Made by a program: the position numbers and the translations under genes. DNA of 64,000 nt from Patescibacteria group bacterium (GTDB lineage: Bacteria > Patescibacteriota > Patescibacteriia > UBA1558 > UBA10009). The stretch covers positions 91,244 to 155,243 of the forward strand of contig JBAZSE010000002.1 of assembly GCA_041662565.1 (NCBI GenBank). Direction: 5' to 3'. This document shows, one piece after another, positions 1-64,000 of the stretch. The stretch's first letter is position 1. Each line of letters starts with the position of its first letter. A model generated the notes under the pieces. That model searched no databases. It saw only the letters and a program-made list of their open reading frames with translations, and was not told the DNA's origin.

Positions 1-995
1 TTTTTAGCGTAGCCAAGCCAGGCGATAAAGTAATGGGTATGAGCTTACTGTTTGGTGGCCACTTAACCCATGGTTGGAAAGTTAATTTTTCTGGCGTATA
101 CTATAATTCCGTCCAGTACCAAACAGGCCCTGATGGAATTTTGGATTATGATGAATTGGAAAAAATCGTTAAACAGGAAAGACCCCGTGTTTTATTCTGC
201 GGAGCTACTGCCTATCCAAGATTATTTGATTACAAGCGCATTGCCGAAATTGTGCACTCGGTTGACGGCTACTTTATCGCTGATATTGCCCATGAGTGCG
301 GTTTAATGGCGGCTAAAGTTATCCCTACTCCGGTAGGACATGCTGATATTATTACTACTACCACTCACAAATCATTAAGAGGCCCCAGAGGCGCCATGAT
401 TATGTGCAACGGCAAAACTTCGCATCCTTTAAAACCCTTGAGCGAAGATGAGCCCATGAGAGAAAATTTGCCAACCTTAATTGATCGGGCGATTTTCCCA
501 GGGCTTCAAGGCGGACCACACAACCACACCACTACTGCTATTGCCGTGGCTTTAGGCGAGGCCTTAAAACCTGATTTTAAAGTTTATGCCCAGCAAATAT
601 TGAATAATGCTAAGGCGCTTAGCGCCTCATTAATGCATGAGGGTTTAAACTTAGCTACCGGCGGAACCGATAATCATTTGATGATTATTGACCTAACAAA
701 CTTAGATATTGGTGGCAAAGAAGCCGAGCTTGCTTTGGAAGAAATCGGTATTACGGCCAATAAAAACACCATTCCGTTTGATAAGCGCAAACCCTTTGAT
801 CCTTCCGGAGTGCGCCTTGGTACCCCTGCTTTAACAACCAGAGGATTTAAAGAAGATGAAATGAAACAGATCGGCCAACTAATTGCCAAAACCTTAAAAA
901 ATACCAAAAACGAAACCGTGAAAGAAGAAATTAAAAAATCAGTCCTGGAAATGACTGACAAATATCCTCTGTATCAGAATTTGAAATACAGCTAA
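1..995 (+). CDS. glyA: serine hydroxymethyltransferase, 5'-partial (reading frame open to window start)
   Basis: TTTTHKSLRGPRG (PLP-Lys region) and GGHLTHG motifs; no stop upstream of Met33 in frame. Confidence 0.85.
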   Translation, partial: FSVAKPGDKVMGMSLLFGGHLTHGWKVNFSGVYYNSVQYQTGPDGILDYDELEKIVKQERPRVLFCGATAYPRLFDYKRIAEIVHSVDGYFIADIAHECGLMAAKVIPTPVGHADIITTTTHKSLRGPRGAMIMCNGKTSHPLKPLSEDEPMRENLPTLIDRAIFPGLQGGPHNHTTTAIAVALGEALKPDFKVYAQQILNNAKALSASLMHEGLNLATGGTDNHLMIIDLTNLDIGGKEAELALEEIGITANKNTIPFDKRKPFDPSGVRLGTPALTTRGFKEDEMKQIGQLIAKTLKNTKNETVKEEIKKSVLEMTDKYPLYQNLKYS

Positions 996-1303
996 ATTAT
1001 CCTGGTTTCTTTTCTTACCCAATCACGATAAGCTGGATTTCTTTGATCAACATCAAGTTCTAAAATGCACGGCACCGAGTAGCTGTGCATTTTTTTAATT
1101 ATCGCTTCAACTTTTTTATAGTTCTCTTTTCTGGTTTTTAAAAACATGGCCGTTTCTTTGTTTAAAACAACTTTACTTTTCCAAACGTAAGTTGAAGTAA
1201 CCGACCACCAATTGGCGCAAGCGATTAATTTCAACTTTAATAAAACGCCGGCGATTTTTTTCGCTTCAGCGGGATTTTTACAAATTGTATAAATTAGAAT
1301 CAT
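992..1303 (-). CDS. CutA-like divalent-cation tolerance protein
   Basis: 103 aa, CutA1-like sequence pattern (ACANWW, SVPCILEL). Confidence 0.45.
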   Translation of the reverse strand: MILIYTICKNPAEAKKIAGVLLKLKLIACANWWSVTSTYVWKSKVVLNKETAMFLKTRKENYKKVEAIIKKMHSYSVPCILELDVDQRNPAYRDWVRKETRII

Positions 1304-1467
1304 ATTTTATGTCATTTCGAGCAAGCCAGTGAAGTGTCGGGAAGTGCTCCTAGGAAATATTTTGTAGCCGAGGACCTGTTTGAGTGACCAAGCAACGGAC
1401 AGCGAAGCTGTACGGAAGCGAGGGCACGAGTTCCGCAGGCAAAAAATATTGCCTAGGAGCACTGACC

Positions 1468-2244
1468 CTAAAACAATTTAGTTTGCCAATGTTCCTGCTG
1501 GCCTAAAATTTTAACCTCAATAATCTTATCAATGTTAAATATCCTAATGGCCTGTTTTAAATGGCAGTAGGCCTGCAGTTGGTTGCCTTTGATGGATTTG
1601 ATATCGATTTTCCGTACAGATCTTTCTTCTACTTCGGTTTTTAAATATTCAATTTCCACCTGTTGGCCGTTTCTAAACGCCTCGGAAATTTGCTTAGAAA
1701 CATCATTGCCATTGCCCCATCTAATTGGAATAGGCAACCGGCGGCCCTGCGATTCGTACCATAAATGACCATGTTTTTTGCCGTATTCATAAACATCCCG
1801 AGTAATGCGCACATCATCCAAACAATACTTGATTAAAGTATCCCAATCCTTATCGCGATAATACTTTAAAGCATCCAAACCGGAACCGCTTTTGCCTTCA
1901 CCCAAAGTGCTTTGGGCTAATGATTCCAATTTTAACCGGTGACCCAGTGCCAAATTAACTTCTTCCAAAATATCCAAATGAGGCAGTTTGCTTAAATTGA
2001 ATTTGTAATACGGTTGAAGAACCGCAAAATCAAAACTTTTGGAATTAAAACCAATGATTAAAGAAGCGGCTTTTAACCACTCGCCCATTTCCTTAAACTC
2101 TTCTTCCCTAAATGCCCTAAACTGGTTGCGGGAGTAAGAATAAATCCCGCAAACCGAAACCTCCAGCAGATGGCAATTTTGGTGCCCGCCCACATCATCA
2201 AAACTTTTTTTGGTTTCCAAATCCAAAACCAATTTATCATCCAT
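1468..2244 (-). CDS. RNase H-like 3'-5' exonuclease (DEDD) domain protein; alternative upstream start at 2343 overlaps ribF-kinase gene
   Basis: MDDKLVLDLETKK exo motif I, later FDFAVL and CLDDV motifs; start chosen to avoid 80-nt overlap. Confidence 0.45.
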   Translation of the reverse strand: MDDKLVLDLETKKSFDDVGGHQNCHLLEVSVCGIYSYSRNQFRAFREEEFKEMGEWLKAASLIIGFNSKSFDFAVLQPYYKFNLSKLPHLDILEEVNLALGHRLKLESLAQSTLGEGKSGSGLDALKYYRDKDWDTLIKYCLDDVRITRDVYEYGKKHGHLWYESQGRRLPIPIRWGNGNDVSKQISEAFRNGQQVEIEYLKTEVEERSVRKIDIKSIKGNQLQAYCHLKQAIRIFNIDKIIEVKILGQQEHWQTKLF

Positions 2245-2260
2245 AGTTTTTTTGCTAGCG

Positions 2261-2632
2261 CTAAGTGTTAGCAACGGGTTCAACCGGTTGGGGCCTGCTC
2301 CAAATTTCTTGCGCTTGTTTAATATCTGTTTGAATCTTGGCAATCAATTGCTCGCGATCATTGATTTTTAAAATCCCGCTTAATTTTTCTTTAATTTCCA
2401 CCTTTAACTGTTGATCATATAAATCACCGTTAAAATCGGCCAGCCAAACTTCTAGGCCATCAACCAAACCGATAACCACCAGTGAATGATATTGTTTATT
2501 ATTAAAAAACGTTTCGGCCAAATAAACACCCGGATCATAAAGCCGAGCCACGGTGGTTTTAACATTAGCCGTGGGAAAACCCAACTTTCGGCCTTCGCCT
2601 TTACCTTTTTCTACTGTTCCTAAAATTTTCAT
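2261..2632 (-). CDS. riboflavin kinase (RibF kinase-domain only)
   Basis: GEGRKLGFPTANV signature of riboflavin kinase. Confidence 0.7.
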   Translation of the reverse strand: MKILGTVEKGKGEGRKLGFPTANVKTTVARLYDPGVYLAETFFNNKQYHSLVVIGLVDGLEVWLADFNGDLYDQQLKVEIKEKLSGILKINDREQLIAKIQTDIKQAQEIWSRPQPVEPVANT

Positions 2633-2729
2633 AATTGATGTAATTATCTTTAAAATGCCCTCCTATCTTACTATAAAATTGAATAAAAATAAATACCCGA
2701 TGTATGAACGTTTTTCCCCAAAACCGCAA

Positions 2730-2758
2730 TTGACAGCTAGAAATAATTTGGCTAAAGT
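2730..2758 (+). promoter_or_regulatory. sigma70-like promoter (TTGACA-17-TAAAGT) preceding ORF-free structured region
   Basis: -35 TTGACA at 2730-2735, 17-nt spacer. Confidence 0.35.
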
Positions 2759-2764
2759 AAATAT

Positions 2765-3232
2765 ACTCGCACAAGGGGATAGGTTCTATTAAATGCCTGA
2801 TTATTCGTCAACTAACTTAGGAGGCTATCTGCGCCACTTAAATTTTGGCTTGACCCGGCTTTTACAGCCAACGATACCAGTCCTCCTGGATTGGACCCGT
2901 TAAAAGTTCGAGACCGATTCTCCTATTACATGGAGGGACCCCATATATGAATGTCTGGCATTTTGCCGACATTTGCTCTGACTCGCCATATCGTTTAATG
3001 GATGTTGAATGCTGGTGAGGAGTGATCCTGCAAACAACTATGAGTCATTGAGCTCGATTCAGTCATCCGACTGACCCGCCGGGAACAATCCCGATCCAAT
3101 TACCCGAATATTTTTCGGGAGAATTTCGAATGATCCTTTTCAGCGGTCTGTAAAACCGCCAGATGACCTATGGTCAGAGCGCTATTTGCACTGCTTCTTG
3201 CACTGCATCAGCGCTCTGACCGCTTTTTTTTA
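2765..3232 (+). ncRNA. candidate ~450-nt structured non-coding RNA of unknown class, ending in a strong intrinsic terminator
   Basis: 612 bp with no ORF of 60 aa or more on either strand in a compact genome; locally GC-richer; 12-bp perfect stem (ggtcagagcgct/agcgctctgacc) plus T9 at 3172-3231. Confidence 0.35.
3172..3231 (+). terminator. rho-independent terminator
   Basis: ggtcagagcgct ... agcgctctgacc stem followed by ttttttttt. Confidence 0.75.
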
Positions 3233-3400
3233 ACAAATTCACGTCAAAACCGAGCCCGGCAAAGCTTTAGCGAAGACGGGGCGAAGGTTGAGGCGTAGAA
3301 TTTGTTAACCCGCCGAAGCCATGGGCGTAGGCGGGTAAGTTACAATATCCCGCCAAAGCCGAGCTAAGCTCGGCGTCGGCGGGTTAGTTGAGCTAACAAG
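3233..3400. repeat. cluster of GC-rich palindromic hairpins (cccgccRaagcc / ggcgtMggcggg units) downstream of uvrD-like gene
   Basis: aacaaattc/gaatttgtt inverted repeat; cccgccgaagcc-atg-ggcgtaggcggg; cccgccaaagccgagc-taa-gctcggcgtcggcggg. Confidence 0.5.
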
Positions 3401-3404
3401 AACA

Positions 3405-5462
3405 CTAAACATCCGGTAAGTAACTAACCCCTCTATCATTAAGCTCGCCTTTAAGCCAATTACGTCCGCCAGCCATCAACCTTACTTCTTCCAATAATTC
3501 TTCTTCAATCTCCCGTAAAAACTGCGAAGGCGTATTTAAATTAAAAGAGTTGTAACCGCCCATTAACGGATAGGATAAAAACAAATACTTTTGGGCTCTG
3601 GTAATGGCCACGTAAAACAATCTGCGCTCTTCTTCCAAACCGCCATCTTCACCTAACGCGCGCTGATTGGGAAAAGCCATATCCACCAAATTTATGACAA
3701 ACACCGCTTCCCATTCTAAACCTTTGGCTTGATGAATGGTAGATAAGATAATCCTATCGTGATTACCCGATGGCCTTTCTTGACCCAAAGCAAAACTTTC
3801 TTGCAAAGTCATTTCCGAAAGAAAAGAAGTTAAATCATCATACCGTTCGGAAAAAACTGCCAACTGCTCCAAATCATCCAAACGATCCTGCCAATTTGGA
3901 TATTCGGCTTCCAAATAATTCCGGTAATCGGATTTAGCTATTTCTCTAACCATTTCTGCTATGGTTGGTTTGCTATCTGGCGAGCCAACAGCTTTTTTTA
4001 AAATACCAATCAAGCCCCGCCACCCAGCATCAGCCCTGGAACCTAATACTTGCCCTAAATTCAAAGCAATAATTTCGTTAATATCCGAATAATTTTTAAC
4101 TGCCTGATAAATTTTACCCGCAGTAGCTTCGCCTACTCCGCCCTGCAAATTTAAAATACGGAGCCAAGCCACTTCATCCGCCGGATTATTAATTACTTTT
4201 AAATAAGCCAAAGCATCCTTAACCTGGGCGCGTTCAAAAAACCGTACCCCCCCACGATATTCGTAATGAATATCCTGCTTGGTTAGTTCAAATTCCAATT
4301 CTTGCGAATGGTAAGCGGCTCTAAATAAAACAGCAATTTTATCCAATTCCAAACCGTCATTTTTAAGCTGATTTATCTGCTCCACAATAAACTGCGCTTC
4401 TTGCGCGGCGGAATTGGCTGGAATCAAATTTGGTTTAACCGATGAAGCCAGCATAGGACGTAAAACCTTGGCAAACTGATTACGGTTGTTTTCAATCACG
4501 CTATTAGCTACGTCCAAAATTTCAGGCGTACTGCGGTAATTGGTTTCCAATTTAAAAATCTTGGCGCCTTCAAACACCTTAGGAAAATTTAAAATATTGC
4601 CGATATCGGCTGCTCGAAAAGAATAAATGCTTTGCGCATCATCACCCACCACCAATACATTATGATGAACTTGAGAAAGTTCCTTAATAATTTCGGCTTG
4701 AAGATAATTGGTATCCTGATATTCATCAACCAAAATATATTGAAACTGAGCGCTTAAGCGATCACGCACCTCCGAAAATTGTTTTAAGAGCTTTAACCAA
4801 TTAAGCAACAAATCGTCAAAATCCATGCTATTGTTTTTGGCCTTTTTTTCCTCATACTTGCGCTCTATTTTGGCAATGGTATCGCTGATTTTTAACCACT
4901 TGGGATGCCTGGTATCAATAACTTCTTCCAAAGGAATTTCAGAATTTTTGGCAAAGCTGATTAATTCTTTTAACACTGCCGGCGAAGGAAATCTCTTGGA
5001 CTTAGTATCAATGTCTTCTTCTCTTAAACAAACTTTTAAAAGTGATTTAGCGTCTTCTTCATCCAGAATAGTAAAGTTAGGTTCAAAACCCAACATCTTG
5101 GCGTATTTGCGCAAAACCCGATTGCCAATGTGATGAAAAGTTCCACCCCAAAGTCCGGCCGGAAAATAACCCAACAACTGTTCCACTCGCGATAACATTT
5201 GATTGGCGGCTTTGTTGGTAAAAGTAACTAACAAAATATTCTCAGGGTTGACCCCGCGCTCGATTAGATACGCCACGCGATAAACAATGGTTCTGGTTTT
5301 ACCACTGCCTGCGCCAGCTAAAACCAAACAAGGCCCTTCGCCTTGGGTCACTACATTATATTGCTCCTGATTCAGTTCTTTCTGATAATCTACTCGAAAA
5401 TCTTTGGAAGTAGATGTATTTGGTAAAATAAATGTTTTAGTCATGCTGGTGTATTTTAGCAT
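3405..5462 (-). CDS. UvrD/PcrA/Rep-family ATP-dependent DNA helicase
   Basis: Walker A GAGSGKTRT, VDEYQDTN, helicase superfamily 1 motifs. Confidence 0.85.
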   Translation of the reverse strand: MLKYTSMTKTFILPNTSTSKDFRVDYQKELNQEQYNVVTQGEGPCLVLAGAGSGKTRTIVYRVAYLIERGVNPENILLVTFTNKAANQMLSRVEQLLGYFPAGLWGGTFHHIGNRVLRKYAKMLGFEPNFTILDEEDAKSLLKVCLREEDIDTKSKRFPSPAVLKELISFAKNSEIPLEEVIDTRHPKWLKISDTIAKIERKYEEKKAKNNSMDFDDLLLNWLKLLKQFSEVRDRLSAQFQYILVDEYQDTNYLQAEIIKELSQVHHNVLVVGDDAQSIYSFRAADIGNILNFPKVFEGAKIFKLETNYRSTPEILDVANSVIENNRNQFAKVLRPMLASSVKPNLIPANSAAQEAQFIVEQINQLKNDGLELDKIAVLFRAAYHSQELEFELTKQDIHYEYRGGVRFFERAQVKDALAYLKVINNPADEVAWLRILNLQGGVGEATAGKIYQAVKNYSDINEIIALNLGQVLGSRADAGWRGLIGILKKAVGSPDSKPTIAEMVREIAKSDYRNYLEAEYPNWQDRLDDLEQLAVFSERYDDLTSFLSEMTLQESFALGQERPSGNHDRIILSTIHQAKGLEWEAVFVINLVDMAFPNQRALGEDGGLEEERRLFYVAITRAQKYLFLSYPLMGGYNSFNLNTPSQFLREIEEELLEEVRLMAGGRNWLKGELNDRGVSYLPDV

Positions 5463-5568
5463 AAAAACTGGAGAAAAAGAAAAGCTGGACTAAATAGAGG
5501 TGTTATTGAACACATATTCAGTCCAGCAACATGAATAGGTCGGATCGAAGAACAATTGCTTGGGCATT

Positions 5569-6219
5569 TTACTTTTTAAAACCCCAATGGTTTGAACTGC
5601 GGGGTGTCAAAAAATAAGTACCAACCTCTGCCAACCAAAGAGATGCCAGCCAGAAAATTGATAATTCTAGAAATAGCCACCACAAGGCGGTTGTTCCAAG
5701 AACCATCAATAAATGAAGATATCTCTGTTGAGGCAATAAAAACTTGATTGGCCAAGTAATCATGCCTTGTCGGCGATCTTCTTCCACATCCCTCAAATCG
5801 CCAAGAAGATTTCTGACCATAATCAAAATCCCGGCCAACCAAGGCAAACCATCTCTTAAGCCGGTTAAAGCGGCTATCAAAACGACGGTTTGAAGGCCTC
5901 GAAAAATTGGCGACGCTAATCCCCAGAAATGCCTATTCTTTTTCGCATAAAGCATTGATGAAGCAATAAAAATCGCCCCTTCAATTATTGGAAAAAGTAA
6001 TAAACCCAAAGGAAATATAGCACAAGCCAAGCTCTTTGGTATATTGATCCTATAGTCATGAGCGTGGGCCGACTCTAGGTACGCCAAGAAACCGATCCAC
6101 AAACAGATGGCGCCAACCAATTTTACACCAGTAGCGCCCGCTGCCAGCAGTAACAGAATTAGGTCCGCTAAAGAATATATCCTGAGCACACCTACCAACT
6201 TGATGATTTTCATCATCAC
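5569..6219 (-). CDS. polytopic membrane protein, UbiA-prenyltransferase-like
   Basis: multi-TM; NLLGDLRDVEEDRRQG Asp-rich motif. Confidence 0.35.
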   Translation of the reverse strand: MMMKIIKLVGVLRIYSLADLILLLLAAGATGVKLVGAICLWIGFLAYLESAHAHDYRINIPKSLACAIFPLGLLLFPIIEGAIFIASSMLYAKKNRHFWGLASPIFRGLQTVVLIAALTGLRDGLPWLAGILIMVRNLLGDLRDVEEDRRQGMITWPIKFLLPQQRYLHLLMVLGTTALWWLFLELSIFWLASLWLAEVGTYFLTPRSSNHWGFKK

Positions 6220-6417
6220 TCCTTTTTAATTGTAATGTTCATTAACAGTCCATAATATCAATTATTATTACTATTGTCAATTATAAATATTCAATGTTAT
6301 TGATAAATTTACCTAAAATTAGCCAAAAATTAGATTAAATAATTTATTTGTCGGAATAGATTGACATTTTAAATAAACCATGATAAACTTATAACATAAT
6401 CATTAATCCCCTATCAG

Positions 6418-7224
6418 ATGAATATTGAATACTTTGAAAAACTCTCCTCTTTAGGCCTGCAAGATAACGAAGCCAGGGTTTATTTGGCCTTATTGGAACT
6501 TGGCCGAGGCAATGTTACCGAAGTCAGCAAAGCCGCCGGACTTAATAGAACAACCGGCTACGATATTTTAGAACGATTAGGATTACTAGGTTTGGTTAAC
6601 AGATCTACTTTAGGAAAAAAGAAATTAATCTACGTAGCCGAGCCGCCTTCAGCTATTAAGCAATTTTTGGAAGATAAAAAACACTTGTTTGAAAACCGGC
6701 TAAAAAAAGTTGATGATCTAATTTTTAATCTTAATGCCTTAACTAAAGGCGCCAATAAACCGATAATTAAATTTTTTGAAGGGCGTCAGGGTATTAAAAA
6801 TATCTATTTGCATTCTTTACGAGCCACAGAAACTATTTTATCAATTTTGGATTTTAATCAATACATTCCGGAATTTGACCAATTTGGTTTTGATTACATG
6901 GATCAACGTGCAAAATTGGGTATTAAAGAAAAGGTTTTGGCAGTAAAAAATGACATTGGCTTGGATTACTATCAACGAGCTTACAATAATTACCCGAAAC
7001 GACAACTGGTTACTGAATATCGCTGGCTTAAAAATGTACCTAATTTTTCTTTAGCTACCGAAGTTAATATTTATGATGATAAGGTGATGGCCGTATTAGC
7101 CAAGCCGGGTGAAAATATCGCTTTTGAAATCCAAAGCCAGTCATTTGCTAATACACTAAAAACCTTATTCAATCTTAGTTGGCAACACGGCGAAATTTTA
7201 AACAACAAAAAAACGGGAAAATAA
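6418..7224 (+). CDS. TrmB-family transcriptional regulator
   Basis: N-terminal winged HTH (EARVYLALLELGRGNVTEVSKAAGLNRTTGYDILERL). Confidence 0.55.
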   Translation: MNIEYFEKLSSLGLQDNEARVYLALLELGRGNVTEVSKAAGLNRTTGYDILERLGLLGLVNRSTLGKKKLIYVAEPPSAIKQFLEDKKHLFENRLKKVDDLIFNLNALTKGANKPIIKFFEGRQGIKNIYLHSLRATETILSILDFNQYIPEFDQFGFDYMDQRAKLGIKEKVLAVKNDIGLDYYQRAYNNYPKRQLVTEYRWLKNVPNFSLATEVNIYDDKVMAVLAKPGENIAFEIQSQSFANTLKTLFNLSWQHGEILNNKKTGK

Positions 7225-7240
7225 CTTTCCCGTTTTAATT
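7210..7240. terminator. bidirectional hairpin terminator between convergent genes
   Basis: aacgggaaa-ataact-ttcccgtt then T-run. Confidence 0.6.
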
Positions 7241-7247
7241 TTATAAC

Positions 7248-7820
7248 TTAACCTCTCAATTTTACCTCGTAAATAATTTGTTCTAATCTCTTTAAATTGC
7301 GTTTGGCATCATCAAACTTTTGCCTGCTGGAACCGGTTAAATACAAATTAAGCATAAAACCTACAATCTCTTGGGTAAAAGCACGATAATTTTCCAACAC
7401 CTGATAATTGCCTTTAGTGGCCTGCAACACCGCCTGCCTCACCAGCTCGCCGGTTAAATCGGTTAAACCATTAATATATTCTTCGGGCCCAATGGAGGCA
7501 ATCGGCAATTTATTTAAGGTCTTACCGGATATAAATTGATAAAAAGTTTTGGCCTCTACGTATTCTTCCAAACTGGCTTTATAACTGCCTTCAAACCTTA
7601 GGCGGTTATTTTTATTGTAGGATTTATTAAGCTTGGCAATAACGCCTTCAGCATCGCTTAAAGATTTAGCGGCTTCTTGATTTTTGCCGGCGTGAAGCGA
7701 AAAAATCGCGCTTTTAGAGGATTGCAAAATATCCCTGGAAGCATTGATAATCTGGTTGCGTTCTGCCTGATAAGTTTCCAAATCTTTTTTAATTTGGGCT
7801 AAAAATGTTTTGTTGATCAT
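7248..7820 (-). CDS. hypothetical alpha-helical protein (possibly translin-like)
   Basis: 190 aa ORF, no confident motif. Confidence 0.25.
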   Translation of the reverse strand: MINKTFLAQIKKDLETYQAERNQIINASRDILQSSKSAIFSLHAGKNQEAAKSLSDAEGVIAKLNKSYNKNNRLRFEGSYKASLEEYVEAKTFYQFISGKTLNKLPIASIGPEEYINGLTDLTGELVRQAVLQATKGNYQVLENYRAFTQEIVGFMLNLYLTGSSRQKFDDAKRNLKRLEQIIYEVKLRG

Positions 7821-7928
7821 ATTATATTTAATTAATGAATATGCTTATTATACTTAAACACACCCTAAAGCGCAACCATTGCCAAAAACCCCTTAATCTA
7901 TTATTATATCTTTAATCTGCTATCAAAT

Positions 7929-9284
7929 ATGGTTCAAAAAAATCTCTTAAAACAAGTTAATCCGCTTTCAAAAAAAGTTTGGCTTTCCAACTGGCATAAA
8001 TTTTTTTCTGATCCGGAAAAACCGTCTGAACAAGAAAAGTTGAATATTTATTTGGACGAGGGTTTTAAAGAAAAATCTTTGACCAAGGTAGAAATAACAT
8101 ATCCGTCAAAAATCAAACAGTTAGCGGATAAAAAAAATCTAGTTCGATTTTTGGCAACCGAATTAAATAATATTGTTATTACCTTAGGTACGGCTCAATT
8201 AGGGCTAGAAGGCCCTTTAGCTCAAGAGGTGAAATTTTATGTAGAGAAAAAATTACCCCATCTGCAAGAACAGATAAAAGAAAACTTCGGCGGCCAACCT
8301 AAAATCCAGCTTAGTCCGTTAAAAAAATCATTAGCTTTATTTTCGGCCTCGGTTAATCCAAAAGTTAAAATCTTAGGGCCAAGATTAGGCATTGACGTTG
8401 GCGGTACTTCTATTAATCTGGTTTTAGTAGACCACGGACAAGTTATTCAAAGCATTAGTTTTCCCAGCTTTCAGAAAAAAGAAACTTTTCATCAGTTTAT
8501 TAATCGCCTGATTTTACAAATTGAAAAAACGGTTTGGCTTAAAAAATTTAAAGGCATTGGCATTGCTTGGATCGGTGATGCCAGAAACGGCAAACCTTTA
8601 AGAAATTCCGCTTTTTTAAAAAAATTGGACAATACCAATAATTTGATGGAAAAATTTCCCCAAGTTATTTCCAAAAAATTTGGCGTGCCAATAGGTGTTT
8701 GGGGAGATATTGAAGCACTCGGTTGTTATTTAGGTAAAATCGGCAGGGCCAAAAATAGCTGGTTAATCAGGTTAGGCACCAGCGTCGGGGGTGCCTATTT
8801 TGATGCTAAAGGTAATTTTGACATTGGCTTTCATTTGGTTAGCCGGGTAATAATTAATATGTCCAACAAAGCATTTAAACATAATGCGACAGGAGTTAGG
8901 GGCATGGCACAGCAATACGTGGGCAGTTTTGCCTTTACACAGCTTTTGCAAGATAAAAAAATTAAAATACCACCTGGTAAAGGCCCTGGCGAAATTCTTC
9001 AAAAATTATTGATTGGTACAACTACAGATAAAAAAATTGCCCGCGCCATTATTTCACTTTATTCTCAGAATTTACACGAATTGATTAAAGAATTGATCAA
9101 GCATTATAATTTTAAAACGATAATTTTAAGCGGCTCCCCGGTAACTGGACTTTTAGGCAAAACCATTATAAACTCTGTTAAACGAAATTTACTTAAAGAC
9201 AAATTAAAGTTAACCATAAAAAAAGACAGTTTACCGCAAAAATACTCCGGCGCTTTTGCCGTAGCAGAACTATTAAGATTATAA
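7929..9284 (+). CDS. ROK/sugar-kinase-like ATPase domain protein with long N-terminal extension
   Basis: LGIDVGGTSINLVLVD phosphate-1 motif of ASKHA/ROK kinases. Confidence 0.4.
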   Translation: MVQKNLLKQVNPLSKKVWLSNWHKFFSDPEKPSEQEKLNIYLDEGFKEKSLTKVEITYPSKIKQLADKKNLVRFLATELNNIVITLGTAQLGLEGPLAQEVKFYVEKKLPHLQEQIKENFGGQPKIQLSPLKKSLALFSASVNPKVKILGPRLGIDVGGTSINLVLVDHGQVIQSISFPSFQKKETFHQFINRLILQIEKTVWLKKFKGIGIAWIGDARNGKPLRNSAFLKKLDNTNNLMEKFPQVISKKFGVPIGVWGDIEALGCYLGKIGRAKNSWLIRLGTSVGGAYFDAKGNFDIGFHLVSRVIINMSNKAFKHNATGVRGMAQQYVGSFAFTQLLQDKKIKIPPGKGPGEILQKLLIGTTTDKKIARAIISLYSQNLHELIKELIKHYNFKTIILSGSPVTGLLGKTIINSVKRNLLKDKLKLTIKKDSLPQKYSGAFAVAELLRL

Positions 9285-9287
9285 AGT

Positions 9288-10340
9288 ATGTCATTTTCCA
9301 TCGGCATCGTGGGCTTGCCCAATGTGGGCAAATCAACCCTGTTTACCGCTTTAACCAAAAAGCAGGTAGATTGCCAAAATTATCCTTTTTGCACCATTGA
9401 GCCCAATGTGGGTACGGTGGCTGTGCCCGACGAAAGGTTGCAAGCGCTAACCTCTCTTTATAATTCCGCCAAAGTTGTGCCAACCATTATTGAATTTGTG
9501 GATATTGCCGGATTGGTTAAAGGCGCTTCTACCGGAGAGGGCTTGGGCAATAAATTTTTAGCACACATTAGGGAAGTGGATGCCATTATTGAAGTGGTGC
9601 GGGATTTTGTTAATGATGATATTATCCATGTAGCCAATAAAATTAATCCGGCCGAAGACATTAAAACCATTAACTTGGAGCTTATAATTTCGGATTTGGA
9701 AACGGTTAGCAAGCGGTTGGCTAATTTGGAAAAACAAGCTAAGGGTAATGTGGCCAAAGAACTGGTAAAAAATTTGGAAATTTTAAAAGAACTGAAAAAT
9801 TTATTGGAACAGGAAAAATTCGCCAATGAAATTAAAGTAGATAAAGAAGACGAGCATTTTGTGAAAGAATTAAACTTACTAACCAGCAAGCCGATTATGT
9901 ATGTTTATAATGTTGATGAAAACGAACTTGCCAAAAACGATGAACGATTAAAAATTTGTGCTAAATTAGAAGCCGAACTTGCTGCTCTTTCGGAAGAGGA
10001 AGTTAAAGAATACTTGGAAGCGGCCGGCATTAAACAAACCGGTTTAGATCGGCTAATCGTGGAATCATACAAACTTTTAAATTTAATCACTTTTTTTACA
10101 GCCGGCCCCAAAGAAGCGCACGCTTGGACTTTGGTTAATGGAACCCTAGCCCCTCAAGCCGCCGGCGTTATTCATACTGATTTTGAACAGGGTTTTGTGA
10201 GAGCGGAAATTGTTAACTGGGCCGATTTAATTAAAGCCGGCAATGAAGCAAAGGCCAAAGAGTTGGGTTTGGTTAAAACCGAAGGTAAAAATTATATTAT
10301 GAAAGATGGCGATACGGCCAATTTTCTTTTCAATAAATAA
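9288..10340 (+). CDS. ychF: ribosome-binding ATPase YchF
   Basis: GIVGLPNVGKSTLFTALT G1 motif, YchF-specific TGS C-terminus. Confidence 0.85.
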   Translation: MSFSIGIVGLPNVGKSTLFTALTKKQVDCQNYPFCTIEPNVGTVAVPDERLQALTSLYNSAKVVPTIIEFVDIAGLVKGASTGEGLGNKFLAHIREVDAIIEVVRDFVNDDIIHVANKINPAEDIKTINLELIISDLETVSKRLANLEKQAKGNVAKELVKNLEILKELKNLLEQEKFANEIKVDKEDEHFVKELNLLTSKPIMYVYNVDENELAKNDERLKICAKLEAELAALSEEEVKEYLEAAGIKQTGLDRLIVESYKLLNLITFFTAGPKEAHAWTLVNGTLAPQAAGVIHTDFEQGFVRAEIVNWADLIKAGNEAKAKELGLVKTEGKNYIMKDGDTANFLFNK

Positions 10341-10739
10341 AGTAAGGGGACTTATATAAAATCATTTAAGTAGCACAGTTTTCCACTGGCTATATTTTAG
10401 TTTACTTTATATACTCAAATTAGAGAATTAATATTCTCTAAGCACAACATGGAGGGCGATATTTTTTGCTCATTTCATTCACCTATAACTCTGAGGAGCT
10501 TTTCTTATGAGAAATGTACGATTAAGCTATTGTAACCGTTCCAATTGGTGGTTGGTTAAAAAAAATTATTTGTTTATTAAACTGATTGCCAAATTTTCCC
10601 GATTTAAAAAATAGATATTTCTCAAATTATTTATTTCACCCGTCAACATCGCACAAGGAGGCTCCATGATCTTTCTTCTGCCCATCTACACTCTTATAGA
10701 GGAAGGAGGTGACCCAGGTCTCTCATAAGGGACTATCTA

Positions 10740-10796
10740 GCCGCCAGCTACTACATCCAAGAATCGCTTTCTTTGAGGCTGGCGGTTCTTTTTTTA
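10740..10796 (+). terminator. intrinsic terminator inside 570-bp ORF-free region
   Basis: gccgccagc ... gctggcgg stem then tttttttt. Confidence 0.6.
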
Positions 10797-10816
10797 ATAA
10801 AATTAAACCATTTGCC

Positions 10817-10845
10817 TTGACTTTTAGCAAAAAGTGTGCTATCAT
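10817..10845 (+). promoter_or_regulatory. sigma70-like promoter TTGACT-17-TATCAT (copy 1 of duplicated promoter-leader module)
   Basis: identical element in inverted orientation at 31708-31736. Confidence 0.5.
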
Positions 10846-10911
10846 TAAGTAGTAAGCATAGGAAACACCTATGTTTTTTGTTTCTCACGGCCCAATTTTA
10901 TAAACAAAAAT

Positions 10912-11139
10912 ATGAAAATCAAATCAGCCCCACAAAATAATGTTGCTTTAACCCTTTTAATTTGCCTATTGATAGTGGCCGGAACATCTAAGGGTTTGGT
11001 ATTGGCCGGCGAGCATTGGCGGGGCAATCAATTGGTTTTAGCGGAAGAGCTTTCTCCCCTACCCGATCAAGTTAACCAGCATCAGTTGACCGAAATGCTA
11101 AATGACGGCTATTTGGGAGTTGATTTATTTAATTTATAA
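10912..11139 (+). CDS. small hypothetical protein with N-terminal signal/TM segment
   Basis: 75 aa; LTLLICLLIVAGTS hydrophobic N-terminus. Confidence 0.4.
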   Translation: MKIKSAPQNNVALTLLICLLIVAGTSKGLVLAGEHWRGNQLVLAEELSPLPDQVNQHQLTEMLNDGYLGVDLFNL

Positions 11140-11282
11140 TTTTTGTTCTTTTAAAAATTTACAACAGACCTTGAAAAAATAAAAAGGGACTACAATAACG
11201 ATCTACTATCCATCGAGCTCAGCTCGACCAATTGATCATTATTTAGCAAAAAAATACAAGGTTTGTTGAAAAATAAAAACAA

Positions 11283-11425
11283 AAAACAAAAATCTCGGCT
11301 TGGTCCGAGTTTTGTTTTTATTAAAACTTATAACAAAAACATTTACCCTCCGCAGCTCCGAAGCAACGAAGGGGGAAAAAATCTCGGCTAATTACCGAGT
11401 TTTTGTTTTATTAAAATTTTAAAAA
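11283..11425. repeat. two direct copies of a ~45-bp terminator-like hairpin (aaaaatctcggctNNNNccgagtttttgttttattaaaa)
   Basis: copies at ~11286-11330 and ~11376-11425. Confidence 0.55.
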
Positions 11426-11426
11426 C

Positions 11427-11933
11427 CTACCAATAATGGCGAATTAAAATAAACGAGATAACGCTTAAAATAGCCCAATAGCCCCAAAGTTCCCAACCCC
11501 TAAAAAACGGCACAAGCCACCAATCAAAAAAACCGTGCAAGCGTTTTTGGGAAAAGGGCCACCACAATTTTAAACCCAACTTTTTTTTATGAGATGGCAA
11601 ATCCAGCAATAAATGCGTTAGCCACATTAAACTGTAAACCAAAGGCCAATTAAGAATAATGGAAAGGGCAAAAAAGATCAGGGGCGTAAAAATATTGTGC
11701 AATAAATTGTAAGGAAATAAATACCAGTGATTAATTTTTTCTTCCAAATGATTGTAATCATCAAACCGTAATGGTTTTTGGCCGTTATTTTTCATTCGGC
11801 CGTATTCATGAAGAAACTCAAAAGTATCCGGTAAAATGGCAAAAATTACCGTAATAATCCGCTGTTCGGTGGTTAAATTATGCCAACTGCTGGCCGCTAC
11901 CACGCCCACAAATAAATGTGTGCCTAAATCCAT
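11427..11933 (-). CDS. membrane protein, possible metal-dependent hydrolase (DUF457/YdjM-like)
   Basis: MDLGTHLFVG N-terminus, His-rich TM segments. Confidence 0.3.
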   Translation of the reverse strand: MDLGTHLFVGVVAASSWHNLTTEQRIITVIFAILPDTFEFLHEYGRMKNNGQKPLRFDDYNHLEEKINHWYLFPYNLLHNIFTPLIFFALSIILNWPLVYSLMWLTHLLLDLPSHKKKLGLKLWWPFSQKRLHGFFDWWLVPFFRGWELWGYWAILSVISFILIRHYW

Positions 11934-12026
11934 AGATTGTTAAAAAAATTAATGATTATTAGACTTATTAATTATACTATAAATCCAGCACCATTAAAAA
12001 CATTTAAAATAACTATAGTGGGATTA

Positions 12027-13091
12027 TTAATCTGAATGGTGCTGGATAAACATAGCGTCTCCGAAAGAGTAAAACCTGTATTTCTTGTTAATCGCCTCTT
12101 GATAGGCGGCTAAAATAAACTTTCTACCTGCCAAGGCAGATATTAACATCATGAGCGTGCTTTTGGGCAAATGAAAATTGGTAATTAGAGCGTTAACAAA
12201 TTTAAATTTATAACCGGGGTAAATAAAAATGTTTACCCATTTATTTCCGGCCTTAATTTTATCTTTGATAGTAAATGATTCTAAGGTTCTACTGGAAGTT
12301 GTGCCCACCGCAATAATCCGTTGACCATGTTTTTTAGCCAAATTCAATCTGCCCGCTGTTTTGGCATCAACACTTGCCCATTCCGCATGCATTTGATGCT
12401 TTGTAACATCCTTTACTTTAACCGGAGAAAAGGTGCCTAGGCCTACATGCAAAGTAACGTATTCAATTTGAACACCCTGTTTTTTTAATTTGGCTAAAAG
12501 ACCCTTGGTAAAATGAAAACCAGCGGTCGGAGCGGCTACCGAACCTTTGTTTTGCGCAAAAACCGTTTGATATTGATTCTTTAACTTTGCTTTGGAAGAT
12601 TGGCTTTTGATATACGGAGGCAAGGGCACACTGCCGATACTTTCGATTAATTTTTCTAATCTACCACCGGTTCTATTAAATTTAACTTCCCAAACAGATT
12701 CTTCAATTTTTTTCACAATCTGGCATTCTAATCCTTTGCCAAAAACGATATTTTGACCAATCTTTTTTCTTCGATTACCTATTAAAACTTCCCATCGAGC
12801 TGATCCAGCTGAGCTGGATTGGCTTGATTTAACTTCTTTCAATAAAAATACCTCAACTTTGCCGTTAGTATCTTTTTTGTGGCCAATCAACCGAGCCGGA
12901 AAAACTTTGGTGTTATTTAACACCAACACATCGCCTGAATGTAAATAATCCGGCAGATCAAAAAAATGGCGATTAATAATCGTCTTTTTGTTTTTGTCCA
13001 AAACCATCAATCTGGAATGGTCACGCGGAGAAATCGGTTGTTGGGCAATTAATTGTGTAGGTAAATGATAATCAAAATCGGATAACTTCAT
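12027..13091 (-). CDS. queA: S-adenosylmethionine:tRNA ribosyltransferase-isomerase
   Basis: MKLSDFDYHLPTQLIAQQP canonical QueA N-terminus. Confidence 0.9.
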   Translation of the reverse strand: MKLSDFDYHLPTQLIAQQPISPRDHSRLMVLDKNKKTIINRHFFDLPDYLHSGDVLVLNNTKVFPARLIGHKKDTNGKVEVFLLKEVKSSQSSSAGSARWEVLIGNRRKKIGQNIVFGKGLECQIVKKIEESVWEVKFNRTGGRLEKLIESIGSVPLPPYIKSQSSKAKLKNQYQTVFAQNKGSVAAPTAGFHFTKGLLAKLKKQGVQIEYVTLHVGLGTFSPVKVKDVTKHQMHAEWASVDAKTAGRLNLAKKHGQRIIAVGTTSSRTLESFTIKDKIKAGNKWVNIFIYPGYKFKFVNALITNFHLPKSTLMMLISALAGRKFILAAYQEAINKKYRFYSFGDAMFIQHHSD

Positions 13092-13102
13092 GAGTGATTA
13101 AT

Positions 13103-14125
13103 TTACAATAATTTTGACTGTAATTCTTGCGGCACGGGTAAACCCAAGTGCTGATAACCCAATTCCGTAACTACCCTGCCCCGGGGGGTGCGCATAATAA
13201 AACCTAACTGCATTAAATAGGGTTCATAAATTTCTTCAATCGTACCTTCTTCTTCCTGCACCGCGGCCGCTACGGAATTTAAACCAACAGGTCCGCCTTT
13301 AAATTTTTGAATAATGGTTTCTAAAATCCTTCTATCCAAATAATCCAATCCTTGTTCATCAACATCCATTAATTTAAGGGCTTCGGTAGCCAATTCCTGA
13401 CTGATTTTACCATTGCCTTTTACCTGGGCAAAATCCCTAACTCTTTTTAACAGCCGATTGGCGATTCTGGGAGTAAGGCGCGATCGCTTAGCAATTAATT
13501 TGGCTGCCTCGGTAATTAAATCAATATTTAAAATGCGCGCGCTGCGATTTAAAATCTGCTCAATTTCGGGAAAATTATAATAATCCAAACGGTAGGTGGC
13601 GCCAAATCTATCGCGCAAAGGTGAGGATAATAAATTATAACGGGTGGTGGCGCCAATAATGGTAAACTTGGGCAAATCCAGGCGCAAGGTTCTGGCGGAA
13701 GGGCCCTTACCGATAACAATATCTAGCGCGTAATCTTCCATAGCCGGATACAACACTTCTTCTATAATTTTATTCAAACGATGAATTTCATCAATAAATA
13801 AAATATCTCCCGGCTCAAGGTTGGTTAAAATCGCGGCCAAATCGCCGGCTCGTTCAATTGCCGGCCCGCTAGTTACCCTAATGTTAACCCCCATCTCATG
13901 GGCAATAATATGAGCCAAAGTGGTTTTGCCTAACCCCGGCGGGCCGTACAGCAAAACATGCTCAATGGGCTCCGCGCGCTTTTTGGCGGCCGCCATAAAA
14001 ATATCCAAATTATCTTTTATTTTTTGCTGACCAAAATATTCGGTCAAATTTTGCGGACGCAAAGTGGCATCAAAGGCCTGATCCTCGTTTTTTTCGGTTG
14101 GAGTAATGATTCTTTCTTCTGGCAT
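13103..14125 (-). CDS. ruvB: Holliday junction branch-migration helicase RuvB
   Basis: [14 protein letters not shown] Walker A, RuvB arginine finger region. Confidence 0.9.
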
Positions 14126-14317
14126 AGTAAAACAATTTTACCCCGCACCACTTTTAAAATCAAGTGGTTTAATGAACATGTATAAAACCAATAAAGATTA
14201 ACAAAGGAATACCATTTTTAGAAGGCATTGACAAGATTAATTACCTGAACTAAGCTTGGCTTAACTAGAGTACAATCCAACTTATCGAGCACGGCTCGAC
14301 AAAAATACGAGGCAATC

Positions 14318-14548
14318 ATGGATCCGTTAATCATCAAAGTGGTGATTGGGGCAATTTGGTTTGCCTTAGGCAATCATTACTTTTTCGATTGTGTCCCGGG
14401 ATACTTGCATCCGGACATTCCCTGGTGGGGCCCTGGCATCATCTATGCGCTCTTTATCATTTTAGCGCCCTTTACCTTGGCCATACACATCGCCGGTTTT
14501 CTATTTGAGATCTCTGAGCCAAGCCCCAAACCCAAGACCGCCATTTGA
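14318..14548 (+). CDS. small membrane protein
   Basis: 76 aa, two TM segments. Confidence 0.35.
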   Translation: MDPLIIKVVIGAIWFALGNHYFFDCVPGYLHPDIPWWGPGIIYALFIILAPFTLAIHIAGFLFEISEPSPKPKTAI

Positions 14549-14607
14549 CGGTCTTTTTTTATGCAACAAAAAAAGCCCTGCCCAAATAGTAAGCAAGGCA
14601 TTTTTTC

Positions 14608-15585
14608 TTATTTTTTGCCTTTTTTAATTCTGGAACATCTGATTAAACCGGAACAGGGAATAACCTCTACGCCTCTTTTTACCAATTCATCCAAAAACAA
14701 GTTCATACCCAAAGAATCGGATGACATATGTCCGGCAATAACAATGTTAAGATGAGCTTTTTCGGCTTCTAAACGATTATCTTCCTTCATATGCATACCC
14801 ACCACCGTACCAATGCCGGCCATGGCCAAATGGCTGTAAATTTCCTTACTGCCTTCGGTCCCGCCGGTAATTTCGGTTAAGGCGATTTTACCGGTGTAGT
14901 TGGATTCTTTACCGCAGAATAATCTGGGCCCTGATTTAAATTTAATGGCCTCTTGATATTCGGGCTGTTTTTTAATTAAAGCCAAAAGTTCGCCCACGGT
15001 TTCAATATTTTTTAAATCTTTTTTAATCACCTGATCCAAATAGTTGGCCACCAAATTATCGGTTGGCGTATGGGTGCACATAACGCTAAAATCCAACAGT
15101 TTGGCAGCATCAATCACGCGGTTATGGTTAACCGCCGAAACTCCTCTAGAGACCTCACTCATTCTAATGTGAGTTAAACCCTCGGCCACATTGATGGGCA
15201 TGCCATACTTAGCCATTAATTCCACTTGCAATTCCATTACTTCGTGCAAACCCGCCAAAGCCGAGCCAATGGGATGATGAGCCAAAACCAAATCAATTTT
15301 TTTGCCGTTCTTACTAAGTTCATTGGCGAGTAATAAATCCGAAACCTCAATATCAATACCGGCTAAAATCCGTTTAACCGGCCTATTTGGATCGCCCCAA
15401 AAACGGGTATCGGAAAAAGGATTGGTTAAGCGTTCTTGGTCAAATTCATTTTTTTGCGCCTGGGAGAGATCGTTAAAATGCATTTTAACGCGCTCCAATT
15501 TGCGCTTAACAATGGCTTGCCCTCTAAGATCGCTTTTAACACCCAGCTCAATGGCTAGATTATAAATTTGTTTAACTGTCATCAT
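14608..15585 (-). CDS. NIF3-family dinuclear-metal-centre protein (YqfO/YbgI-like)
   Basis: DLVLAHHP and IAGHMSSD motifs; start at second Met block MMTVKQ. Confidence 0.55.
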   Translation of the reverse strand: MMTVKQIYNLAIELGVKSDLRGQAIVKRKLERVKMHFNDLSQAQKNEFDQERLTNPFSDTRFWGDPNRPVKRILAGIDIEVSDLLLANELSKNGKKIDLVLAHHPIGSALAGLHEVMELQVELMAKYGMPINVAEGLTHIRMSEVSRGVSAVNHNRVIDAAKLLDFSVMCTHTPTDNLVANYLDQVIKKDLKNIETVGELLALIKKQPEYQEAIKFKSGPRLFCGKESNYTGKIALTEITGGTEGSKEIYSHLAMAGIGTVVGMHMKEDNRLEAEKAHLNIVIAGHMSSDSLGMNLFLDELVKRGVEVIPCSGLIRCSRIKKGKK

Positions 15586-15751
15586 ATGTTTATTTCCTTT
15601 AATGATAAGCTTAAGCAATTTAACAAATTATTCGACTTTTAGCAAATCTTGACCCACGCCCCGTGCGAGGGCTGAGTTGACAAAATGGCTGAATTTTGAT
15701 ACAAAGTAACGATTACTGCACGAATAACCTCACATCAAAAACGGAAAAAAG

Positions 15752-16105
15752 ATGAACAAACTTGTCATCAAGCAACCGGAAATCTGTTTCTTTATTGGCA
15801 ATGCTCTCAAGCTCGTCATCGATGAGCAGAGGAATATCTGCCATGATGATGGCGCAAACAGGACTGTTTTGGGCCGTTTAGTGGGATTTGTTGATCCTCA
15901 AAACGACCAAAATAAATCCTCTTTCCCGGTCGCCGGCTGGCAGCTGATCTTTGCCAATGAAGACGGCAAGGAATGCACTTTCGACCCGAAGGTCACCACC
16001 ATTCTCAATCGTCGAGGCAATGGCGACCAACGAAGTCGAAGCGTCGAAATGGATCTTGATCGCAGAGAAAAGCCCGATAGGCGGCAACAATCCGCCCCGA
16101 TCTGA
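15752..16105 (+). CDS. hypothetical protein encoded on a locally GC-rich (~50%) segment
   Basis: 117 aa ORF; followed by terminator gacggaca...tgtccgtc T7 at 16119-16160. Confidence 0.35.
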   Translation: MNKLVIKQPEICFFIGNALKLVIDEQRNICHDDGANRTVLGRLVGFVDPQNDQNKSSFPVAGWQLIFANEDGKECTFDPKVTTILNRRGNGDQRSRSVEMDLDRREKPDRRQQSAPI

Positions 16106-16246
16106 TCACCAAGTCACTTGACGGACACTAACCTACCCAGGTTGCTGTCCGTCTTTTTTTAATCAAAAAACGGTTAGGATTTTTACCCAACCGTTTAGTT
16201 TTATTAATTACTAGTTACCGGCATTTTGCCACTGACACCAAAATCT

Positions 16247-18796
16247 TTACACAAAAGTAACGCTTGCAACCTTATCGCCTTCTTCTTTAAACCTCATTAA
16301 CCTTACGCCTTGAGTAGCCCGGCCTATCACGTTAACCGATTTTAACGGCATGCGGATAACCTGGCCTTTTTGCGCCATAATAATCAAATCCTCGGCACTT
16401 CGTTTGGCATTAACAATAAAGGCAGAAACTAGCTTGCCGGTTTTGGCGGTTACCGACGCGGTTTTAATCCCCGATCCGCCTCTACCCTGAATTTTATATT
16501 CTTTTAAGTTGGTTCGTTTGCCAAAACCGTTTTCCAAAACTACCAGCAACTGCTCATCAACTCCGGCTTTACCCTGATCCACCACGTCCATGCCCACTAC
16601 TTCATCGCCGGATTTTTTTAGTTTAATGCCCCGTACTCCGGATGCGCCTCGGCCCATTTCTCTAATACCTTCTTCTTTAAATCTAATAGCTTGGCCTTGG
16701 GCGGTAACCAAAATAATATTATCCTTGCCGGTGGAAGGTTTAACCCACTTTAACTGATCATTGCCTTTTAGTTTAATGGCAATCAAACCTGATCTTCTAA
16801 CATTTTCAAATTTATCAATGCCCACTTTTTTAATCACGCCTTCGATAGTTACCATCACCAGATATTTAAAAGCTGTCATATCTTCATTTGATAACACGGC
16901 CGTGACTTTTTCTTCCGGAGATAATTGGAGGAAGTTAACAATGGCCTGGCCCTTGGCCGTGCGGCTGGCAGCCGGAATTTCGTAGGCCTTGGTTTGGAAC
17001 AATCTGCCCCTACTGGTAAAGAACATTAAATCGGCGTGAGTAGTAGTAGAGAATAAATGTTCCACCACATCTTCTTCTTTGGTGGTTTGGCCAATTACGC
17101 CCTTACCGCCCCGCTCCTGGACTTTAAAAGTATCCGGCGGCAAACGCTTAATATAGCCATCGTTGGTAACCATGACCACGGTTGATTCGTTGGGAATTAA
17201 ATCTTCGGCCGTAAATTGTCCTATGGCGCCTTTAACAATTTTGGTTCTGCGTTCATCGCCGTATTTAGCCCTTAATTCGGCTAGTTCTGTTTTAATAATG
17301 CCTAAAATCCTTTGCGTATCTTTAAGGATCGCCTCAAGTTCTTTAATCAGCTTTTTCTTTTCTTTTAATTCTTCTTCAACCCTCAAGCGTTCCAAATTAG
17401 CCAACTGCTGTAACTTCATTTCCAAAATCGCCAATGCCTGCCTCTCGGAGAGTTTGAATTTTTTAATCAAATTAACTTTGGCATCTTCTTTATCTTTGGA
17501 TTTTTTAATGGTAGCAATAATTTGATCAATATCTTCCAAAGCCATGACCAAACCCTCTAAAATATGAGCGCGATCTTTGGCTTTATTTAAATCAAACTGG
17601 GTCCGCGCCCTAATTACGCCATGGCGGTGCTTAACGTATTCTTCCAAAATCATCTTCAGCGTTAAAACTTTGGGCTGAATGCCATCCACCAAAGCCAATA
17701 AGTTAACATGAAAAGTTTCTTGCAATTGAGTGTGCTTGTAAAGCGCGTTTAAAACCTTTTTGGGGTAGGCCTCTTTTTTAAGTTCAATCACCACCCGCAC
17801 GCCTTCGCGATCGGATTCATCGCGCAAATCCCTAATGCCTTCGATTTTTTTATCCTTAACCAGTTCGGCGATTTTTTCGACCAAACTGGATTTATTAACC
17901 TGATAAGGAATTTCGGTAACCACGATATTAAAAGTCCCGCCTTTGGCTTCCACAATTTCGGCATTGGCGCGCATAACGATTCCGCCCTTGCCGGTAGCGT
18001 AAGCGGCTTTGATTTCATTAATATTGTAAATAGTGGCACCGGTAGGAAAATCCGGGCCTTTAACAAACTGCATTAAATCATCAACCGAAGCATTGGGATG
18101 ATCAATCAAATGGGTTATGCCATCGATAAGTTCGGTTAAATTATGAGGCGGAATGTTGGTAGCCATACCAACGGCAATTCCCACCGAACCGTTTAAAAGC
18201 AAATTGGGCAGTTTGGCCGGCAACACAGTCGGTTCAATTTGCGAGCCATCGTAGTTAGGAATAAATTTAACGGTTTCTTTTTCCAAATCAAATAATAATT
18301 CCTCGGCCAAATGGGTTAACTTGGCTTCGGTATAACGCATGGCGGCAGCACTATCGCCATCCATGGAACCAAAGTTTCCCTGGCCGTTAACCAACGGATA
18401 GCGCATGGCAAAATCCTGCGCCATTCTGACCAAAGTATCGTAAACAGCCACATCGCCGTGCGGATGATACTTACCCAAAACTTCACCAACAACCGTGGCG
18501 GATTTGCGGAATTTGGCGCTGGCTTTTAAGCCAATAGTCCCCATGGCGTACAAAATACGCCTATGCACCGGCTTTAAACCATCCCTAACATCAGGTAAAG
18601 CACGGGCCACAATCACGCTCATGGCATAATCCAAATAGGAAGTTTTCATTTCTTCCACAATGGGCTGGATTTCCAGTTTGCCTTGGTTATTTACCAATTC
18701 CAAACCGCTTAAAGCATGCTGTTTTAAGCCTTCGGTTTTTCCGCCCAACGGGCTGGAGGGTTTTTTAGCTTCGGGGCTGTGTAATTTTTTTGGCAT
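16247..18796 (-). CDS. gyrA: DNA gyrase subunit A
   Basis: [32 protein letters not shown], active-site Tyr region, C-terminal beta-pinwheel repeats. Confidence 0.95.
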
Positions 18797-18974
18797 AAAT
18801 AATATTAAAAAAATCTTAACAACAAATTCGTCAGGAAATTACTAAAGTAAATTATTTTTAGGAACCGTAAACAACCGAAACCACCATCATTAATATCGCA
18901 AATGAGCAAACGCTCAAGGCGGTAACAATCACGGCTGGCAAATGTTTGTATCTCATAAATTTTATTTTTATAAA

Positions 18975-19340
18975 TTATTGTTTATTTTGTTCTAATTTGA
19001 TTTTTAACTTATTTATCAGCTCGCCCTCTTCCAAAATAGGTTCGCTGGAAGTAGCCGGGGTAGAAGTGGCCAGCTGTTCGGCAGTTTTGGCGATATTTTC
19101 AATTTGGGATTTTATTTCCCCAAAAACTTGGCCGCCTTGATTAAGGGAATTTTTTAATTCCTTAAATTTTTCGCTTAGCCCCGGCTGCTTGGGTTTAACG
19201 GATACAGCCGAAACGGCAAAATTTTTAAAAAAGTGGAACCAAATGGCAATGATGATAACGCTTAAAACGGCAATGTAAGCCCACATTTCTTTTTTTTGCC
19301 TGGGTGTGGGAGCAGACATGTTAATTTGTCGACGGTTCAA
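18975..19340 (-). CDS. hypothetical membrane-anchored coiled-coil protein
   Basis: single N-terminal TM, 121 aa. Confidence 0.35.
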   Translation of the reverse strand: MNRRQINMSAPTPRQKKEMWAYIAVLSVIIIAIWFHFFKNFAVSAVSVKPKQPGLSEKFKELKNSLNQGGQVFGEIKSQIENIAKTAEQLATSTPATSSEPILEEGELINKLKIKLEQNKQ

Positions 19341-19962
19341 TAATGATAAAGTTGGTTTCTTCTTCCGGCAAATCCTTGCGGCTAACCTTGTATTTATCTA
19401 TTGTTTCAAAATTACCGCCCACGGCTTTTTTAAAGCTATCCAAAGAATCCAATTTAACTTTTAAGCCGGGCAATTGGTAATTCATAGGAATTACCACCCT
19501 GGGTTCCAATTCGCTGATTAATTCGGCAGCGGCTTCGGCCTTTAAACCATCCGATCCGCCAACCGGTAAAATTAAAATATCCACGCCTTCCAAACGCTCC
19601 AACTGCTTTTCGCTTAATTTAGTGGATTTTATTTTACCCAAATGAGCCAAATGAATGCCTTCGGTTTCAATTAAATAAATCAAACCATCCTTATTCGAAC
19701 CACCCGGGTCAGCCGGCAAACCATAAATAAAAATATCCTTAACTTCGTATTCGCCTGCCGTGCTGATAGTAAAACTTTGCTCGCCTTTGCCTTTGGCTTC
19801 GGGGTTATTGGTAAACAAGGCAATATCGTTTTGCATCCTGGGCAACTTTAAACCAGTTGAATCATCGTAAGGATCTATAATAACGGAAGCGCCGTTGTTT
19901 TGAATTCTAAAGCAAGTTAAACCAAAATAGGAAATATTCATATTATATAAAATGTTTGCCAA
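19321..19962 (-). CDS. metallo-beta-lactamase-fold hydrolase
   Basis: VIIDPYDD ... HLAHLG ... PVGG pattern. Confidence 0.45.
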   Translation of the reverse strand: MANILYNMNISYFGLTCFRIQNNGASVIIDPYDDSTGLKLPRMQNDIALFTNNPEAKGKGEQSFTISTAGEYEVKDIFIYGLPADPGGSNKDGLIYLIETEGIHLAHLGKIKSTKLSEKQLERLEGVDILILPVGGSDGLKAEAAAELISELEPRVVIPMNYQLPGLKVKLDSLDSFKKAVGGNFETIDKYKVSRKDLPEEETNFIIIEPSTN

Positions 19963-20055
19963 AGCAATGCGCCCAATGGCGAAAAAATTAAGCTAAATCT
20001 TGACTAAATAATAGCAAAAAATCCGATGTTTGTAAACCCCTAAAATCCTGGATTC

Positions 20056-20084
20056 TTGACTCAAAACCCTTCTTCCTCTATAAT
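20056..20084 (+). promoter_or_regulatory. consensus-like promoter TTGACT-17-TATAAT upstream of rpsA leader
   Basis: exact -10 TATAAT, 17-nt spacer. Confidence 0.55.
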
Positions 20085-20236
20085 ATCAGCACTCTCATTA
20101 TTACTACCTCCTGCGGCCCATTTTTAAGCAAAAAAAGCCACAATAGAGAGACAGGAGGGCTTTTTACTGGCATTTATGCCTTTAAAAGGTTAAGCGGTAT
20201 TTTTTTGTGCTAAAAATACAAAAAAATTAAAATTAT

Positions 20237-21406
20237 ATGGCATTATCTCAAATAAAAGCCGGCAAAAGCAGTATCATGGATGAATTGCTGGCCAAAGGCG
20301 AAGGACACGCTTTTCCCCGTGTTGGCGATTTAATTGAAGGCACGGTTATTTCGGCTTCCAAAAACGAAGTTTTATTAGACATTGACGGCTTATCAGCCGG
20401 CGTTGTTAGGGGCAAAGAAATTTACGACGAATCCGAAGAATATTCCGATGTTAAGCCAGGCGACAAAGTTTCGGCCACTGTTTTGGAACTGGAAAACGAA
20501 AACGGCCAATTGGAACTTTCTTTCCGCTACGCCGGGCACCAAAAGGCCTGGGAAACTTTGGAGCAATTAATGAAATCGGGCGAAGTTACCGAAGCCAAAA
20601 TCATTGATGCCAACAAGGGCGGTTTGATGGTTAAGGTGGGCAATGTTATCGGCTTTTTGCCGGTTTCCCAGTTAACTATTGAACACTATCCCCGCGTTGA
20701 AGGCGGAGATAAATCCCGAATCTTGGTGGCTCTTAAAAAATTCACCAATACCTTTTTTAAAGTTAAAGTTATCGACGTTAACGAAAACGACGAAAAATTG
20801 ATTGTTTCGGAAAAAGCCGCTTGGGAAGAAAAACAACAAAAAACTTTATCCAAATTTAAAGTGGGCGATGTGGTTGCCGGCAAAATTACCGGCGTGGTGG
20901 ATTTTGGCGCCTTTATTGAATTTGGCGATGAAGAAGAAACTTTAGAAGGCCTGATTCATATTTCGGAATTGGCCTGGCAAAGAATTGATGATCCCAAAAC
21001 CATCGTTAAAGTGGGTGATAACGTTAAGGCCCAGATTATTTCCATTGATAACGGCAAAATTTCCTTATCCATGAAAAAACTTTTGGATGATCCTTGGAAA
21101 GACGTAACGAAAAAATTCAGCATCGGCGATAAGGTTAAAGGCAAGGTTTTAAAAATCAATCCCTTTGGCGCTTTTGTAGAACTTTCTGCCGATATCCATG
21201 GCTTGATCCATATTTCCGAATTCAACGAACAGCAAAAAATCGATGAATTGAAAGAAAACGAATCTTACAGCTTCTATATAATCTCACTCGAACCTCAAGA
21301 ACACCGTTTGGGCTTATCCCTAAAACCCCTTAAAAAGAAAGAAACAGCTGAACCGCAAGAAACTCCTGCTACGGAAGATGATAAAACCGAAGCAAAAACC
21401 GAATAA
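20237..21406 (+). CDS. rpsA: 30S ribosomal protein S1 (four S1 domains)
   Basis: repeated S1 domains (GDLIEGTV..., GDVVAGKITGVVDFGAFIEF, GDKVKGKVLKINPFGAFVEL). Confidence 0.8.
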   Translation: MALSQIKAGKSSIMDELLAKGEGHAFPRVGDLIEGTVISASKNEVLLDIDGLSAGVVRGKEIYDESEEYSDVKPGDKVSATVLELENENGQLELSFRYAGHQKAWETLEQLMKSGEVTEAKIIDANKGGLMVKVGNVIGFLPVSQLTIEHYPRVEGGDKSRILVALKKFTNTFFKVKVIDVNENDEKLIVSEKAAWEEKQQKTLSKFKVGDVVAGKITGVVDFGAFIEFGDEEETLEGLIHISELAWQRIDDPKTIVKVGDNVKAQIISIDNGKISLSMKKLLDDPWKDVTKKFSIGDKVKGKVLKINPFGAFVELSADIHGLIHISEFNEQQKIDELKENESYSFYIISLEPQEHRLGLSLKPLKKKETAEPQETPATEDDKTEAKTE

Positions 21407-21413
21407 GAAAAAA

Positions 21414-21448
21414 AGCCCCGCCACTAAAAAATCTGACGGGGCTTTTAA
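21414..21448 (+). terminator. intrinsic terminator after rpsA
   Basis: agccccg ... cggggct tttt. Confidence 0.55.
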
Positions 21449-21458
21449 AATACAATCC

Positions 21459-21487
21459 TTGTCAGTTATGGTATTTTATATTATAAT
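21459..21487 (+). promoter_or_regulatory. promoter TTGTCA-17-TATAAT for ftsH, followed by a 5'-UTR hairpin gggcgggtttaaaacccgccc
   Basis: consensus -10; hairpin at ~21495-21518. Confidence 0.55.
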
Positions 21488-21549
21488 ACTGTACGGGCGG
21501 GTTTAAAACCCGCCCCTGCATTAATTCAACTAACACCTTTTAAATACCT

Positions 21550-23367
21550 ATGAAAAATAATTTATTCAAAAATTTTATCATCTTTCTGCTGATCTTTATG
21601 GTTATCGGCAGTTTATTCAGCTTATACAACGCCAAAAACAGCAAACCCGAAAAAATCGGCTTAGGCGAACTGGTTGGCCAGATAAACAACGAACAGATTA
21701 AATCCATTGAAGTAGATGGGGCCCAGTTAAAAATTATTTCTACCGAAGATAAAGAAAAAATCAGCCAAAAAGAACCCAGCGAATCCTTAAGCACTCTTTT
21801 AAAAAACTACGGCGTTGATCCGGTTAAAATTCAAAAAATAAATATCAGCATTAAAGAGGATTCTTCCGGCTCACTTTGGCTAGGCGCTGTGCTGCCATTT
21901 TTAATCCCCTTTTTGCTGATCGGCGTTTTTATCTGGTTTATGCTTAGGCAAGTACAGGGCGCCAATAACCGCGCTATTTCGTTTGGCCAATCCAGCGCCA
22001 AACAATCCAGCAAGGAAACAAAAAGTAAAACCACTTTTGCCGATGTGGCCGGCGCTATTGAAGCCAAAATTGAACTAACCGAAGTGGTGGAATTTTTAAA
22101 AACTCCACAAAAATTTTTGGCGCTTGGCGCTAAAATTCCCAAAGGCGTATTGCTTTTGGGCTCGCCCGGTACCGGCAAAACCTTGCTAGCCAGAGCTGTT
22201 GCTGGTGAAGCCAAAGTTCCTTTTTATCATATTTCCGGATCCGAATTTGTAGAAATGTTTGTGGGCGTGGGCGCTTCCAGAGTGCGCGATTTGTTTCAAA
22301 AAGCCAAAAAAACTTCACCCTGCATTGTGTTCATTGATGAAATTGATGCCGTTGGCAGGCAACGGGGCGCAGGATTAGGCGGAGGGCATGATGAGCGCGA
22401 ACAAACCTTAAACCAAATTTTGGTGGAAATGGACGGCTTTGAAACTCAAACCAATATTATTGTCATTGCCGCTACCAATAGGCCGGATGTTTTAGATCCT
22501 GCTTTGCTTAGGCCGGGTCGTTTTGACAGGCAGGTGGTAATTGATATGCCCGACATTCAAGACCGTGAAGCCATTTTAGCCGTGCACGCCAAAAACAAAC
22601 CCTTGGAACAAACTGCTTTGCTTAAAACCGTAGCCCAAAGAACACCGGGTTTTTCCGGTGCGGATTTGGCCAATGTTTTAAATGAAGCAGCAATCTTGGC
22701 GGCCCGCAACGACAAAAAAACCATCAGCCAAACCGACTTACTGATGAGCATTGAAAAAGTAATGATGGGCCCAGAACGGAAAAGCAAAATTGTTTCGGAT
22801 AAAGAAAAAAAGATTACCGCTTACCACGAAGCCGGACATGCTTTGGTGGCCCATCTTTTGCCCAATGCCGATCCTGTTCATAAAATTTCCATTATTTCCC
22901 GCGGAAGGGCTGCCGGCTACACTATGAAACTGCCCACCGAAGATAGGCAGTTTAAAACTAAAAGCGAATTTATTGATGAACTTTCGGTTTTGTTGGCCGG
23001 ACACACTGCTGAACTGGTAATTTTTGATGAATTAACAACCGGCGCTTCCAGCGACTTAAAACGGGCCACCGATATTGCCCGCAACTTAATTACTGAATAC
23101 GGCATGAGCACTGCTTTGGGCGCTCGTACTTTTGGTAAAAAAGAAGAAATGATTTTCTTGGGCAAAGAAATCCATGAACGCCGTGATTACAGCGAAAAAG
23201 TGGCCGAAGCCATAGATAAAGAACTTTCCAAACTTATTGATGACGCTCAAACTACCGCACGCGAATTAATCGTTAAGCATCGCGCTCAATTGGATAAAAT
23301 TGCCAATGCTCTCTTAGAAAAAGAAACTCTGGAAAAAGAAGAGTTTGCCGACTTGTTCAAAAAATAG
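21550..23367 (+). CDS. ftsH: ATP-dependent zinc metalloprotease FtsH
   Basis: [18 protein letters not shown] Walker A, HEAGHALV zinc motif. Confidence 0.95.
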
Positions 23368-23442
23368 TATAATAATAGAGTAATTCTTAACTTTGAATTT
23401 TTAATTTTGAAAAAAACCAAAATTATAGATTCATATTGATCT

Positions 23443-24432
23443 ATGGACTCACTCTATCGACAAATTCTTAAAAAGGCCTGGTATATTACCAAAAAATTCG
23501 CCTACTTGTGGCCATTAGGAATTATGGCGGCTTTTTTAGGTAATGGCGGCGAATACCAAACCTTATTTAACGAAATTGGCAGGGTAAAAAACCAACCCGA
23601 AACCATTTACGATTGGGCCAATAACCTTAATGCCTTGTTACCAATACTGGATTTATCAATGGAAAATATAATTTCCACCAGCCTTTACTGGGTTTGGGCT
23701 TTAATTATTATCTGCTTGTTTGTTTGGCTGATTGTTTCGGCCCTGGGCGGCTTAATTAAGGGTATTGCTTTAGCCAACACCGACGAAAAAGCCAATTTTT
23801 CAACTTTGCTTAAGATGGGTGCTAAAAAATTTGCTCCGCTTTTGGGCTTAAACATCGTGGCCAAAGCCATTGTTTACGGCATTTTGATTTTAATTTTAAC
23901 CCCATTGATGGTGGCCACTTTTGTACAGGGCGCGGATATGATTAATTGGCTGATTATCATGCTTTCCTTTTTGGTGTTTATACCGCTCACCATTATTGTT
24001 TCCTTGGTTACCAAATACGCCAGTTCTTACGTGATGTTAAATGAAGAAAGATTTTACAGCGCTTTTTTAAACGGCTGGAGATTGTTTAGAGCCAATTGGC
24101 TGGTTAGTTTAGAAATGGCCTTGCTCCTTTTTGCGATTAATTTGGTTATCGGCTTGGGCTTTGTTTTAGCCGCTTTACTGATTTTTTCACCTTTCTTTTT
24201 CTTTGGCTTGGCCTACACCATTGATTCCCCAGATCTTTTTCCGACCTTAATGTATTTAAGCGTTACTTTGGTTTTAATTCTTTCTTTGGCCTTAGGTGCT
24301 TTGCTCGCGGTGTTCCAGGTTAGCTCTTGGACCTTGCTGTATTTGCGCTTAACCACTGGCGGCAAGGCCTATGCCAAACTGGTGCGCTGGGTGGCTGTTT
24401 TACCTGAAAAATTCAAAAAGAAAACCGTCTAA
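23443..24432 (+). CDS. polytopic membrane protein, unknown function
   Basis: 329 aa, 7 or more TM segments. Confidence 0.45.
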   Translation: MDSLYRQILKKAWYITKKFAYLWPLGIMAAFLGNGGEYQTLFNEIGRVKNQPETIYDWANNLNALLPILDLSMENIISTSLYWVWALIIICLFVWLIVSALGGLIKGIALANTDEKANFSTLLKMGAKKFAPLLGLNIVAKAIVYGILILILTPLMVATFVQGADMINWLIIMLSFLVFIPLTIIVSLVTKYASSYVMLNEERFYSAFLNGWRLFRANWLVSLEMALLLFAINLVIGLGFVLAALLIFSPFFFFGLAYTIDSPDLFPTLMYLSVTLVLILSLALGALLAVFQVSSWTLLYLRLTTGGKAYAKLVRWVAVLPEKFKKKTV

Positions 24433-24457
24433 AATAATATTATTTTAAATTATCCTG

Positions 24458-24495
24458 CCCCGACTTTGCAAAGCAAACGTCGGGGTTTGTTTTAA
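24458..24495 (+). terminator. hairpin terminator with conserved loop tttgcaaagcaaa (copy 1)
   Basis: ccccgac tttgcaaagcaaac gtcgggg tttgtttt; near-identical copy at 31114-31156. Confidence 0.55.
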
Positions 24496-24513
24496 AAGCC
24501 AAAATGCGATAAA

Positions 24514-26304
24514 ATGATAGATATGACCGACTTAAACATCAATGATTTAATCAGCCCAAGCGCTACCGAAGGCGAGGCCGGCAATACCCTACCTCAAATG
24601 CCTGCAGATGCGCCTAATACTTCTCCTGCCACGCTCAGCGTGGCCTCTGTTGAAACTACCGAAAAGCTTGAAGATAAAATGGCGGAGATGGAAATTAAAA
24701 ACCTGGAACAGGTGGCTGAAGCCAAGGCCAATGGGTTGGGCATTGCCTATATTGATTTAAAGGGCTTTCCTATTTCCCCCGAAGCCATTGCTTTAATTCC
24801 CCAAGATCAAGCCGAGGCCTTAAGCGTGATTTGTTTTTTTTATTCCGGCACGGAACTGCGTTTGGGTTCATTAAATCCGCTTAACCCACAAATTAAAATC
24901 GTGGCTCAAGAACTTTCCGAAAAATACCACAGCCACATGGAAGTTTATTTGATTTCCCAAAACAGCTTTGATTTGGCTGTAAAAATTTACGATAAATTAC
25001 CCAAAATCCGCAAGAACATCAAGGGCGTGGAAATTTCCGAAGCGGATTTGCAAAAATACGCCAGCAGTTCCACCTCTTTTGACGGTTTGCAAGAAAAAAT
25101 AGACCAAACCAATATTACCGAGCTGATTACTTTGCTGATTGCTTCGGCCTTGCAAACAGGCAGTTCGGATATTCATATTGAAGCGGAAGAAAAAGACATT
25201 AAAATCCGCTTTAGGATAGACGGCGTTTTACATACCGTAGCCAGAATCAAGCAGGAAGAATGGGAAAAAATAATTTCCCGCGTTAAGCTTATTGCCGGCT
25301 TAAAACTAAATATTACCGACTCCCCGCAAGACGGCCGCTTTACCATATTTTTAACCAACGATAAGGTGGATGTTAGAGTTTCAAACATTCCCACCTCTTA
25401 CGGCGAAAGCGTGGTAATGAGAATTTTAAGATCAAGCGCACTCGGATTTAAATTTGAGGCCTTAGGACTGCGAGGCAAATCATTTGTTGATTTAAAGCAC
25501 GAAATTACCAGGCCCAACGGCATGATTGTTTCTACCGGCCCAACCGGCAGTGGTAAAACCACCACTCTTTACGCCATTTTAAACAAGCTAAATGATTCGG
25601 AAACCAAAATTATTACTTTGGAAGATCCGATTGAATACAAATTGGATGGCATTAACCAAAGCCAGATTGATAGAAGCAAAGATTACACTTTTGCCAAAGG
25701 TTTAAAATCCATTTTACGGCAAGATCCGGATATTGTTATGGTAGGTGAAATTAGGGATTTAGAAACAGCCGAAGTGGCCATTAACGCGGCGTTAACCGGG
25801 CATTTGGTTATTTCCACCATCCACACCAACAACGCGGCCGGCGCTATTCCCCGCTTTTTGGCCATGGGTGTTAAGCCCTTTTTGCTCTCGCCGGCTTTAA
25901 ACGCGGTTATCGGCCAGCGCTTGGTAAGGGTAATTTGCCCCAAATGCAAGATTGAAGATAAGATAGATAACGATACCATGACTAAAATTTTAAATATCCT
26001 TTCCAAAATCCCCATCAGTTCGGCCGAAAAATTGGATGATGAAGTTTTACATAATTTAAAATTTTATAAAGGCCAGGGTTGTACCGAATGCCATGGCATC
26101 GGCTTTAAGGGCCGGATTGGCATTTACGAAATAATGACTATGACTCCGGAAATCGAAAAAAATATCCTTTCCGCCAGCGTTTCCGAAAGCGATATTCAGG
26201 ATATTGCCGTTAAAGCCGGCATGGTAACCATGGTTCAAGATGGACTGTTAAAAGCCAAGGATGGCATTACCACGGTAGAAGAGGTGTTTAAAGTGGCTGA
26301 TTAA
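24514..26304 (+). CDS. pilB: type II secretion/type IV pilus assembly ATPase (GspE/PilB family)
   Basis: GSPII_E N-domain, Walker A GPTGSGKTTT, C-terminal tetracysteine CPKC...CTEC. Confidence 0.8.
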   Translation: MIDMTDLNINDLISPSATEGEAGNTLPQMPADAPNTSPATLSVASVETTEKLEDKMAEMEIKNLEQVAEAKANGLGIAYIDLKGFPISPEAIALIPQDQAEALSVICFFYSGTELRLGSLNPLNPQIKIVAQELSEKYHSHMEVYLISQNSFDLAVKIYDKLPKIRKNIKGVEISEADLQKYASSSTSFDGLQEKIDQTNITELITLLIASALQTGSSDIHIEAEEKDIKIRFRIDGVLHTVARIKQEEWEKIISRVKLIAGLKLNITDSPQDGRFTIFLTNDKVDVRVSNIPTSYGESVVMRILRSSALGFKFEALGLRGKSFVDLKHEITRPNGMIVSTGPTGSGKTTTLYAILNKLNDSETKIITLEDPIEYKLDGINQSQIDRSKDYTFAKGLKSILRQDPDIVMVGEIRDLETAEVAINAALTGHLVISTIHTNNAAGAIPRFLAMGVKPFLLSPALNAVIGQRLVRVICPKCKIEDKIDNDTMTKILNILSKIPISSAEKLDDEVLHNLKFYKGQGCTECHGIGFKGRIGIYEIMTMTPEIEKNILSASVSESDIQDIAVKAGMVTMVQDGLLKAKDGITTVEEVFKVAD

Positions 26305-28840
26305 TTTTTTCCTGCGCTAACCGCAATTTTTCTTGTTCTTTCTCAATCACTGCTTGCGGCGCCTTGCCGGTAAATTCCGGATTAGCCAATTTTATCTTTA
26401 AAGAGTTAATATATTTTTGCAAATCAGCAATTTCCAATTGCTTTTTTTTATTGAGATCGGCGTTTTCTGGAACAGCCAAAACAATAGCCACTTTGGGTAA
26501 ATTAATCTTAAGGCCAATTGCTTGAGGCATTACTTTAACTTTGGCCAAACCTTCTAATAAGGTTAAATTTTCGTTAACAGCTTTAACTGATGTTTTAATA
26601 CTACACTCCAAAATTTCCTTGGGGCTAATTGCTTGAGCGCTTCTAATATTTCTGATGGCGGACACCGCTTCTTGAATCAAGGTAAATGTTTCAGTTTTAA
26701 ATTTTAAGTTTTTAGCTTTAAGTTGCGGCCACTTTTCTACCATCAACAAAGTTTTTTTGCCCATCTCGCTCCAAATCGCTTCGGTCACAAACGGGCAAAA
26801 CGGATGCCAAAGAATCAATAATTTTTCCAGCAGAGGCAATAATATTTCTGTTTTATCGCCTTCAATTTTAGCAATCTCCAAATACCAATCGGCCAGCTTA
26901 TTCCAAGTAAATTCATACAATTCCTCACCGGCAGCCGAAAACTTAAACTCCTCGATATTTTTGGTGGTTGAAACAATAAGCTTATCAAATTCTGATAAAA
27001 TCCATTGATCGGCTAAAGTTTTAGCGATTGGATCTTGTAACTTGGAATTTTTTTGTTGATTGTCGCTTGTTGGTTGTTGATTGGCTAAAATGTATCTGCT
27101 GATATTCCAAAGCTTGTTGACAAAATTGCGGTAACCGGCGATTTTTTCTTCATACAACCGCAAATCAGTGCCCGGAGTTGCCCCAATAATCATGGATAAA
27201 CGCAAGGCATCGGCCCCAAATTTATTTATCATTTCCAAAGGATCAATGCCATTACCTAAACTTTTGGACATTTTCCGGCCTTCTTTATCCTTAACCATGG
27301 CGTGCAGATAAACGGTTTTAAAAGGCACTTCTTTCATAAAATAGCACGACATGATAATCATTCTGGCTACCCAGAAAAACAAAATATCGTACATGGTTTC
27401 CAACACGCTAGTTGGATGGAAAGTTTTTAAATCTTTGGTTTTATTTGGCCAACCAAGAGTGGAAAAAGTCCATAAGCCGGAAGAAAACCAAGTATCCAAA
27501 GTATCTTGATCCTGCTGCCAACCTGCTTCTTTTGGCGCCTCCAAACCAACAAAAATTTCGGCGCCTTTATACCAAACAGGAATTTGATGGCCGTACCAAA
27601 TCTGCCGAGAAATACACCAATCATGCAAATTATCCATCCATTGGAAATAGGTTTTATTAAACCGATCGGGGATAATTTTAATACCACCCTTTTTAACCGC
27701 TTCACTGGCCAGCTGTTTTAACGATTTTCCTCTGCCTGGGATTTGATGGTTTACCGCCACAAACCATTGCTTGGAAGGCAAGGGCTCAATCGGAGTGCCA
27801 CAACGATAACAGACCGATAAATTATGAACATACTCTTCATCAATTTTTTCCACCAGACCTTTTTGTTGCAACTTTTTAACAATACCACTTCTGGCTTGCA
27901 AAGCATTTTGCCCGGCAAATTCACCGGCCAATTCGGTTAAATTGCCATGTTGATCAATAATCTTTTCTAAGGGTAAATGATATTTTTGCGCCAGTTCAAA
28001 ATCAGTAAAACTATGAGCCGGAGTTATAGTCATGGCGCCGGTGCCCAATTCCATTTCTGCCACCGGATCGGCAATTACCCTGGCTTTAACCGGACCATTA
28101 ATCCATTCCACTTCAAACTCCTTGCCGACCAAAGCTTTATACCTCTCATCTTTAGGATGGACAATAATTGTTTTATCGGAAAATTTAGTTTCGGGCCTGG
28201 CTGTGCCGATAACCACCGGACCGTATTTAAAATAATAAAACGGGGCTTTTTCTTCTTTATATTCCACTTCATCATCGGCCAATGTTGATTGGCATCTGGG
28301 GCACCAATTTACCACCCGTTCACCGCGGTAAATTAAACCGTCATCATACATTTTTTTAAAAGCGGTTCTAACGGCTAAAGACAAATTGGCATCCAAAGTA
28401 AATCTTTCCCTGCTCCAATCCAAACTGGAGCCCATTTTTTTAATTTGGTTTCTAATGATGACTTTGGCTTCTTCGGCAAATTGATTGACCTTGGTTAAAA
28501 ATTTTTCCCGACCCAAATCATGGCGGGTTTGACCCTGCTTTTTAAGTTCTTTTTCCACCACGTTTTGGGTGGCAATGGCCGCATGATCCATACCCGGCAA
28601 CCACAAAGTTTTATCGCCCAACAGGCGATGATAACGGATCATAATATCTTGGTACGAAAGCATGGAAGCATGGCCCAAATGAAGCTTGCCGGTTACATTG
28701 GGCGGAGGCAAGGCAATGGAAAATGATTTAGCCCGCTTGCCAGGCAAATTATCGGGATTAAAAAAACCCGATTCTTCCCAAGAGCGGTAAATTTTATCTT
28801 CGTAATTTTCGGGCTGATAATTTTTATCTAATTCCGGCAT
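26288..28840 (-). CDS. valS: valine--tRNA ligase
   Basis: PPPNVTGKLHLGHA HIGH motif, KMSKS, C-terminal coiled coil. Confidence 0.95.
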   Translation of the reverse strand: MPELDKNYQPENYEDKIYRSWEESGFFNPDNLPGKRAKSFSIALPPPNVTGKLHLGHASMLSYQDIMIRYHRLLGDKTLWLPGMDHAAIATQNVVEKELKKQGQTRHDLGREKFLTKVNQFAEEAKVIIRNQIKKMGSSLDWSRERFTLDANLSLAVRTAFKKMYDDGLIYRGERVVNWCPRCQSTLADDEVEYKEEKAPFYYFKYGPVVIGTARPETKFSDKTIIVHPKDERYKALVGKEFEVEWINGPVKARVIADPVAEMELGTGAMTITPAHSFTDFELAQKYHLPLEKIIDQHGNLTELAGEFAGQNALQARSGIVKKLQQKGLVEKIDEEYVHNLSVCYRCGTPIEPLPSKQWFVAVNHQIPGRGKSLKQLASEAVKKGGIKIIPDRFNKTYFQWMDNLHDWCISRQIWYGHQIPVWYKGAEIFVGLEAPKEAGWQQDQDTLDTWFSSGLWTFSTLGWPNKTKDLKTFHPTSVLETMYDILFFWVARMIIMSCYFMKEVPFKTVYLHAMVKDKEGRKMSKSLGNGIDPLEMINKFGADALRLSMIIGATPGTDLRLYEEKIAGYRNFVNKLWNISRYILANQQPTSDNQQKNSKLQDPIAKTLADQWILSEFDKLIVSTTKNIEEFKFSAAGEELYEFTWNKLADWYLEIAKIEGDKTEILLPLLEKLLILWHPFCPFVTEAIWSEMGKKTLLMVEKWPQLKAKNLKFKTETFTLIQEAVSAIRNIRSAQAISPKEILECSIKTSVKAVNENLTLLEGLAKVKVMPQAIGLKINLPKVAIVLAVPENADLNKKKQLEIADLQKYINSLKIKLANPEFTGKAPQAVIEKEQEKLRLAQEKINQPL

Positions 28841-29057
28841 AAAAATACAGATTTATATCAGGAGAAGTGGGTTAAAGAATGAAATTTTTGCAACCGCGCG
28901 GCCGTTTAAGCATCGCCAAGCGTGACCAAAAGTATTTAGATCGGCGGGCATAACCGACGTCTTTCTGACAATAACCATTGGCGCGTTCCGCGAGGTGAAA
29001 AAATTTTATTCTTTAACCTACAAAAATTCATTTCTTGTCCTAAAAATTCCAAAACTA

Positions 29058-30047
29058 TTACTTGATAAAGCTTGCACTTTTGGCATTCTCCGTAAACTGA
29101 TCAATTTCTTCTTGGCTAAAAATCTCATTGGTCCGAACAAATTCCAGCTCTTTAAACAAGTTGGTGCGGTACATTTCCGGACCATCGGTATTAATTGTCA
29201 GCTTAACTCCATTTTGATGTAAGGTTTGATAAATCTTTTTTTCTTCGGCCAATGATTTAATCACCCCGCATTTTAAATTGGAAGTTGGGCACAGTTCCAA
29301 AACAATATCATTCTTAACCAGATCTTTCATTAATTGAGAATCCTGCCAAGCTAAAAATCCGTGGCCAATCCGATCAGGTTTGATTAATTTTACCACCTGG
29401 CGCATTTCTTCCAAATTACCTTCTTCACCGGTATGAATAGTTACGCCCAAACCCTGTTTTTTGGCTTCTTTAAACAAATCCACGTAATCTGCCATTTTAA
29501 ATTTAGGATCTTGCGGTCCGGCCACATCCAAACCGATAATGCCTCGGTTTTGGTATTTTAATGCCTTATGCAAAATAATTTCGTTTAACTGATACGAAAA
29601 AGTCCTATCCAGCATTAAAATTAGGCCGGCTTTAACTTGAGGATATTCCAACACCGCCCGATCCATACCCCGAATTGCGGCCATAATAATATGATCCAAA
29701 TCCTGTTCGCCACCTCTATTACGCTTCATGGGATTAAACCGCAACTCATGAGTGGTAATATTGCACTTGCGGTAACCGCCACCAATCACCGATTGCACCG
29801 ATGTTTCTACCGCCAAAGGCGAAGATTGAATTAATTCTGTCCAATAAAAAAGCTGTTTATCCACTTCGGCTACGCTTTGGTAATCGTCGGAACCGCCAAT
29901 GGTAATCAGCTTTTCAAAATCCCAATAATTTTTACTGGGCAGTTTAATGCCTTGGGTATGGGCAATAGACCACATAATGGGCGGATCAACGGCCGCACCC
30001 AAATGATTATGCAAATCCACCCGATCGGGCATGTTTTTTAAATTCAT
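29058..30047 (-). CDS. adenosine/AMP deaminase-family amidohydrolase
   Basis: VDLHNHL metal-binding HxH N-terminus, TIM-barrel deaminase pattern. Confidence 0.55.
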   Translation of the reverse strand: MNLKNMPDRVDLHNHLGAAVDPPIMWSIAHTQGIKLPSKNYWDFEKLITIGGSDDYQSVAEVDKQLFYWTELIQSSPLAVETSVQSVIGGGYRKCNITTHELRFNPMKRNRGGEQDLDHIIMAAIRGMDRAVLEYPQVKAGLILMLDRTFSYQLNEIILHKALKYQNRGIIGLDVAGPQDPKFKMADYVDLFKEAKKQGLGVTIHTGEEGNLEEMRQVVKLIKPDRIGHGFLAWQDSQLMKDLVKNDIVLELCPTSNLKCGVIKSLAEEKKIYQTLHQNGVKLTINTDGPEMYRTNLFKELEFVRTNEIFSQEEIDQFTENAKSASFIK

Positions 30048-30172
30048 GAAGATAAAAGTAAAAATTAAATCTCTTCATAATATACAATAAAAAAGGCCCT
30101 AAGTCAATTTTAAACCAAACAAAAACCGTTTCGACTTTCTTTACAAAAATCGGAACGGTCAATAAAATTGAT

Positions 30173-31105
30173 TTATTTTTTTGTTATTTCATCAAGCTCT
30201 TCCGGGGTAATGCCTAAACCTTGGGCCAAATTTGATTTCTCATTGTTATCCATGTTTCTAATATTACTATTCACCGCTTCTTTGGCAGTAACAAATTTAT
30301 CGATTATCACCGAAGCGGGATCATTCAAACAATCACGCAAATCTTCGTCAACCTTTCTAAAATCGTCGCTTTTAGCCATTAAAGAAAGACCAAAATCAGA
30401 ATAAGGTATAAAAGGTTTTAAATTCGCCTCTGACCAATTAGTATTTACTTCTTTTTTGTCATTTCTATCGCAATAAGATCTTAGAATGTTAAATCTTTCA
30501 TCAACCGATAATTGACGCCAAATTGCAGCCATCTGTATTTGCTGAAAATTTTTGTCCTTTAATTCTGCTGGTACTTCTAAGTCCTTAATTTCAAATTGAT
30601 GATTTTGAGGATTGTATAATTTTCTAACAATAGCCGTAGGGCCACTCCATAAAACACGCTTGTTAAGCACTTGCTCTTCATCTTTATAAATATTAATACG
30701 GTTAGCATTAGCATATTGGCTAACACTCATATCTTCTAACCTATTAAAATAAAGTTCGTCCTGTTCGGCTGCTCGTAGCACATCAATTCTTTCCTGTGGA
30801 CTTAAATTCTGCCAGGCCTGGTCCATTTCTGTTAATAATGCCTCTTCCGGGCTTTGTTTATATTCCGAGCTGCTTCTCTCAAGCGCTCTTTTTCTTTTAC
30901 CTACCTCTTTTTGTATCCATACCTTATCCTTTTCTTTCACACTTTGTAATCGCTCGGCTCTTTCCTCTGAACTTAAACCCGGGAACAGCGTATCTATGTC
31001 TGCTAACATTTCTCTATCAATATCCGCTAATATTTCCAAATCTTCCGGATTTTCTTGTTCCGGGTGTTCTTTGGCTGTTAAAGTATTTTTAAAAATTTCG
31101 TTCAT
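30173..31105 (-). CDS. hypothetical acidic protein
   Basis: 310 aa ORF. Confidence 0.4.
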   Translation of the reverse strand: MNEIFKNTLTAKEHPEQENPEDLEILADIDREMLADIDTLFPGLSSEERAERLQSVKEKDKVWIQKEVGKRKRALERSSSEYKQSPEEALLTEMDQAWQNLSPQERIDVLRAAEQDELYFNRLEDMSVSQYANANRINIYKDEEQVLNKRVLWSGPTAIVRKLYNPQNHQFEIKDLEVPAELKDKNFQQIQMAAIWRQLSVDERFNILRSYCDRNDKKEVNTNWSEANLKPFIPYSDFGLSLMAKSDDFRKVDEDLRDCLNDPASVIIDKFVTAKEAVNSNIRNMDNNEKSNLAQGLGITPEELDEITKK

Positions 31106-31113
31106 AATAAAGT

Positions 31114-31156
31114 TACGTCCCGGCTTTGCAAAGCAAACGTCGGGACGGTTTTTTAA
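31114..31156 (-). terminator. hairpin terminator with conserved loop tttgcaaagcaaa (copy 2)
   Basis: cgtcccggc tttgcaaagcaaac gtcgggacg gtttttt. Confidence 0.55.
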
Positions 31157-31165
31157 TTTATATAA

Positions 31166-31675
31166 TTACCAGTGATAGTTATCCAGCGTGCGGGCTTTAA
31201 CTGGTGGAGCCCAAAGCAACATTTCCGGCACTTTGGCCAAGGTCTCACCTGTAGCCACAAACAATTTAGCGAGCGATTGCTGGTAAATTTGAATCGTTAC
31301 CGGTAAAGGATCACCCATTTGGCTACCTAAATCAATGGCGCTAGTTAATAATTGCTCCGCAGCCACACCCATTGGCTGGCCAATGGCCGAAAAAACATTG
31401 CTGTAAGGATCGTTGCCGACCGCCAAAGAATTTATCACCAATAGGGCGTAAACAATCAAACAACTGCAAAATATGTAAGTGCCCCTAAACAGATAATCAA
31501 AATATTTATCCGGCGAAGAGCGCTTTGCTCGGCATTGGCCTGATTCGCAGGATCCGCCGGTGCTTATATGAAAAGAGTGGGCATTGGAAACAAGTTTGAA
31601 ACTTGGCATATTTTTTTGGTTTTTGTTTTTATTAAATGCATCCGCCTGGGCTTTTTTAGCTTTAGCTGGATACAA
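31166..31675 (-). CDS. hypothetical protein (TTG start per ORF track)
   Basis: 169 aa ORF downstream of duplicated promoter-leader module. Confidence 0.4.
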   Translation of the reverse strand: MYPAKAKKAQADAFNKNKNQKNMPSFKLVSNAHSFHISTGGSCESGQCRAKRSSPDKYFDYLFRGTYIFCSCLIVYALLVINSLAVGNDPYSNVFSAIGQPMGVAAEQLLTSAIDLGSQMGDPLPVTIQIYQQSLAKLFVATGETLAKVPEMLLWAPPVKARTLDNYHW

Positions 31676-31707
31676 AAAACATAGGCGTTACCTATGCTTA
31701 CTATGTA

Positions 31708-31736
31708 ATGATAGCACACTTTTAGCTAAAAGTCAA
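31708..31736 (-). promoter_or_regulatory. sigma70-like promoter TTGACT-17-TATCAT (copy 2, inverted) with downstream MFFVS mini-ORF leader
   Basis: reverse complement identical to 10817-10845; shared leader continues ~45 nt. Confidence 0.5.
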
Positions 31737-31766
31737 CCTAGTTCTTCGCAAAGGGCTGAATAGACT

Positions 31767-32249
31767 CTAATTTATTTCCACAAACCTCTCACTCTCGGCC
31801 TCCCCTTCTGTAAAATTTATCATCATGGAATTTTTTGGTAAAATATCTTTGACCCTATCCGCCCATTCTATAACCACCAGGGTATTTGGTTTACCAAAAT
31901 ATTCCAGCAAACCGATATTTTTTAATTCTTCCGAATTATGCAAACGATAAGCGTCAACATGCACCAGCGTCTTAATCGGGCTAGTTGATGTTTGGTAAAC
32001 TTTCATTAAGACAAAGGTCGGGCTGTTAACTTTTTCTTGAACCCCTAACTCACTCGCCAAAAACTGGACAAAAGTGGTTTTACCGGCGCCCAACTCCCCC
32101 ACTAAGCCAACTACTTCGCCGCCTTTAAAACTAGCCATTAACTTTTTAGCTAATTTATTTAAGTCATTTAAATTTTTAATCGCCTGTTTCATATATAGGA
32201 TAATATCTGATATTGAAAAAAAAATCAATGAAAATAAGGTATTTGACAA
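31767..32249 (-). CDS. tsaE: tRNA threonylcarbamoyladenosine biosynthesis ATPase TsaE
   Basis: VGLVGELGAGKTTFVQ P-loop, YjeE-family length. Confidence 0.75.
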   Translation of the reverse strand: MSNTLFSLIFFSISDIILYMKQAIKNLNDLNKLAKKLMASFKGGEVVGLVGELGAGKTTFVQFLASELGVQEKVNSPTFVLMKVYQTSTSPIKTLVHVDAYRLHNSEELKNIGLLEYFGKPNTLVVIEWADRVKDILPKNSMMINFTEGEAESERFVEIN

Positions 32250-32336
32250 AGTTTAGCGGTCTGCTATAATTAATACTAGAAAAAGGCTTTTGGCCGAGGT
32301 TGTTATAACCTCAATCTGGTCGAAGGTCTTTTTTCG

Positions 32337-32609
32337 TTACTTATATATATCATGCTTGCCGATGTCGAAAAAATAAACAATTTCCGAATCAGCGAATTCA
32401 AAGATAATTCTATAACCGTAATTAACAGAAAAAGACCACAATTTATTGAGCCTGCCTTTTAATTTATGTATCTTTAAGGCGGGAGAAAATGGATTTTGAA
32501 TAAAAATTTCCTCTCTGCGGGCGGCGGCTTGTTTAATTTCAACAGGAAGTTTATTAAATTTCCTAACAAAAAAAGAAGTGTAGATGATTTTCATAAAATC
32601 GCTTTTCAA
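32337..32609 (-). CDS. RelE/ParE-superfamily toxin
   Basis: 90 aa; KIHKLKG...LWSFSVNYGYRIIFEF...EIVYFFDIGKHD pattern of RelE/ParE mRNA-interferase family. Confidence 0.6.
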   Translation of the reverse strand: MKSDFMKIIYTSFFVRKFNKLPVEIKQAAARREEIFIQNPFSPALKIHKLKGRLNKLWSFSVNYGYRIIFEFADSEIVYFFDIGKHDIYK

Positions 32610-32623
32610 TTTTATCTAAATAA

Positions 32624-32839
32624 TTATAATAAATCTTTCATTGACTTAATTTTAACACCCTTGCCTGCCTTGATTTCCTCTCGACCCTTTTTTACTTCTC
32701 TCAATAACTTATTAATTTGCCACTCGCGCAACAAATGCCTAAAAAATTCACTAACCGTGGCAAAACCCTCTTTTTTAAAATTGACTCTTAATTCTTTAGC
32801 CATTTCTTGAGGCAGAGAAATATTGATTACTTGACGCAT
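32624..32839 (-). CDS. cognate antitoxin (small, upstream, 15-nt spacing)
   Basis: 71 aa ORF immediately 5' of toxin on same strand. Confidence 0.45.
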   Translation of the reverse strand: MRQVINISLPQEMAKELRVNFKKEGFATVSEFFRHLLREWQINKLLREVKKGREEIKAGKGVKIKSMKDLL

Positions 32840-32906
32840 ATAATTGATTAATTAATTGTAATACATTGTATTACACATAATAACATCCTAAAAATAAACT
32901 GTCAAA

Positions 32907-33782
32907 TTAATCAAGCGGACTTTTAATACCACTAAAGCTATTGGCCACCTGAACATAACCCTCGGTGGTTTTTAAATTAACATGCCCTAACAGTTTTTGA
33001 ATAACCCTGATATCCGTGCCATTTTGCAAAAGATGCGTAGCAAAAGAATGCCTTAAAGAATGAATCCCCGCTTTTTTATTGATGTTGGCACAAACCAGGG
33101 CTTGATTAAAAATTTTTTGCGCCGATCTGGAAGTTAAATGACTCCTATTTTCCGCTCCATTATACAAATACTTTTGTTCCGCTGGCAATGTTGGCAAATA
33201 CTGATTTAATAGTTCTGTCGAATGATGGCTTAATAAAGTTACCCTATCTTTTGCGCCCTTACCCGACTTCACCATAATTTTATTTTGTCTCAAATCCAGA
33301 TGCTCAATCTTTAAACAAACCGCTTCCGAAACCCTTAAACCCGAACCATACATTATGGATAGTAACAATTTATGTTTAAGATTGTCTGTTAGCTCCAGCA
33401 ATTTGATTATTTCCTCTTTAGATAAAACAGTTGGCAAATATTTTTCCTTAGTTGGGCGAGTAATATTAAAAAACAGCTTCCGTTTAAGAATCTGTTGAAA
33501 ATAAAACTTTAAAGCCGAAATTGTTAAATTTAATGAAGTATTGGATTGCCCCTGTGCCTTAAGGTAAAGAAGATAATTTTTAACATCCTGCGTTGTTGCT
33601 TCTTTAGCTGACTTACCAATATAAACCAGAAATCTCCGGTTAATACTTAAATACGCTTCTATTGTTCGTTTGGAAAAACCCCTAATGATCAGCTCTTGAG
33701 CTAAAGTTGCCAATGGGTTTACTTTTTGAATGTTTGGCTTATAATAGGAGGATAAGCCAACCTCATTAAAACCGCTTTTCAT
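32907..33782 (-). CDS. tyrosine site-specific recombinase; candidate integron integrase (IntI-like), divergent from cassette array
   Basis: catalytic residues in GLRVSEA (R), HSLRHSFAT (H-x-x-R), LLGH (H), EGYVQV (Y); position and orientation relative to attC array. Confidence 0.6.
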   Translation of the reverse strand: MKSGFNEVGLSSYYKPNIQKVNPLATLAQELIIRGFSKRTIEAYLSINRRFLVYIGKSAKEATTQDVKNYLLYLKAQGQSNTSLNLTISALKFYFQQILKRKLFFNITRPTKEKYLPTVLSKEEIIKLLELTDNLKHKLLLSIMYGSGLRVSEAVCLKIEHLDLRQNKIMVKSGKGAKDRVTLLSHHSTELLNQYLPTLPAEQKYLYNGAENRSHLTSRSAQKIFNQALVCANINKKAGIHSLRHSFATHLLQNGTDIRVIQKLLGHVNLKTTEGYVQVANSFSGIKSPLD

Positions 33783-33865
33783 AAGGTTTTATGATTACTT
33801 ATTAGTTCCCCAATCTTGGCTTATTTAAAGCAAAAAGTCAACACTTCGCCTATCCAGTGTTGTAC
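33783..33865 (+). other. attI-like region; first cassette junction G|TTGTAC at ~33859/33860
   Basis: ccagtGTTGTACgaaat resembles cassette junctions cacGTTRRRYgaaat; the matching GTACAAC R'' lies at 34693. Confidence 0.5.
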
Positions 33866-33922
33866 GAAATAAATTTTTATATAAAATCCTACTTAGGGCG
33901 AATTCTCTTCTAAAACTTACTA

Positions 33923-34681
33923 ATGAACATGACTAAATTTATGGAAAAATATCCAACAAATATTCCCTTAGAACAAACTACGACAGAAAAACCTTTTGAA
34001 ACTTCCTTAACGGAAGAACAAAAGGAAACCGAAAGAAAAACAGAAGCTTTAAAATGGTTCGTTGACCAGGCGTTTCATAAACCAAAGATAAACGAATCAA
34101 CTAACTTTGAACAACTATCGAAATGGTGTGAATTTGTTTTAAACCATCTTTTAAAATCCAAAGAAGGGTATAACCGAGCAAATGGATGCCCGACTTATTT
34201 AGCTAGTTTTGAATACATTGGATCTCAAATCTCTGACTCTGACTCGGAACAAATAGATAACATATTAATGGAAATTAAAAAAACAATAAACGAAAACAAT
34301 GAGTTAAAGGAATGGCTCATTAAAGCTTCCAATCCAAAAAACATGGATGACATCTTAGTTAAACGTAATCTTTTCTTTGATAATATAAGTTTCTACAATC
34401 CTGCCACCTCAGCAAGGATATATCATCCAAGTGGATTAAAAAAAATAACTGAAAATGTATTTGAATTAGAAGAAAATATAAGTATTGACGAAATGTATGA
34501 ATCTTACCTAGGTTACTTAACAAGAAGTATAGAATTCGCCCTAAGTAAAGGTTCGAAACCTGAAGACGATGCTGGTTCCGCCAATGGACTAAAGAGATAT
34601 CTTAGTGTTTATGAAAAAATGACAGGAAAACCATTTAATGAATCTAGTGTTAAAAGTCAAGATGATAATACAAAAATTTAA
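33923..34681 (+). CDS. cassette 1 hypothetical protein
   Basis: 252 aa ORF. Confidence 0.5.
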   Translation: MNMTKFMEKYPTNIPLEQTTTEKPFETSLTEEQKETERKTEALKWFVDQAFHKPKINESTNFEQLSKWCEFVLNHLLKSKEGYNRANGCPTYLASFEYIGSQISDSDSEQIDNILMEIKKTINENNELKEWLIKASNPKNMDDILVKRNLFFDNISFYNPATSARIYHPSGLKKITENVFELEENISIDEMYESYLGYLTRSIEFALSKGSKPEDDAGSANGLKRYLSVYEKMTGKPFNESSVKSQDDNTKI

Positions 34682-34692
34682 AAATTTATATC

Positions 34693-34836
34693 GTACAACA
34701 CCCCATATGCGGTTCCGCGCCTTGCTAGGCGCTTCACCCAAATTGCTTGTCCGCTTAGGCGGTTAGCTCGGCTATCGCCTCGCGATTATACCGCCACGCG
34801 GCCTGCGCAACTTCGCATATGGTGGCACGTTATATG
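34693..34836 (+). repeat. attC site 1 (R'' GTACAAC ... R' GTTATAT)
   Basis: ccatatgcg / cgcatatgg inner repeats; crossover G|TT at ~34830. Confidence 0.7.
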
Positions 34837-34868
34837 AAATATTTAATTTTATTTTTAATCACAAAACT

Positions 34869-35375
34869 ATGATACCAGGCTGGTTAATTGCAATTCTTAC
34901 GTTTCCAGGAATTATTGCTCATGAGTTTGGGCACATGTTTTTTTGTAAACAATTTAATGTCAAAATCCATAAAGTTTGCTATTTTAGATTTGGAAACCCG
35001 GCTGGCTATGTAATACATGATGACCCTAATAACTTTAAACAATCTTTTTTTATTGACGTAGGCCCATTTATTGTCAGTAATATATTAGCTATTGTTGCCT
35101 TTATTTTCTCTGCCTCCCTTATGAATAGTATAGAAAGCGCGGGAATATTCTTTAGCTGGCTTGGTATTTCTTTTGCGATGAATTCTTTTCCTAGTAAAGG
35201 TGATGCAAAAGTTCTATGGGCCGTTACAAAAAAACATTCTGAAAAAGATAGTTTTCTTAAACTTATTGGGTATCCTTTTGCAATTATAATCTACATTGCA
35301 AATTTATTAAGTTTTATTTGGTTTGATTTAATTTGGGCAATTGGATTATATACATTAGTTAATAGTATAATATAA
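34869..35375 (+). CDS. membrane HExxH zinc-metallopeptidase-like protein (DUF3267-like)
   Basis: AHEFGHMFF motif in first TM helix, 4-5 TM segments. Confidence 0.45.
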   Translation: MIPGWLIAILTFPGIIAHEFGHMFFCKQFNVKIHKVCYFRFGNPAGYVIHDDPNNFKQSFFIDVGPFIVSNILAIVAFIFSASLMNSIESAGIFFSWLGISFAMNSFPSKGDAKVLWAVTKKHSEKDSFLKLIGYPFAIIIYIANLLSFIWFDLIWAIGLYTLVNSII

Positions 35376-35395
35376 AAAATAAAATTAAATACATC

Positions 35396-35971
35396 ATATA
35401 ACACAGGATTGCCGGTTCATAAACTAAATAAAACTTAATAATATGGAAAACCAACCGTATGATCCAGTTGGACACATTAAAATACTAGCTTCTGACTTTA
35501 AAAAAAGTTACTCTTTTTACAAGGATATTTTTGAGGCCTTAAATTACAAACAGGTCTCCAATAAAGAAAATAGTGCTGGTTGGGCTAAAAATGGATATGG
35601 TATATTATTAGGGCAAGCAAAAATCATTGATTTTCCATATAAATATGGGATGCCTGGAATTCATCATATTTGCTTAAAAGCAGAGTCAACTGATAAAGTA
35701 GATGAATTATACAATCTAGCAGTTAAAAAAGAGGTTCATATTTATGAACCACCTCAAAAATATCCTAATTATACCGATAAGTATTATGCTGTATTTTTCG
35801 CTGACCCAGATGGAATGAAAATGGAAATAGCTTATTATTAAGTTTTCTTTAGTTTATTCACCCAAATTGCTCGTTCCCCCTCGTCGCTACGGTGCTAGGC
35901 CTCCGGCCAATTTTAGCACCTTCGCTCGCTCGGGGTCACTTCGCAACTTCGGCAATCCACGCACGTTGTGC
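35396..35971 (+). repeat. split attC site 2: 5' arm (R'' ATATAAC + AGGATTGCCG) and 3' arm (CGGCAATCC + R' GTTGTGC) separated by the VOC ORF
   Basis: L'' aggattgccg at ~35404-35413 is the reverse complement of cggcaatcc at ~35952-35960; 3' arm begins ttcacccaaattgct as in intact attCs. Confidence 0.55.
35443..35841 (+). CDS. VOC/glyoxalase-bleomycin-resistance-fold protein (copy 1)
   Basis: 132 aa; near-identical paralogue at 49242-49640 including 45 nt upstream. Confidence 0.5.
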   Translation: MENQPYDPVGHIKILASDFKKSYSFYKDIFEALNYKQVSNKENSAGWAKNGYGILLGQAKIIDFPYKYGMPGIHHICLKAESTDKVDELYNLAVKKEVHIYEPPQKYPNYTDKYYAVFFADPDGMKMEIAYY

Positions 35972-36004
35972 GAAATAAAATTTTTTTCAGCCTAAAACAT
36001 ACAT

Positions 36005-36487
36005 ATGACAATAATTAAAAAGGCAAAAATCAATGATGCCGCAAATATTGCAAAAATGGCAGTAGCATTATTAAAATACCATGCAAATTTTGATCCATAT
36101 TTTGCCCCCATTAATGACGCAGAAAATATTTATGCTAAGTATTTTAAAAAGTGTATTTACTCTCCAACAAAGCAATTACTGGTGGCAGAATGTGACGGGA
36201 AGTTAGCCGGCTACGCTTTAATTGAAATTACTTCTAGACCCCCTGTTTTCAAAGTAAAAAATATGGGGTTAGTCAATGATATTTTTGTGGTGGCTAAGTT
36301 TCGTAGAAAAGGTGTGGGAAAAGAACTTTTTATCGGTATGCTGGATTGGATTAAAAGTAAAAAACCAGGATATAAATCACTAGACTATATAGAACTATCA
36401 GTAAATATAAAAGACATTATTAGCCAAAAAGCGTGGGCAAAGTATGGATTCAAAGAATATATAAGCAAACAAAGAATGAAGATATAA
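36005..36487 (+). CDS. GNAT-family N-acetyltransferase
   Basis: VAKFRRKGVGKELF acetyl-CoA binding motif A. Confidence 0.65.
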   Translation: MTIIKKAKINDAANIAKMAVALLKYHANFDPYFAPINDAENIYAKYFKKCIYSPTKQLLVAECDGKLAGYALIEITSRPPVFKVKNMGLVNDIFVVAKFRRKGVGKELFIGMLDWIKSKKPGYKSLDYIELSVNIKDIISQKAWAKYGFKEYISKQRMKI

Positions 36488-36512
36488 AACCGGCTGAAAA
36501 AATTTTACATCG

Positions 36513-37035
36513 CACAACACAGGATTGCCGATTCGCAAGGCGAAAAATCTCATTATGTATGAACGAATATACTAAATACATAGGTCAAATAGTTAAGGTT
36601 ATTATGGATAGGCCAATGGGTACTACTCATCCTAGAATCCCAGAAATTTACTATACTCTAAACTATGGTTATATTCCTGATACAATGGCCCCTGATGGTG
36701 AAGAGATAGATGCATATATATTGGGTATTTCTGAACCACTATCTGAATTTACTGGAGAATGTATTGCAGTAATTCATAGATTAAACGATAATGATGATAA
36801 GCTGATAGTTGTGCCAAAAGGGATTACCTTTACTGATGAGCAAATTATAACCTTAACTAACTTTCAGGAAAAATATTTTAAAAGCGAGATTATCAGGAAC
36901 TAAGTTATTTTTTCGCCTTGCTCATCCAAATTGCTCGTTCCCCCTCGTCGCTACGGTGCTAGGCCTCCGGCCAATTTTAGCACCTTCGCTCGCTCGGGGT
37001 CACTTCGCAACTTCGGCAATCCACGCACGTTAGGC
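36513..37035 (+). repeat. split attC site 3: R'' GCACAAC + AGGATTGCCG ... ORF ... CGGCAATCC + R' GTTAGGC
   Basis: R'' complements cassette start TTGTGC; arms complementary across a 345-nt ORF. Confidence 0.55.
36559..36903 (+). CDS. inorganic-pyrophosphatase-like protein (short, N-terminally reduced), encoded inside split attC
   Basis: YTLNYGYIPDTMAPDGEEIDAYILG and DNDDKLIVVP resemble family I PPase motifs. Confidence 0.35.
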   Translation: MNEYTKYIGQIVKVIMDRPMGTTHPRIPEIYYTLNYGYIPDTMAPDGEEIDAYILGISEPLSEFTGECIAVIHRLNDNDDKLIVVPKGITFTDEQIITLTNFQEKYFKSEIIRN

Positions 37036-37106
37036 GTAATTCCATTTCAAGAAAGATAATTTTTGTTATTTTTTGGGAAAAGAAAAAGGAGGGCAGATAC
37101 ACAGAT

Positions 37107-37418
37107 CTACCCTCCATTGATTTGATACTTTCGCTTTCTTGGGATTCTTACTCTAAACAAAGGCTTTTTATATAGTGGCTCTTTATATAGAGAAACAAAA
37201 GCAATAACTCCTACCACTGGACTAGCAACCATCCCTATAATCAATACAATATTGTCAAATAGAGAAGGTTCCATAGACGGCCCATTGTAACCAAGGGTAT
37301 GTAAGTTATTGACTAAAACTATTGCACCGCAAGTTATAACAGGCAAAAGTGCGGCTACAATAGCTCCAACGCAAGATCTTATAACTCTTTTCATCTCTCC
37401 CTCATAAAATTTTGCCAC
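37107..37418 (-). CDS. reverse-oriented cassette ORF: small membrane protein with own promoter
   Basis: minus-strand TTGACA-17-TATTAT at ~37448-37476 and GAGGGAG Shine-Dalgarno. Confidence 0.45.
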   Translation of the reverse strand: MAKFYEGEMKRVIRSCVGAIVAALLPVITCGAIVLVNNLHTLGYNGPSMEPSLFDNIVLIIGMVASPVVGVIAFVSLYKEPLYKKPLFRVRIPRKRKYQINGG

Positions 37419-37623
37419 TAAAGGAGTGACACCTTATAAATGAACCATTTAATAAATTATAATAGCATGGTATTTCTATTCTGTCAATCTATGCCACTTC
37501 GTTTTTTACTAAATTTAGCTAATATTAGCCAAAAATAACAAAAATTATTAAAAAATACATTGTAAAATCAAGGTTTTTCAATTATTAAGAGATTATGGTA
37601 GGATTATTGGGAAATGGAACACC

Positions 37624-37830
37624 GCCTAACACCGCGTATGCGGCTTTAGCTTCCGCCTCTCTAACTAGCATTGATATTTCTTAACAAAACTGCTTAAATT
37701 AGATTAAGCAGTTTTAGTTTTTAATACAGAACGTGCGGCGTAAGCTAAAGCGTACATTGGCGGGTGGTTCCCCGCCTGTCGGCGGGATATTTTACCACCC
37801 GCCAACGTCGCATACGCACGCACGTTAGGC
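37624..37830 (+). repeat. attC site 4 (long type; R'' GCCTAAC ... R' GTTAGGC) with internal hairpin ctgcttaa-attagat-ttaagcag
   Basis: ccgcgtatgcg / cgcatacgcacg inner repeats. Confidence 0.7.
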
Positions 37831-37869
37831 GTAATTAATTTTAAATTTAAACATTATTATACTAAATAC

Positions 37870-38751
37870 ATGGGAATAGAAAAATACACTTTCACTGAAA
37901 AAAATAATTTATTTGAAAAAGGAGAAGTAGATCCTGATTTTGAAATACAAAAAACAACAGTTGAAGATGCCTTAAGTAGAGCTATTTATGTTGGGGAAGG
38001 ATACGCTAGCGAAAGCCTGCTCAAAGAAAGACCAGGTTATTATGCTAGCTACCAGTCGAATCACGGAATCGACCGAGACCCGGAGTCAGGCAAAATTATT
38101 CCAGGATCTTTCATGAGAAAAAGTATTAAATTAGAAGGTTACTGTTGGCTCGTTGTTGATATAGATGAATATTTTGCAGAATTCGAAAAATCAATTACTG
38201 ACCCAAGTAGAATTTTTGAACTTGCTGAAAAAACCCATCCTTCATTATTAAAACTTATTCGAGCAAGAGGGTTCTTAAAACAAGAAGATTCCATAGAACA
38301 GAGAAAAGAAGATCTTATTACAAATTTAATTGGCATGGAAAATAAAAATAATCTAGCAATAACTTTTGCATATGAGGGTACGGATGAGAACGCGGAAAAA
38401 CTATTTAATGATTTATTTTCAAATAGAGATAAGAAAATAGATGAGGAGAGGCAAATAACTGAAAGTTTAGTAAGTAATGATTCAGAAGTTCAAATCGTAT
38501 TTAATCAAAAAGAGGGACGGGCTGATTTTAAGTCAGTATTTATGGATAACGATAGCGGTATTGGTAGATTTCGTTTTTGGCTACCAGAAGGATTATCAAA
38601 AATAGGAATTGAGCATCCAGAAAGATTTAAAAAAATTTTAGATGATATTAAGTTACTAATTGATAAATTAAAAGAAAATAAGCAAGTTTCACAAATCCAT
38701 ATAAGTCTTGGGACTGGAGTTTTATCTCCATTTTGGAAAAGAAATGAATAA
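37870..38751 (+). CDS. cassette hypothetical protein
   Basis: 293 aa ORF. Confidence 0.5.
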   Translation: MGIEKYTFTEKNNLFEKGEVDPDFEIQKTTVEDALSRAIYVGEGYASESLLKERPGYYASYQSNHGIDRDPESGKIIPGSFMRKSIKLEGYCWLVVDIDEYFAEFEKSITDPSRIFELAEKTHPSLLKLIRARGFLKQEDSIEQRKEDLITNLIGMENKNNLAITFAYEGTDENAEKLFNDLFSNRDKKIDEERQITESLVSNDSEVQIVFNQKEGRADFKSVFMDNDSGIGRFRFWLPEGLSKIGIEHPERFKKILDDIKLLIDKLKENKQVSQIHISLGTGVLSPFWKRNE

Positions 38752-38771
38752 TAAAATTGAAAATTAACACC

Positions 38772-38907
38772 GCCTAACACCCCATATGCGGTTCCGCCCG
38801 CCTGCTGTCGGGCTTCACCCAAATTACTCGTTCGTTCGGGGGTCGGCTCCGCCGATATTTTACCCCCTCACTCACTTCGCAACTTCGCATATGGTGGCAC
38901 GTTAGGT
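38772..38907 (+). repeat. attC site 5 (short type; R'' GCCTAAC ... R' GTTAGGT)
   Basis: ccatatgcg / cgcatatgg. Confidence 0.7.
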
Positions 38908-39064
38908 GAAATAAATTTTTCTTTTAGGGGCAAGTTGAACGATAATACTTTTAAAATAACGGATAAAATTTTGCTTTTTCTTTTTTATTTTAGGGGGATA
39001 TAGGTGTTTTTGCCCCCGACAAAGCGGGGTCAAAAACGATTTATAATAATTAAATACAAAATAT

Positions 39065-39814
39065 ATGAGATTATTCCTAGATGAAACTATATGGAAAACA
39101 AAAAGAGGTTTTACTTTTGATAAAGCTGCTAGCTATTTAGCCATAGGAATTCATGGGGGTCAAGATTTTTTTACATTACCCGTAGGAAGCATACCTGTTT
39201 ACGCCCCTTGCGATGGTGAACTAATAACATTCCCTGGGTTTTCTAAATCAGCTGGTTGGTGGGGTGTATACAGATTCCAATGTAATAATGCTACTTACAG
39301 TTTAAAAATCCTACACATGTACAAAGAACTTAAAGCTGGTAAATACAAAGAAGGTGATATTCTAGGATATTGCGGAGGAACAGGGCTAGCCGTAACCGGA
39401 AAATACGGAACATCATATATAGGAGAATCGCATGAGGAACAAACTTCAGACAGAGCCGTCCCTCATCTACACGCAGAACTTCATATTGGAGAATATAAGC
39501 ATGACACAAACAAAAATAAACTACTAGCACAACAACGCTTAATTGATCCGGTCAAAACCTTTGAAAAATGGCTAAGCGAAACATTAACAACTCAAAATAA
39601 TATGACTTTCTATAAAGAAAAAGATAAATCATCGGTATACATCAAAGGCGCGGATAACATTTACTACCCTATTATAACAGGTAAACATTTCTTAACTTTA
39701 TTTGGCGACTGGAAAGACAATAAAATAAACGAAGTTGACTCCCTGGAACCAAAATCTGACATATATTTTGGGTTATTTAAATCACAAGACGATGGAAAAT
39801 ACGACATTGCATAA
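39065..39814 (+). CDS. M23-family (LytM/lysostaphin-like) metallopeptidase domain protein
   Basis: HGGQD (HxxxD), GSIPVYAPCDGELI, PHLHAELH (HxH) motifs. Confidence 0.6.
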   Translation: MRLFLDETIWKTKRGFTFDKAASYLAIGIHGGQDFFTLPVGSIPVYAPCDGELITFPGFSKSAGWWGVYRFQCNNATYSLKILHMYKELKAGKYKEGDILGYCGGTGLAVTGKYGTSYIGESHEEQTSDRAVPHLHAELHIGEYKHDTNKNKLLAQQRLIDPVKTFEKWLSETLTTQNNMTFYKEKDKSSVYIKGADNIYYPIITGKHFLTLFGDWKDNKINEVDSLEPKSDIYFGLFKSQDDGKYDIA

Positions 39815-39829
39815 AAATAAATTAATTCT

Positions 39830-41434
39830 ATGAGAATTTCAAAAATCATTGTAGAAAACTACAGGTCAATTGAAAGAGTAGAGGTTATACCAGAAAATTT
39901 TTCTATTTTCGTTGGACAAAACAACCATGGAAAAACAAATTTTTTTGAAGCGATAGAATGGTTTTATAACGCTAAATCTTCAAAAGAGGATGAGCACTTT
40001 CAACGCGAAACAAGCAATACTATTAGCGTTGAAATATTATTTGAAGATGTTCAAGAATCAGACATAAATAAGTTAAAAACCGAAGGAAATAAAACAAAAA
40101 TACGTACCATGCTAGGCACAAACACTAGCTTCTCCATTATAAAAAAGAGTCCGGACAATAAAAGAAGCTACTTTGTAAACGAAGAGGATAAGGGCAATCC
40201 TTCTGGTTTAGATACCGCCATAAACGAATTTTTACCTAAATTAGAATATGTTGATACAAAATTAAGACTTGACGATGTTTCAAAATATAAAGATAAAAAT
40301 CCAATAGGCACAATGCTATCCGGGGTTCTAACTACAATTATAGAAAATTCTCAAGACTATATAAATTTCAAAGTAACATTTTCAAAACTATTTGACAGCG
40401 AGGAATCAGAAGTTCGCCAGGAATTAAATAAATTAGGCGCTAAAGTTGAGATCTACTTACAAAAACAATTTCCCGATGGCACGAAAGTTAAATTTACGGT
40501 TAATTCCCCTGAATTTACTGATTTATTGAAGAATTTTGAAACTACTGTAGATGACGGCGTTGAAACTAAGGCCGAAGACAAAGGAGATGGAATGCAGAGA
40601 GCAATTATGTTATCGATTATTCAAGCATTCGCTGATTATAGAAAGGAACAAACAGGTGGTGGCACATTTCTATTTTTAATAGATGAAGCCGAACTTCATT
40701 TGCACCCATCAGCACAAAGAGCATTAAAAAAAGCATTACTAGATATATGTTCAACCGACCAAGTTTTTATAAATACTCATTCATCAGTTCTGGTTGTTGA
40801 TAATCATGAACTGCAAAAAATATTCAAAGTTGAAAAAGAAAATAAAATTACTAATATCACAGGGGTTGGCGATGCAGAAAAAATTGATATAATTTTTGAT
40901 TTACTAGGTGGCAGTCCTTCTGATTTATTATTACCAAGAAATTTTATTATAGTTGAGGGCAGAAGTGAATTTGTTTTCATAAATACAGTTATTAAACGTT
41001 TTTATGCTGAAAAGTATAGGGGTATAAAAATTATTTTTGCCGGCGGGGATCTAGATCAACAAGAACCATCTCTTCTTGCGGTGCATAAATTATTCGTTCC
41101 CTTAGCTGGTTCAGATAATCCTATATATAAAGAAGAGGCCATTATGTTAATTGATAAACCTAATTCGGAACAACAAACAAAATATAATTCTTTTAAATCA
41201 GGCTACCCATACCTTTTCACAAATAACCAAGTTTTTGAATTAACGTCCGAAACTCTTGAGGAATATTACCCAAATGGTTATAAAAAAACAAAAAATGAAA
41301 TACAGGTGGATAAAAAAGTGTCCTATGCAGAAGAGGTGGGTAATAAAATTACACAGGCACAATTTGAATCTGAAATGAAAATTATACACGACGCGCTAGA
41401 GGCAGCAAATACAAAAGGCTTCAATGTTCAATAA
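39830..41434 (+). CDS. OLD-family ATP-dependent endonuclease (ABC-type ATPase + Toprim)
   Basis: GQNNHGKTN Walker A, LFLIDEAELHLHP Walker B/D-loop, C-terminal IIVEGRSE Toprim glutamate and GGDLD. Confidence 0.65.
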   Translation: MRISKIIVENYRSIERVEVIPENFSIFVGQNNHGKTNFFEAIEWFYNAKSSKEDEHFQRETSNTISVEILFEDVQESDINKLKTEGNKTKIRTMLGTNTSFSIIKKSPDNKRSYFVNEEDKGNPSGLDTAINEFLPKLEYVDTKLRLDDVSKYKDKNPIGTMLSGVLTTIIENSQDYINFKVTFSKLFDSEESEVRQELNKLGAKVEIYLQKQFPDGTKVKFTVNSPEFTDLLKNFETTVDDGVETKAEDKGDGMQRAIMLSIIQAFADYRKEQTGGGTFLFLIDEAELHLHPSAQRALKKALLDICSTDQVFINTHSSVLVVDNHELQKIFKVEKENKITNITGVGDAEKIDIIFDLLGGSPSDLLLPRNFIIVEGRSEFVFINTVIKRFYAEKYRGIKIIFAGGDLDQQEPSLLAVHKLFVPLAGSDNPIYKEEAIMLIDKPNSEQQTKYNSFKSGYPYLFTNNQVFELTSETLEEYYPNGYKKTKNEIQVDKKVSYAEEVGNKITQAQFESEMKIIHDALEAANTKGFNVQ

Positions 41435-42224
41435 GGATAAACGTCTTGCCATAAAATTTAAAAATTGGCTTTTAAATAAGCTTTTTGATATAATTAGTTT
41501 CAGAAAAATAAAATTTATGCCCTACTTAAAATTTATATCTGACCAAGATTTAATAAAAGCTGTCAATAAAGTTGTCGGAATTATTGAAAAAGCTGAAGAA
41601 GACGCAGACGCTACATTATATCAAAATGTCATTGACCCTTTCTCTGCCCTATTTCACGGCATTACCCATTCAATGTCATGCAAAGAATGGATTATGCAAG
41701 AAAAGGCAAGGCAAACTCAAAAAACAATGCAAAATGCCATTGGTGATTTTCACCAAGAGATATTGGGATCTATCCCCGGTTGGAAAAACCTTGGCGTAGG
41801 CGGTGGTTTAGATGTTATAAACCTAGAAAAAGAGATTATCGCTGAGGTAAAAAACAAATTCAACACAACAAAGGGTAATCACAAAGTTGAGATATATGAC
41901 GCTATTAAAATGACCTTGAAAAACAATCAGCACAAAGACTTTACTGGCTATTTTGTAGAAATTATCCCTCAAGGAAAGCGTATATACGACAAACCATTTA
42001 CCCCACCAGACAACAAAACCAAGAAAAGACGGCCTGTAAATAACAAAATACGGGTAATTGACGGCGTTAGCTTCTACGCCTTGGCTACTGGACGCAAATT
42101 TGCCTTACAGGAGCTGTTTGAAGTTTTACCAAAAGTTATATCTGAAAACCATAAATATAATCTAAATAAGGCTGAAACCGCTCAATATTTTGAATTATTT
42201 AAAAGAGCTTTTTCCACAGAATAA
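41424..42224 (+). CDS. hypothetical protein, possible PD-(D/E)xK nuclease (restriction-endonuclease candidate); start overlaps OLD gene stop
   Basis: GLDVINLEKEIIAEVKNK D...E.K arrangement; 11-nt overlap implies co-translation. Confidence 0.3.
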   Translation: MFNKDKRLAIKFKNWLLNKLFDIISFRKIKFMPYLKFISDQDLIKAVNKVVGIIEKAEEDADATLYQNVIDPFSALFHGITHSMSCKEWIMQEKARQTQKTMQNAIGDFHQEILGSIPGWKNLGVGGGLDVINLEKEIIAEVKNKFNTTKGNHKVEIYDAIKMTLKNNQHKDFTGYFVEIIPQGKRIYDKPFTPPDNKTKKRRPVNNKIRVIDGVSFYALATGRKFALQELFEVLPKVISENHKYNLNKAETAQYFELFKRAFSTE

Positions 42225-42238
42225 CCATTGCCTAGGCA

Positions 42239-43543
42239 ATGGTTATAGAATATAATAATGATAGACTAATCCTCTATCATTTTTATATGAAAACAAAAGA
42301 ACAATATTTTACAGCCGGTGAGGCTGCCGTAAAATTAGGAATCTCTATTGATACTATTAGAAGATGGGATAAAGGTGGCTTAATAAAATCTTTTCGCAAT
42401 GAAAGAAATGATCGAATCTTTAGTTTAGAGGAAATAAAAAGGATTCAAAACAAAACGCAGAGTAGTAATAGTAAAAATAAATACAAAATATTAACTAACA
42501 AAAAATCTTCTCCTTATACCGTAATTGAGCTATTTGCTGGCGCAGGCGGAACCGCTCTAGGCATGGAAAATGCTGGGATTAAGCATGTATTACTAAATGA
42601 AAATGATAAACATGCTTGCGAAACATTAAGAATTAACAAACCTAATTGGAATGTTGTTGAAGAGGATGTAAGAAAACTATCTTTCACTGAAGGCCAAGCA
42701 GACATTGTCCAAGGCGGATTCCCCTGCCAAACATTTTCCTATGCTGGTAGAAAAATGGGTTTTGAAGATATCCGGGGAACTTTGTTTTTTGAATTTGCTA
42801 GATGCGTTAAAGAGGTTAGGCCTAAAATAGCAATTGGTGAAAATGTAAAAGGATTACTAAATCACGACAACGGAAGAACGCTAAAAACTATGGTCGCTGT
42901 TTTAGAAGATCTAGGATATAGAGTTAAATGTAAAGTATTAAAATCACAATACTTTGATGTGCCTCAAAAAAGAGAACGCCTAATTATTATCGGCGTTAGA
43001 AAAGACTTAGACATTCCCATTTCATTTCCAAAAGAAAAAGATTACATAATCCCATTGCGCGAAGCTCTTTATAAATGCCCTAAATCAGAAGGTCAAGAAT
43101 ACCCAGCGAGCAAGAAAAAAATAATGGATTTAATACCACCGGGCGGATATTGGAGAAATCTACCAGAAAAACTGCAAAAAGAATATATGGGCGCTAGTTT
43201 TTTTATGGGTGGTGGTAAAACAGGGATAGCAAGGAGATTATCTTTAGACGAGCCATCGCTAACACTAACTTGTAGCCCAGCTCAAAAACAAACTGAACGC
43301 TGTCATCCTCTAGAAACACGCCCTCTTTCTGTAAGAGAATACGCTAGAATTCAAACATTCCCAGACAATTGGAAATTTGCCGGCTCTGTTGCTCAACAAT
43401 ATAAGCAGATTGGAAATGCTGTGCCCGTAAATCTTGGATACTATATTGGTGATAATATTGTAAAAATGCTAAACGGAGAGATTAAAGAAGAAGAGGAAGA
43501 GCCAATTATGTATAGACAACAAGTGTTCTCTTTTGCTACCTAA
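42239..43543 (+). CDS. DNA (cytosine-5)-methyltransferase with N-terminal MerR-like HTH; likely true start MKTKEQ near 42287
   Basis: FAGAGG (motif I), GFPCQTFS (IV), GENVKGLL (VI), QIGNAVPV (X); N-terminal GEAAVKLGISIDTIRRWDKGGLI HTH. Confidence 0.8.
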   Translation: MVIEYNNDRLILYHFYMKTKEQYFTAGEAAVKLGISIDTIRRWDKGGLIKSFRNERNDRIFSLEEIKRIQNKTQSSNSKNKYKILTNKKSSPYTVIELFAGAGGTALGMENAGIKHVLLNENDKHACETLRINKPNWNVVEEDVRKLSFTEGQADIVQGGFPCQTFSYAGRKMGFEDIRGTLFFEFARCVKEVRPKIAIGENVKGLLNHDNGRTLKTMVAVLEDLGYRVKCKVLKSQYFDVPQKRERLIIIGVRKDLDIPISFPKEKDYIIPLREALYKCPKSEGQEYPASKKKIMDLIPPGGYWRNLPEKLQKEYMGASFFMGGGKTGIARRLSLDEPSLTLTCSPAQKQTERCHPLETRPLSVREYARIQTFPDNWKFAGSVAQQYKQIGNAVPVNLGYYIGDNIVKMLNGEIKEEEEEPIMYRQQVFSFAT

Positions 43544-43690
43544 TTAGATATTTAAAACGGTTTTGGCTCAGGGGCATTCACCCCTAGCCCCTCTGCCCCC
43601 TCGCCAAAAACGGAAAAAGCAAAATTTTATAACTCAATAATTAAACTGATAAGGCAGATAAATAAGAAAAATTTACATCGGCTAACACCC

Positions 43691-43915
43691 CATATGCGGC
43701 TTAGCTTACGCCTACTATAGTAAGATTGCTATTTGAACTTAAAAATGCTTAAATTAGATTAAGCATTTTTGCTTTAGTAAGCTGTTATTACGGCGTAAGC
43801 TGCGCCCAAATTAGCTCCTCCGTGGCGGCGGTGGGCTCCCCCTCGACTTCGCTCGGGGTCGCAATTATACCACCGCCACTCCGTCGCTAACTTCGCATAT
43901 GGTGGCACGTTATAT
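43691..43915 (+). repeat. attC site 6 (hybrid long type; R' GTTATAT)
   Basis: 5' arm long-type with gcttaaattagattaagc hairpin, 3' arm short-type cgcatatggtggcacgtt. Confidence 0.65.
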
Positions 43916-43964
43916 GAAATTCAGAAGCCCCTAATTTAAATAATTAACAACAAATCATAAAATT

Positions 43965-44486
43965 ATGCAAAAAAGAACAACACTTATAATAGCTACCTTA
44001 GTCATTGCTGGTATTATTGGGGTTTATTATTATACTAAGGACACATATTCTCTATCTTTGATAAACCAACCGACGCCAATAAATATCAATTCTGATTCAG
44101 AAATAGATCCACCGACTTCAAAAAAAATCGGAGTTTCTGATCCTTCAGATTCACCTAAGACTGAGTCAAAAAACACTGATCAAAAATGGCAAGAGGAAAT
44201 ATGTAAAAACCTTTCACAAAATGAATGTGAAAATAATGATAATTGCTCAGGAGCATATGGTTCTAGTTATTGCGCTCCTAATGGAGGCCCATGTACAATG
44301 GATATGGCTTTTAAGTCATGCTTTCCTTCTGGTTTAAATGCTAACGAGATACAACAACTCAAAATGGAGTGTGATAAAATTGGCGGGGAATATAATAAAA
44401 TTGGTTCTAGCATCTATTGTAGTTGTAACAACCAGAATGACAATGTTTGCCTAAAAGAATTAATGTCAGAATTGATAAATAATTAA
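43965..44486 (+). CDS. Cys-rich secreted/membrane-anchored protein
   Basis: N-terminal TM/signal, 14 Cys in C-terminal 90 aa. Confidence 0.45.
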   Translation: MQKRTTLIIATLVIAGIIGVYYYTKDTYSLSLINQPTPININSDSEIDPPTSKKIGVSDPSDSPKTESKNTDQKWQEEICKNLSQNECENNDNCSGAYGSSYCAPNGGPCTMDMAFKSCFPSGLNANEIQQLKMECDKIGGEYNKIGSSIYCSCNNQNDNVCLKELMSELINN

Positions 44487-44501
44487 ACCCTTACGTGGGC
44501 T

Positions 44502-44676
44502 TCTGAACTTCATATAACACCCCATATGCGGTTCCGCTCGCCACTCGCAGGCTCGTGTCTCACTTCACCCAAATTGCTTGTCCGCTTAGGCGGTAGCGCT
44601 TACGCGCAATTATACCGCCACGCGTCCTGCGCAACTTCGCATATGGTGGACAGTTAGGTGAAATATCGTCCAATTT
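44502..44676 (+). repeat. attC site 7 (R'' ATATAAC ... R' GTTAGGT)
   Basis: R'' complements cassette start TTATAT. Confidence 0.7.
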
Positions 44677-44762
44677 CTGCTTCGTATATTGACAAAAATA
44701 CTCAATTAATATAGGGTAGGTTATTACGCCCTTAGTTCAACCGTTCAACTTTAGGAAAGATC

Positions 44763-45083
44763 ATGAAGGTAAAAGGGATCACAGAGGTCCAAGTTTTCGT
44801 ACGCAAAAACGAACCAGTTTCGGAAGGAGATTTTCCTCCTTCTCATTACCTGGTGGTAAGAAAACATTTCGCTTGTGGCGATTTAGTCATTGGCATTGAT
44901 AACAGATTGAATCTCGATGTTCTTCATGCCAGTACCAAACCGCACTTCCAGCTGAGTTCGTACCGACAAAAGGGCACGATTGGATTGCCGAACGACATTA
45001 TCCAAAGTGCCACAAAAATCGTCCAAGAACAGCGGGTACTGAACAGAAAGTTCAGAACAGTTAAGCTACTTTTACCTGCTTAG
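44763..45083 (+). CDS. cassette hypothetical protein, GC-rich coding sequence
   Basis: 106 aa; followed by 15-bp-stem terminator at 45089-45132. Confidence 0.4.
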   Translation: MKVKGITEVQVFVRKNEPVSEGDFPPSHYLVVRKHFACGDLVIGIDNRLNLDVLHASTKPHFQLSSYRQKGTIGLPNDIIQSATKIVQEQRVLNRKFRTVKLLLPA

Positions 45084-45088
45084 ACCAA

Positions 45089-45132
45089 TGGTGGTGTGGT
45101 GATACAATATCGCCACACCACCTCTTTTTTTT
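45089..45132 (+). terminator. strong intrinsic terminator inside cassette
   Basis: ggtggtgtggtgata caa tatcgccacaccacc + T8. Confidence 0.7.
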
Positions 45133-45157
45133 AAAAGCAGAAATTGTCCGATACATC

Positions 45158-45366
45158 ACCTAACACCGCGTATGCGGCTTTAGCTTCCGCCTCTTATAAT
45201 AAGGATTGATATTTCTAAACAAAACTGCTTAAATTAGATTAAGCGGTTTTAGTTTTAAATACAGAACGTACGGCGTAAGCTAAAGGCCTACATTGGCGGG
45301 TGGTTCCCCGCCTGCCGGCGGGATATTATACCACCCGCCAACGTCGCATACGCACGCACGTTAGGT
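45158..45366 (+). repeat. attC site 8 (long type; R'' ACCTAAC ... R' GTTAGGT)
   Basis: as site 4. Confidence 0.7.
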
Positions 45367-45480
45367 GAAATTTTACTCAACAAATACTATTTTTTAATTA
45401 AGCCCTTTTGGGATTTTTTTGTAAATGAAAAGTCCCGCATTAAATCGTTCTGCTGAACTTTTCAATGTGGGACTAACCTT

Positions 45481-45759
45481 TCAAAGGCAATGACTTTGCA
45501 TAAGTTCGCCCAATGCATGAAAGGCTACCTCGGATTGATCACCGAGTGGTATGTCGGTTGGGAAATCCCCTGGTTCTAATGGACAAACGCCATGTTCTTC
45601 CATTATAGCTTGGTTGAGTGCGATCTTGGCATCAAACAACTTTTGATCGTCGTCTGTTATGTCAACATTTGCCTCAAATTTCCAAAGCATTTCTACGGCA
45701 TTCTGCAATGTTGCCATCTGAATTTTTCTCTTGAATACGTTTGGTTCACCATGAATCAA
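45481..45759 (-). CDS. reverse-oriented cassette ORF, hypothetical protein with own promoter
   Basis: minus-strand TTGACA-17-TATTAT at ~45770-45806 immediately upstream of ATG. Confidence 0.4.
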   Translation of the reverse strand: MIHGEPNVFKRKIQMATLQNAVEMLWKFEANVDITDDDQKLFDAKIALNQAIMEEHGVCPLEPGDFPTDIPLGDQSEVAFHALGELMQSHCL

Positions 45760-45887
45760 ACAATATATAATAGCATATTATATAAAACCTGTCAAGCTTT
45801 TTAATAAAAAATACTTAAGTATAGCTAAAATTAGCCAAAAAATCCCAAAAGAGCTTAAAAATAAGGTAATTTGTTTCGTAAAACATC

Positions 45888-46094
45888 ACCTAACACCGCG
45901 TATGCGGCTTTAGCTTCCGCCTCTAAGTTCAAGGTTGATATTTCTTAACAAAACTGCTTAAATTAGATTAAGCGGTTTTAGTTCTGACTAAGAACGTGCG
46001 GCGTAAGCTAAAGGCCTACATTGGCGGGTGGTTCCCCGCCTGTCGGCGGGATATTATACCACCCGCCAACGTCGCATACGCACGCACGTTATAT
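45888..46094 (+). repeat. attC site 9 (long type; R'' ACCTAAC ... R' GTTATAT)
   Basis: as site 4. Confidence 0.7.
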
Positions 46095-46165
46095 GCCATA
46101 TTGCTCTTTGACAAGGTGTTTTTAAGAAGTGCACGAACAACAAACTAATTCATACGGAGGATGAA

Positions 46166-46429
46166 GTGAAAAACTTCTTCAACAAAATCAGCATACTCTG
46201 GCATAAGCTTAAGTTTGAGGAAAACTGGCTTAAGTTTGAGGAAAAAATTGGCTTTCTTCTAACGATTAAGCTGGTTTATGTATTAATCATCATTGGAATG
46301 ATTTATTTATGTGCTCCAGAACCCTATTCACATTATGCCCTTTGGTGTTGCTGGAGAATCATTCTCGCCGTGCTATTATACGAGCTGATTACACTTCTGC
46401 TTCAGCGTAGATGCACTAATTATAAGTAG
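46166..46429 (+). CDS. small membrane protein flanked by 20-bp inverted repeats
   Basis: 87 aa; IR aaggtgtttttaagaagtgca (46108-46127) / tgcacttcttaaaaacactt (46476-46495). Confidence 0.4.
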   Translation: MKNFFNKISILWHKLKFEENWLKFEEKIGFLLTIKLVYVLIIIGMIYLCAPEPYSHYALWCCWRIILAVLLYELITLLLQRRCTNYK

Positions 46430-46566
46430 CACGACGCAATTAACAGCAGGAAGAACACCACATGTGTTCTTCCTGCACTTCTTAAAAACACTTTGAAAGA
46501 TAATACTGAATTCAATAAATCTAATCAATTAAAAAGATTGTTTAAAATCAACGAGAGCAATACAGC

Positions 46567-46756
46567 ATATAACACCCCATATGCGGTTCCCCCGCCTACG
46601 CTTTCAGCTTCAGCGGGTTCACCCAAATTTTAATACTTTTCTTGCGGTGGCGCTCCCACCTACGCTCCTCGTCAGGCTCGGAGCTACGGCGGGCAAGCCG
46701 CGCAAATTATACCGCAATAAAAGTATTAAAACTTCGCATATGGTGGCACGTTAGCT
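46567..46756 (+). repeat. attC site 10 (R'' ATATAAC ... R' GTTAGCT)
   Basis: ccatatgcg / cgcatatgg. Confidence 0.7.
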
Positions 46757-46793
46757 GAAATTTTGTTTGCTTTTCATATAACTCAACATTAAT

Positions 46794-47240
46794 ATGTCAG
46801 AAAAAGAAAGGTTTAGACCATTCGCCGCCGCCTATCTCATACTAATTAAAGACGGGCAAGTTTTACTTTCTAAAAGACATAATACCGGATACCTAGATGG
46901 TAATTACGGCTTAATGTCCGGTCATTTTGATGGCGGTGAGACAGCTAAGCAATGTATTATTCGTGAAGCGAAAGAAGAGGCTGATACTACCTTAAGTCCG
47001 GAAGATCTTGAGGTAATTCATGTTATGCATAGACTTGAATCTGACAGGGAATATTTTGATATTTATCTTAAGTCTGAAAAATGGATTGGAGATATTACTA
47101 TCATGGAACCAGATAAATGTAGCGAGCTTAAGTGGAATAACATTGACGATCTTCCGGACAATATGGTTCCAGAAGTAAAACTTGCCCTTGAAAATATTAA
47201 TAAGGGCATACACTATGGTGAATTTGGCTGGACGGCTTGA
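46794..47240 (+). CDS. NUDIX hydrolase
   Basis: Nudix box GHFDGGETAKQCIIREAKEEADT. Confidence 0.7.
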   Translation: MSEKERFRPFAAAYLILIKDGQVLLSKRHNTGYLDGNYGLMSGHFDGGETAKQCIIREAKEEADTTLSPEDLEVIHVMHRLESDREYFDIYLKSEKWIGDITIMEPDKCSELKWNNIDDLPDNMVPEVKLALENINKGIHYGEFGWTA

Positions 47241-47269
47241 TGATAATAACAAAAGGCAAACAAAACATC

Positions 47270-47405
47270 AGCTAACACCCCATATGCGGTTCCATGCCCT
47301 TGCTAGGGCACTCCACCCAAATTGCTCGTTCGTTCGGGGGTCGGCTCCGCCGATATTATACCCCCTCACTCACTTCGCAACTTCGCATATGGTGGCACGT
47401 TAGGT
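47270..47405 (+). repeat. attC site 11 (R'' AGCTAAC ... R' GTTAGGT)
   Basis: R'' complements cassette start TTAGCT. Confidence 0.7.
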
Positions 47406-47439
47406 GCCATATCGCTAACATTTCACGACGAGATCAATT

Positions 47440-47826
47440 ATGGAAAATTCAAAACTTTCACTTTCAATATTGCCGCAAAAATTAGCAATTTGCCGGTTGA
47501 ATAAAGACGCTCGGATTCCTTCTTGGATTGACAATGATGATTATTTCTCAATCACTAAAACTAATAATGAGCTTTCGATAGTTTGTTCTGAGATCAAGGT
47601 GCCTGACGATATTAAAGCTGAAAAAAATTGGCGAGCATTAAAAGTCAACGGATTTTTGGATTTTTCACTTACGGGAATCCTCGCTTCGCTAACTACTCCA
47701 TTAGCAGAAGCTAAAATCAGTATTTTTGCCATATCAACATATGATACTGATTATATACTTGTAAAAGACGATAAGCTCGATGAAGCCGTGAAAGTTTTGA
47801 GCACTTTTTGCAACATTCAAAAATAA
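47440..47826 (+). CDS. ACT-domain-like small-molecule-binding protein
   Basis: 128 aa; ACT_7-like pattern (low confidence). Confidence 0.35.
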   Translation: MENSKLSLSILPQKLAICRLNKDARIPSWIDNDDYFSITKTNNELSIVCSEIKVPDDIKAEKNWRALKVNGFLDFSLTGILASLTTPLAEAKISIFAISTYDTDYILVKDDKLDEAVKVLSTFCNIQK

Positions 47827-47847
47827 ATTCTGAAAACGCGATACAGC

Positions 47848-48508
47848 ACCTAACACAGCGTATCTGGTTTCGTGAAAAGAAAAAATAATAAATAATTTCA
47901 GATATTTAATTAGTTCTTTTAAAATTTTATTATAAAAAAGGCCGCCTCAACCTTCTTGGGTATATTGGCGGTAATGATGTCGGCTTGAGGTAGTATTCTA
48001 CAATTTCCGAAGATCCAGAGCGGGGTTCGGGAAAAAGCAGACCTTGCCACCAAATGCATCTACTGATATGTAGAGCACGTTTGTGCCCTTTGCCTTGCAG
48101 CCGGACCTTGCCGACAAAGGTGCCACGCCGACTACGGTAGCACTTCTGCGATAGGGATCTTCCACCCTATCGCCGGGCTCAAAACCGAATTGAGCGCAAG
48201 CCTCCTTAGAAGGATCAACCTTCAAAACCGTGCCATTAAAGGCAGTAACTTCCTGCAACATTAGCACTCCCTATACTTGTGAGATTGTGTCTTGTGTATT
48301 TTTACAATTCATGGAATAGTATCATTATTTTAAAATTATGTCAATGTTAGTATAAAATTTTAAAAGAACATTAATTAAGGTAAATTATTTATTATATTTC
48401 TCTTCACTTCACCCAAATTTTCTGTTTACTTCGGGGGTAGGCTCGCTACCGCTCGCAATTATACCCCCTCCGTTCACAGAAAACTTCAGATACGCACGCA
48501 CGTTAGGC
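47848..48508 (+). repeat. split attC site 12 (~660 bp): R'' ACCTAAC + CAGCGTATCTG ... embedded minus-strand ORF ... CAGATACGCACG + R' GTTAGGC
   Basis: cgtatctg at 5' arm is reverse complement of cagatacg in 3' arm; 3' arm starts ttcacccaaatttt. Confidence 0.5.
47998..48267 (-). CDS. hypothetical protein encoded on GC-rich insert inside attC 12
   Basis: 89 aa minus-strand ORF; GC content well above flanking DNA. Confidence 0.4.
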   Translation of the reverse strand: MLMLQEVTAFNGTVLKVDPSKEACAQFGFEPGDRVEDPYRRSATVVGVAPLSARSGCKAKGTNVLYISVDAFGGKVCFFPNPALDLRKL

Positions 48509-48528
48509 GAAATTTCGCCCCTACTCAT

Positions 48529-49179
48529 ATGATTACAGAACAAGTAAAACAACTGGGTAAAAAGGTATGCGAATACCTTAAAATGAATAACATTCTTGAA
48601 AAATCTGATTGTATTTTAGTTTTAGGCAGTTATGACGAAAGGGTGGCTATTAGAGCATCAGAATTATACTTACAAGGATTAGCACCTCTGCTTGTATTTT
48701 CAGGTGGATTTGGTAAATTTGCCAAAGATAATTGGGGCGAGGCCGAAGCTGATCATTTTGCAAAAATAGCTATTAAAATGGGTGTGCCTAAAAAGAACAT
48801 CTTGATTGAAAATCAATCAACTAATACCGGAGAGAATATATTATTTACACAAAACCTCTTTCACGAAAAAGGTTTAAACCTAAATAGCTTCATTATTGTT
48901 CAAAAGCCATATATGGAAAGAAGAAGCTATGCCACTTTTAAAAAATATTGGCCCGATAAAAAAGTTTTAGTAACCTCGCCCCAATTATCTTTTGAAGAAT
49001 ACCCGACAACTGGTATATCAATGGAAAGAGTAATTAATACTGCAGTTGGCGACCTACAAAGAGTAAAACTTTATTCTGAAAATGGGTATCAGATTTTTCA
49101 AGAAATATCTAAAGATGTTTGGGATGCTTATGAACAGTTAGTGGCTCTTGGATATAATAAACGTTTAATAAAAGAATAA
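48529..49179 (+). CDS. DUF218/YdcF-like (SanA/ElyC family) protein
   Basis: STNTGENI motif (cf. STNTYEN in YdcF). Confidence 0.5.
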   Translation: MITEQVKQLGKKVCEYLKMNNILEKSDCILVLGSYDERVAIRASELYLQGLAPLLVFSGGFGKFAKDNWGEAEADHFAKIAIKMGVPKKNILIENQSTNTGENILFTQNLFHEKGLNLNSFIIVQKPYMERRSYATFKKYWPDKKVLVTSPQLSFEEYPTTGISMERVINTAVGDLQRVKLYSENGYQIFQEISKDVWDAYEQLVALGYNKRLIKE

Positions 49180-49194
49180 TCGGGGCGAAACATC

Positions 49195-49760
49195 ACCTAA
49201 CACAGGATTGCCGGTTCATAAACTAAATAAAACTTAATAATATGGAAAATCAACCATATGATCCAGTTGGTCACATTAAAATATTAGCATCTGACTTTAA
49301 GAAAAATTATTCTTTTTACAAGGATATTTTTGAGGCCTTAGATTATAAACAAGTTTCCAATAAAGAAAATAGCGCTGGTTGGGCGAAAAATGGTTATAGT
49401 ATATTATTAGGGCAGGCTAAAATCATAGATTATCCATTTAAATATGGCATGCCTGGTATTCATCATATCTGCTTAAAGGCAGAGTCAACTGATAAAGTAG
49501 ATGAATTATATAATCTAGCAATTAAAAAAGAGGTTCATATATATGAACCGCCTAAAAAATATCCTAATTATACCAATAAGTATTACGCTGTATTTTTTGC
49601 TGACCCAGACGGAATGAAGATAGAAATAGCTTATTATTAAGTTTTCTTTAGCTTATTCACGCAAATTGCTCATTTCCCCTCGTCGCTACGGTGCTAGGCC
49701 TATCGGCCAATTTTAGCACTTCCGCTCAAGTAAAACTTCGCATATGGTGGCACGTTAGGT
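49195..49760 (+). repeat. split, chimeric attC site 13: 5' arm AGGATTGCCG-type, 3' arm short-type (cgcatatggtgg), enclosing VOC copy 2
   Basis: 5' arm and 45-nt leader identical to 35396-35442; 3' arm L' does not complement 5' L''. Confidence 0.5.
49242..49640 (+). CDS. VOC/glyoxalase-fold protein (copy 2)
   Basis: paralogue of 35443-35841 with only a few substitutions. Confidence 0.5.
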   Translation: MENQPYDPVGHIKILASDFKKNYSFYKDIFEALDYKQVSNKENSAGWAKNGYSILLGQAKIIDYPFKYGMPGIHHICLKAESTDKVDELYNLAIKKEVHIYEPPKKYPNYTNKYYAVFFADPDGMKIEIAYY

Positions 49761-50168
49761 GAAATCAAATTTTTCTCTATGAGAAAAGGACTATCTACAG
49801 ACAGTCCTTTTAAAATAATGGAGTAGCTGGAAACCAGCAATAATAATTGACAATTGGGAGTCCGACTACGCTCGGACTACACGCCTAAGCAAAATAGCTT
49901 TTGGGTCAATCCCTGCTAGATTTGAAATCCCAATCATCGACCATTGAACATAAGTTCAAATATTGCTGTCTAGCATGTTTCCAGCTACCACTTTTTATGC
50001 TAAACGAACGAATATAAAAAGATATTAAACTATATATAATTTATTGTCAATAGTATTAAAATTATAATAAATAAGTTTATTAATATAGAAAAATTTGACA
50101 TCACCTAACACCGCGTATGCAGTTAAATCAAATTTGCCTTATTTTTCAACTTTTGATAGTATAGCAGT

Positions 50169-50393
50169 ATGAAAAACTTAAACTTTACAGTATACATAGA
50201 AAGAGATGAGGATGGCGTATTTATTGGTTCCATCCCTACTATTCCCTCCTGTTATGCTCAAGGTAAGACCCAAGAGGATATGCTTAAAAATCTTAGGGAA
50301 GTTTTGCGTCTTTGTTTAAGGAATAATAAAAGAGATACTTTAGAAAATACTAAATTTGTAGGCATACAAAACCTAGAAGTTGCTTATGCCTAG
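50169..50393 (+). CDS. hicB: HicB-family antitoxin (UPF0150)
   Basis: YIERDEDGVFIGSIPTIPSCYAQGKTQEDMLKNLREVL matches HicB N-domain pattern. Confidence 0.6.
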   Translation: MKNLNFTVYIERDEDGVFIGSIPTIPSCYAQGKTQEDMLKNLREVLRLCLRNNKRDTLENTKFVGIQNLEVAYA

Positions 50394-50603
50394 ATTAATT
50401 CCAATTAAACCCAAGAAATTGATTAAAATCCTCTTGGGTTTTGGTTTTATAGAACGTGATGCCGAAGGGTCTCACGTCTTTTTTAAACACCAGATGGCAG
50501 AACAACAGTAATACCCATGCACGACGAAATAAGCAAGGGATTGTTAAAAAAGATACTCAACGATATTCAACTCTCAATAGAGGAATACGATAGATTAAGG
50601 TAA
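50386..50603 (+). pseudogene. hicA: hicA toxin gene disrupted by frameshift (two reading frames: MPRLIP...KHQMAEQQ* then IPMHDEISKGLLKKILNDIQLSIEEYDRLR*)
   Basis: both halves match HicA (GSH..F.H and IP.H..I..GLL..IL); frames shift near 50505-50515. Confidence 0.5.
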
Positions 50604-50796
50604 TAAGGCAAATTTTCTTTAACGTACATTGGCGTGTGGTTCCCCGCCTGCCGGCGGGATATTTTACCACCCGCCAACGTCGCATACGCCCGCACGTTAG
50701 GTGAAATAGCCAGAAATTTCTTTTTTATTTTTTAGATTTTTTGACAATTTATCGTAAAATAACATGGCTTGTGATATAATTTAAGTCGTCTAATTA

Positions 50797-51252
50797 TTGA
50801 CTGTAAATATTATGAAAAAAATTTATAAAAATATTGGCATTGGGTTGTTGGTAGCAAATATTTTTTTACTCGTAACTGGTAACTTTTTGAAATTTTTAAC
50901 AGCTCTAATTGTTCTTCCAAATTTTTATTCCTACTTATCGCAAATGATCTCAGTTAATGGACAATATAATGTAATCTTACTTTATTTGTTGATGTCATTA
51001 GATGCCTTACTGACATTTTGGGGAATTGTATTATCAATTATCCTAATTAAAAATAATCGTTATAATAAGCAGTTATTATGGTGGATATACTCATGGGTAG
51101 GAATAAAAATTTTATCCTTTATTTTATTTCTGCCATTAAAAATTTACGAGACTACGGATTTGGTGATAGCTGTACTTTTTTTTGTATTCCTAATCTATCA
51201 AGATAATAAATGGTCAAGGATCATAAAGAATAAATTGCCAAAAAATATATAA
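50797..51252 (+). CDS. cassette polytopic membrane protein
   Basis: 151 aa, 4 TM. Confidence 0.45.
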   Translation: MTVNIMKKIYKNIGIGLLVANIFLLVTGNFLKFLTALIVLPNFYSYLSQMISVNGQYNVILLYLLMSLDALLTFWGIVLSIILIKNNRYNKQLLWWIYSWVGIKILSFILFLPLKIYETTDLVIAVLFFVFLIYQDNKWSRIIKNKLPKNI

Positions 51253-51275
51253 AGGAAAAAATTTCTGTCTACATC

Positions 51276-51494
51276 CCCTATCACCGCGTATGCGGCTTTA
51301 GCTTCCGCCTACTTACTATTACATTGATATTTCATACTAAAGATGCTTAAATACAATTAAGTATCTTTTAGTTTATGGATAACGTGCGGCGTAAGCTAAA
51401 GGCCTACATTGTCAGGGAGTTTCGGGGGTGGCGCTCCGCGCATATTATACCCCCTCAACTCCCTGACAACGTCGCATACGCACGCACGTTAGGT
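51276..51494 (+). repeat. attC site 15 (long type, degenerate R'' CCCTATC; R' GTTAGGT)
   Basis: hairpin gcttaaatacaattaagt variant with compensatory changes. Confidence 0.6.
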
Positions 51495-51584
51495 GCCATT
51501 GCCTTAAAAGTGACTACTATTGTAAGATGTAAAGGTGATGGAAACATCTAAACTAAAAACTAATGTGCGAATATAGGCAACAGC

Positions 51585-52197
51585 ACCTAACACAGGATTG
51601 CCGATTCGCAAATTTAAATAAAATTATTTACCAACTAACCTAAGAATATGTCACAAACTATCAACATTAGTCAGCCGGTCGGTAATGAAAATTATTACGC
51701 TTCCAAAAAAAGAAAAATCATTGACTTTCTAATAGGATTATTTAGTAATTTTTTATCAATACCTTTATTTACATTCTTAGTTCTTTTATTAGGCACTGCA
51801 AGTAATATAGACATTTTTGACCAACATTTACATGATTGGGTTGGGCTAGAGGAAAAATCCTTTATATTCATAACAACGATCCTTATTACATTAGCAACTT
51901 TATTAACTGAATATTTAATAATAAAAAAGTTGAATAAAAAAAGAAAGTACATAACTAAAGGAATGATCATCCCTTTAGTATTATTAATCCTTATTATGCT
52001 CTACGCTTTACTTTATACCAAAATTAAGGGATTTAATTACATGTAATTTCTAAGATGTATTCAATAATTTTATTTAAATTCGCTCATCCAAATTGCTCGT
52101 TCCCCCTCGTCGCTACGGTGCTAGGCCTCTGGCCAATTTTAGCACCTTCGCTCGCTCGGGGTCACTTCGCAACTTCGGCAATCCACGCACGTTCGGT
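51585..52197 (+). repeat. split attC site 16: R'' ACCTAAC + AGGATTGCCG ... ORF ... CGGCAATCC + R' GTTCGGT
   Basis: arms complementary across 399-nt ORF. Confidence 0.55.
51648..52046 (+). CDS. membrane protein encoded inside split attC
   Basis: 132 aa, 3 TM. Confidence 0.45.
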   Translation: MSQTINISQPVGNENYYASKKRKIIDFLIGLFSNFLSIPLFTFLVLLLGTASNIDIFDQHLHDWVGLEEKSFIFITTILITLATLLTEYLIIKKLNKKRKYITKGMIIPLVLLILIMLYALLYTKIKGFNYM

Positions 52198-52272
52198 GCC
52201 ATATTTGGTAAAAAGTAGCCTTGAAAAATTCAAAAAAATGTGTTAATATACCCATATAAATAACCTATTTTC

Positions 52273-52431
52273 TATGAAAAATATCTCTATAACTACTGAA
52301 AAATTACACAAAGCAGTTGCTCAATCTTCCAAAATGGAAGGATTAAGTTTTAATGACGCTAAAAGGAATAAAAAGCTTATTCAAACCTTAAAATCTTATG
52401 GCAGAGCATTCGCGATATTACGTCAGCGATA
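52273..52431 (+). CDS. FicA/VbhA-like antitoxin (52 aa) with inhibitory S-x-x-x-E-G motif
   Basis: SSKMEG matches (S/T)xxxE(G/N); overlaps Fic gene start by ~35 nt. Confidence 0.45.
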
Positions 52432-53009
52432 ATGATGCCGGGGTTAGCAAAGGAATACTTAAAAACAAGCTTGGGATTAAAAGCAGAAAAAAGTTAAGTG
52501 AAGCCGAAACCCTGCTACTTACTGACACCTACACACATTTTTTTGAACTATTAAGAAAAGGCAAAATAAAATTTGACCTTTCTTTATTATTTTCTATTCA
52601 TGAATATTTCTTAAATCATCTCTACGACTGGGCAGGCAAAGTAAGAACAGTCAATATTTCAAAAGATGAGATGCTTTTTGTTCCAGTTAAATATATTGAT
52701 AAAGTTTTAGTAGAATTCAATAAACTTCTTACAACAACATCGCCAAAACAATCTAACCCTAATAGTGAAATTTCTCAAAAACTAGCAATCATTCATAATG
52801 AATTTAATGTCATTCATCCTTTTAGAGAGGGCAATGGCAGAACAATACGTTTATTTCTTGATTTAATTGCTGTAAGTGTAGGCAATGATCCGATTGACTG
52901 GAGTAAAACGCCAAATAAAGATTATCTCAAAGCCTGCGTTCAAGGCGTAAATGGTAATCACGAACCAATGGCAAAAATAATAAAGAAAGGCCTTAATAAA
53001 TCTGCTTAA
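52398..53009 (+). CDS. Fic-domain protein (class I FicT-like toxin)
   Basis: HPFREGNGRTIRLF Fic motif HPFx(D/E)GNGR. Confidence 0.7.
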   Translation: MAEHSRYYVSDNDAGVSKGILKNKLGIKSRKKLSEAETLLLTDTYTHFFELLRKGKIKFDLSLLFSIHEYFLNHLYDWAGKVRTVNISKDEMLFVPVKYIDKVLVEFNKLLTTTSPKQSNPNSEISQKLAIIHNEFNVIHPFREGNGRTIRLFLDLIAVSVGNDPIDWSKTPNKDYLKACVQGVNGNHEPMAKIIKKGLNKSA

Positions 53010-53063
53010 TAAAATCAAATTTTTCAATTATTGAAAGATCATGGTAAGATTTTAAATAGATGG

Positions 53064-53077
53064 AACACCGCCTAAAA
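53064..53077 (+). repeat. truncated attC remnant (R'' gcctaaa only) marking distal end of array
   Basis: preceding 35 nt resemble the tail before attC 4 (..atggtaRgatt..atggaacaccgcctaa). Confidence 0.4.
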
Positions 53078-53126
53078 AAATTGCTTGCACAAAAATAAAA
53101 AATTAATTTGCTAACTTGCAAACAAT

Positions 53127-53492
53127 ATGGAACTTACTATTTTTTTAGCCAGATTTTGGGGAAGTTTATTTATGTTACTTGGCGCGATGAGTGTTGGCGC
53201 AAAGTTGCTAGGCAGAATCATAGAATATACCGAAGATAAAACCATTACCATAGCCACCGGCTACATTACTTTTTTGCTAGGCCTGGCTACCGTTGTGGCG
53301 CATAATATCTGGGTTGCTGACTGGCAAGTGGCCATTACTATTTTGGGCTGGATTACTTTATTTAAAGGAATTGAAAAAATCGGTTTTCCGGATCGCGTTA
53401 ATAAAAAAGCGCAGATGTTTAAGGGCAAACAAATACTTTGGGGCGGTGTTATCTTTTTAATCGGCGCTTTTTACTTTTGGATAAGTTTATAA
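53127..53492 (+). CDS. membrane protein (3-4 TM)
   Basis: 121 aa ORF. Confidence 0.4.
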   Translation: MELTIFLARFWGSLFMLLGAMSVGAKLLGRIIEYTEDKTITIATGYITFLLGLATVVAHNIWVADWQVAITILGWITLFKGIEKIGFPDRVNKKAQMFKGKQILWGGVIFLIGAFYFWISL

Positions 53493-53894
53493 AGATTTGA
53501 TATTAAAATAAACATACCAAACAACATTTTATATTAAAGCAAAATAACCAAAATAATATGGGCAGTTTAATAGAAATAAACGATACTTTGCAGATTAGCG
53601 CCAAGCAGGGATTTCCGGTGAAATTGAATTATCACAAACATCTAAAAACACCCTTGCAAACCAAGGATTTTTAAAATAAAATATTTCACTTTAAAAATAA
53701 AGCCGGAATTAGAATATTCCAGACGTTGCCAGTTAGAAATTTTTTAGTTCAAAATATTAATGGCAAGTGGCTTTACTGGGGTTTAATAAATATCATTGAG
53801 GTGATTTATGATTATGAGAAAAAAATTACTGCCGGTAAATTTAAAATTACTTATATTTATACGCCCGAAGAAATGAAACAGGCGCATAAATTAA

Positions 53895-54146
53895 TTGACC
53901 AAAGAAAAAAAACCGATTATTTTAATTAACAAAAAAAATATGTTTGTTCATCACAAAGAAAAAAATCCTTTTATTTACTATTTTATCACCGGAACCGGTT
54001 TGGTAATATTTTGGCGAGGTTTATGGGGATTATTGGATATTTATCTTTTCCCGGGAAATCCCCTTTTAAGTTACGTTGTTTCGGCGGGTATTGGCTTGGT
54101 AATTTTGTATATCAATGACTTTTCCTTATCGGAATTGAGCAAATAA
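53895..54146 (+). CDS. small membrane protein
   Basis: 83 aa, 2 TM. Confidence 0.35.
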   Translation: MTKEKKPIILINKKNMFVHHKEKNPFIYYFITGTGLVIFWRGLWGLLDIYLFPGNPLLSYVVSAGIGLVILYINDFSLSELSK

Positions 54147-54167
54147 TTTTATTGCCCAGCCGCTATC

Positions 54168-55202
54168 CTAAACCAATCTTAAGTTAGCTTCTGCATCCAA
54201 AATCTTCCAATTATTCTTGGAAGATTTTTGTTTATTAAAATATCCGGCTAAAGCAATCATCGCCGCGTTATCTCCTGTTAACCATTTTTCGGGCACAAAA
54301 CAGTTGAGTTTAGAATTATTAGCTTTGAGTTTTAAGTTTTGAGTTAATTCTTCATTCGCGCTAACTCCCCCGCCCAAGATAACTGACTTCACTTTATATT
54401 TTTCCGCCGCCCTGATTGTTTTAGCAACCAGCACTTCAATCACCGCTTGTTGAAATGAAGCACAAACATCATTGACGTGCGCTTGGCTTAAAGAACCGGT
54501 AGGTGCCATATCTCTAATATGGTATTTAACCGCTGTTTTTAAACCGGAAAAAGAAAAATCAAAATTAGCAGAGGTTAGCATTGGCCGAGGAAATTTAATA
54601 GCCGAGCTATTTCCCTTGGCGGCAAAATGAGCCACAATCGGTCCGCCAGGATAACCCAATTCCAACATTTTAGCCACTTTATCAAAGGCCTCACCCACGG
54701 CATCATCCAGTGTTTGCCCTATAAGCTTATATTTACCAATGCCTTTAACTAAGATGAGTTCGGTATGACCGCCAGAAACAATCAAACCGACCGCCGGTAG
54801 ATTTGTGATTTGTTTGTTTTTTGCTTCTTGTTGATTGCGATTTAATAAGTAGCTCCACAAATGCCCTTCCAAATGATTAACGCCGATCAAAGGAACATCC
54901 CAAGCATAGGATAAAGTTTTAGCGGTTTGCACGCCAACTGATAATGAAGTAATTAAACCAGGGCCCATGGTAACAGCAAGCAAATCCGGTTTGGAATTTT
55001 TTCCCATGGCCTCTTGAATAACCGGCATTATTGCTTCAACATGTTGTCTAGCTGCCACCTCCGGTACAACTCCACCGTATTTTTGATGAATTTGGGTTTG
55101 CGACCAAACAACGTTTTTAACAACCTTAAACTTATCGCCTTTTACTTCCAGTAAAGCGGCTGCTGTTTCATCACAAGATGATTCGATTCCTAGGATAATC
55201 AT
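54168..55202 (-). CDS. tsaD: tRNA N6-adenosine threonylcarbamoyltransferase TsaD
   Basis: MIILGIESSCDETAAAL N-terminus, HLEGH metal site. Confidence 0.85.
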   Translation of the reverse strand: MIILGIESSCDETAAALLEVKGDKFKVVKNVVWSQTQIHQKYGGVVPEVAARQHVEAIMPVIQEAMGKNSKPDLLAVTMGPGLITSLSVGVQTAKTLSYAWDVPLIGVNHLEGHLWSYLLNRNQQEAKNKQITNLPAVGLIVSGGHTELILVKGIGKYKLIGQTLDDAVGEAFDKVAKMLELGYPGGPIVAHFAAKGNSSAIKFPRPMLTSANFDFSFSGLKTAVKYHIRDMAPTGSLSQAHVNDVCASFQQAVIEVLVAKTIRAAEKYKVKSVILGGGVSANEELTQNLKLKANNSKLNCFVPEKWLTGDNAAMIALAGYFNKQKSSKNNWKILDAEANLRLV

Positions 55203-55261
55203 ATGAGAAAATACTAACACATTTTAGTAAAAACAAAAACCGCTTAAACAGCGGAATTTTC

Positions 55262-55336
55262 TGGTACCACCACGGGGAATCGAACCCCGATTACCAGGAT
55301 GAAAACCTGGCGTCCTAACCGTTAGACGATGGTGGC
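55262..55336 (-). tRNA. tRNA-Glu (anticodon TTC), CCA encoded
   Basis: cloverleaf: acceptor GCCACCA/TGGTGGT, anticodon stem CCAGG/CCTGG loop TTTTCAT, T-arm GGGGTTCGATTCCCC. Confidence 0.8.
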
Positions 55337-55438
55337 TTACTTAAACTATGCCTTATTATACTTAAAACTCGGTAAATGTCAAGATTTGCCTAAATTTAGC
55401 CATAAAAAGGCGTAGTGAAACGTAGCGCATACCACACC

Positions 55439-55466
55439 TTGACAAATCCTGAAAAATAGGTATAAT
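55439..55466 (+). promoter_or_regulatory. promoter TTGACA-16-TATAAT for GC-rich island genes
   Basis: consensus hexamers; AAGGAGG Shine-Dalgarno 7 nt before TTG start. Confidence 0.5.
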
Positions 55467-55521
55467 AAACTATTCATGCTCGTTACAATTCACCCCCAAC
55501 CCCTCTGAAAGGAGGTTCTTC

Positions 55522-55848
55522 TTGGCTGAAGCCAAACCCAAAAGAAACCTTGCCTTTGATTCGTATTTGACCACAATTAACCACACCCTAACAGATGAGA
55601 TTGATACTGTGTTTAGGGGAAAAGGTTACTTTTTGGTAAAGTATGATTTCCAAGGCGAAGTTATCTTTATCACCTGCTCATTATCTTCTCTGTCTTCACC
55701 GACAAAAGAAGATGATAAGCCGCAAATCAGCTTACCAGAGCTACAACAACAATGCGTACCTGGTTGCAAGGTCCTACTCATCGAAGTGGGATTTGTAGAA
55801 AGACGCAAGGGCGGCGGATATCGAGCCACCTCGGCTCAACCGCTGTAG
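55522..55848 (+). CDS. hypothetical protein (TTG start), GC-rich island
   Basis: 108 aa; ~50% GC. Confidence 0.4.
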   Translation: MAEAKPKRNLAFDSYLTTINHTLTDEIDTVFRGKGYFLVKYDFQGEVIFITCSLSSLSSPTKEDDKPQISLPELQQQCVPGCKVLLIEVGFVERRKGGGYRATSAQPL

Positions 55849-55882
55849 AAAGCAAGAAAGAAAAGAAAGCAAGGAGAACTCC

Positions 55883-56950
55883 ATGAGTTCAACGACTCCT
55901 CGGGCATTCCTGGACTTCTTGGAAAGCCATCGGCAACTGCTATCACAACGTGATGAGCAGTGGCAACGCACTTTGCGGGCAATTGTCCGCCGTTCAACCT
56001 CGGAAGAAGGCCTTCGACTCCAACTCGTCGAGTTGGTTGACGCAGGTAAACAACCTAAGATTCATCTATCAATCCGGGCAAAGGCCTTGTGTCTGCTTAT
56101 GACACCTTCGCTGGCCTGGTTTGATGGCAGTTTGGTTCGTTCTGAGCTAATCAATGCTCATCGGCCTCTCACGCCCTGGCTGGCCGACATCGCCAACATC
56201 AACTGGACATTCATTCCGTACGAACTCATGTCACTCGCCAAGGAACTGATTCTAATTTCTTGGAAGCTGATTCCCGACCGTGATGACACAGTTTCACGGG
56301 AAAAATATTCCAGACACTTATTGGAATACGCATCGGTTACCTTAGATGAGGAACTGGTACAAATGTACCCGCTCGATTGCCTACCGGTTTCATATGCTGC
56401 GGTCATCAAGAACCGTCAAATCCCAACCATCAAGAGATTGACGATTGACGCTTCGATTCGCATACGGATTGAAAAAGGCACTCCAGATGAGATCAAGAGC
56501 TACTTCTGGGTCATCATGGAAACCTGCAAGCTTCTGCTAAGCTCATACCCAAGTGATCTGCTTGTACAACAACTGCTCTTCATCGCCCCGCGCCACAAGG
56601 ATCTACTGGCGCCGCTCTTGAACATAAAGATGATGGGCATGCTGATGCACATCGCGACAGCAACTCCGGAGATGGATGATGCTTTGGTTCACCTGATCAC
56701 CAATTTCGTCAGCAGCCATACGGAAGGCAGCGGGAACTGCCTAACCTACACCGGACCTGCGGATATGGAAACGTTGATCCTAATGAAAAGAAGAATGGCC
56801 AGAGCCGAGTATGCACGCGTTGCCCGGACCATCGGCGACACCATCAACAAACTGGAGACAAAAATCGCAAGCTGCACCTGCTCAACAGGCGCATGTCCTT
56901 GCCAGGGGGTGGAGCATCCGGCAGTTCTAGCAATGCCGAAAATGCAATAA
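55883..56950 (+). CDS. hypothetical protein with C-terminal Cys cluster (CTCSTGACPCQG), GC-rich island
   Basis: 355 aa; ~52% GC versus ~38% background. Confidence 0.45.
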   Translation: MSSTTPRAFLDFLESHRQLLSQRDEQWQRTLRAIVRRSTSEEGLRLQLVELVDAGKQPKIHLSIRAKALCLLMTPSLAWFDGSLVRSELINAHRPLTPWLADIANINWTFIPYELMSLAKELILISWKLIPDRDDTVSREKYSRHLLEYASVTLDEELVQMYPLDCLPVSYAAVIKNRQIPTIKRLTIDASIRIRIEKGTPDEIKSYFWVIMETCKLLLSSYPSDLLVQQLLFIAPRHKDLLAPLLNIKMMGMLMHIATATPEMDDALVHLITNFVSSHTEGSGNCLTYTGPADMETLILMKRRMARAEYARVARTIGDTINKLETKIASCTCSTGACPCQGVEHPAVLAMPKMQ

Positions 56951-57005
56951 CCTTTACCCGCCTCGGGCGACTCAATCACATTTGCGAATCAAAAGCATTT
57001 GTGAA

Positions 57006-57031
57006 AGAGTCGCTCGAGCGGTCTTTTTTTT
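57006..57031 (+). terminator. intrinsic terminator ending GC-rich island
   Basis: gagtcgctcgagcggtc + T8. Confidence 0.5.
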
Positions 57032-57037
57032 ACAAAT

Positions 57038-57066
57038 TTGCCATGTGTATAAAAACATTGTATAAT
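57038..57066 (+). promoter_or_regulatory. promoter TTGCCA-17-TATAAT for hsp20
   Basis: consensus -10. Confidence 0.5.
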
Positions 57067-57084
57067 AAACGACGTAAAGCGAGT

Positions 57085-57112
57085 GAAGTGAAAAAGTTAA
57101 CTTTTTCACTTC
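57085..57112 (+). promoter_or_regulatory. perfect 12-bp inverted repeat gaagtgaaaaag-ttaa-ctttttcacttc in hsp20 5' leader (operator or RNA hairpin)
   Basis: located +15 to +45 relative to predicted start. Confidence 0.4.
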
Positions 57113-57183
57113 CGAGCTGAGGAATTTATATGTAATCATATAAAGAGGTAAAAATACTTTTTAAAATTATCTGAACTACCTAT

Positions 57184-57666
57184 ATGTTACTTTTCGGCAA
57201 AAAAAATAAAACCAACACCGAAGCGGTGGCTGATGACTTTTTTTTAAACAACGAATCCGCTGAAACAAAAACCATTGCCACCAAAAAACCCTCACCCACC
57301 GAAGAAAAATGGTTGGATGAAGATTACGAAGAAGGCCAGCTTTCGGTTGATGTTTACCAAACAACAAACGCCATTGTGATTAAATCCACCATTGCCGGCG
57401 TTAAACCCGAAGACATTGATATTTCCATCAATAACGATATGGTAACCATTAGGGGCAAACGGGAAATTGAAGAAACCATAGCCGAAGACGATTATTTTTA
57501 CGCCGAATGCTACTGGGGCGGTTTTAGCCGTTCTATTATCTTGCCGGTAGAAATTATGGCCGATAAAGTGGAGGCCTCTTTAAAAAACGGCGTGCTGACT
57601 GTTACTTTGCCTAAAGCCAAAAAATCCCAGGCCTTTAGCATTAAAGTTAAGGAAGAAAATGATTAA
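57184..57666 (+). CDS. Hsp20/alpha-crystallin small heat-shock protein
   Basis: alpha-crystallin domain ...VTIRGKREIEE...GVLTVTLPKAK. Confidence 0.7.
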   Translation: MLLFGKKNKTNTEAVADDFFLNNESAETKTIATKKPSPTEEKWLDEDYEEGQLSVDVYQTTNAIVIKSTIAGVKPEDIDISINNDMVTIRGKREIEETIAEDDYFYAECYWGGFSRSIILPVEIMADKVEASLKNGVLTVTLPKAKKSQAFSIKVKEEND

Positions 57667-57677
57667 TGAATTATTAA

Positions 57678-59540
57678 ATGCCAGACCACAAGATTCAGCT
57701 TGATCCAATTGACCTGCCATTACCCCGCCTAATGAAATGGTTACTTATGATTGTAACCATTTTTTTGATTGTGTCCACGCTGGTGATTTTAGCTGCCTTA
57801 ACTTACGCTAAAACCCATGCTACTGGTTTTTTTCCGGGCGTTGCCATTAACAATCAATCATTAAAAAATATCTCTTTAGAAACGGCCACCTTAAATTTGC
57901 AAAACAAAGTGGACGAGTTTATTAAAAATGGATTGAATTACCGCTTTAACGGGCAAACCATTAATATTTACCCGGCGATTGCCGGCAGTAATCCGGACAC
58001 ATCTTACCAATTGATTAATTTTGACGTGCCCGCAACCGTGGAGCAGGCCTATTTAGTCGGGCGAAAAAAAGGCTATACCACCAACTTTAAAGAACAGTTG
58101 CTGGCTTTGGTATTTGGCAAAAACATCGGGCTTAACTACCAAATGCTGGATACAGATTTAGAAGCCGTGTTAAGGGAAAATTTAAGCCAATTTATCAATT
58201 TAGGAACCGATGCCCGGCCGCAAATTGCCGATAATTTGGAGATAACGATTTTACCGGAAGCCACCGGCACTAATTTTGATTTTTCAAAAATTCTTAATGA
58301 ATCAAAACAAAGGATTAATAATTTATCCAGCGAACCCCTTGAGATTGAATTGATAATTGATGAGCCACAAGTTAAACAGATTGATATCAACGAAGATCTT
58401 ATTTTGGAACTTAAAAACAAATTGGCCAATGGTTCTCTTAATTTAATTTACCAAAAAAACAGTTGGGTTGTGCCTATTGAAGAATTAAAAAAATGGCTGG
58501 TTTTTAGTAAAACTGAAGGAAAAATCAATTTGGGATTGGATGCTTCTACCAGTTTAAATTATTTAAAAAATATTATTGCGCCTAAAATTTTTAAACCCAC
58601 TTTGGAAGCCAAATTTTCCATTACCAACGGCCGGGTAGCCGAATTTCAAGGCAGCCAAGATGGGCAGGAATTGGATATAGCCAAAAGTTTGGAAAAAATC
58701 CAAAGCGACTACTTGATTGAAAACTTAAATACCATTCCGTTAACGGTAAACGAAACCAAAGCCAAAGTTTCAACCGATAGCCAAAACGATTTGGGCATTG
58801 CTCAAATAATCGGCACAGGGCAATCTAACTTTAAAGGCAGCCCTAAAAATCGCAGGCACAATATTGCCACCGGCGCGGCCGCTTTAAACGGTGTTTTAAT
58901 TAAGCCGGGCGAAACCTTTTCTTTAATCAGCGCACTTGGCGAGATAGACGGCGAAAATGGCTACTTACAGGAACTGGTAATTAAAGGCGATAGGACAATT
59001 CCGGAATACGGCGGGGGCTTATGCCAAATAGGCACCACGGTTTTTAGAGCCGCTCTGGCTTCGGGTTTGCCTATTACCGAACGGCACAACCATTCTTACC
59101 GAGTGGCTTATTACGAACCGGCCGGCAAAGACGCTACCATTTACAGCCCTAGGCCTGATTTAAAATTTACCAATGATACCGCTAAGCATATTTTAATCCA
59201 AAGCAGGATATCAGGCGACGATATTTATTTTGATTTTTGGGGCACAACTGATGGCCGAATAGCCGAACAAACCGATTCGGTGGTTTATAATATCCGCTCG
59301 GCCGGACCCGTTATTAATATTGAAACCGACACCTTAAAACCGGGCGAAAAAAAATGCACCGAAACCGCCCATGCGGGCGCTGATGCCTACTTTGACTACA
59401 AAGTAACTTACCCCGGTGGCGAAGTTAAAGAAGAGCGTTTTTCCAGCCACTATATTCCTTGGCCGGCCAAATGTTTGATTGGCAAACTGCCAACACCGGA
59501 AATAACCAGCCCAACTTCTACGTTGCCGGTGGTACAATAA
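57678..59540 (+). CDS. VanW-domain protein with N-terminal TM anchor
   Basis: GGGLCQIGTTVFRAALASGLPITERHNHSY VanW signature. Confidence 0.55.
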   Translation: MPDHKIQLDPIDLPLPRLMKWLLMIVTIFLIVSTLVILAALTYAKTHATGFFPGVAINNQSLKNISLETATLNLQNKVDEFIKNGLNYRFNGQTINIYPAIAGSNPDTSYQLINFDVPATVEQAYLVGRKKGYTTNFKEQLLALVFGKNIGLNYQMLDTDLEAVLRENLSQFINLGTDARPQIADNLEITILPEATGTNFDFSKILNESKQRINNLSSEPLEIELIIDEPQVKQIDINEDLILELKNKLANGSLNLIYQKNSWVVPIEELKKWLVFSKTEGKINLGLDASTSLNYLKNIIAPKIFKPTLEAKFSITNGRVAEFQGSQDGQELDIAKSLEKIQSDYLIENLNTIPLTVNETKAKVSTDSQNDLGIAQIIGTGQSNFKGSPKNRRHNIATGAAALNGVLIKPGETFSLISALGEIDGENGYLQELVIKGDRTIPEYGGGLCQIGTTVFRAALASGLPITERHNHSYRVAYYEPAGKDATIYSPRPDLKFTNDTAKHILIQSRISGDDIYFDFWGTTDGRIAEQTDSVVYNIRSAGPVINIETDTLKPGEKKCTETAHAGADAYFDYKVTYPGGEVKEERFSSHYIPWPAKCLIGKLPTPEITSPTSTLPVVQ

Positions 59541-59806
59541 TTTCCAACAAAAAAAATGCTGTCCTAATTACTGCGTCCAAGAAAATTATTGCTGGCTCGC
59601 ATCGAGCGGTCTACCCTAAAGTAAAGGCCAGATATAAAGCCGGCAATAATCCCCATGCTTGTCGTGGACGCAGAACTCAAAACAGCATTCTTAAATAACA
59701 ATCAAGTATAGCACAAATAAATATCTTGTCAAGCCCTTGGGGCAGATATTAACAAATTTTGGCTAACTTTAGCCAAATAAGTTTAATCCAGAATTAAGCC
59801 ATAAAA

Positions 59807-59835
59807 TTGACAAATAAATAATTTTCCCGTATAAT
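59807..59835 (+). promoter_or_regulatory. consensus promoter TTGACA-17-TATAAT for rpmF-nusB
   Basis: exact consensus hexamers. Confidence 0.6.
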
Positions 59836-59871
59836 CCCAAATATTCAATAATCTAATAATAAACTAACCAT

Positions 59872-60069
59872 ATGGGTCTTCAAACACAAAAAAGAACCAA
59901 ATCCTCCAAAAAAAGGCGTGCCTCGCACTTTGCCTTAAAAACCACCAAGGCAAACTATTGCCCCAAATGCACTGCCCCGATTTTAACTCATCGCATGTGC
60001 GCCACTTGCGGTTTTTACAAGGGCAAGGAAGTTATTAAGATTAAATCAAAAGTTGCTAAAAAGAAATAA
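59872..60069 (+). CDS. rpmF: 50S ribosomal protein L32
   Basis: KRRASHFAL ... CPKCTAPILTHRMCATCGFYKG zinc-ribbon L32 pattern. Confidence 0.7.
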   Translation: MGLQTQKRTKSSKKRRASHFALKTTKANYCPKCTAPILTHRMCATCGFYKGKEVIKIKSKVAKKK

Positions 60070-60081
60070 TTAAGGAATAAC

Positions 60082-60945
60082 ATGTCCAACCGACATTTAG
60101 CCCGTACCTTAGTTTTGCAATCACTCTTCCAGTGGGATTTTAACGGTCAAAAAGAAAATATCGTAGAACTGCTGGAAAACAATAAACAAGAGTTTGCTCC
60201 TGATTTTGATGATCAGGATTTTTCGGATAATTTGCTGGGCAACATTGTAACCAAGATTGATGAACTAAACGCCTTGATTGGCAAGTATGCACCCGAATGG
60301 CCTTTGGAACAAATAACCGTCATTGATAGAAATGTTTTGCGGATCGGCATTTTTGAACTTAAATTCTCGCGCGATATTCCCCCTAAAGTGGCTATTAACG
60401 AAGCCATTGAACTGGCCAAAAAATACGGCGGAGAATCATCCGGCAAATTTGTGAACGGTGTATTAGGCAGCGTTTTTAAAGATATGCAAGAAAGCGGAGA
60501 AAAAAAGGATTTTGAAACAGAGCCCACTAAAGAATTTTCCGGCGGTGGAGTGGTTTTTAGAAAAGACAATCAAACTTATCAATTCGCTTTGATTTTGGAT
60601 GCTTACGGCAAATGGACTTTTCCCAAGGGTCATATTGAAGCGGGTGAAAACCAAGCCGAAGCGGCTTTAAGAGAAGTAGGCGAAGAAATCGGCATCAAAA
60701 ATACCACCAACCATGGCTATTTGGGCAGTATTGATATTAAGGTAAATGAACCCAATAAACGGCCGGTGCCAAAAACCGTTTACTATTATTTAATAGAAAC
60801 AACTGACCAAGATTTTACCATTACCTCCGAACCAGAAGTTAAAGACGCCAAATGGGTGAGCCAGCAAGAGGCCCTAAATTTGATCAGTTATGAAAACGCC
60901 AGGGAGATTTTTAAAGCGGCTCTGAATAAACTGGGTATTGAATAA
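60082..60945 (+). CDS. nusB: NusB antitermination factor fused to a C-terminal NUDIX hydrolase domain
   Basis: N-terminal HLARTLVLQSLFQWDF (NusB); C-terminal Nudix box GHIEAGENQAEAALREVGEEIG. Confidence 0.65.
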   Translation: MSNRHLARTLVLQSLFQWDFNGQKENIVELLENNKQEFAPDFDDQDFSDNLLGNIVTKIDELNALIGKYAPEWPLEQITVIDRNVLRIGIFELKFSRDIPPKVAINEAIELAKKYGGESSGKFVNGVLGSVFKDMQESGEKKDFETEPTKEFSGGGVVFRKDNQTYQFALILDAYGKWTFPKGHIEAGENQAEAALREVGEEIGIKNTTNHGYLGSIDIKVNEPNKRPVPKTVYYYLIETTDQDFTITSEPEVKDAKWVSQQEALNLISYENAREIFKAALNKLGIE

Positions 60946-61060
60946 ACCCTTTTTCAAAAATAATCAAATGAATAAAATTAACTAATTCGTGTAACGTGTA
61001 CCATGTAGCCCGAAACACAAATTTTCAGGATACACGACACACGATACAGGATCCACACCA

Positions 61061-61750
61061 ATGAAAGACGCAAAAAAGCTGGAAAAAAACCTCAAGGTCT
61101 CTTTTAAAAATCAGGATCTTTTAAAAATGGCTACCATCCACCGCTCTTACCTTAACGAGCACAAAAACTTCGGCCTAGAACATAATGAACGGCTGGAATT
61201 TTTAGGTGATGCGGTTTTAGAATTGGTAACCACCGATTACCTTTACAAAAATTATCCCAACCCGGAAGGCGACTTAACCAATTGGCGCGCTTCTTTGGTC
61301 AACGCCAAAATGCTCGCCGAAATCGCCCACTCTTTGGAAATTGAAGATTTTTTGTACATGAGCAAGGGCGAGGCGCAGGACCAAAACCCCAAAGCCAGAA
61401 ACTATATTTTAGCTAATGCCATTGAAGCCATTATCGGGGCAATTTATTTGGATCAGGGTTTAGCTGCGGCCAGCGAATTTATCCATCAAAATATTTTAAG
61501 CCGCCTTAAAAACATTTTGGAAAACCAGCTTTATTTGGATCCTAAAAGCAAGTTTCAAGAAAAATCCCAAGAAATCTACAACATCACGCCCAGCTACAAA
61601 GTATTGGAAGAATCAGGGCCCGACCATAATAAATTTTTTAAAGTGGGAATTTTTTTAAATCACGAAATGGTAGCTGAAGGCGAAGGCACCAGCAAGCAGG
61701 AAGCCCAAGTATCAGCCGCCCAAAACGCCCTCGATGTTAAGGGTTGGTAA
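61061..61750 (+). CDS. rnc: ribonuclease III
   Basis: ERLEFLGDAVLELV RNase III signature, C-terminal dsRBD. Confidence 0.9.
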   Translation: MKDAKKLEKNLKVSFKNQDLLKMATIHRSYLNEHKNFGLEHNERLEFLGDAVLELVTTDYLYKNYPNPEGDLTNWRASLVNAKMLAEIAHSLEIEDFLYMSKGEAQDQNPKARNYILANAIEAIIGAIYLDQGLAAASEFIHQNILSRLKNILENQLYLDPKSKFQEKSQEIYNITPSYKVLEESGPDHNKFFKVGIFLNHEMVAEGEGTSKQEAQVSAAQNALDVKGW

Positions 61751-61819
61751 AAATATAAATTTAAAAACGGTTCCGTCGTTCGCTTGCGAAGTCGGAACCG
61801 TTTTTTGATTCTTTTTAAT

Positions 61820-63133
61820 TCAAAGAATCTTCATATCATCGGAGTACAGCCAATCTTTTAACTTGGTCCACAAAGGTTTTGGAGAGCTGGTTAAATTATA
61901 GGCGGTTTTTTGAGCTAAATTATAAATTTCAATAAAACCAGCGGCGGAATTTTGGTTAAAGGCATAATTTTTATTAAAGGTGGCTAAATTATGGTTAAAC
62001 AAAGAATAAGGAGAGGTTAAAGCTACCACTGTTATATTGCCTTTATATAATTTAACTTTAACCGTACCTGTAACTTTTTTATTTTGATCATTAATATAGG
62101 CCTTAAGATGCTGCATGGTTGGTTCAAACCATTTGGCTCCGTATGTTAAGTAGGCAAATTTCTGATCAATTAATTCTTTTAACTCATTTTCTTCCCTAGT
62201 GGAAACCAACTGTTCTAATTTTTTGTGGGCGGCGATTATTATGCTGGCCGCCGGATTTTCGTACACCCCCCTAACTTTTAAACCCACAATCCTATCCTCA
62301 ATCAAATGGACAAAACCAACCCCATGCTGGCCGCCGATTTTATTTAAACCGGCGATTATTTGGCTAAGCTTTGTGGCCTGCCCATTTAAACTTATAGGCA
62401 CACCTTCGGCAAAAGTTATTTCCACTAATTCTTCTTGATCGGGCGCAGCTTGAGGTAGCTGGCACCATTTTAATATTTTTTCCAAGGGCGGAATCAACTC
62501 GGGTTTTTCAATTTCACCCCCCTCGGCCGTATTAGACCACATATTTTCATCATAAGAATAGGGTAATTGATTGGTTTGAATAACAGGAATGCCGTGCTTA
62601 TAAGCATAAGCAATTTCTTCATCCCTACCCATGGACCATTCCCTAACAGGAGCAATGGTTTTTAGAGACGGATTTAAAGTTGTGATATAACCTTCAAACC
62701 TAACTTGATCATTGCCTTTTCCCGTAGAGCCGTGGGCCACTACCGAACAATTATATTGCTTGGCAATCTTAACGGCGGCTTGGGCAATCATTACCCTGCC
62801 CAAAGGACAACCCAAATGATAACCGCCTTGATAATCGGCGTTAGCTTTAATGGCTTGAGCTAAAATAGTTTGGGCAAATTCATTTTTAGCGTCATAAACA
62901 ATTACTTCTTTGGCACCAAGCATAAGGGCTTTTTGTTTTAGCTTTTCAAAGTCATCAACAGTTTGGCCGATATCAATAATTAAAGCTATAACTTCGGATT
63001 GGTACTGCTCTTGAATCCATTTAAGCAAAACCGAGGTATCCAATCCGCCCGAATACAACAATAAACACCTGTTAAAACTTCCTTTAACAGCTTCGTGAGA
63101 TGCGACTTTTTGATAAACATTAATAGTTTCCAT
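61820..63133 (-). CDS. argG: argininosuccinate synthase
   Basis: LLYSGGLDTS PP-loop, GKGNDQVRFE motif. Confidence 0.8.
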   Translation of the reverse strand: METINVYQKVASHEAVKGSFNRCLLLYSGGLDTSVLLKWIQEQYQSEVIALIIDIGQTVDDFEKLKQKALMLGAKEVIVYDAKNEFAQTILAQAIKANADYQGGYHLGCPLGRVMIAQAAVKIAKQYNCSVVAHGSTGKGNDQVRFEGYITTLNPSLKTIAPVREWSMGRDEEIAYAYKHGIPVIQTNQLPYSYDENMWSNTAEGGEIEKPELIPPLEKILKWCQLPQAAPDQEELVEITFAEGVPISLNGQATKLSQIIAGLNKIGGQHGVGFVHLIEDRIVGLKVRGVYENPAASIIIAAHKKLEQLVSTREENELKELIDQKFAYLTYGAKWFEPTMQHLKAYINDQNKKVTGTVKVKLYKGNITVVALTSPYSLFNHNLATFNKNYAFNQNSAAGFIEIYNLAQKTAYNLTSSPKPLWTKLKDWLYSDDMKIL

Positions 63134-63284
63134 GTATTTTATTGATTAATTAAAATTAAAAAGGCCTCTGTTTAAATCAGAAGCCCGGATAAATTTTTTG
63201 TATCTTAAATCACCGGAACTTCTGATATTTCCTCCGCCGACGTCTTAATTGTAAAATACTCTTAAACATAAAATATTAACAAAA

Positions 63285-63600
63285 AACTCTCGTTCTTTCA
63301 CTAATAAAATAAATTACTAATGAAGGAACGAGAGTATTCTCGTGGTACCATCCTTATTCATGATTATCTTTTCGATAACCACCTTGATCAGTTTTTACCA
63401 CAGCTTGCGGCAAAATAACTGTAGCGCTTGATAACGGACGCTAGCCGGCGACACCTACTTTCTTTTTTTAAAAAGATTTCTTCGGTTGCAACCTTATTTT
63501 AGGGCTCGTTCGATTGCCTTTTTTTGCCGGGCTTGCACCATCCCCGACTCGCTCTGATTTTTGGCTATCTACTATTCCCAAGGTTTTTTATTATATTTTC
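63285..63600 (-). promoter_or_regulatory. T-box-like riboswitch leader upstream of argG (minus strand)
   Basis: minus-strand AATAAGGATGGTACCACGAG (cf. T-box AAUUAGGGUGGUACCGCGG) overlapping 5' side of terminator ctctcgttccttca...tgaaagaacgagag + T6. Confidence 0.45.
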
Positions 63601-63653
63601 AAGAACTATTGTTAGTTTAATATAAAATCGGCCAAATGTCAATTTTTTCAAAC

Positions 63654-63792
63654 TTGACCCTAGATAATAAATCAGATATACTGACGGAAATGCCTATATT
63701 ATTTTGGAAAAATTTACCTATTTTACATGCTGGCAACTGGCAAACCTACCGGCTATTTATTTAATCAACCCCTTAACGTGGGGTTATTTTTT
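63654..63792 (+). promoter_or_regulatory. promoter TTGACC-17-TATACT followed by ~85-nt leader ending in hairpin aacccc-ttaacgt-ggggtt + T-run, 25 nt before next ORF
   Basis: possible attenuator or riboswitch-type leader. Confidence 0.35.
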
Positions 63793-63813
63793 ATCTAAAT
63801 TTTTCATTAAAAT

Positions 63814-64000
63814 ATGATTCAACCTTGGAATTTAAAAGAACAATTGCAAGCGGCCGTTAATAAAAATGGCGGCTGGGTTAACACTCATGCCCATTTTGAT
63901 AAGGCCTTTTATATTACCAAAGATGGTTTGGATAAAAGCATGATTGATATGGAACAAAAATGGCTGATGAGCGACGATATCAAAAGAAAATCAACTCAAG
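63814..64000 (+). CDS. amidohydrolase-superfamily protein, 3'-truncated by window end
   Basis: NTHAHFDKA metal-binding HxH motif near N-terminus. Confidence 0.4.
   Translation, partial: MIQPWNLKEQLQAAVNKNGGWVNTHAHFDKAFYITKDGLDKSMIDMEQKWLMSDDIKRKSTQ

Follow-up and report, generated by a model that had tools for sequence, protein, structure and literature searches.

A compositionally foreign two-gene cassette between tRNA-Glu and hsp20 in a small subclade of Komeilibacteria-like Patescibacteria

Background

Variable accessory and defence hotspots between core genes are a concept developed in E. coli, Pseudomonas and Vibrio. The genomes of Patescibacteria are tiny, about 0.8 Mb, and any accessory operon that is retained should therefore earn its place. 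Here we consider a two-gene cassette in a 64-kb stretch of DNA from a Patescibacteria group bacterium, which we call the window. Like the cargo of a hotspot it sits in a fixed slot, running from tsaD/tRNA-Glu to hsp20, and in close relatives the slot is empty or holds other cargo. The original prediction described a GC-rich two-gene island next to the 3' end of a tRNA, a classic integration target, and suggested that it may be an old remnant. We argue that it is an insertion, and that neither the integration geometry nor the remnant stands.

Results

The features of the slot are as follows.

54168-55220, minus strand: tsaD, the left flanking core gene (Pfam TsaD, E=5e-89)
55262-55336, minus strand: tRNA-Glu(UUC), the left neighbour of the slot, with its 5' end (55336) towards the cassette (ARAGORN; Rfam tRNA, 63.7 bits)
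55355-55382, minus strand: tRNA-Glu promoter, TTGACA-16-TATAAT, on the host side of the junction (12/12 consensus match; conserved relative to L085)
55439-55470, plus strand: cassette core promoter, TTGACAAATCCTGAAAAATAGGTATAATAAAC, with the -35 at 55439-55444 and the -10 at 55461-55466 (12/12 sigma-70 consensus match over 55439-55466)
55471-55521, plus strand: 5' leader with the Shine-Dalgarno GGAGG at 55511-55515, 7 nt ahead of the TTG (read from the sequence)
55522-55848, plus strand: gene 1, an ORF for a 108-aa protein with a TTG start
55849-55882, plus strand: purine-rich intercistronic spacer with the Shine-Dalgarno AAGGAG at 55871-55876 (read from the sequence)
55883-56950, plus strand: gene 2, an ORF for a 355-aa all-alpha protein
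56873-56902, plus strand: cysteine cluster C-T-C-S-T-G-A-C-P-C (C-x-C-x4-C-x-C), residues 331-340 of the 355-aa protein (read from the sequence)
56958-57031, plus strand: intrinsic terminator, a two-tier 64-nt hairpin (56958-57021) followed by a T-run, the right end of the cassette
57038-57066, plus strand: hsp20 promoter, on the host side of the right junction (11/12 consensus match)
57184-57666, plus strand: hsp20, the right neighbour of the slot (Pfam HSP20, E=1e-20)

The cassette is bicistronic. It reads consensus promoter, 108-aa gene with its TTG start, 355-aa gene, hairpin terminator, with one promoter, one terminator and a 34-nt spacer. The tRNA-Glu promoter and the cassette promoter form a divergent pair. 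The small gene also comes first in two carrier relatives, L085 and L086, and L085 has a comparable purine-rich spacer ahead of an extra 168-aa gene of its own. A Fic/DOC gene lies in the window at 52398-53009, 1.2 kb past tsaD. Much of what the original prediction read from the sequence is confirmed by this layout: the tRNA on the minus strand, a promoter and a terminator belonging to the cassette itself, and two ORFs whose proteins match no family.

The cassette is compositionally foreign and is the strongest composition anomaly in the 64-kb window. The interval 55439-57035 has 48.2% GC, the highest value among all 1600-bp windows of the stretch. The predicted background of ~38% is right (38.3%), and the enrichment over it is real. 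The predicted 50-52% was too high for the interval as a whole and fits only the 355-aa gene (50.8%, GC3 57.5%); the 108-aa gene has 44.4%. The codon-usage and tetranucleotide comparisons proposed at the outset both single out the cassette. It ranks first of 313 by tetranucleotide distance (z=5.6), and first of 313 again by the base-composition-corrected dinucleotide signature (delta* z=5.2). Its RSCU correlation with the host is 0.08, when 33 of 33 host genes lie between 0.40 and 0.87. A Leu-rich, all-alpha amino-acid composition could be the source of part of the dinucleotide signature. The RSCU outlier does not depend on amino-acid composition, so this is not the whole explanation. The cassettes of the four carriers also resemble one another (delta* 39-73) more than any of them resembles any host background (160-236), while the host backgrounds are only 17-60 apart. 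Three other GC-rich ORFs had been thought similar in character. One of them, 15752-16105, is indeed a GC/GC3 outlier. The other two (44763-45083, and 47998-48267 on the minus strand) are not, and none of the three has sequence similarity to the cassette.

The proposed synteny comparison across tsaD, tRNA-Glu and hsp20 shows where the cassette occurs. The slot is occupied in the window, in L085 (=L001/L002), in L004 and in L086. It is GC-rich in each, so the normal-GC relatives that would have spoken against a foreign island did not turn up. It is empty in six relatives (L087, L091, L093, L094, L005 and L006), which means that the cassette is an insertion common to a subclade. Two of the empty-slot relatives have extras on the tsaD side, an aminotransferase gene in L005 and an additional ORF in L006. 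The hsp20 promoter is conserved in carriers and empty-slot relatives alike. Three flanking proteins group the carriers as one clade. It must be noted that the sample is small, with four carriers of which one is a 1.4-kb contig, and that the species tree comes from three flanking genes. The closest HSP20 relative, L097 (1.1 kb), has too little upstream DNA to judge the slot. The cassette is an accessory insertion shared by a small subclade of Komeilibacteria-like Patescibacteria.

Inside the slot the carriers differ far more than outside it. Between the window and L085 the flanking proteins are 79% (TsaD), 80% (HSP20) and 66% (VanW) identical, against 50% for the large protein and 31% for the small one. 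The sister genomes L085 and L086 have flanks at 85/92/77%, and their large proteins align collinearly at 31% over just 54 aa (hhalign E=0.02). Homology between the 355-aa family and the large protein of L086 is weakly supported (hhalign probability 2%), so this protein may be either a hyper-divergent member or unrelated cargo that replaced one. The tree of the cassette proteins disagrees with that of the flanking genes. Gene content differs too. L085 and L004 have the extra 168-aa gene, of which the window holds no remnant, and L086 has an extra 356-aa gene. The 168-aa gene was considered as a paralogue of the large protein and rejected on comparison. The cassette proteins of L085 and L086 have no match in Pfam, PHROGs, PADLOC or NCBIfam, save a non-significant JetB-like PADLOC match of the extra L086 gene (E=0.004, 14.5 bits). 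A diversity-generating retroelement target was also considered and rejected, as there is no template/variable repeat in the 64-kb window and no reverse transcriptase in the cassette.

The regulatory ends are conserved. The core promoter has no second copy in the 64-kb window at up to 3 mismatches. L085 and L086 match it at 94-97% identity over 33-34 nt, and from the tRNA of L086 to its hsp20 promoter no other DNA can be aligned. Conservation between the window and L085 extends from the promoter through the leader to the TTG start. A short sequence, GTATAATAAAC, occurs just twice in the 64 kb, once in the cassette promoter and once in the hsp20 promoter. The leader folds into no significant secondary structure (z about 0). 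This value, and changes in L085 that are not compensatory, led us to reject a hairpin sequestering the Shine-Dalgarno sequence or an RNA thermometer there. The terminator hairpin has a dG of -39.3 kcal/mol (z=-8.0). L085, L004 and L086 have the same architecture with compensatory changes (dG -36 to -43, z -6 to -7), and by eye the empty slot of L087 has no hairpin of comparable length. The hairpin was also compared, by eye only, with the attC of an integron cassette. A U-run comes after it, we see no GTTRRRY core sites, and there is no integrase, so we read it as a terminator. With its promoter, start codon and terminator all conserved from carrier to carrier, the cassette behaves as an accessory unit that is maintained and expressed.

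The 355-aa protein is conserved over its N-terminal ~175 residues and variable in its C-terminal half. A word-indexed search of 5.8 billion proteins returned two homologues, P0002 (51%) and P0003 (50%). A full profile search with HMMER, over 1.84 billion representatives, yielded no further relatives and one spurious repeat protein, P0005. There is no match in Pfam, PHROGs, PADLOC or NCBIfam, and none in PDB sequence searches. AF2 predicts 20 helices (pLDDT 72, pTM 0.62). The best Foldseek match of this model in PDB and BFVD is importin-alpha/ARM, which at E=0.03 and TM 0.26-0.30 is not significant. The cysteine cluster is present in the 355-aa protein and P0003 and absent from P0002, so it is not essential to the family. 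A HEPN-like R-x5-H at residues 139-145 was rejected because it is not conserved in P0002.

The 108-aa protein is predicted to be beta-rich, and by eye no signal peptide or hydrophobic segment is evident in it. Its positional orthologues have 83 aa in L085 and 104 aa in L086. It is 23% identical to the latter over 97 aa (E=0.001), and it has a C-terminal G-x-GYR...QP motif in common with the former. The word-indexed search of 5.8 billion proteins found the protein itself and nothing else, and there is no match in Pfam, PHROG, PADLOC or NCBIfam. Its single-sequence AF2 model is unusable (pLDDT 41). We do not assign an Sm-like fold to the small proteins because the PDB sequence matches are inconsistent and non-significant (LSm3 E=0.3, OMPLA E=0.06-0.4, SH3 E=0.8).

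Discussion

We argue that the cassette is probably a self-contained, horizontally derived accessory expression unit that was inserted in the ancestor of the subclade and has been kept as an expressed unit since. It has a strong sigma-70-type promoter and an exceptionally long terminator hairpin. The insertion would have landed between two divergent promoters, those of tRNA-Glu and hsp20, in the founder of this small Komeilibacteria-like subclade. From then on the cassette is predicted to have been retained and expressed. Its regulatory ends are conserved, while its coding interior diverges or is exchanged much more quickly than the core genes on either side, in a pattern that disagrees with species relationships. 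One difficulty for this reading is that vertical inheritance of the cassette since the ancestor of the clade, with synonymous sites near saturation, would not account for a foreign signature that is still un-ameliorated. The two proteins may act together in the cytoplasm. One can imagine the N-terminal half of the large protein as the working core or scaffold and its variable C-terminal half as a specificity region.

The likeliest functional class is a fast-diversifying intracellular conflict module, either phage defence or a toxin/antidote-like pair. We propose this with low confidence, as a tentative assignment well below an even chance. The locus is variable and lies near conflict genes, and its slot is filled in some relatives and empty in others. 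Several of those relatives (L087, L091-L093) have conflict-type genes beside tsaD, namely HicAB, YafQ/HigB-like and Fic. The cassette proteins match no known defence, toxin, antitoxin, nuclease, ATPase or other catalytic family, so the class is drawn entirely from context and evolutionary behaviour. A more specific scenario, which we regard as doubtful, is a two-protein defence or addiction system private to the Komeilibacteria subclade. Very old, highly divergent alleles would be swapped by recombination at the 33-nt promoter and the hairpin, and the shared non-host signature would come from an external reservoir, a mobile element or virus of these bacteria that supplies alleles again and again.

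It is worth considering whether the cassette is instead what is left of an integrase-mediated element, whether prophage, ICE or genomic island, that entered at tRNA-Glu and has since shed both recombinase and att sites. The foreign composition, the adjacent tRNA and the presence/absence polymorphism among relatives would all make sense in such a scenario. So would two observations in other carriers. The occupied slot of L086 is on the 3' side of its tRNA, and the tRNA-Glu of L085 was the site of a separate mobile insertion, in which a 35-nt tRNA repeat borders a GIY-YIG gene. However, in the window and in L085 the cassette faces the other end. The tRNA-Glu of the window is on the minus strand, so the cassette adjoins its 5' end and promoter rather than the 3' end that the original prediction had placed beside it. 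The orientation of this tRNA flips among relatives, and that too takes away the classic integration geometry. The absence of a recombinase and of a direct repeat, already seen in the window, extends further. There is no recombinase or integrase in the cassettes of any of the four carriers. The best local alignment of the tRNA to the region scores 8.5, against 9.4 +/- 1.1 for a shuffled tRNA, so there is no tRNA-derived direct repeat, and a repeat scan found no att-type repeat family. The cassette proteins and promoter have no PHROG, phage-record, viral-contig or plasmid similarity. Substitutions in the ORFs follow the coding pattern of position 3 > 1 > 2. Both genes are intact and constrained and both regulatory ends are conserved, which means that the cassette is not the decaying remnant it had been taken for. 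We consider an integrase-mediated origin unlikely.

An insertion would not be needed at all if these were ordinary, vertically inherited, lineage-specific genes that are GC-rich as a by-product of amino-acid composition or of expression-linked codon bias. The cassette has one position in all four carriers, and these form a clade. Synonymous divergence between the window and L085 is 0.56 in the cassette, which is near-saturated, and 0.29-0.46 in the flanks. A cassette at least as diverged as its flanks excludes recent transfer between these two genomes. GC1 and GC2 are raised as well, and the cassettes of L085 and L086 show a moderate RSCU correlation with their hosts (0.49-0.65). Against this, the slot is empty in six relatives and the protein tree conflicts with the flanking-gene tree. 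The RSCU of the window cassette is an extreme outlier whatever its amino acids are. Both C3 and G3 are raised in the cassette, and translational selection in AT-rich genomes is not expected to raise the two together. Purely vertical descent is improbable.

From its position the cassette could have a different role, one in stress or proteostasis that is functionally linked to hsp20. The scaffold of alpha helices, together with its small partner, would serve as co-chaperone or adaptor, and its Cys4 cluster might sense redox state or metals. The cassette is always directly upstream of hsp20, the two promoters have a sequence in common that is found nowhere else in the 64 kb, the predicted fold is alpha-solenoid-like, and there is the cysteine cluster. 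However, a very strong terminator separates the cassette from hsp20, and most relatives with the same hsp20 lack the cassette. The cluster is missing from P0002, and divergence beyond recognition between sister genomes is not expected of co-chaperones. We give this role a slim chance.

Slimmer still is the chance that the cassette encodes a host-interaction effector of an episymbiont, that is, a laterally acquired ARM/HEAT-like binding protein that evolves in an arms race against the host cell and is assisted by a small protein resembling a chaperone. Foreign composition and rapid diversification would be in line with this. The best, non-significant fold matches are importin-alpha/ARM repeats, two members have a Cys-rich C-terminal tail, and the L086 protein at the position of gene 2 ends in KKKVCAVV. 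However, no signal peptide or recognisable secretion signal was found on reading the sequences directly, the TM is as low as noted above and no repeat family was detected.

Lastly, a GC-rich patch in an AT-rich genome is often a structured RNA, but a non-coding cassette whose ORFs are open by chance is effectively refuted by a 355-codon ORF that three genomes keep open, with 50% identity between the proteins, by the codon-position pattern of its substitutions and by an Rfam search that matches the tRNA alone.

The preferred reading, a horizontally derived and maintained accessory cassette, leaves a pattern that deserves attention. The cassette has a strong promoter and a clean terminator, has kept one slot through speciation, is still foreign in composition and is unrecognisably divergent between sister genomes. 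Should diversifying selection on a role in conflict or host interaction lie behind this, two small proteins with conserved recombination/expression ends would offer a defined handle on how these uncultured symbionts cope with phages or partners, and a protein family without known relatives would be added. If not, the cassette is a further orphan islet, with the practical lesson that tRNA proximity and high GC alone do not indicate an integrase-type island.

Comparison with known systems

The cassette resembles tRNA-linked, integrase-mediated islands in its foreign composition, its tRNA neighbour and its presence or absence among relatives. It differs in having neither integrase nor att duplication and in lying here on the 5', promoter side of the tRNA. 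It is also only 1.6 kb long, a single operon with its own promoter and terminator.

ARM/HEAT alpha-solenoids come to mind because ~20 stacked helices are predicted for the 355-aa protein, with importin-alpha chains as the nearest structures, although these matches are not significant (E of at least 0.03) and there is neither a Pfam repeat nor a PDB sequence match.

Type II toxin-antitoxin systems are likewise bicistronic with the small gene first. They too combine a strong promoter, cytoplasmic products, patchy spread and fast evolution. However, the 355-aa all-alpha protein matches no toxin fold and the 108-aa protein has no recognisable DNA-binding domain. Pfam, NCBIfam and PADLOC contain no toxin or antitoxin domain that matches the cassette proteins.

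Beyond the fixed slot, the cassette is like the cargo of a defence hotspot in its atypical composition and in the TA-type genes (Fic, HicAB, YafQ-like) close by. It differs in that its cargo matches no known defence family. Since all occupied slots have the same promoter and terminator, we argue that they hold one cassette family with very divergent alleles and not a series of unrelated systems.

An operon with clean ends

The GC-rich unit between tRNA-Glu and hsp20 is a single operon with clean ends. Its two proteins carry the NCBI locus tags WCV73_04905 and WCV73_04910 (809-kb contig).

Features of the operon and the adjoining tRNA gene
55262-55336, minus: tRNA-Glu(UUC)
55382-55355, minus: the tRNA's own consensus promoter
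55439-55466, plus: cassette promoter, perfect TTGACA-16-TATAAT (promoter region 55439-55470)
Between cassette promoter and gene 1: leader of roughly 50 nt
55522-55848: gene 1, 108 aa, TTG start, GGAGG 7 nt upstream
Between genes 1 and 2: purine-rich spacer of 34 nt
55883-56950: gene 2, 355 aa, AAGGAG upstream
Residues 331-340 of the 355-aa protein: C-x-C-x4-C-x-C cluster
56958-57021: terminator, a two-tier 64-nt hairpin (dG -39.3 kcal/mol, z=-8.0); the T-run after it ends at 57031

The original prediction described most of this correctly: the minus-strand tRNA, both reading frames with the TTG start and strong SD, the cysteine cluster, the consensus promoter, the terminator and a GC anomaly. 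Two details need correction. The whole interval is 48% GC rather than 50-52%, and since the tRNA lies on the minus strand the unit adjoins its 5' end and promoter, not its 3' end. No RNA family besides the tRNA matches across the region.

It must be noted that GTATAATAAAC occurs exactly twice in the 64 kb (0.11 expected), at 55460-55470 and 57060-57070. Each copy lies at a -10 region, the first belonging to the cassette promoter and the second to that of hsp20. The hsp20 promoter, including its A-rich spacer, is kept in all relatives examined. Between this promoter, whose -10 is at 57061, and the start of hsp20 at 57184 lies a perfect 28-nt palindrome, GAAGTGAAAAAGTT/AACTTTTTCACTTC (57085-57112), which may serve as an operator or form a hairpin in the 5' UTR. 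The aligned region of the carriers L085 and L004 lacks it.

Foreign composition

The window has a low-GC background of 38.3%. The unit (55439-57035) is 48.2% GC, the highest of all 1600-bp windows in the stretch, with 44.4% in the 108-aa gene and 50.8% (GC3 57.5%) in the 355-aa gene. It ranks 1/313 on two further measures, Karlin's dinucleotide signature distance (z=5.2) and the tetranucleotide distance (z=5.6). For the 355-aa gene, the correlation of synonymous codon usage with the pooled host genes is r=0.08, while 33/33 host genes individually give r=0.40-0.87. Taken together, these results mean the anomaly is real and exceeds what GC alone shows. The sole other GC/GC3 outlier among 58 ORFs is a 117-aa frame at 15752-16105 (+; GC 0.496, GC3 0.556), which has no Pfam match and no similarity to the cassette proteins.

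Carriers and empty slots

Searching 5.8 billion clustered proteins with the large protein recovered only P0002 (51%) and P0003 (50%), and running a full HMMER profile search over 1.84 billion representatives added no true relative. The small protein recovered only itself among the 5.8 billion. We regard the cassette proteins as a new family without detectable relatives. P0002 lies in the same slot as in the window (L001/L002/L085, 92-kb contig), in the order tsaD, tRNA-Glu, 83-aa, 168-aa and 351-aa genes, hsp20, VanW. Upstream of P0003 (L004, 1.4 kb) is the tail of a 168-aa-like gene, and downstream come the same terminator and hsp20 promoter and the first part of hsp20. HSP20, whose closest relatives carry the name Candidatus Komeilibacteria, was used as a handle to look for further carriers and gave a fourth, L086 (GCA_030688315.1), which runs tsaD, tRNA-Glu, a 356-aa gene, a 104-aa and 341/357-aa pair, hsp20. 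The extra gene (3986-5056, +) lies directly past the tRNA 3' end, before the cassette. It is GC-rich (about 50%), has its own promoter, and encodes a basic protein (pI 9.6) with no Pfam match and a non-significant JetB/DUF2398-like similarity (E=0.004).

Six relatives have an empty slot, with tRNA-Glu adjoining hsp20: L087, L091, L093, L094, L005 (the closest GTDB representative) and the more distant L006. Between tRNA and tsaD there is an aminotransferase gene in L005 and an extra ORF in L006; another relative, L092, has a cold-shock gene there. There is evidence against the cassette being a proteostasis cofactor linked to hsp20. By identity of three flanking proteins the carriers group as ((L085, L086), window), and every empty-slot genome falls outside. 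The most economical reading is one insertion in the ancestor of the carrier subclade.

A maintained unit with a diverged interior

The original prediction suggested an old remnant. We argue that the cassette is a maintained unit. Differences between the large gene of the window and that of L085 or L004 fall by codon position as 3 > 1 > 2 (0.56/0.41/0.27), the pattern of a protein-coding gene. Promoter, leader, SD and TTG start are kept between the window and L085, and conservation ends at the start codon. All carriers keep the hsp20 promoter and the terminator hairpin, whose stem shows compensatory changes.

The interior is another matter. Between the window and L085 the flanks are 79% (TsaD), 80% (HSP20) and 66% (VanW) identical, against 50% for the large protein and about 31% for the small one. 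Synonymous divergence of these cassettes is at least that of the flanks, so there was no recent transfer between the two lineages. The sister genomes L085 and L086 have closer flanks (85%, 92%, 77%), yet in their slots blastn aligns only the inverted tRNA and a 33-34-nt core promoter, TTGACAAATYCTRAAAAATAGGTATAATAAAC (94-97%). The L086 terminator is alike in architecture and, in part, in sequence. Its small protein is 23% identical to that of the window over 97 aa (E=0.001). Its large protein has faint collinear similarity to that of L085 (BLASTP E=0.1) and matches the family profile at hhalign E=0.02. Such faint similarity despite close flanks means the interior was hyper-diverged or replaced by a very old allele. 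Either way, its divergence conflicts with the species relationships.

Unit GC exceeds host GC in every carrier (0.52-0.55 vs 0.45). All cassettes, including the non-alignable one of L086, have a common dinucleotide signature (delta* 39-73 among themselves, 160-236 against every host background, only 17-60 host against host). The survival of this foreign signature might be due to cassettes being replaced again and again from an external pool, or to selection acting on base composition. There is evidence against vertically inherited, lineage-specific genes.

The tRNA and the slot

Insertion is supported, but integration at the tRNA is not. As originally noted there is no recombinase in the unit, and no part of the tRNA recurs inside it or nearby. 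It has no phage, viral-contig or plasmid similarity. It lies on the tRNA 5' side in the window and L085 and on the 3' side in L086, and the tRNA itself flips, so we reject a tRNA-integrated element. A decayed integrase island also has evidence against it.

The interval from tsaD to hsp20 has a single tRNA-Glu gene, whose orientation switches repeatedly from one close relative to the next. The window, L085, L091, L092 and L094 have it on minus, co-oriented with tsaD; L086, L087, L093, L005 and L089 have it on plus. Between the window and L086 the two tRNAs are 95% identical and mutually inverted. Even so, recombination is active at the slot: L085 has a small insertion (8564-8978; 8576-8990 in L001/L002), separate from the cassette. 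There an 84-aa GIY-YIG gene (8643-8897, minus, GC 24%) has the functional tRNA-Glu (8564-8638) on one side and on the other an exact 35-nt copy of the tRNA 5' half (8944-8978), which adjoins the old tRNA promoter. The arrangement resembles a mini mobile element that entered at the anticodon loop and supplied a replacement 5' half. A GIY-YIG-like ORF (5751-6074) directly follows tRNA-Glu in L007.

Proteins and possible function

For the 355-aa protein the prediction is an all-alpha fold of about 20 helices (pLDDT 72, pTM 0.62). The best structural neighbours of the model are importin-alpha/ARM chains (E=0.03, TM 0.26-0.30), a likeness that suggests no more than a helical solenoid-like fold. Invariant columns make up 48-68% of the N-terminal ~175 residues and 16-28% of residues ~176-300. 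P0002 lacks the cysteine cluster, so the cluster is optional. The L086 protein at this position (5721/5769-6794, +) ends in KKKVCAVV, a polybasic stretch with a CaaX-like C-terminus that recalls the prenylation signals of eukaryotes. Read by eye, the 108-aa and 355-aa sequences show no signal peptide or hydrophobic segment, and there is evidence against an effector of host interaction.

The operon is bicistronic, with a strong promoter, clean termination, conserved gene order, foreign composition and patchy distribution. Its products, a small protein predicted to be beta-rich and the larger one, may work as a pair in the cytoplasm. In the latter, the conserved N-terminal half would serve as functional core, with specificity lying in the variable C-terminal half. 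One can imagine an intracellular conflict module, for phage defence or as a toxin/antidote-like pair, and we offer this as a tentative and rather doubtful guess. It fits a slot occupied in some relatives and empty in others, fast divergence discordant with the species tree, atypical composition, and the Fic, HicAB and YafQ-like genes that gather in the neighbourhood. No catalytic or known defence domain was found in the cassette proteins, so the guess comes only from context. Beyond tsaD, window positions 50000-54150 are very AT-rich (26-33% GC); small membrane ORFs and a Fic/DOC gene (52398-53009) lie there. The matching region in relatives has HicAB, YafQ/HigB-like, DUF7670 and Fic genes, so variability extends to both sides of tsaD.

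Accessory islets of this sort, small, acquired laterally and placed in a variable slot, are familiar. The combination documented here, in four genomes only, of a conserved promoter and terminator, a hyper-divergent interior and a persistent non-host signature is an unusual one.
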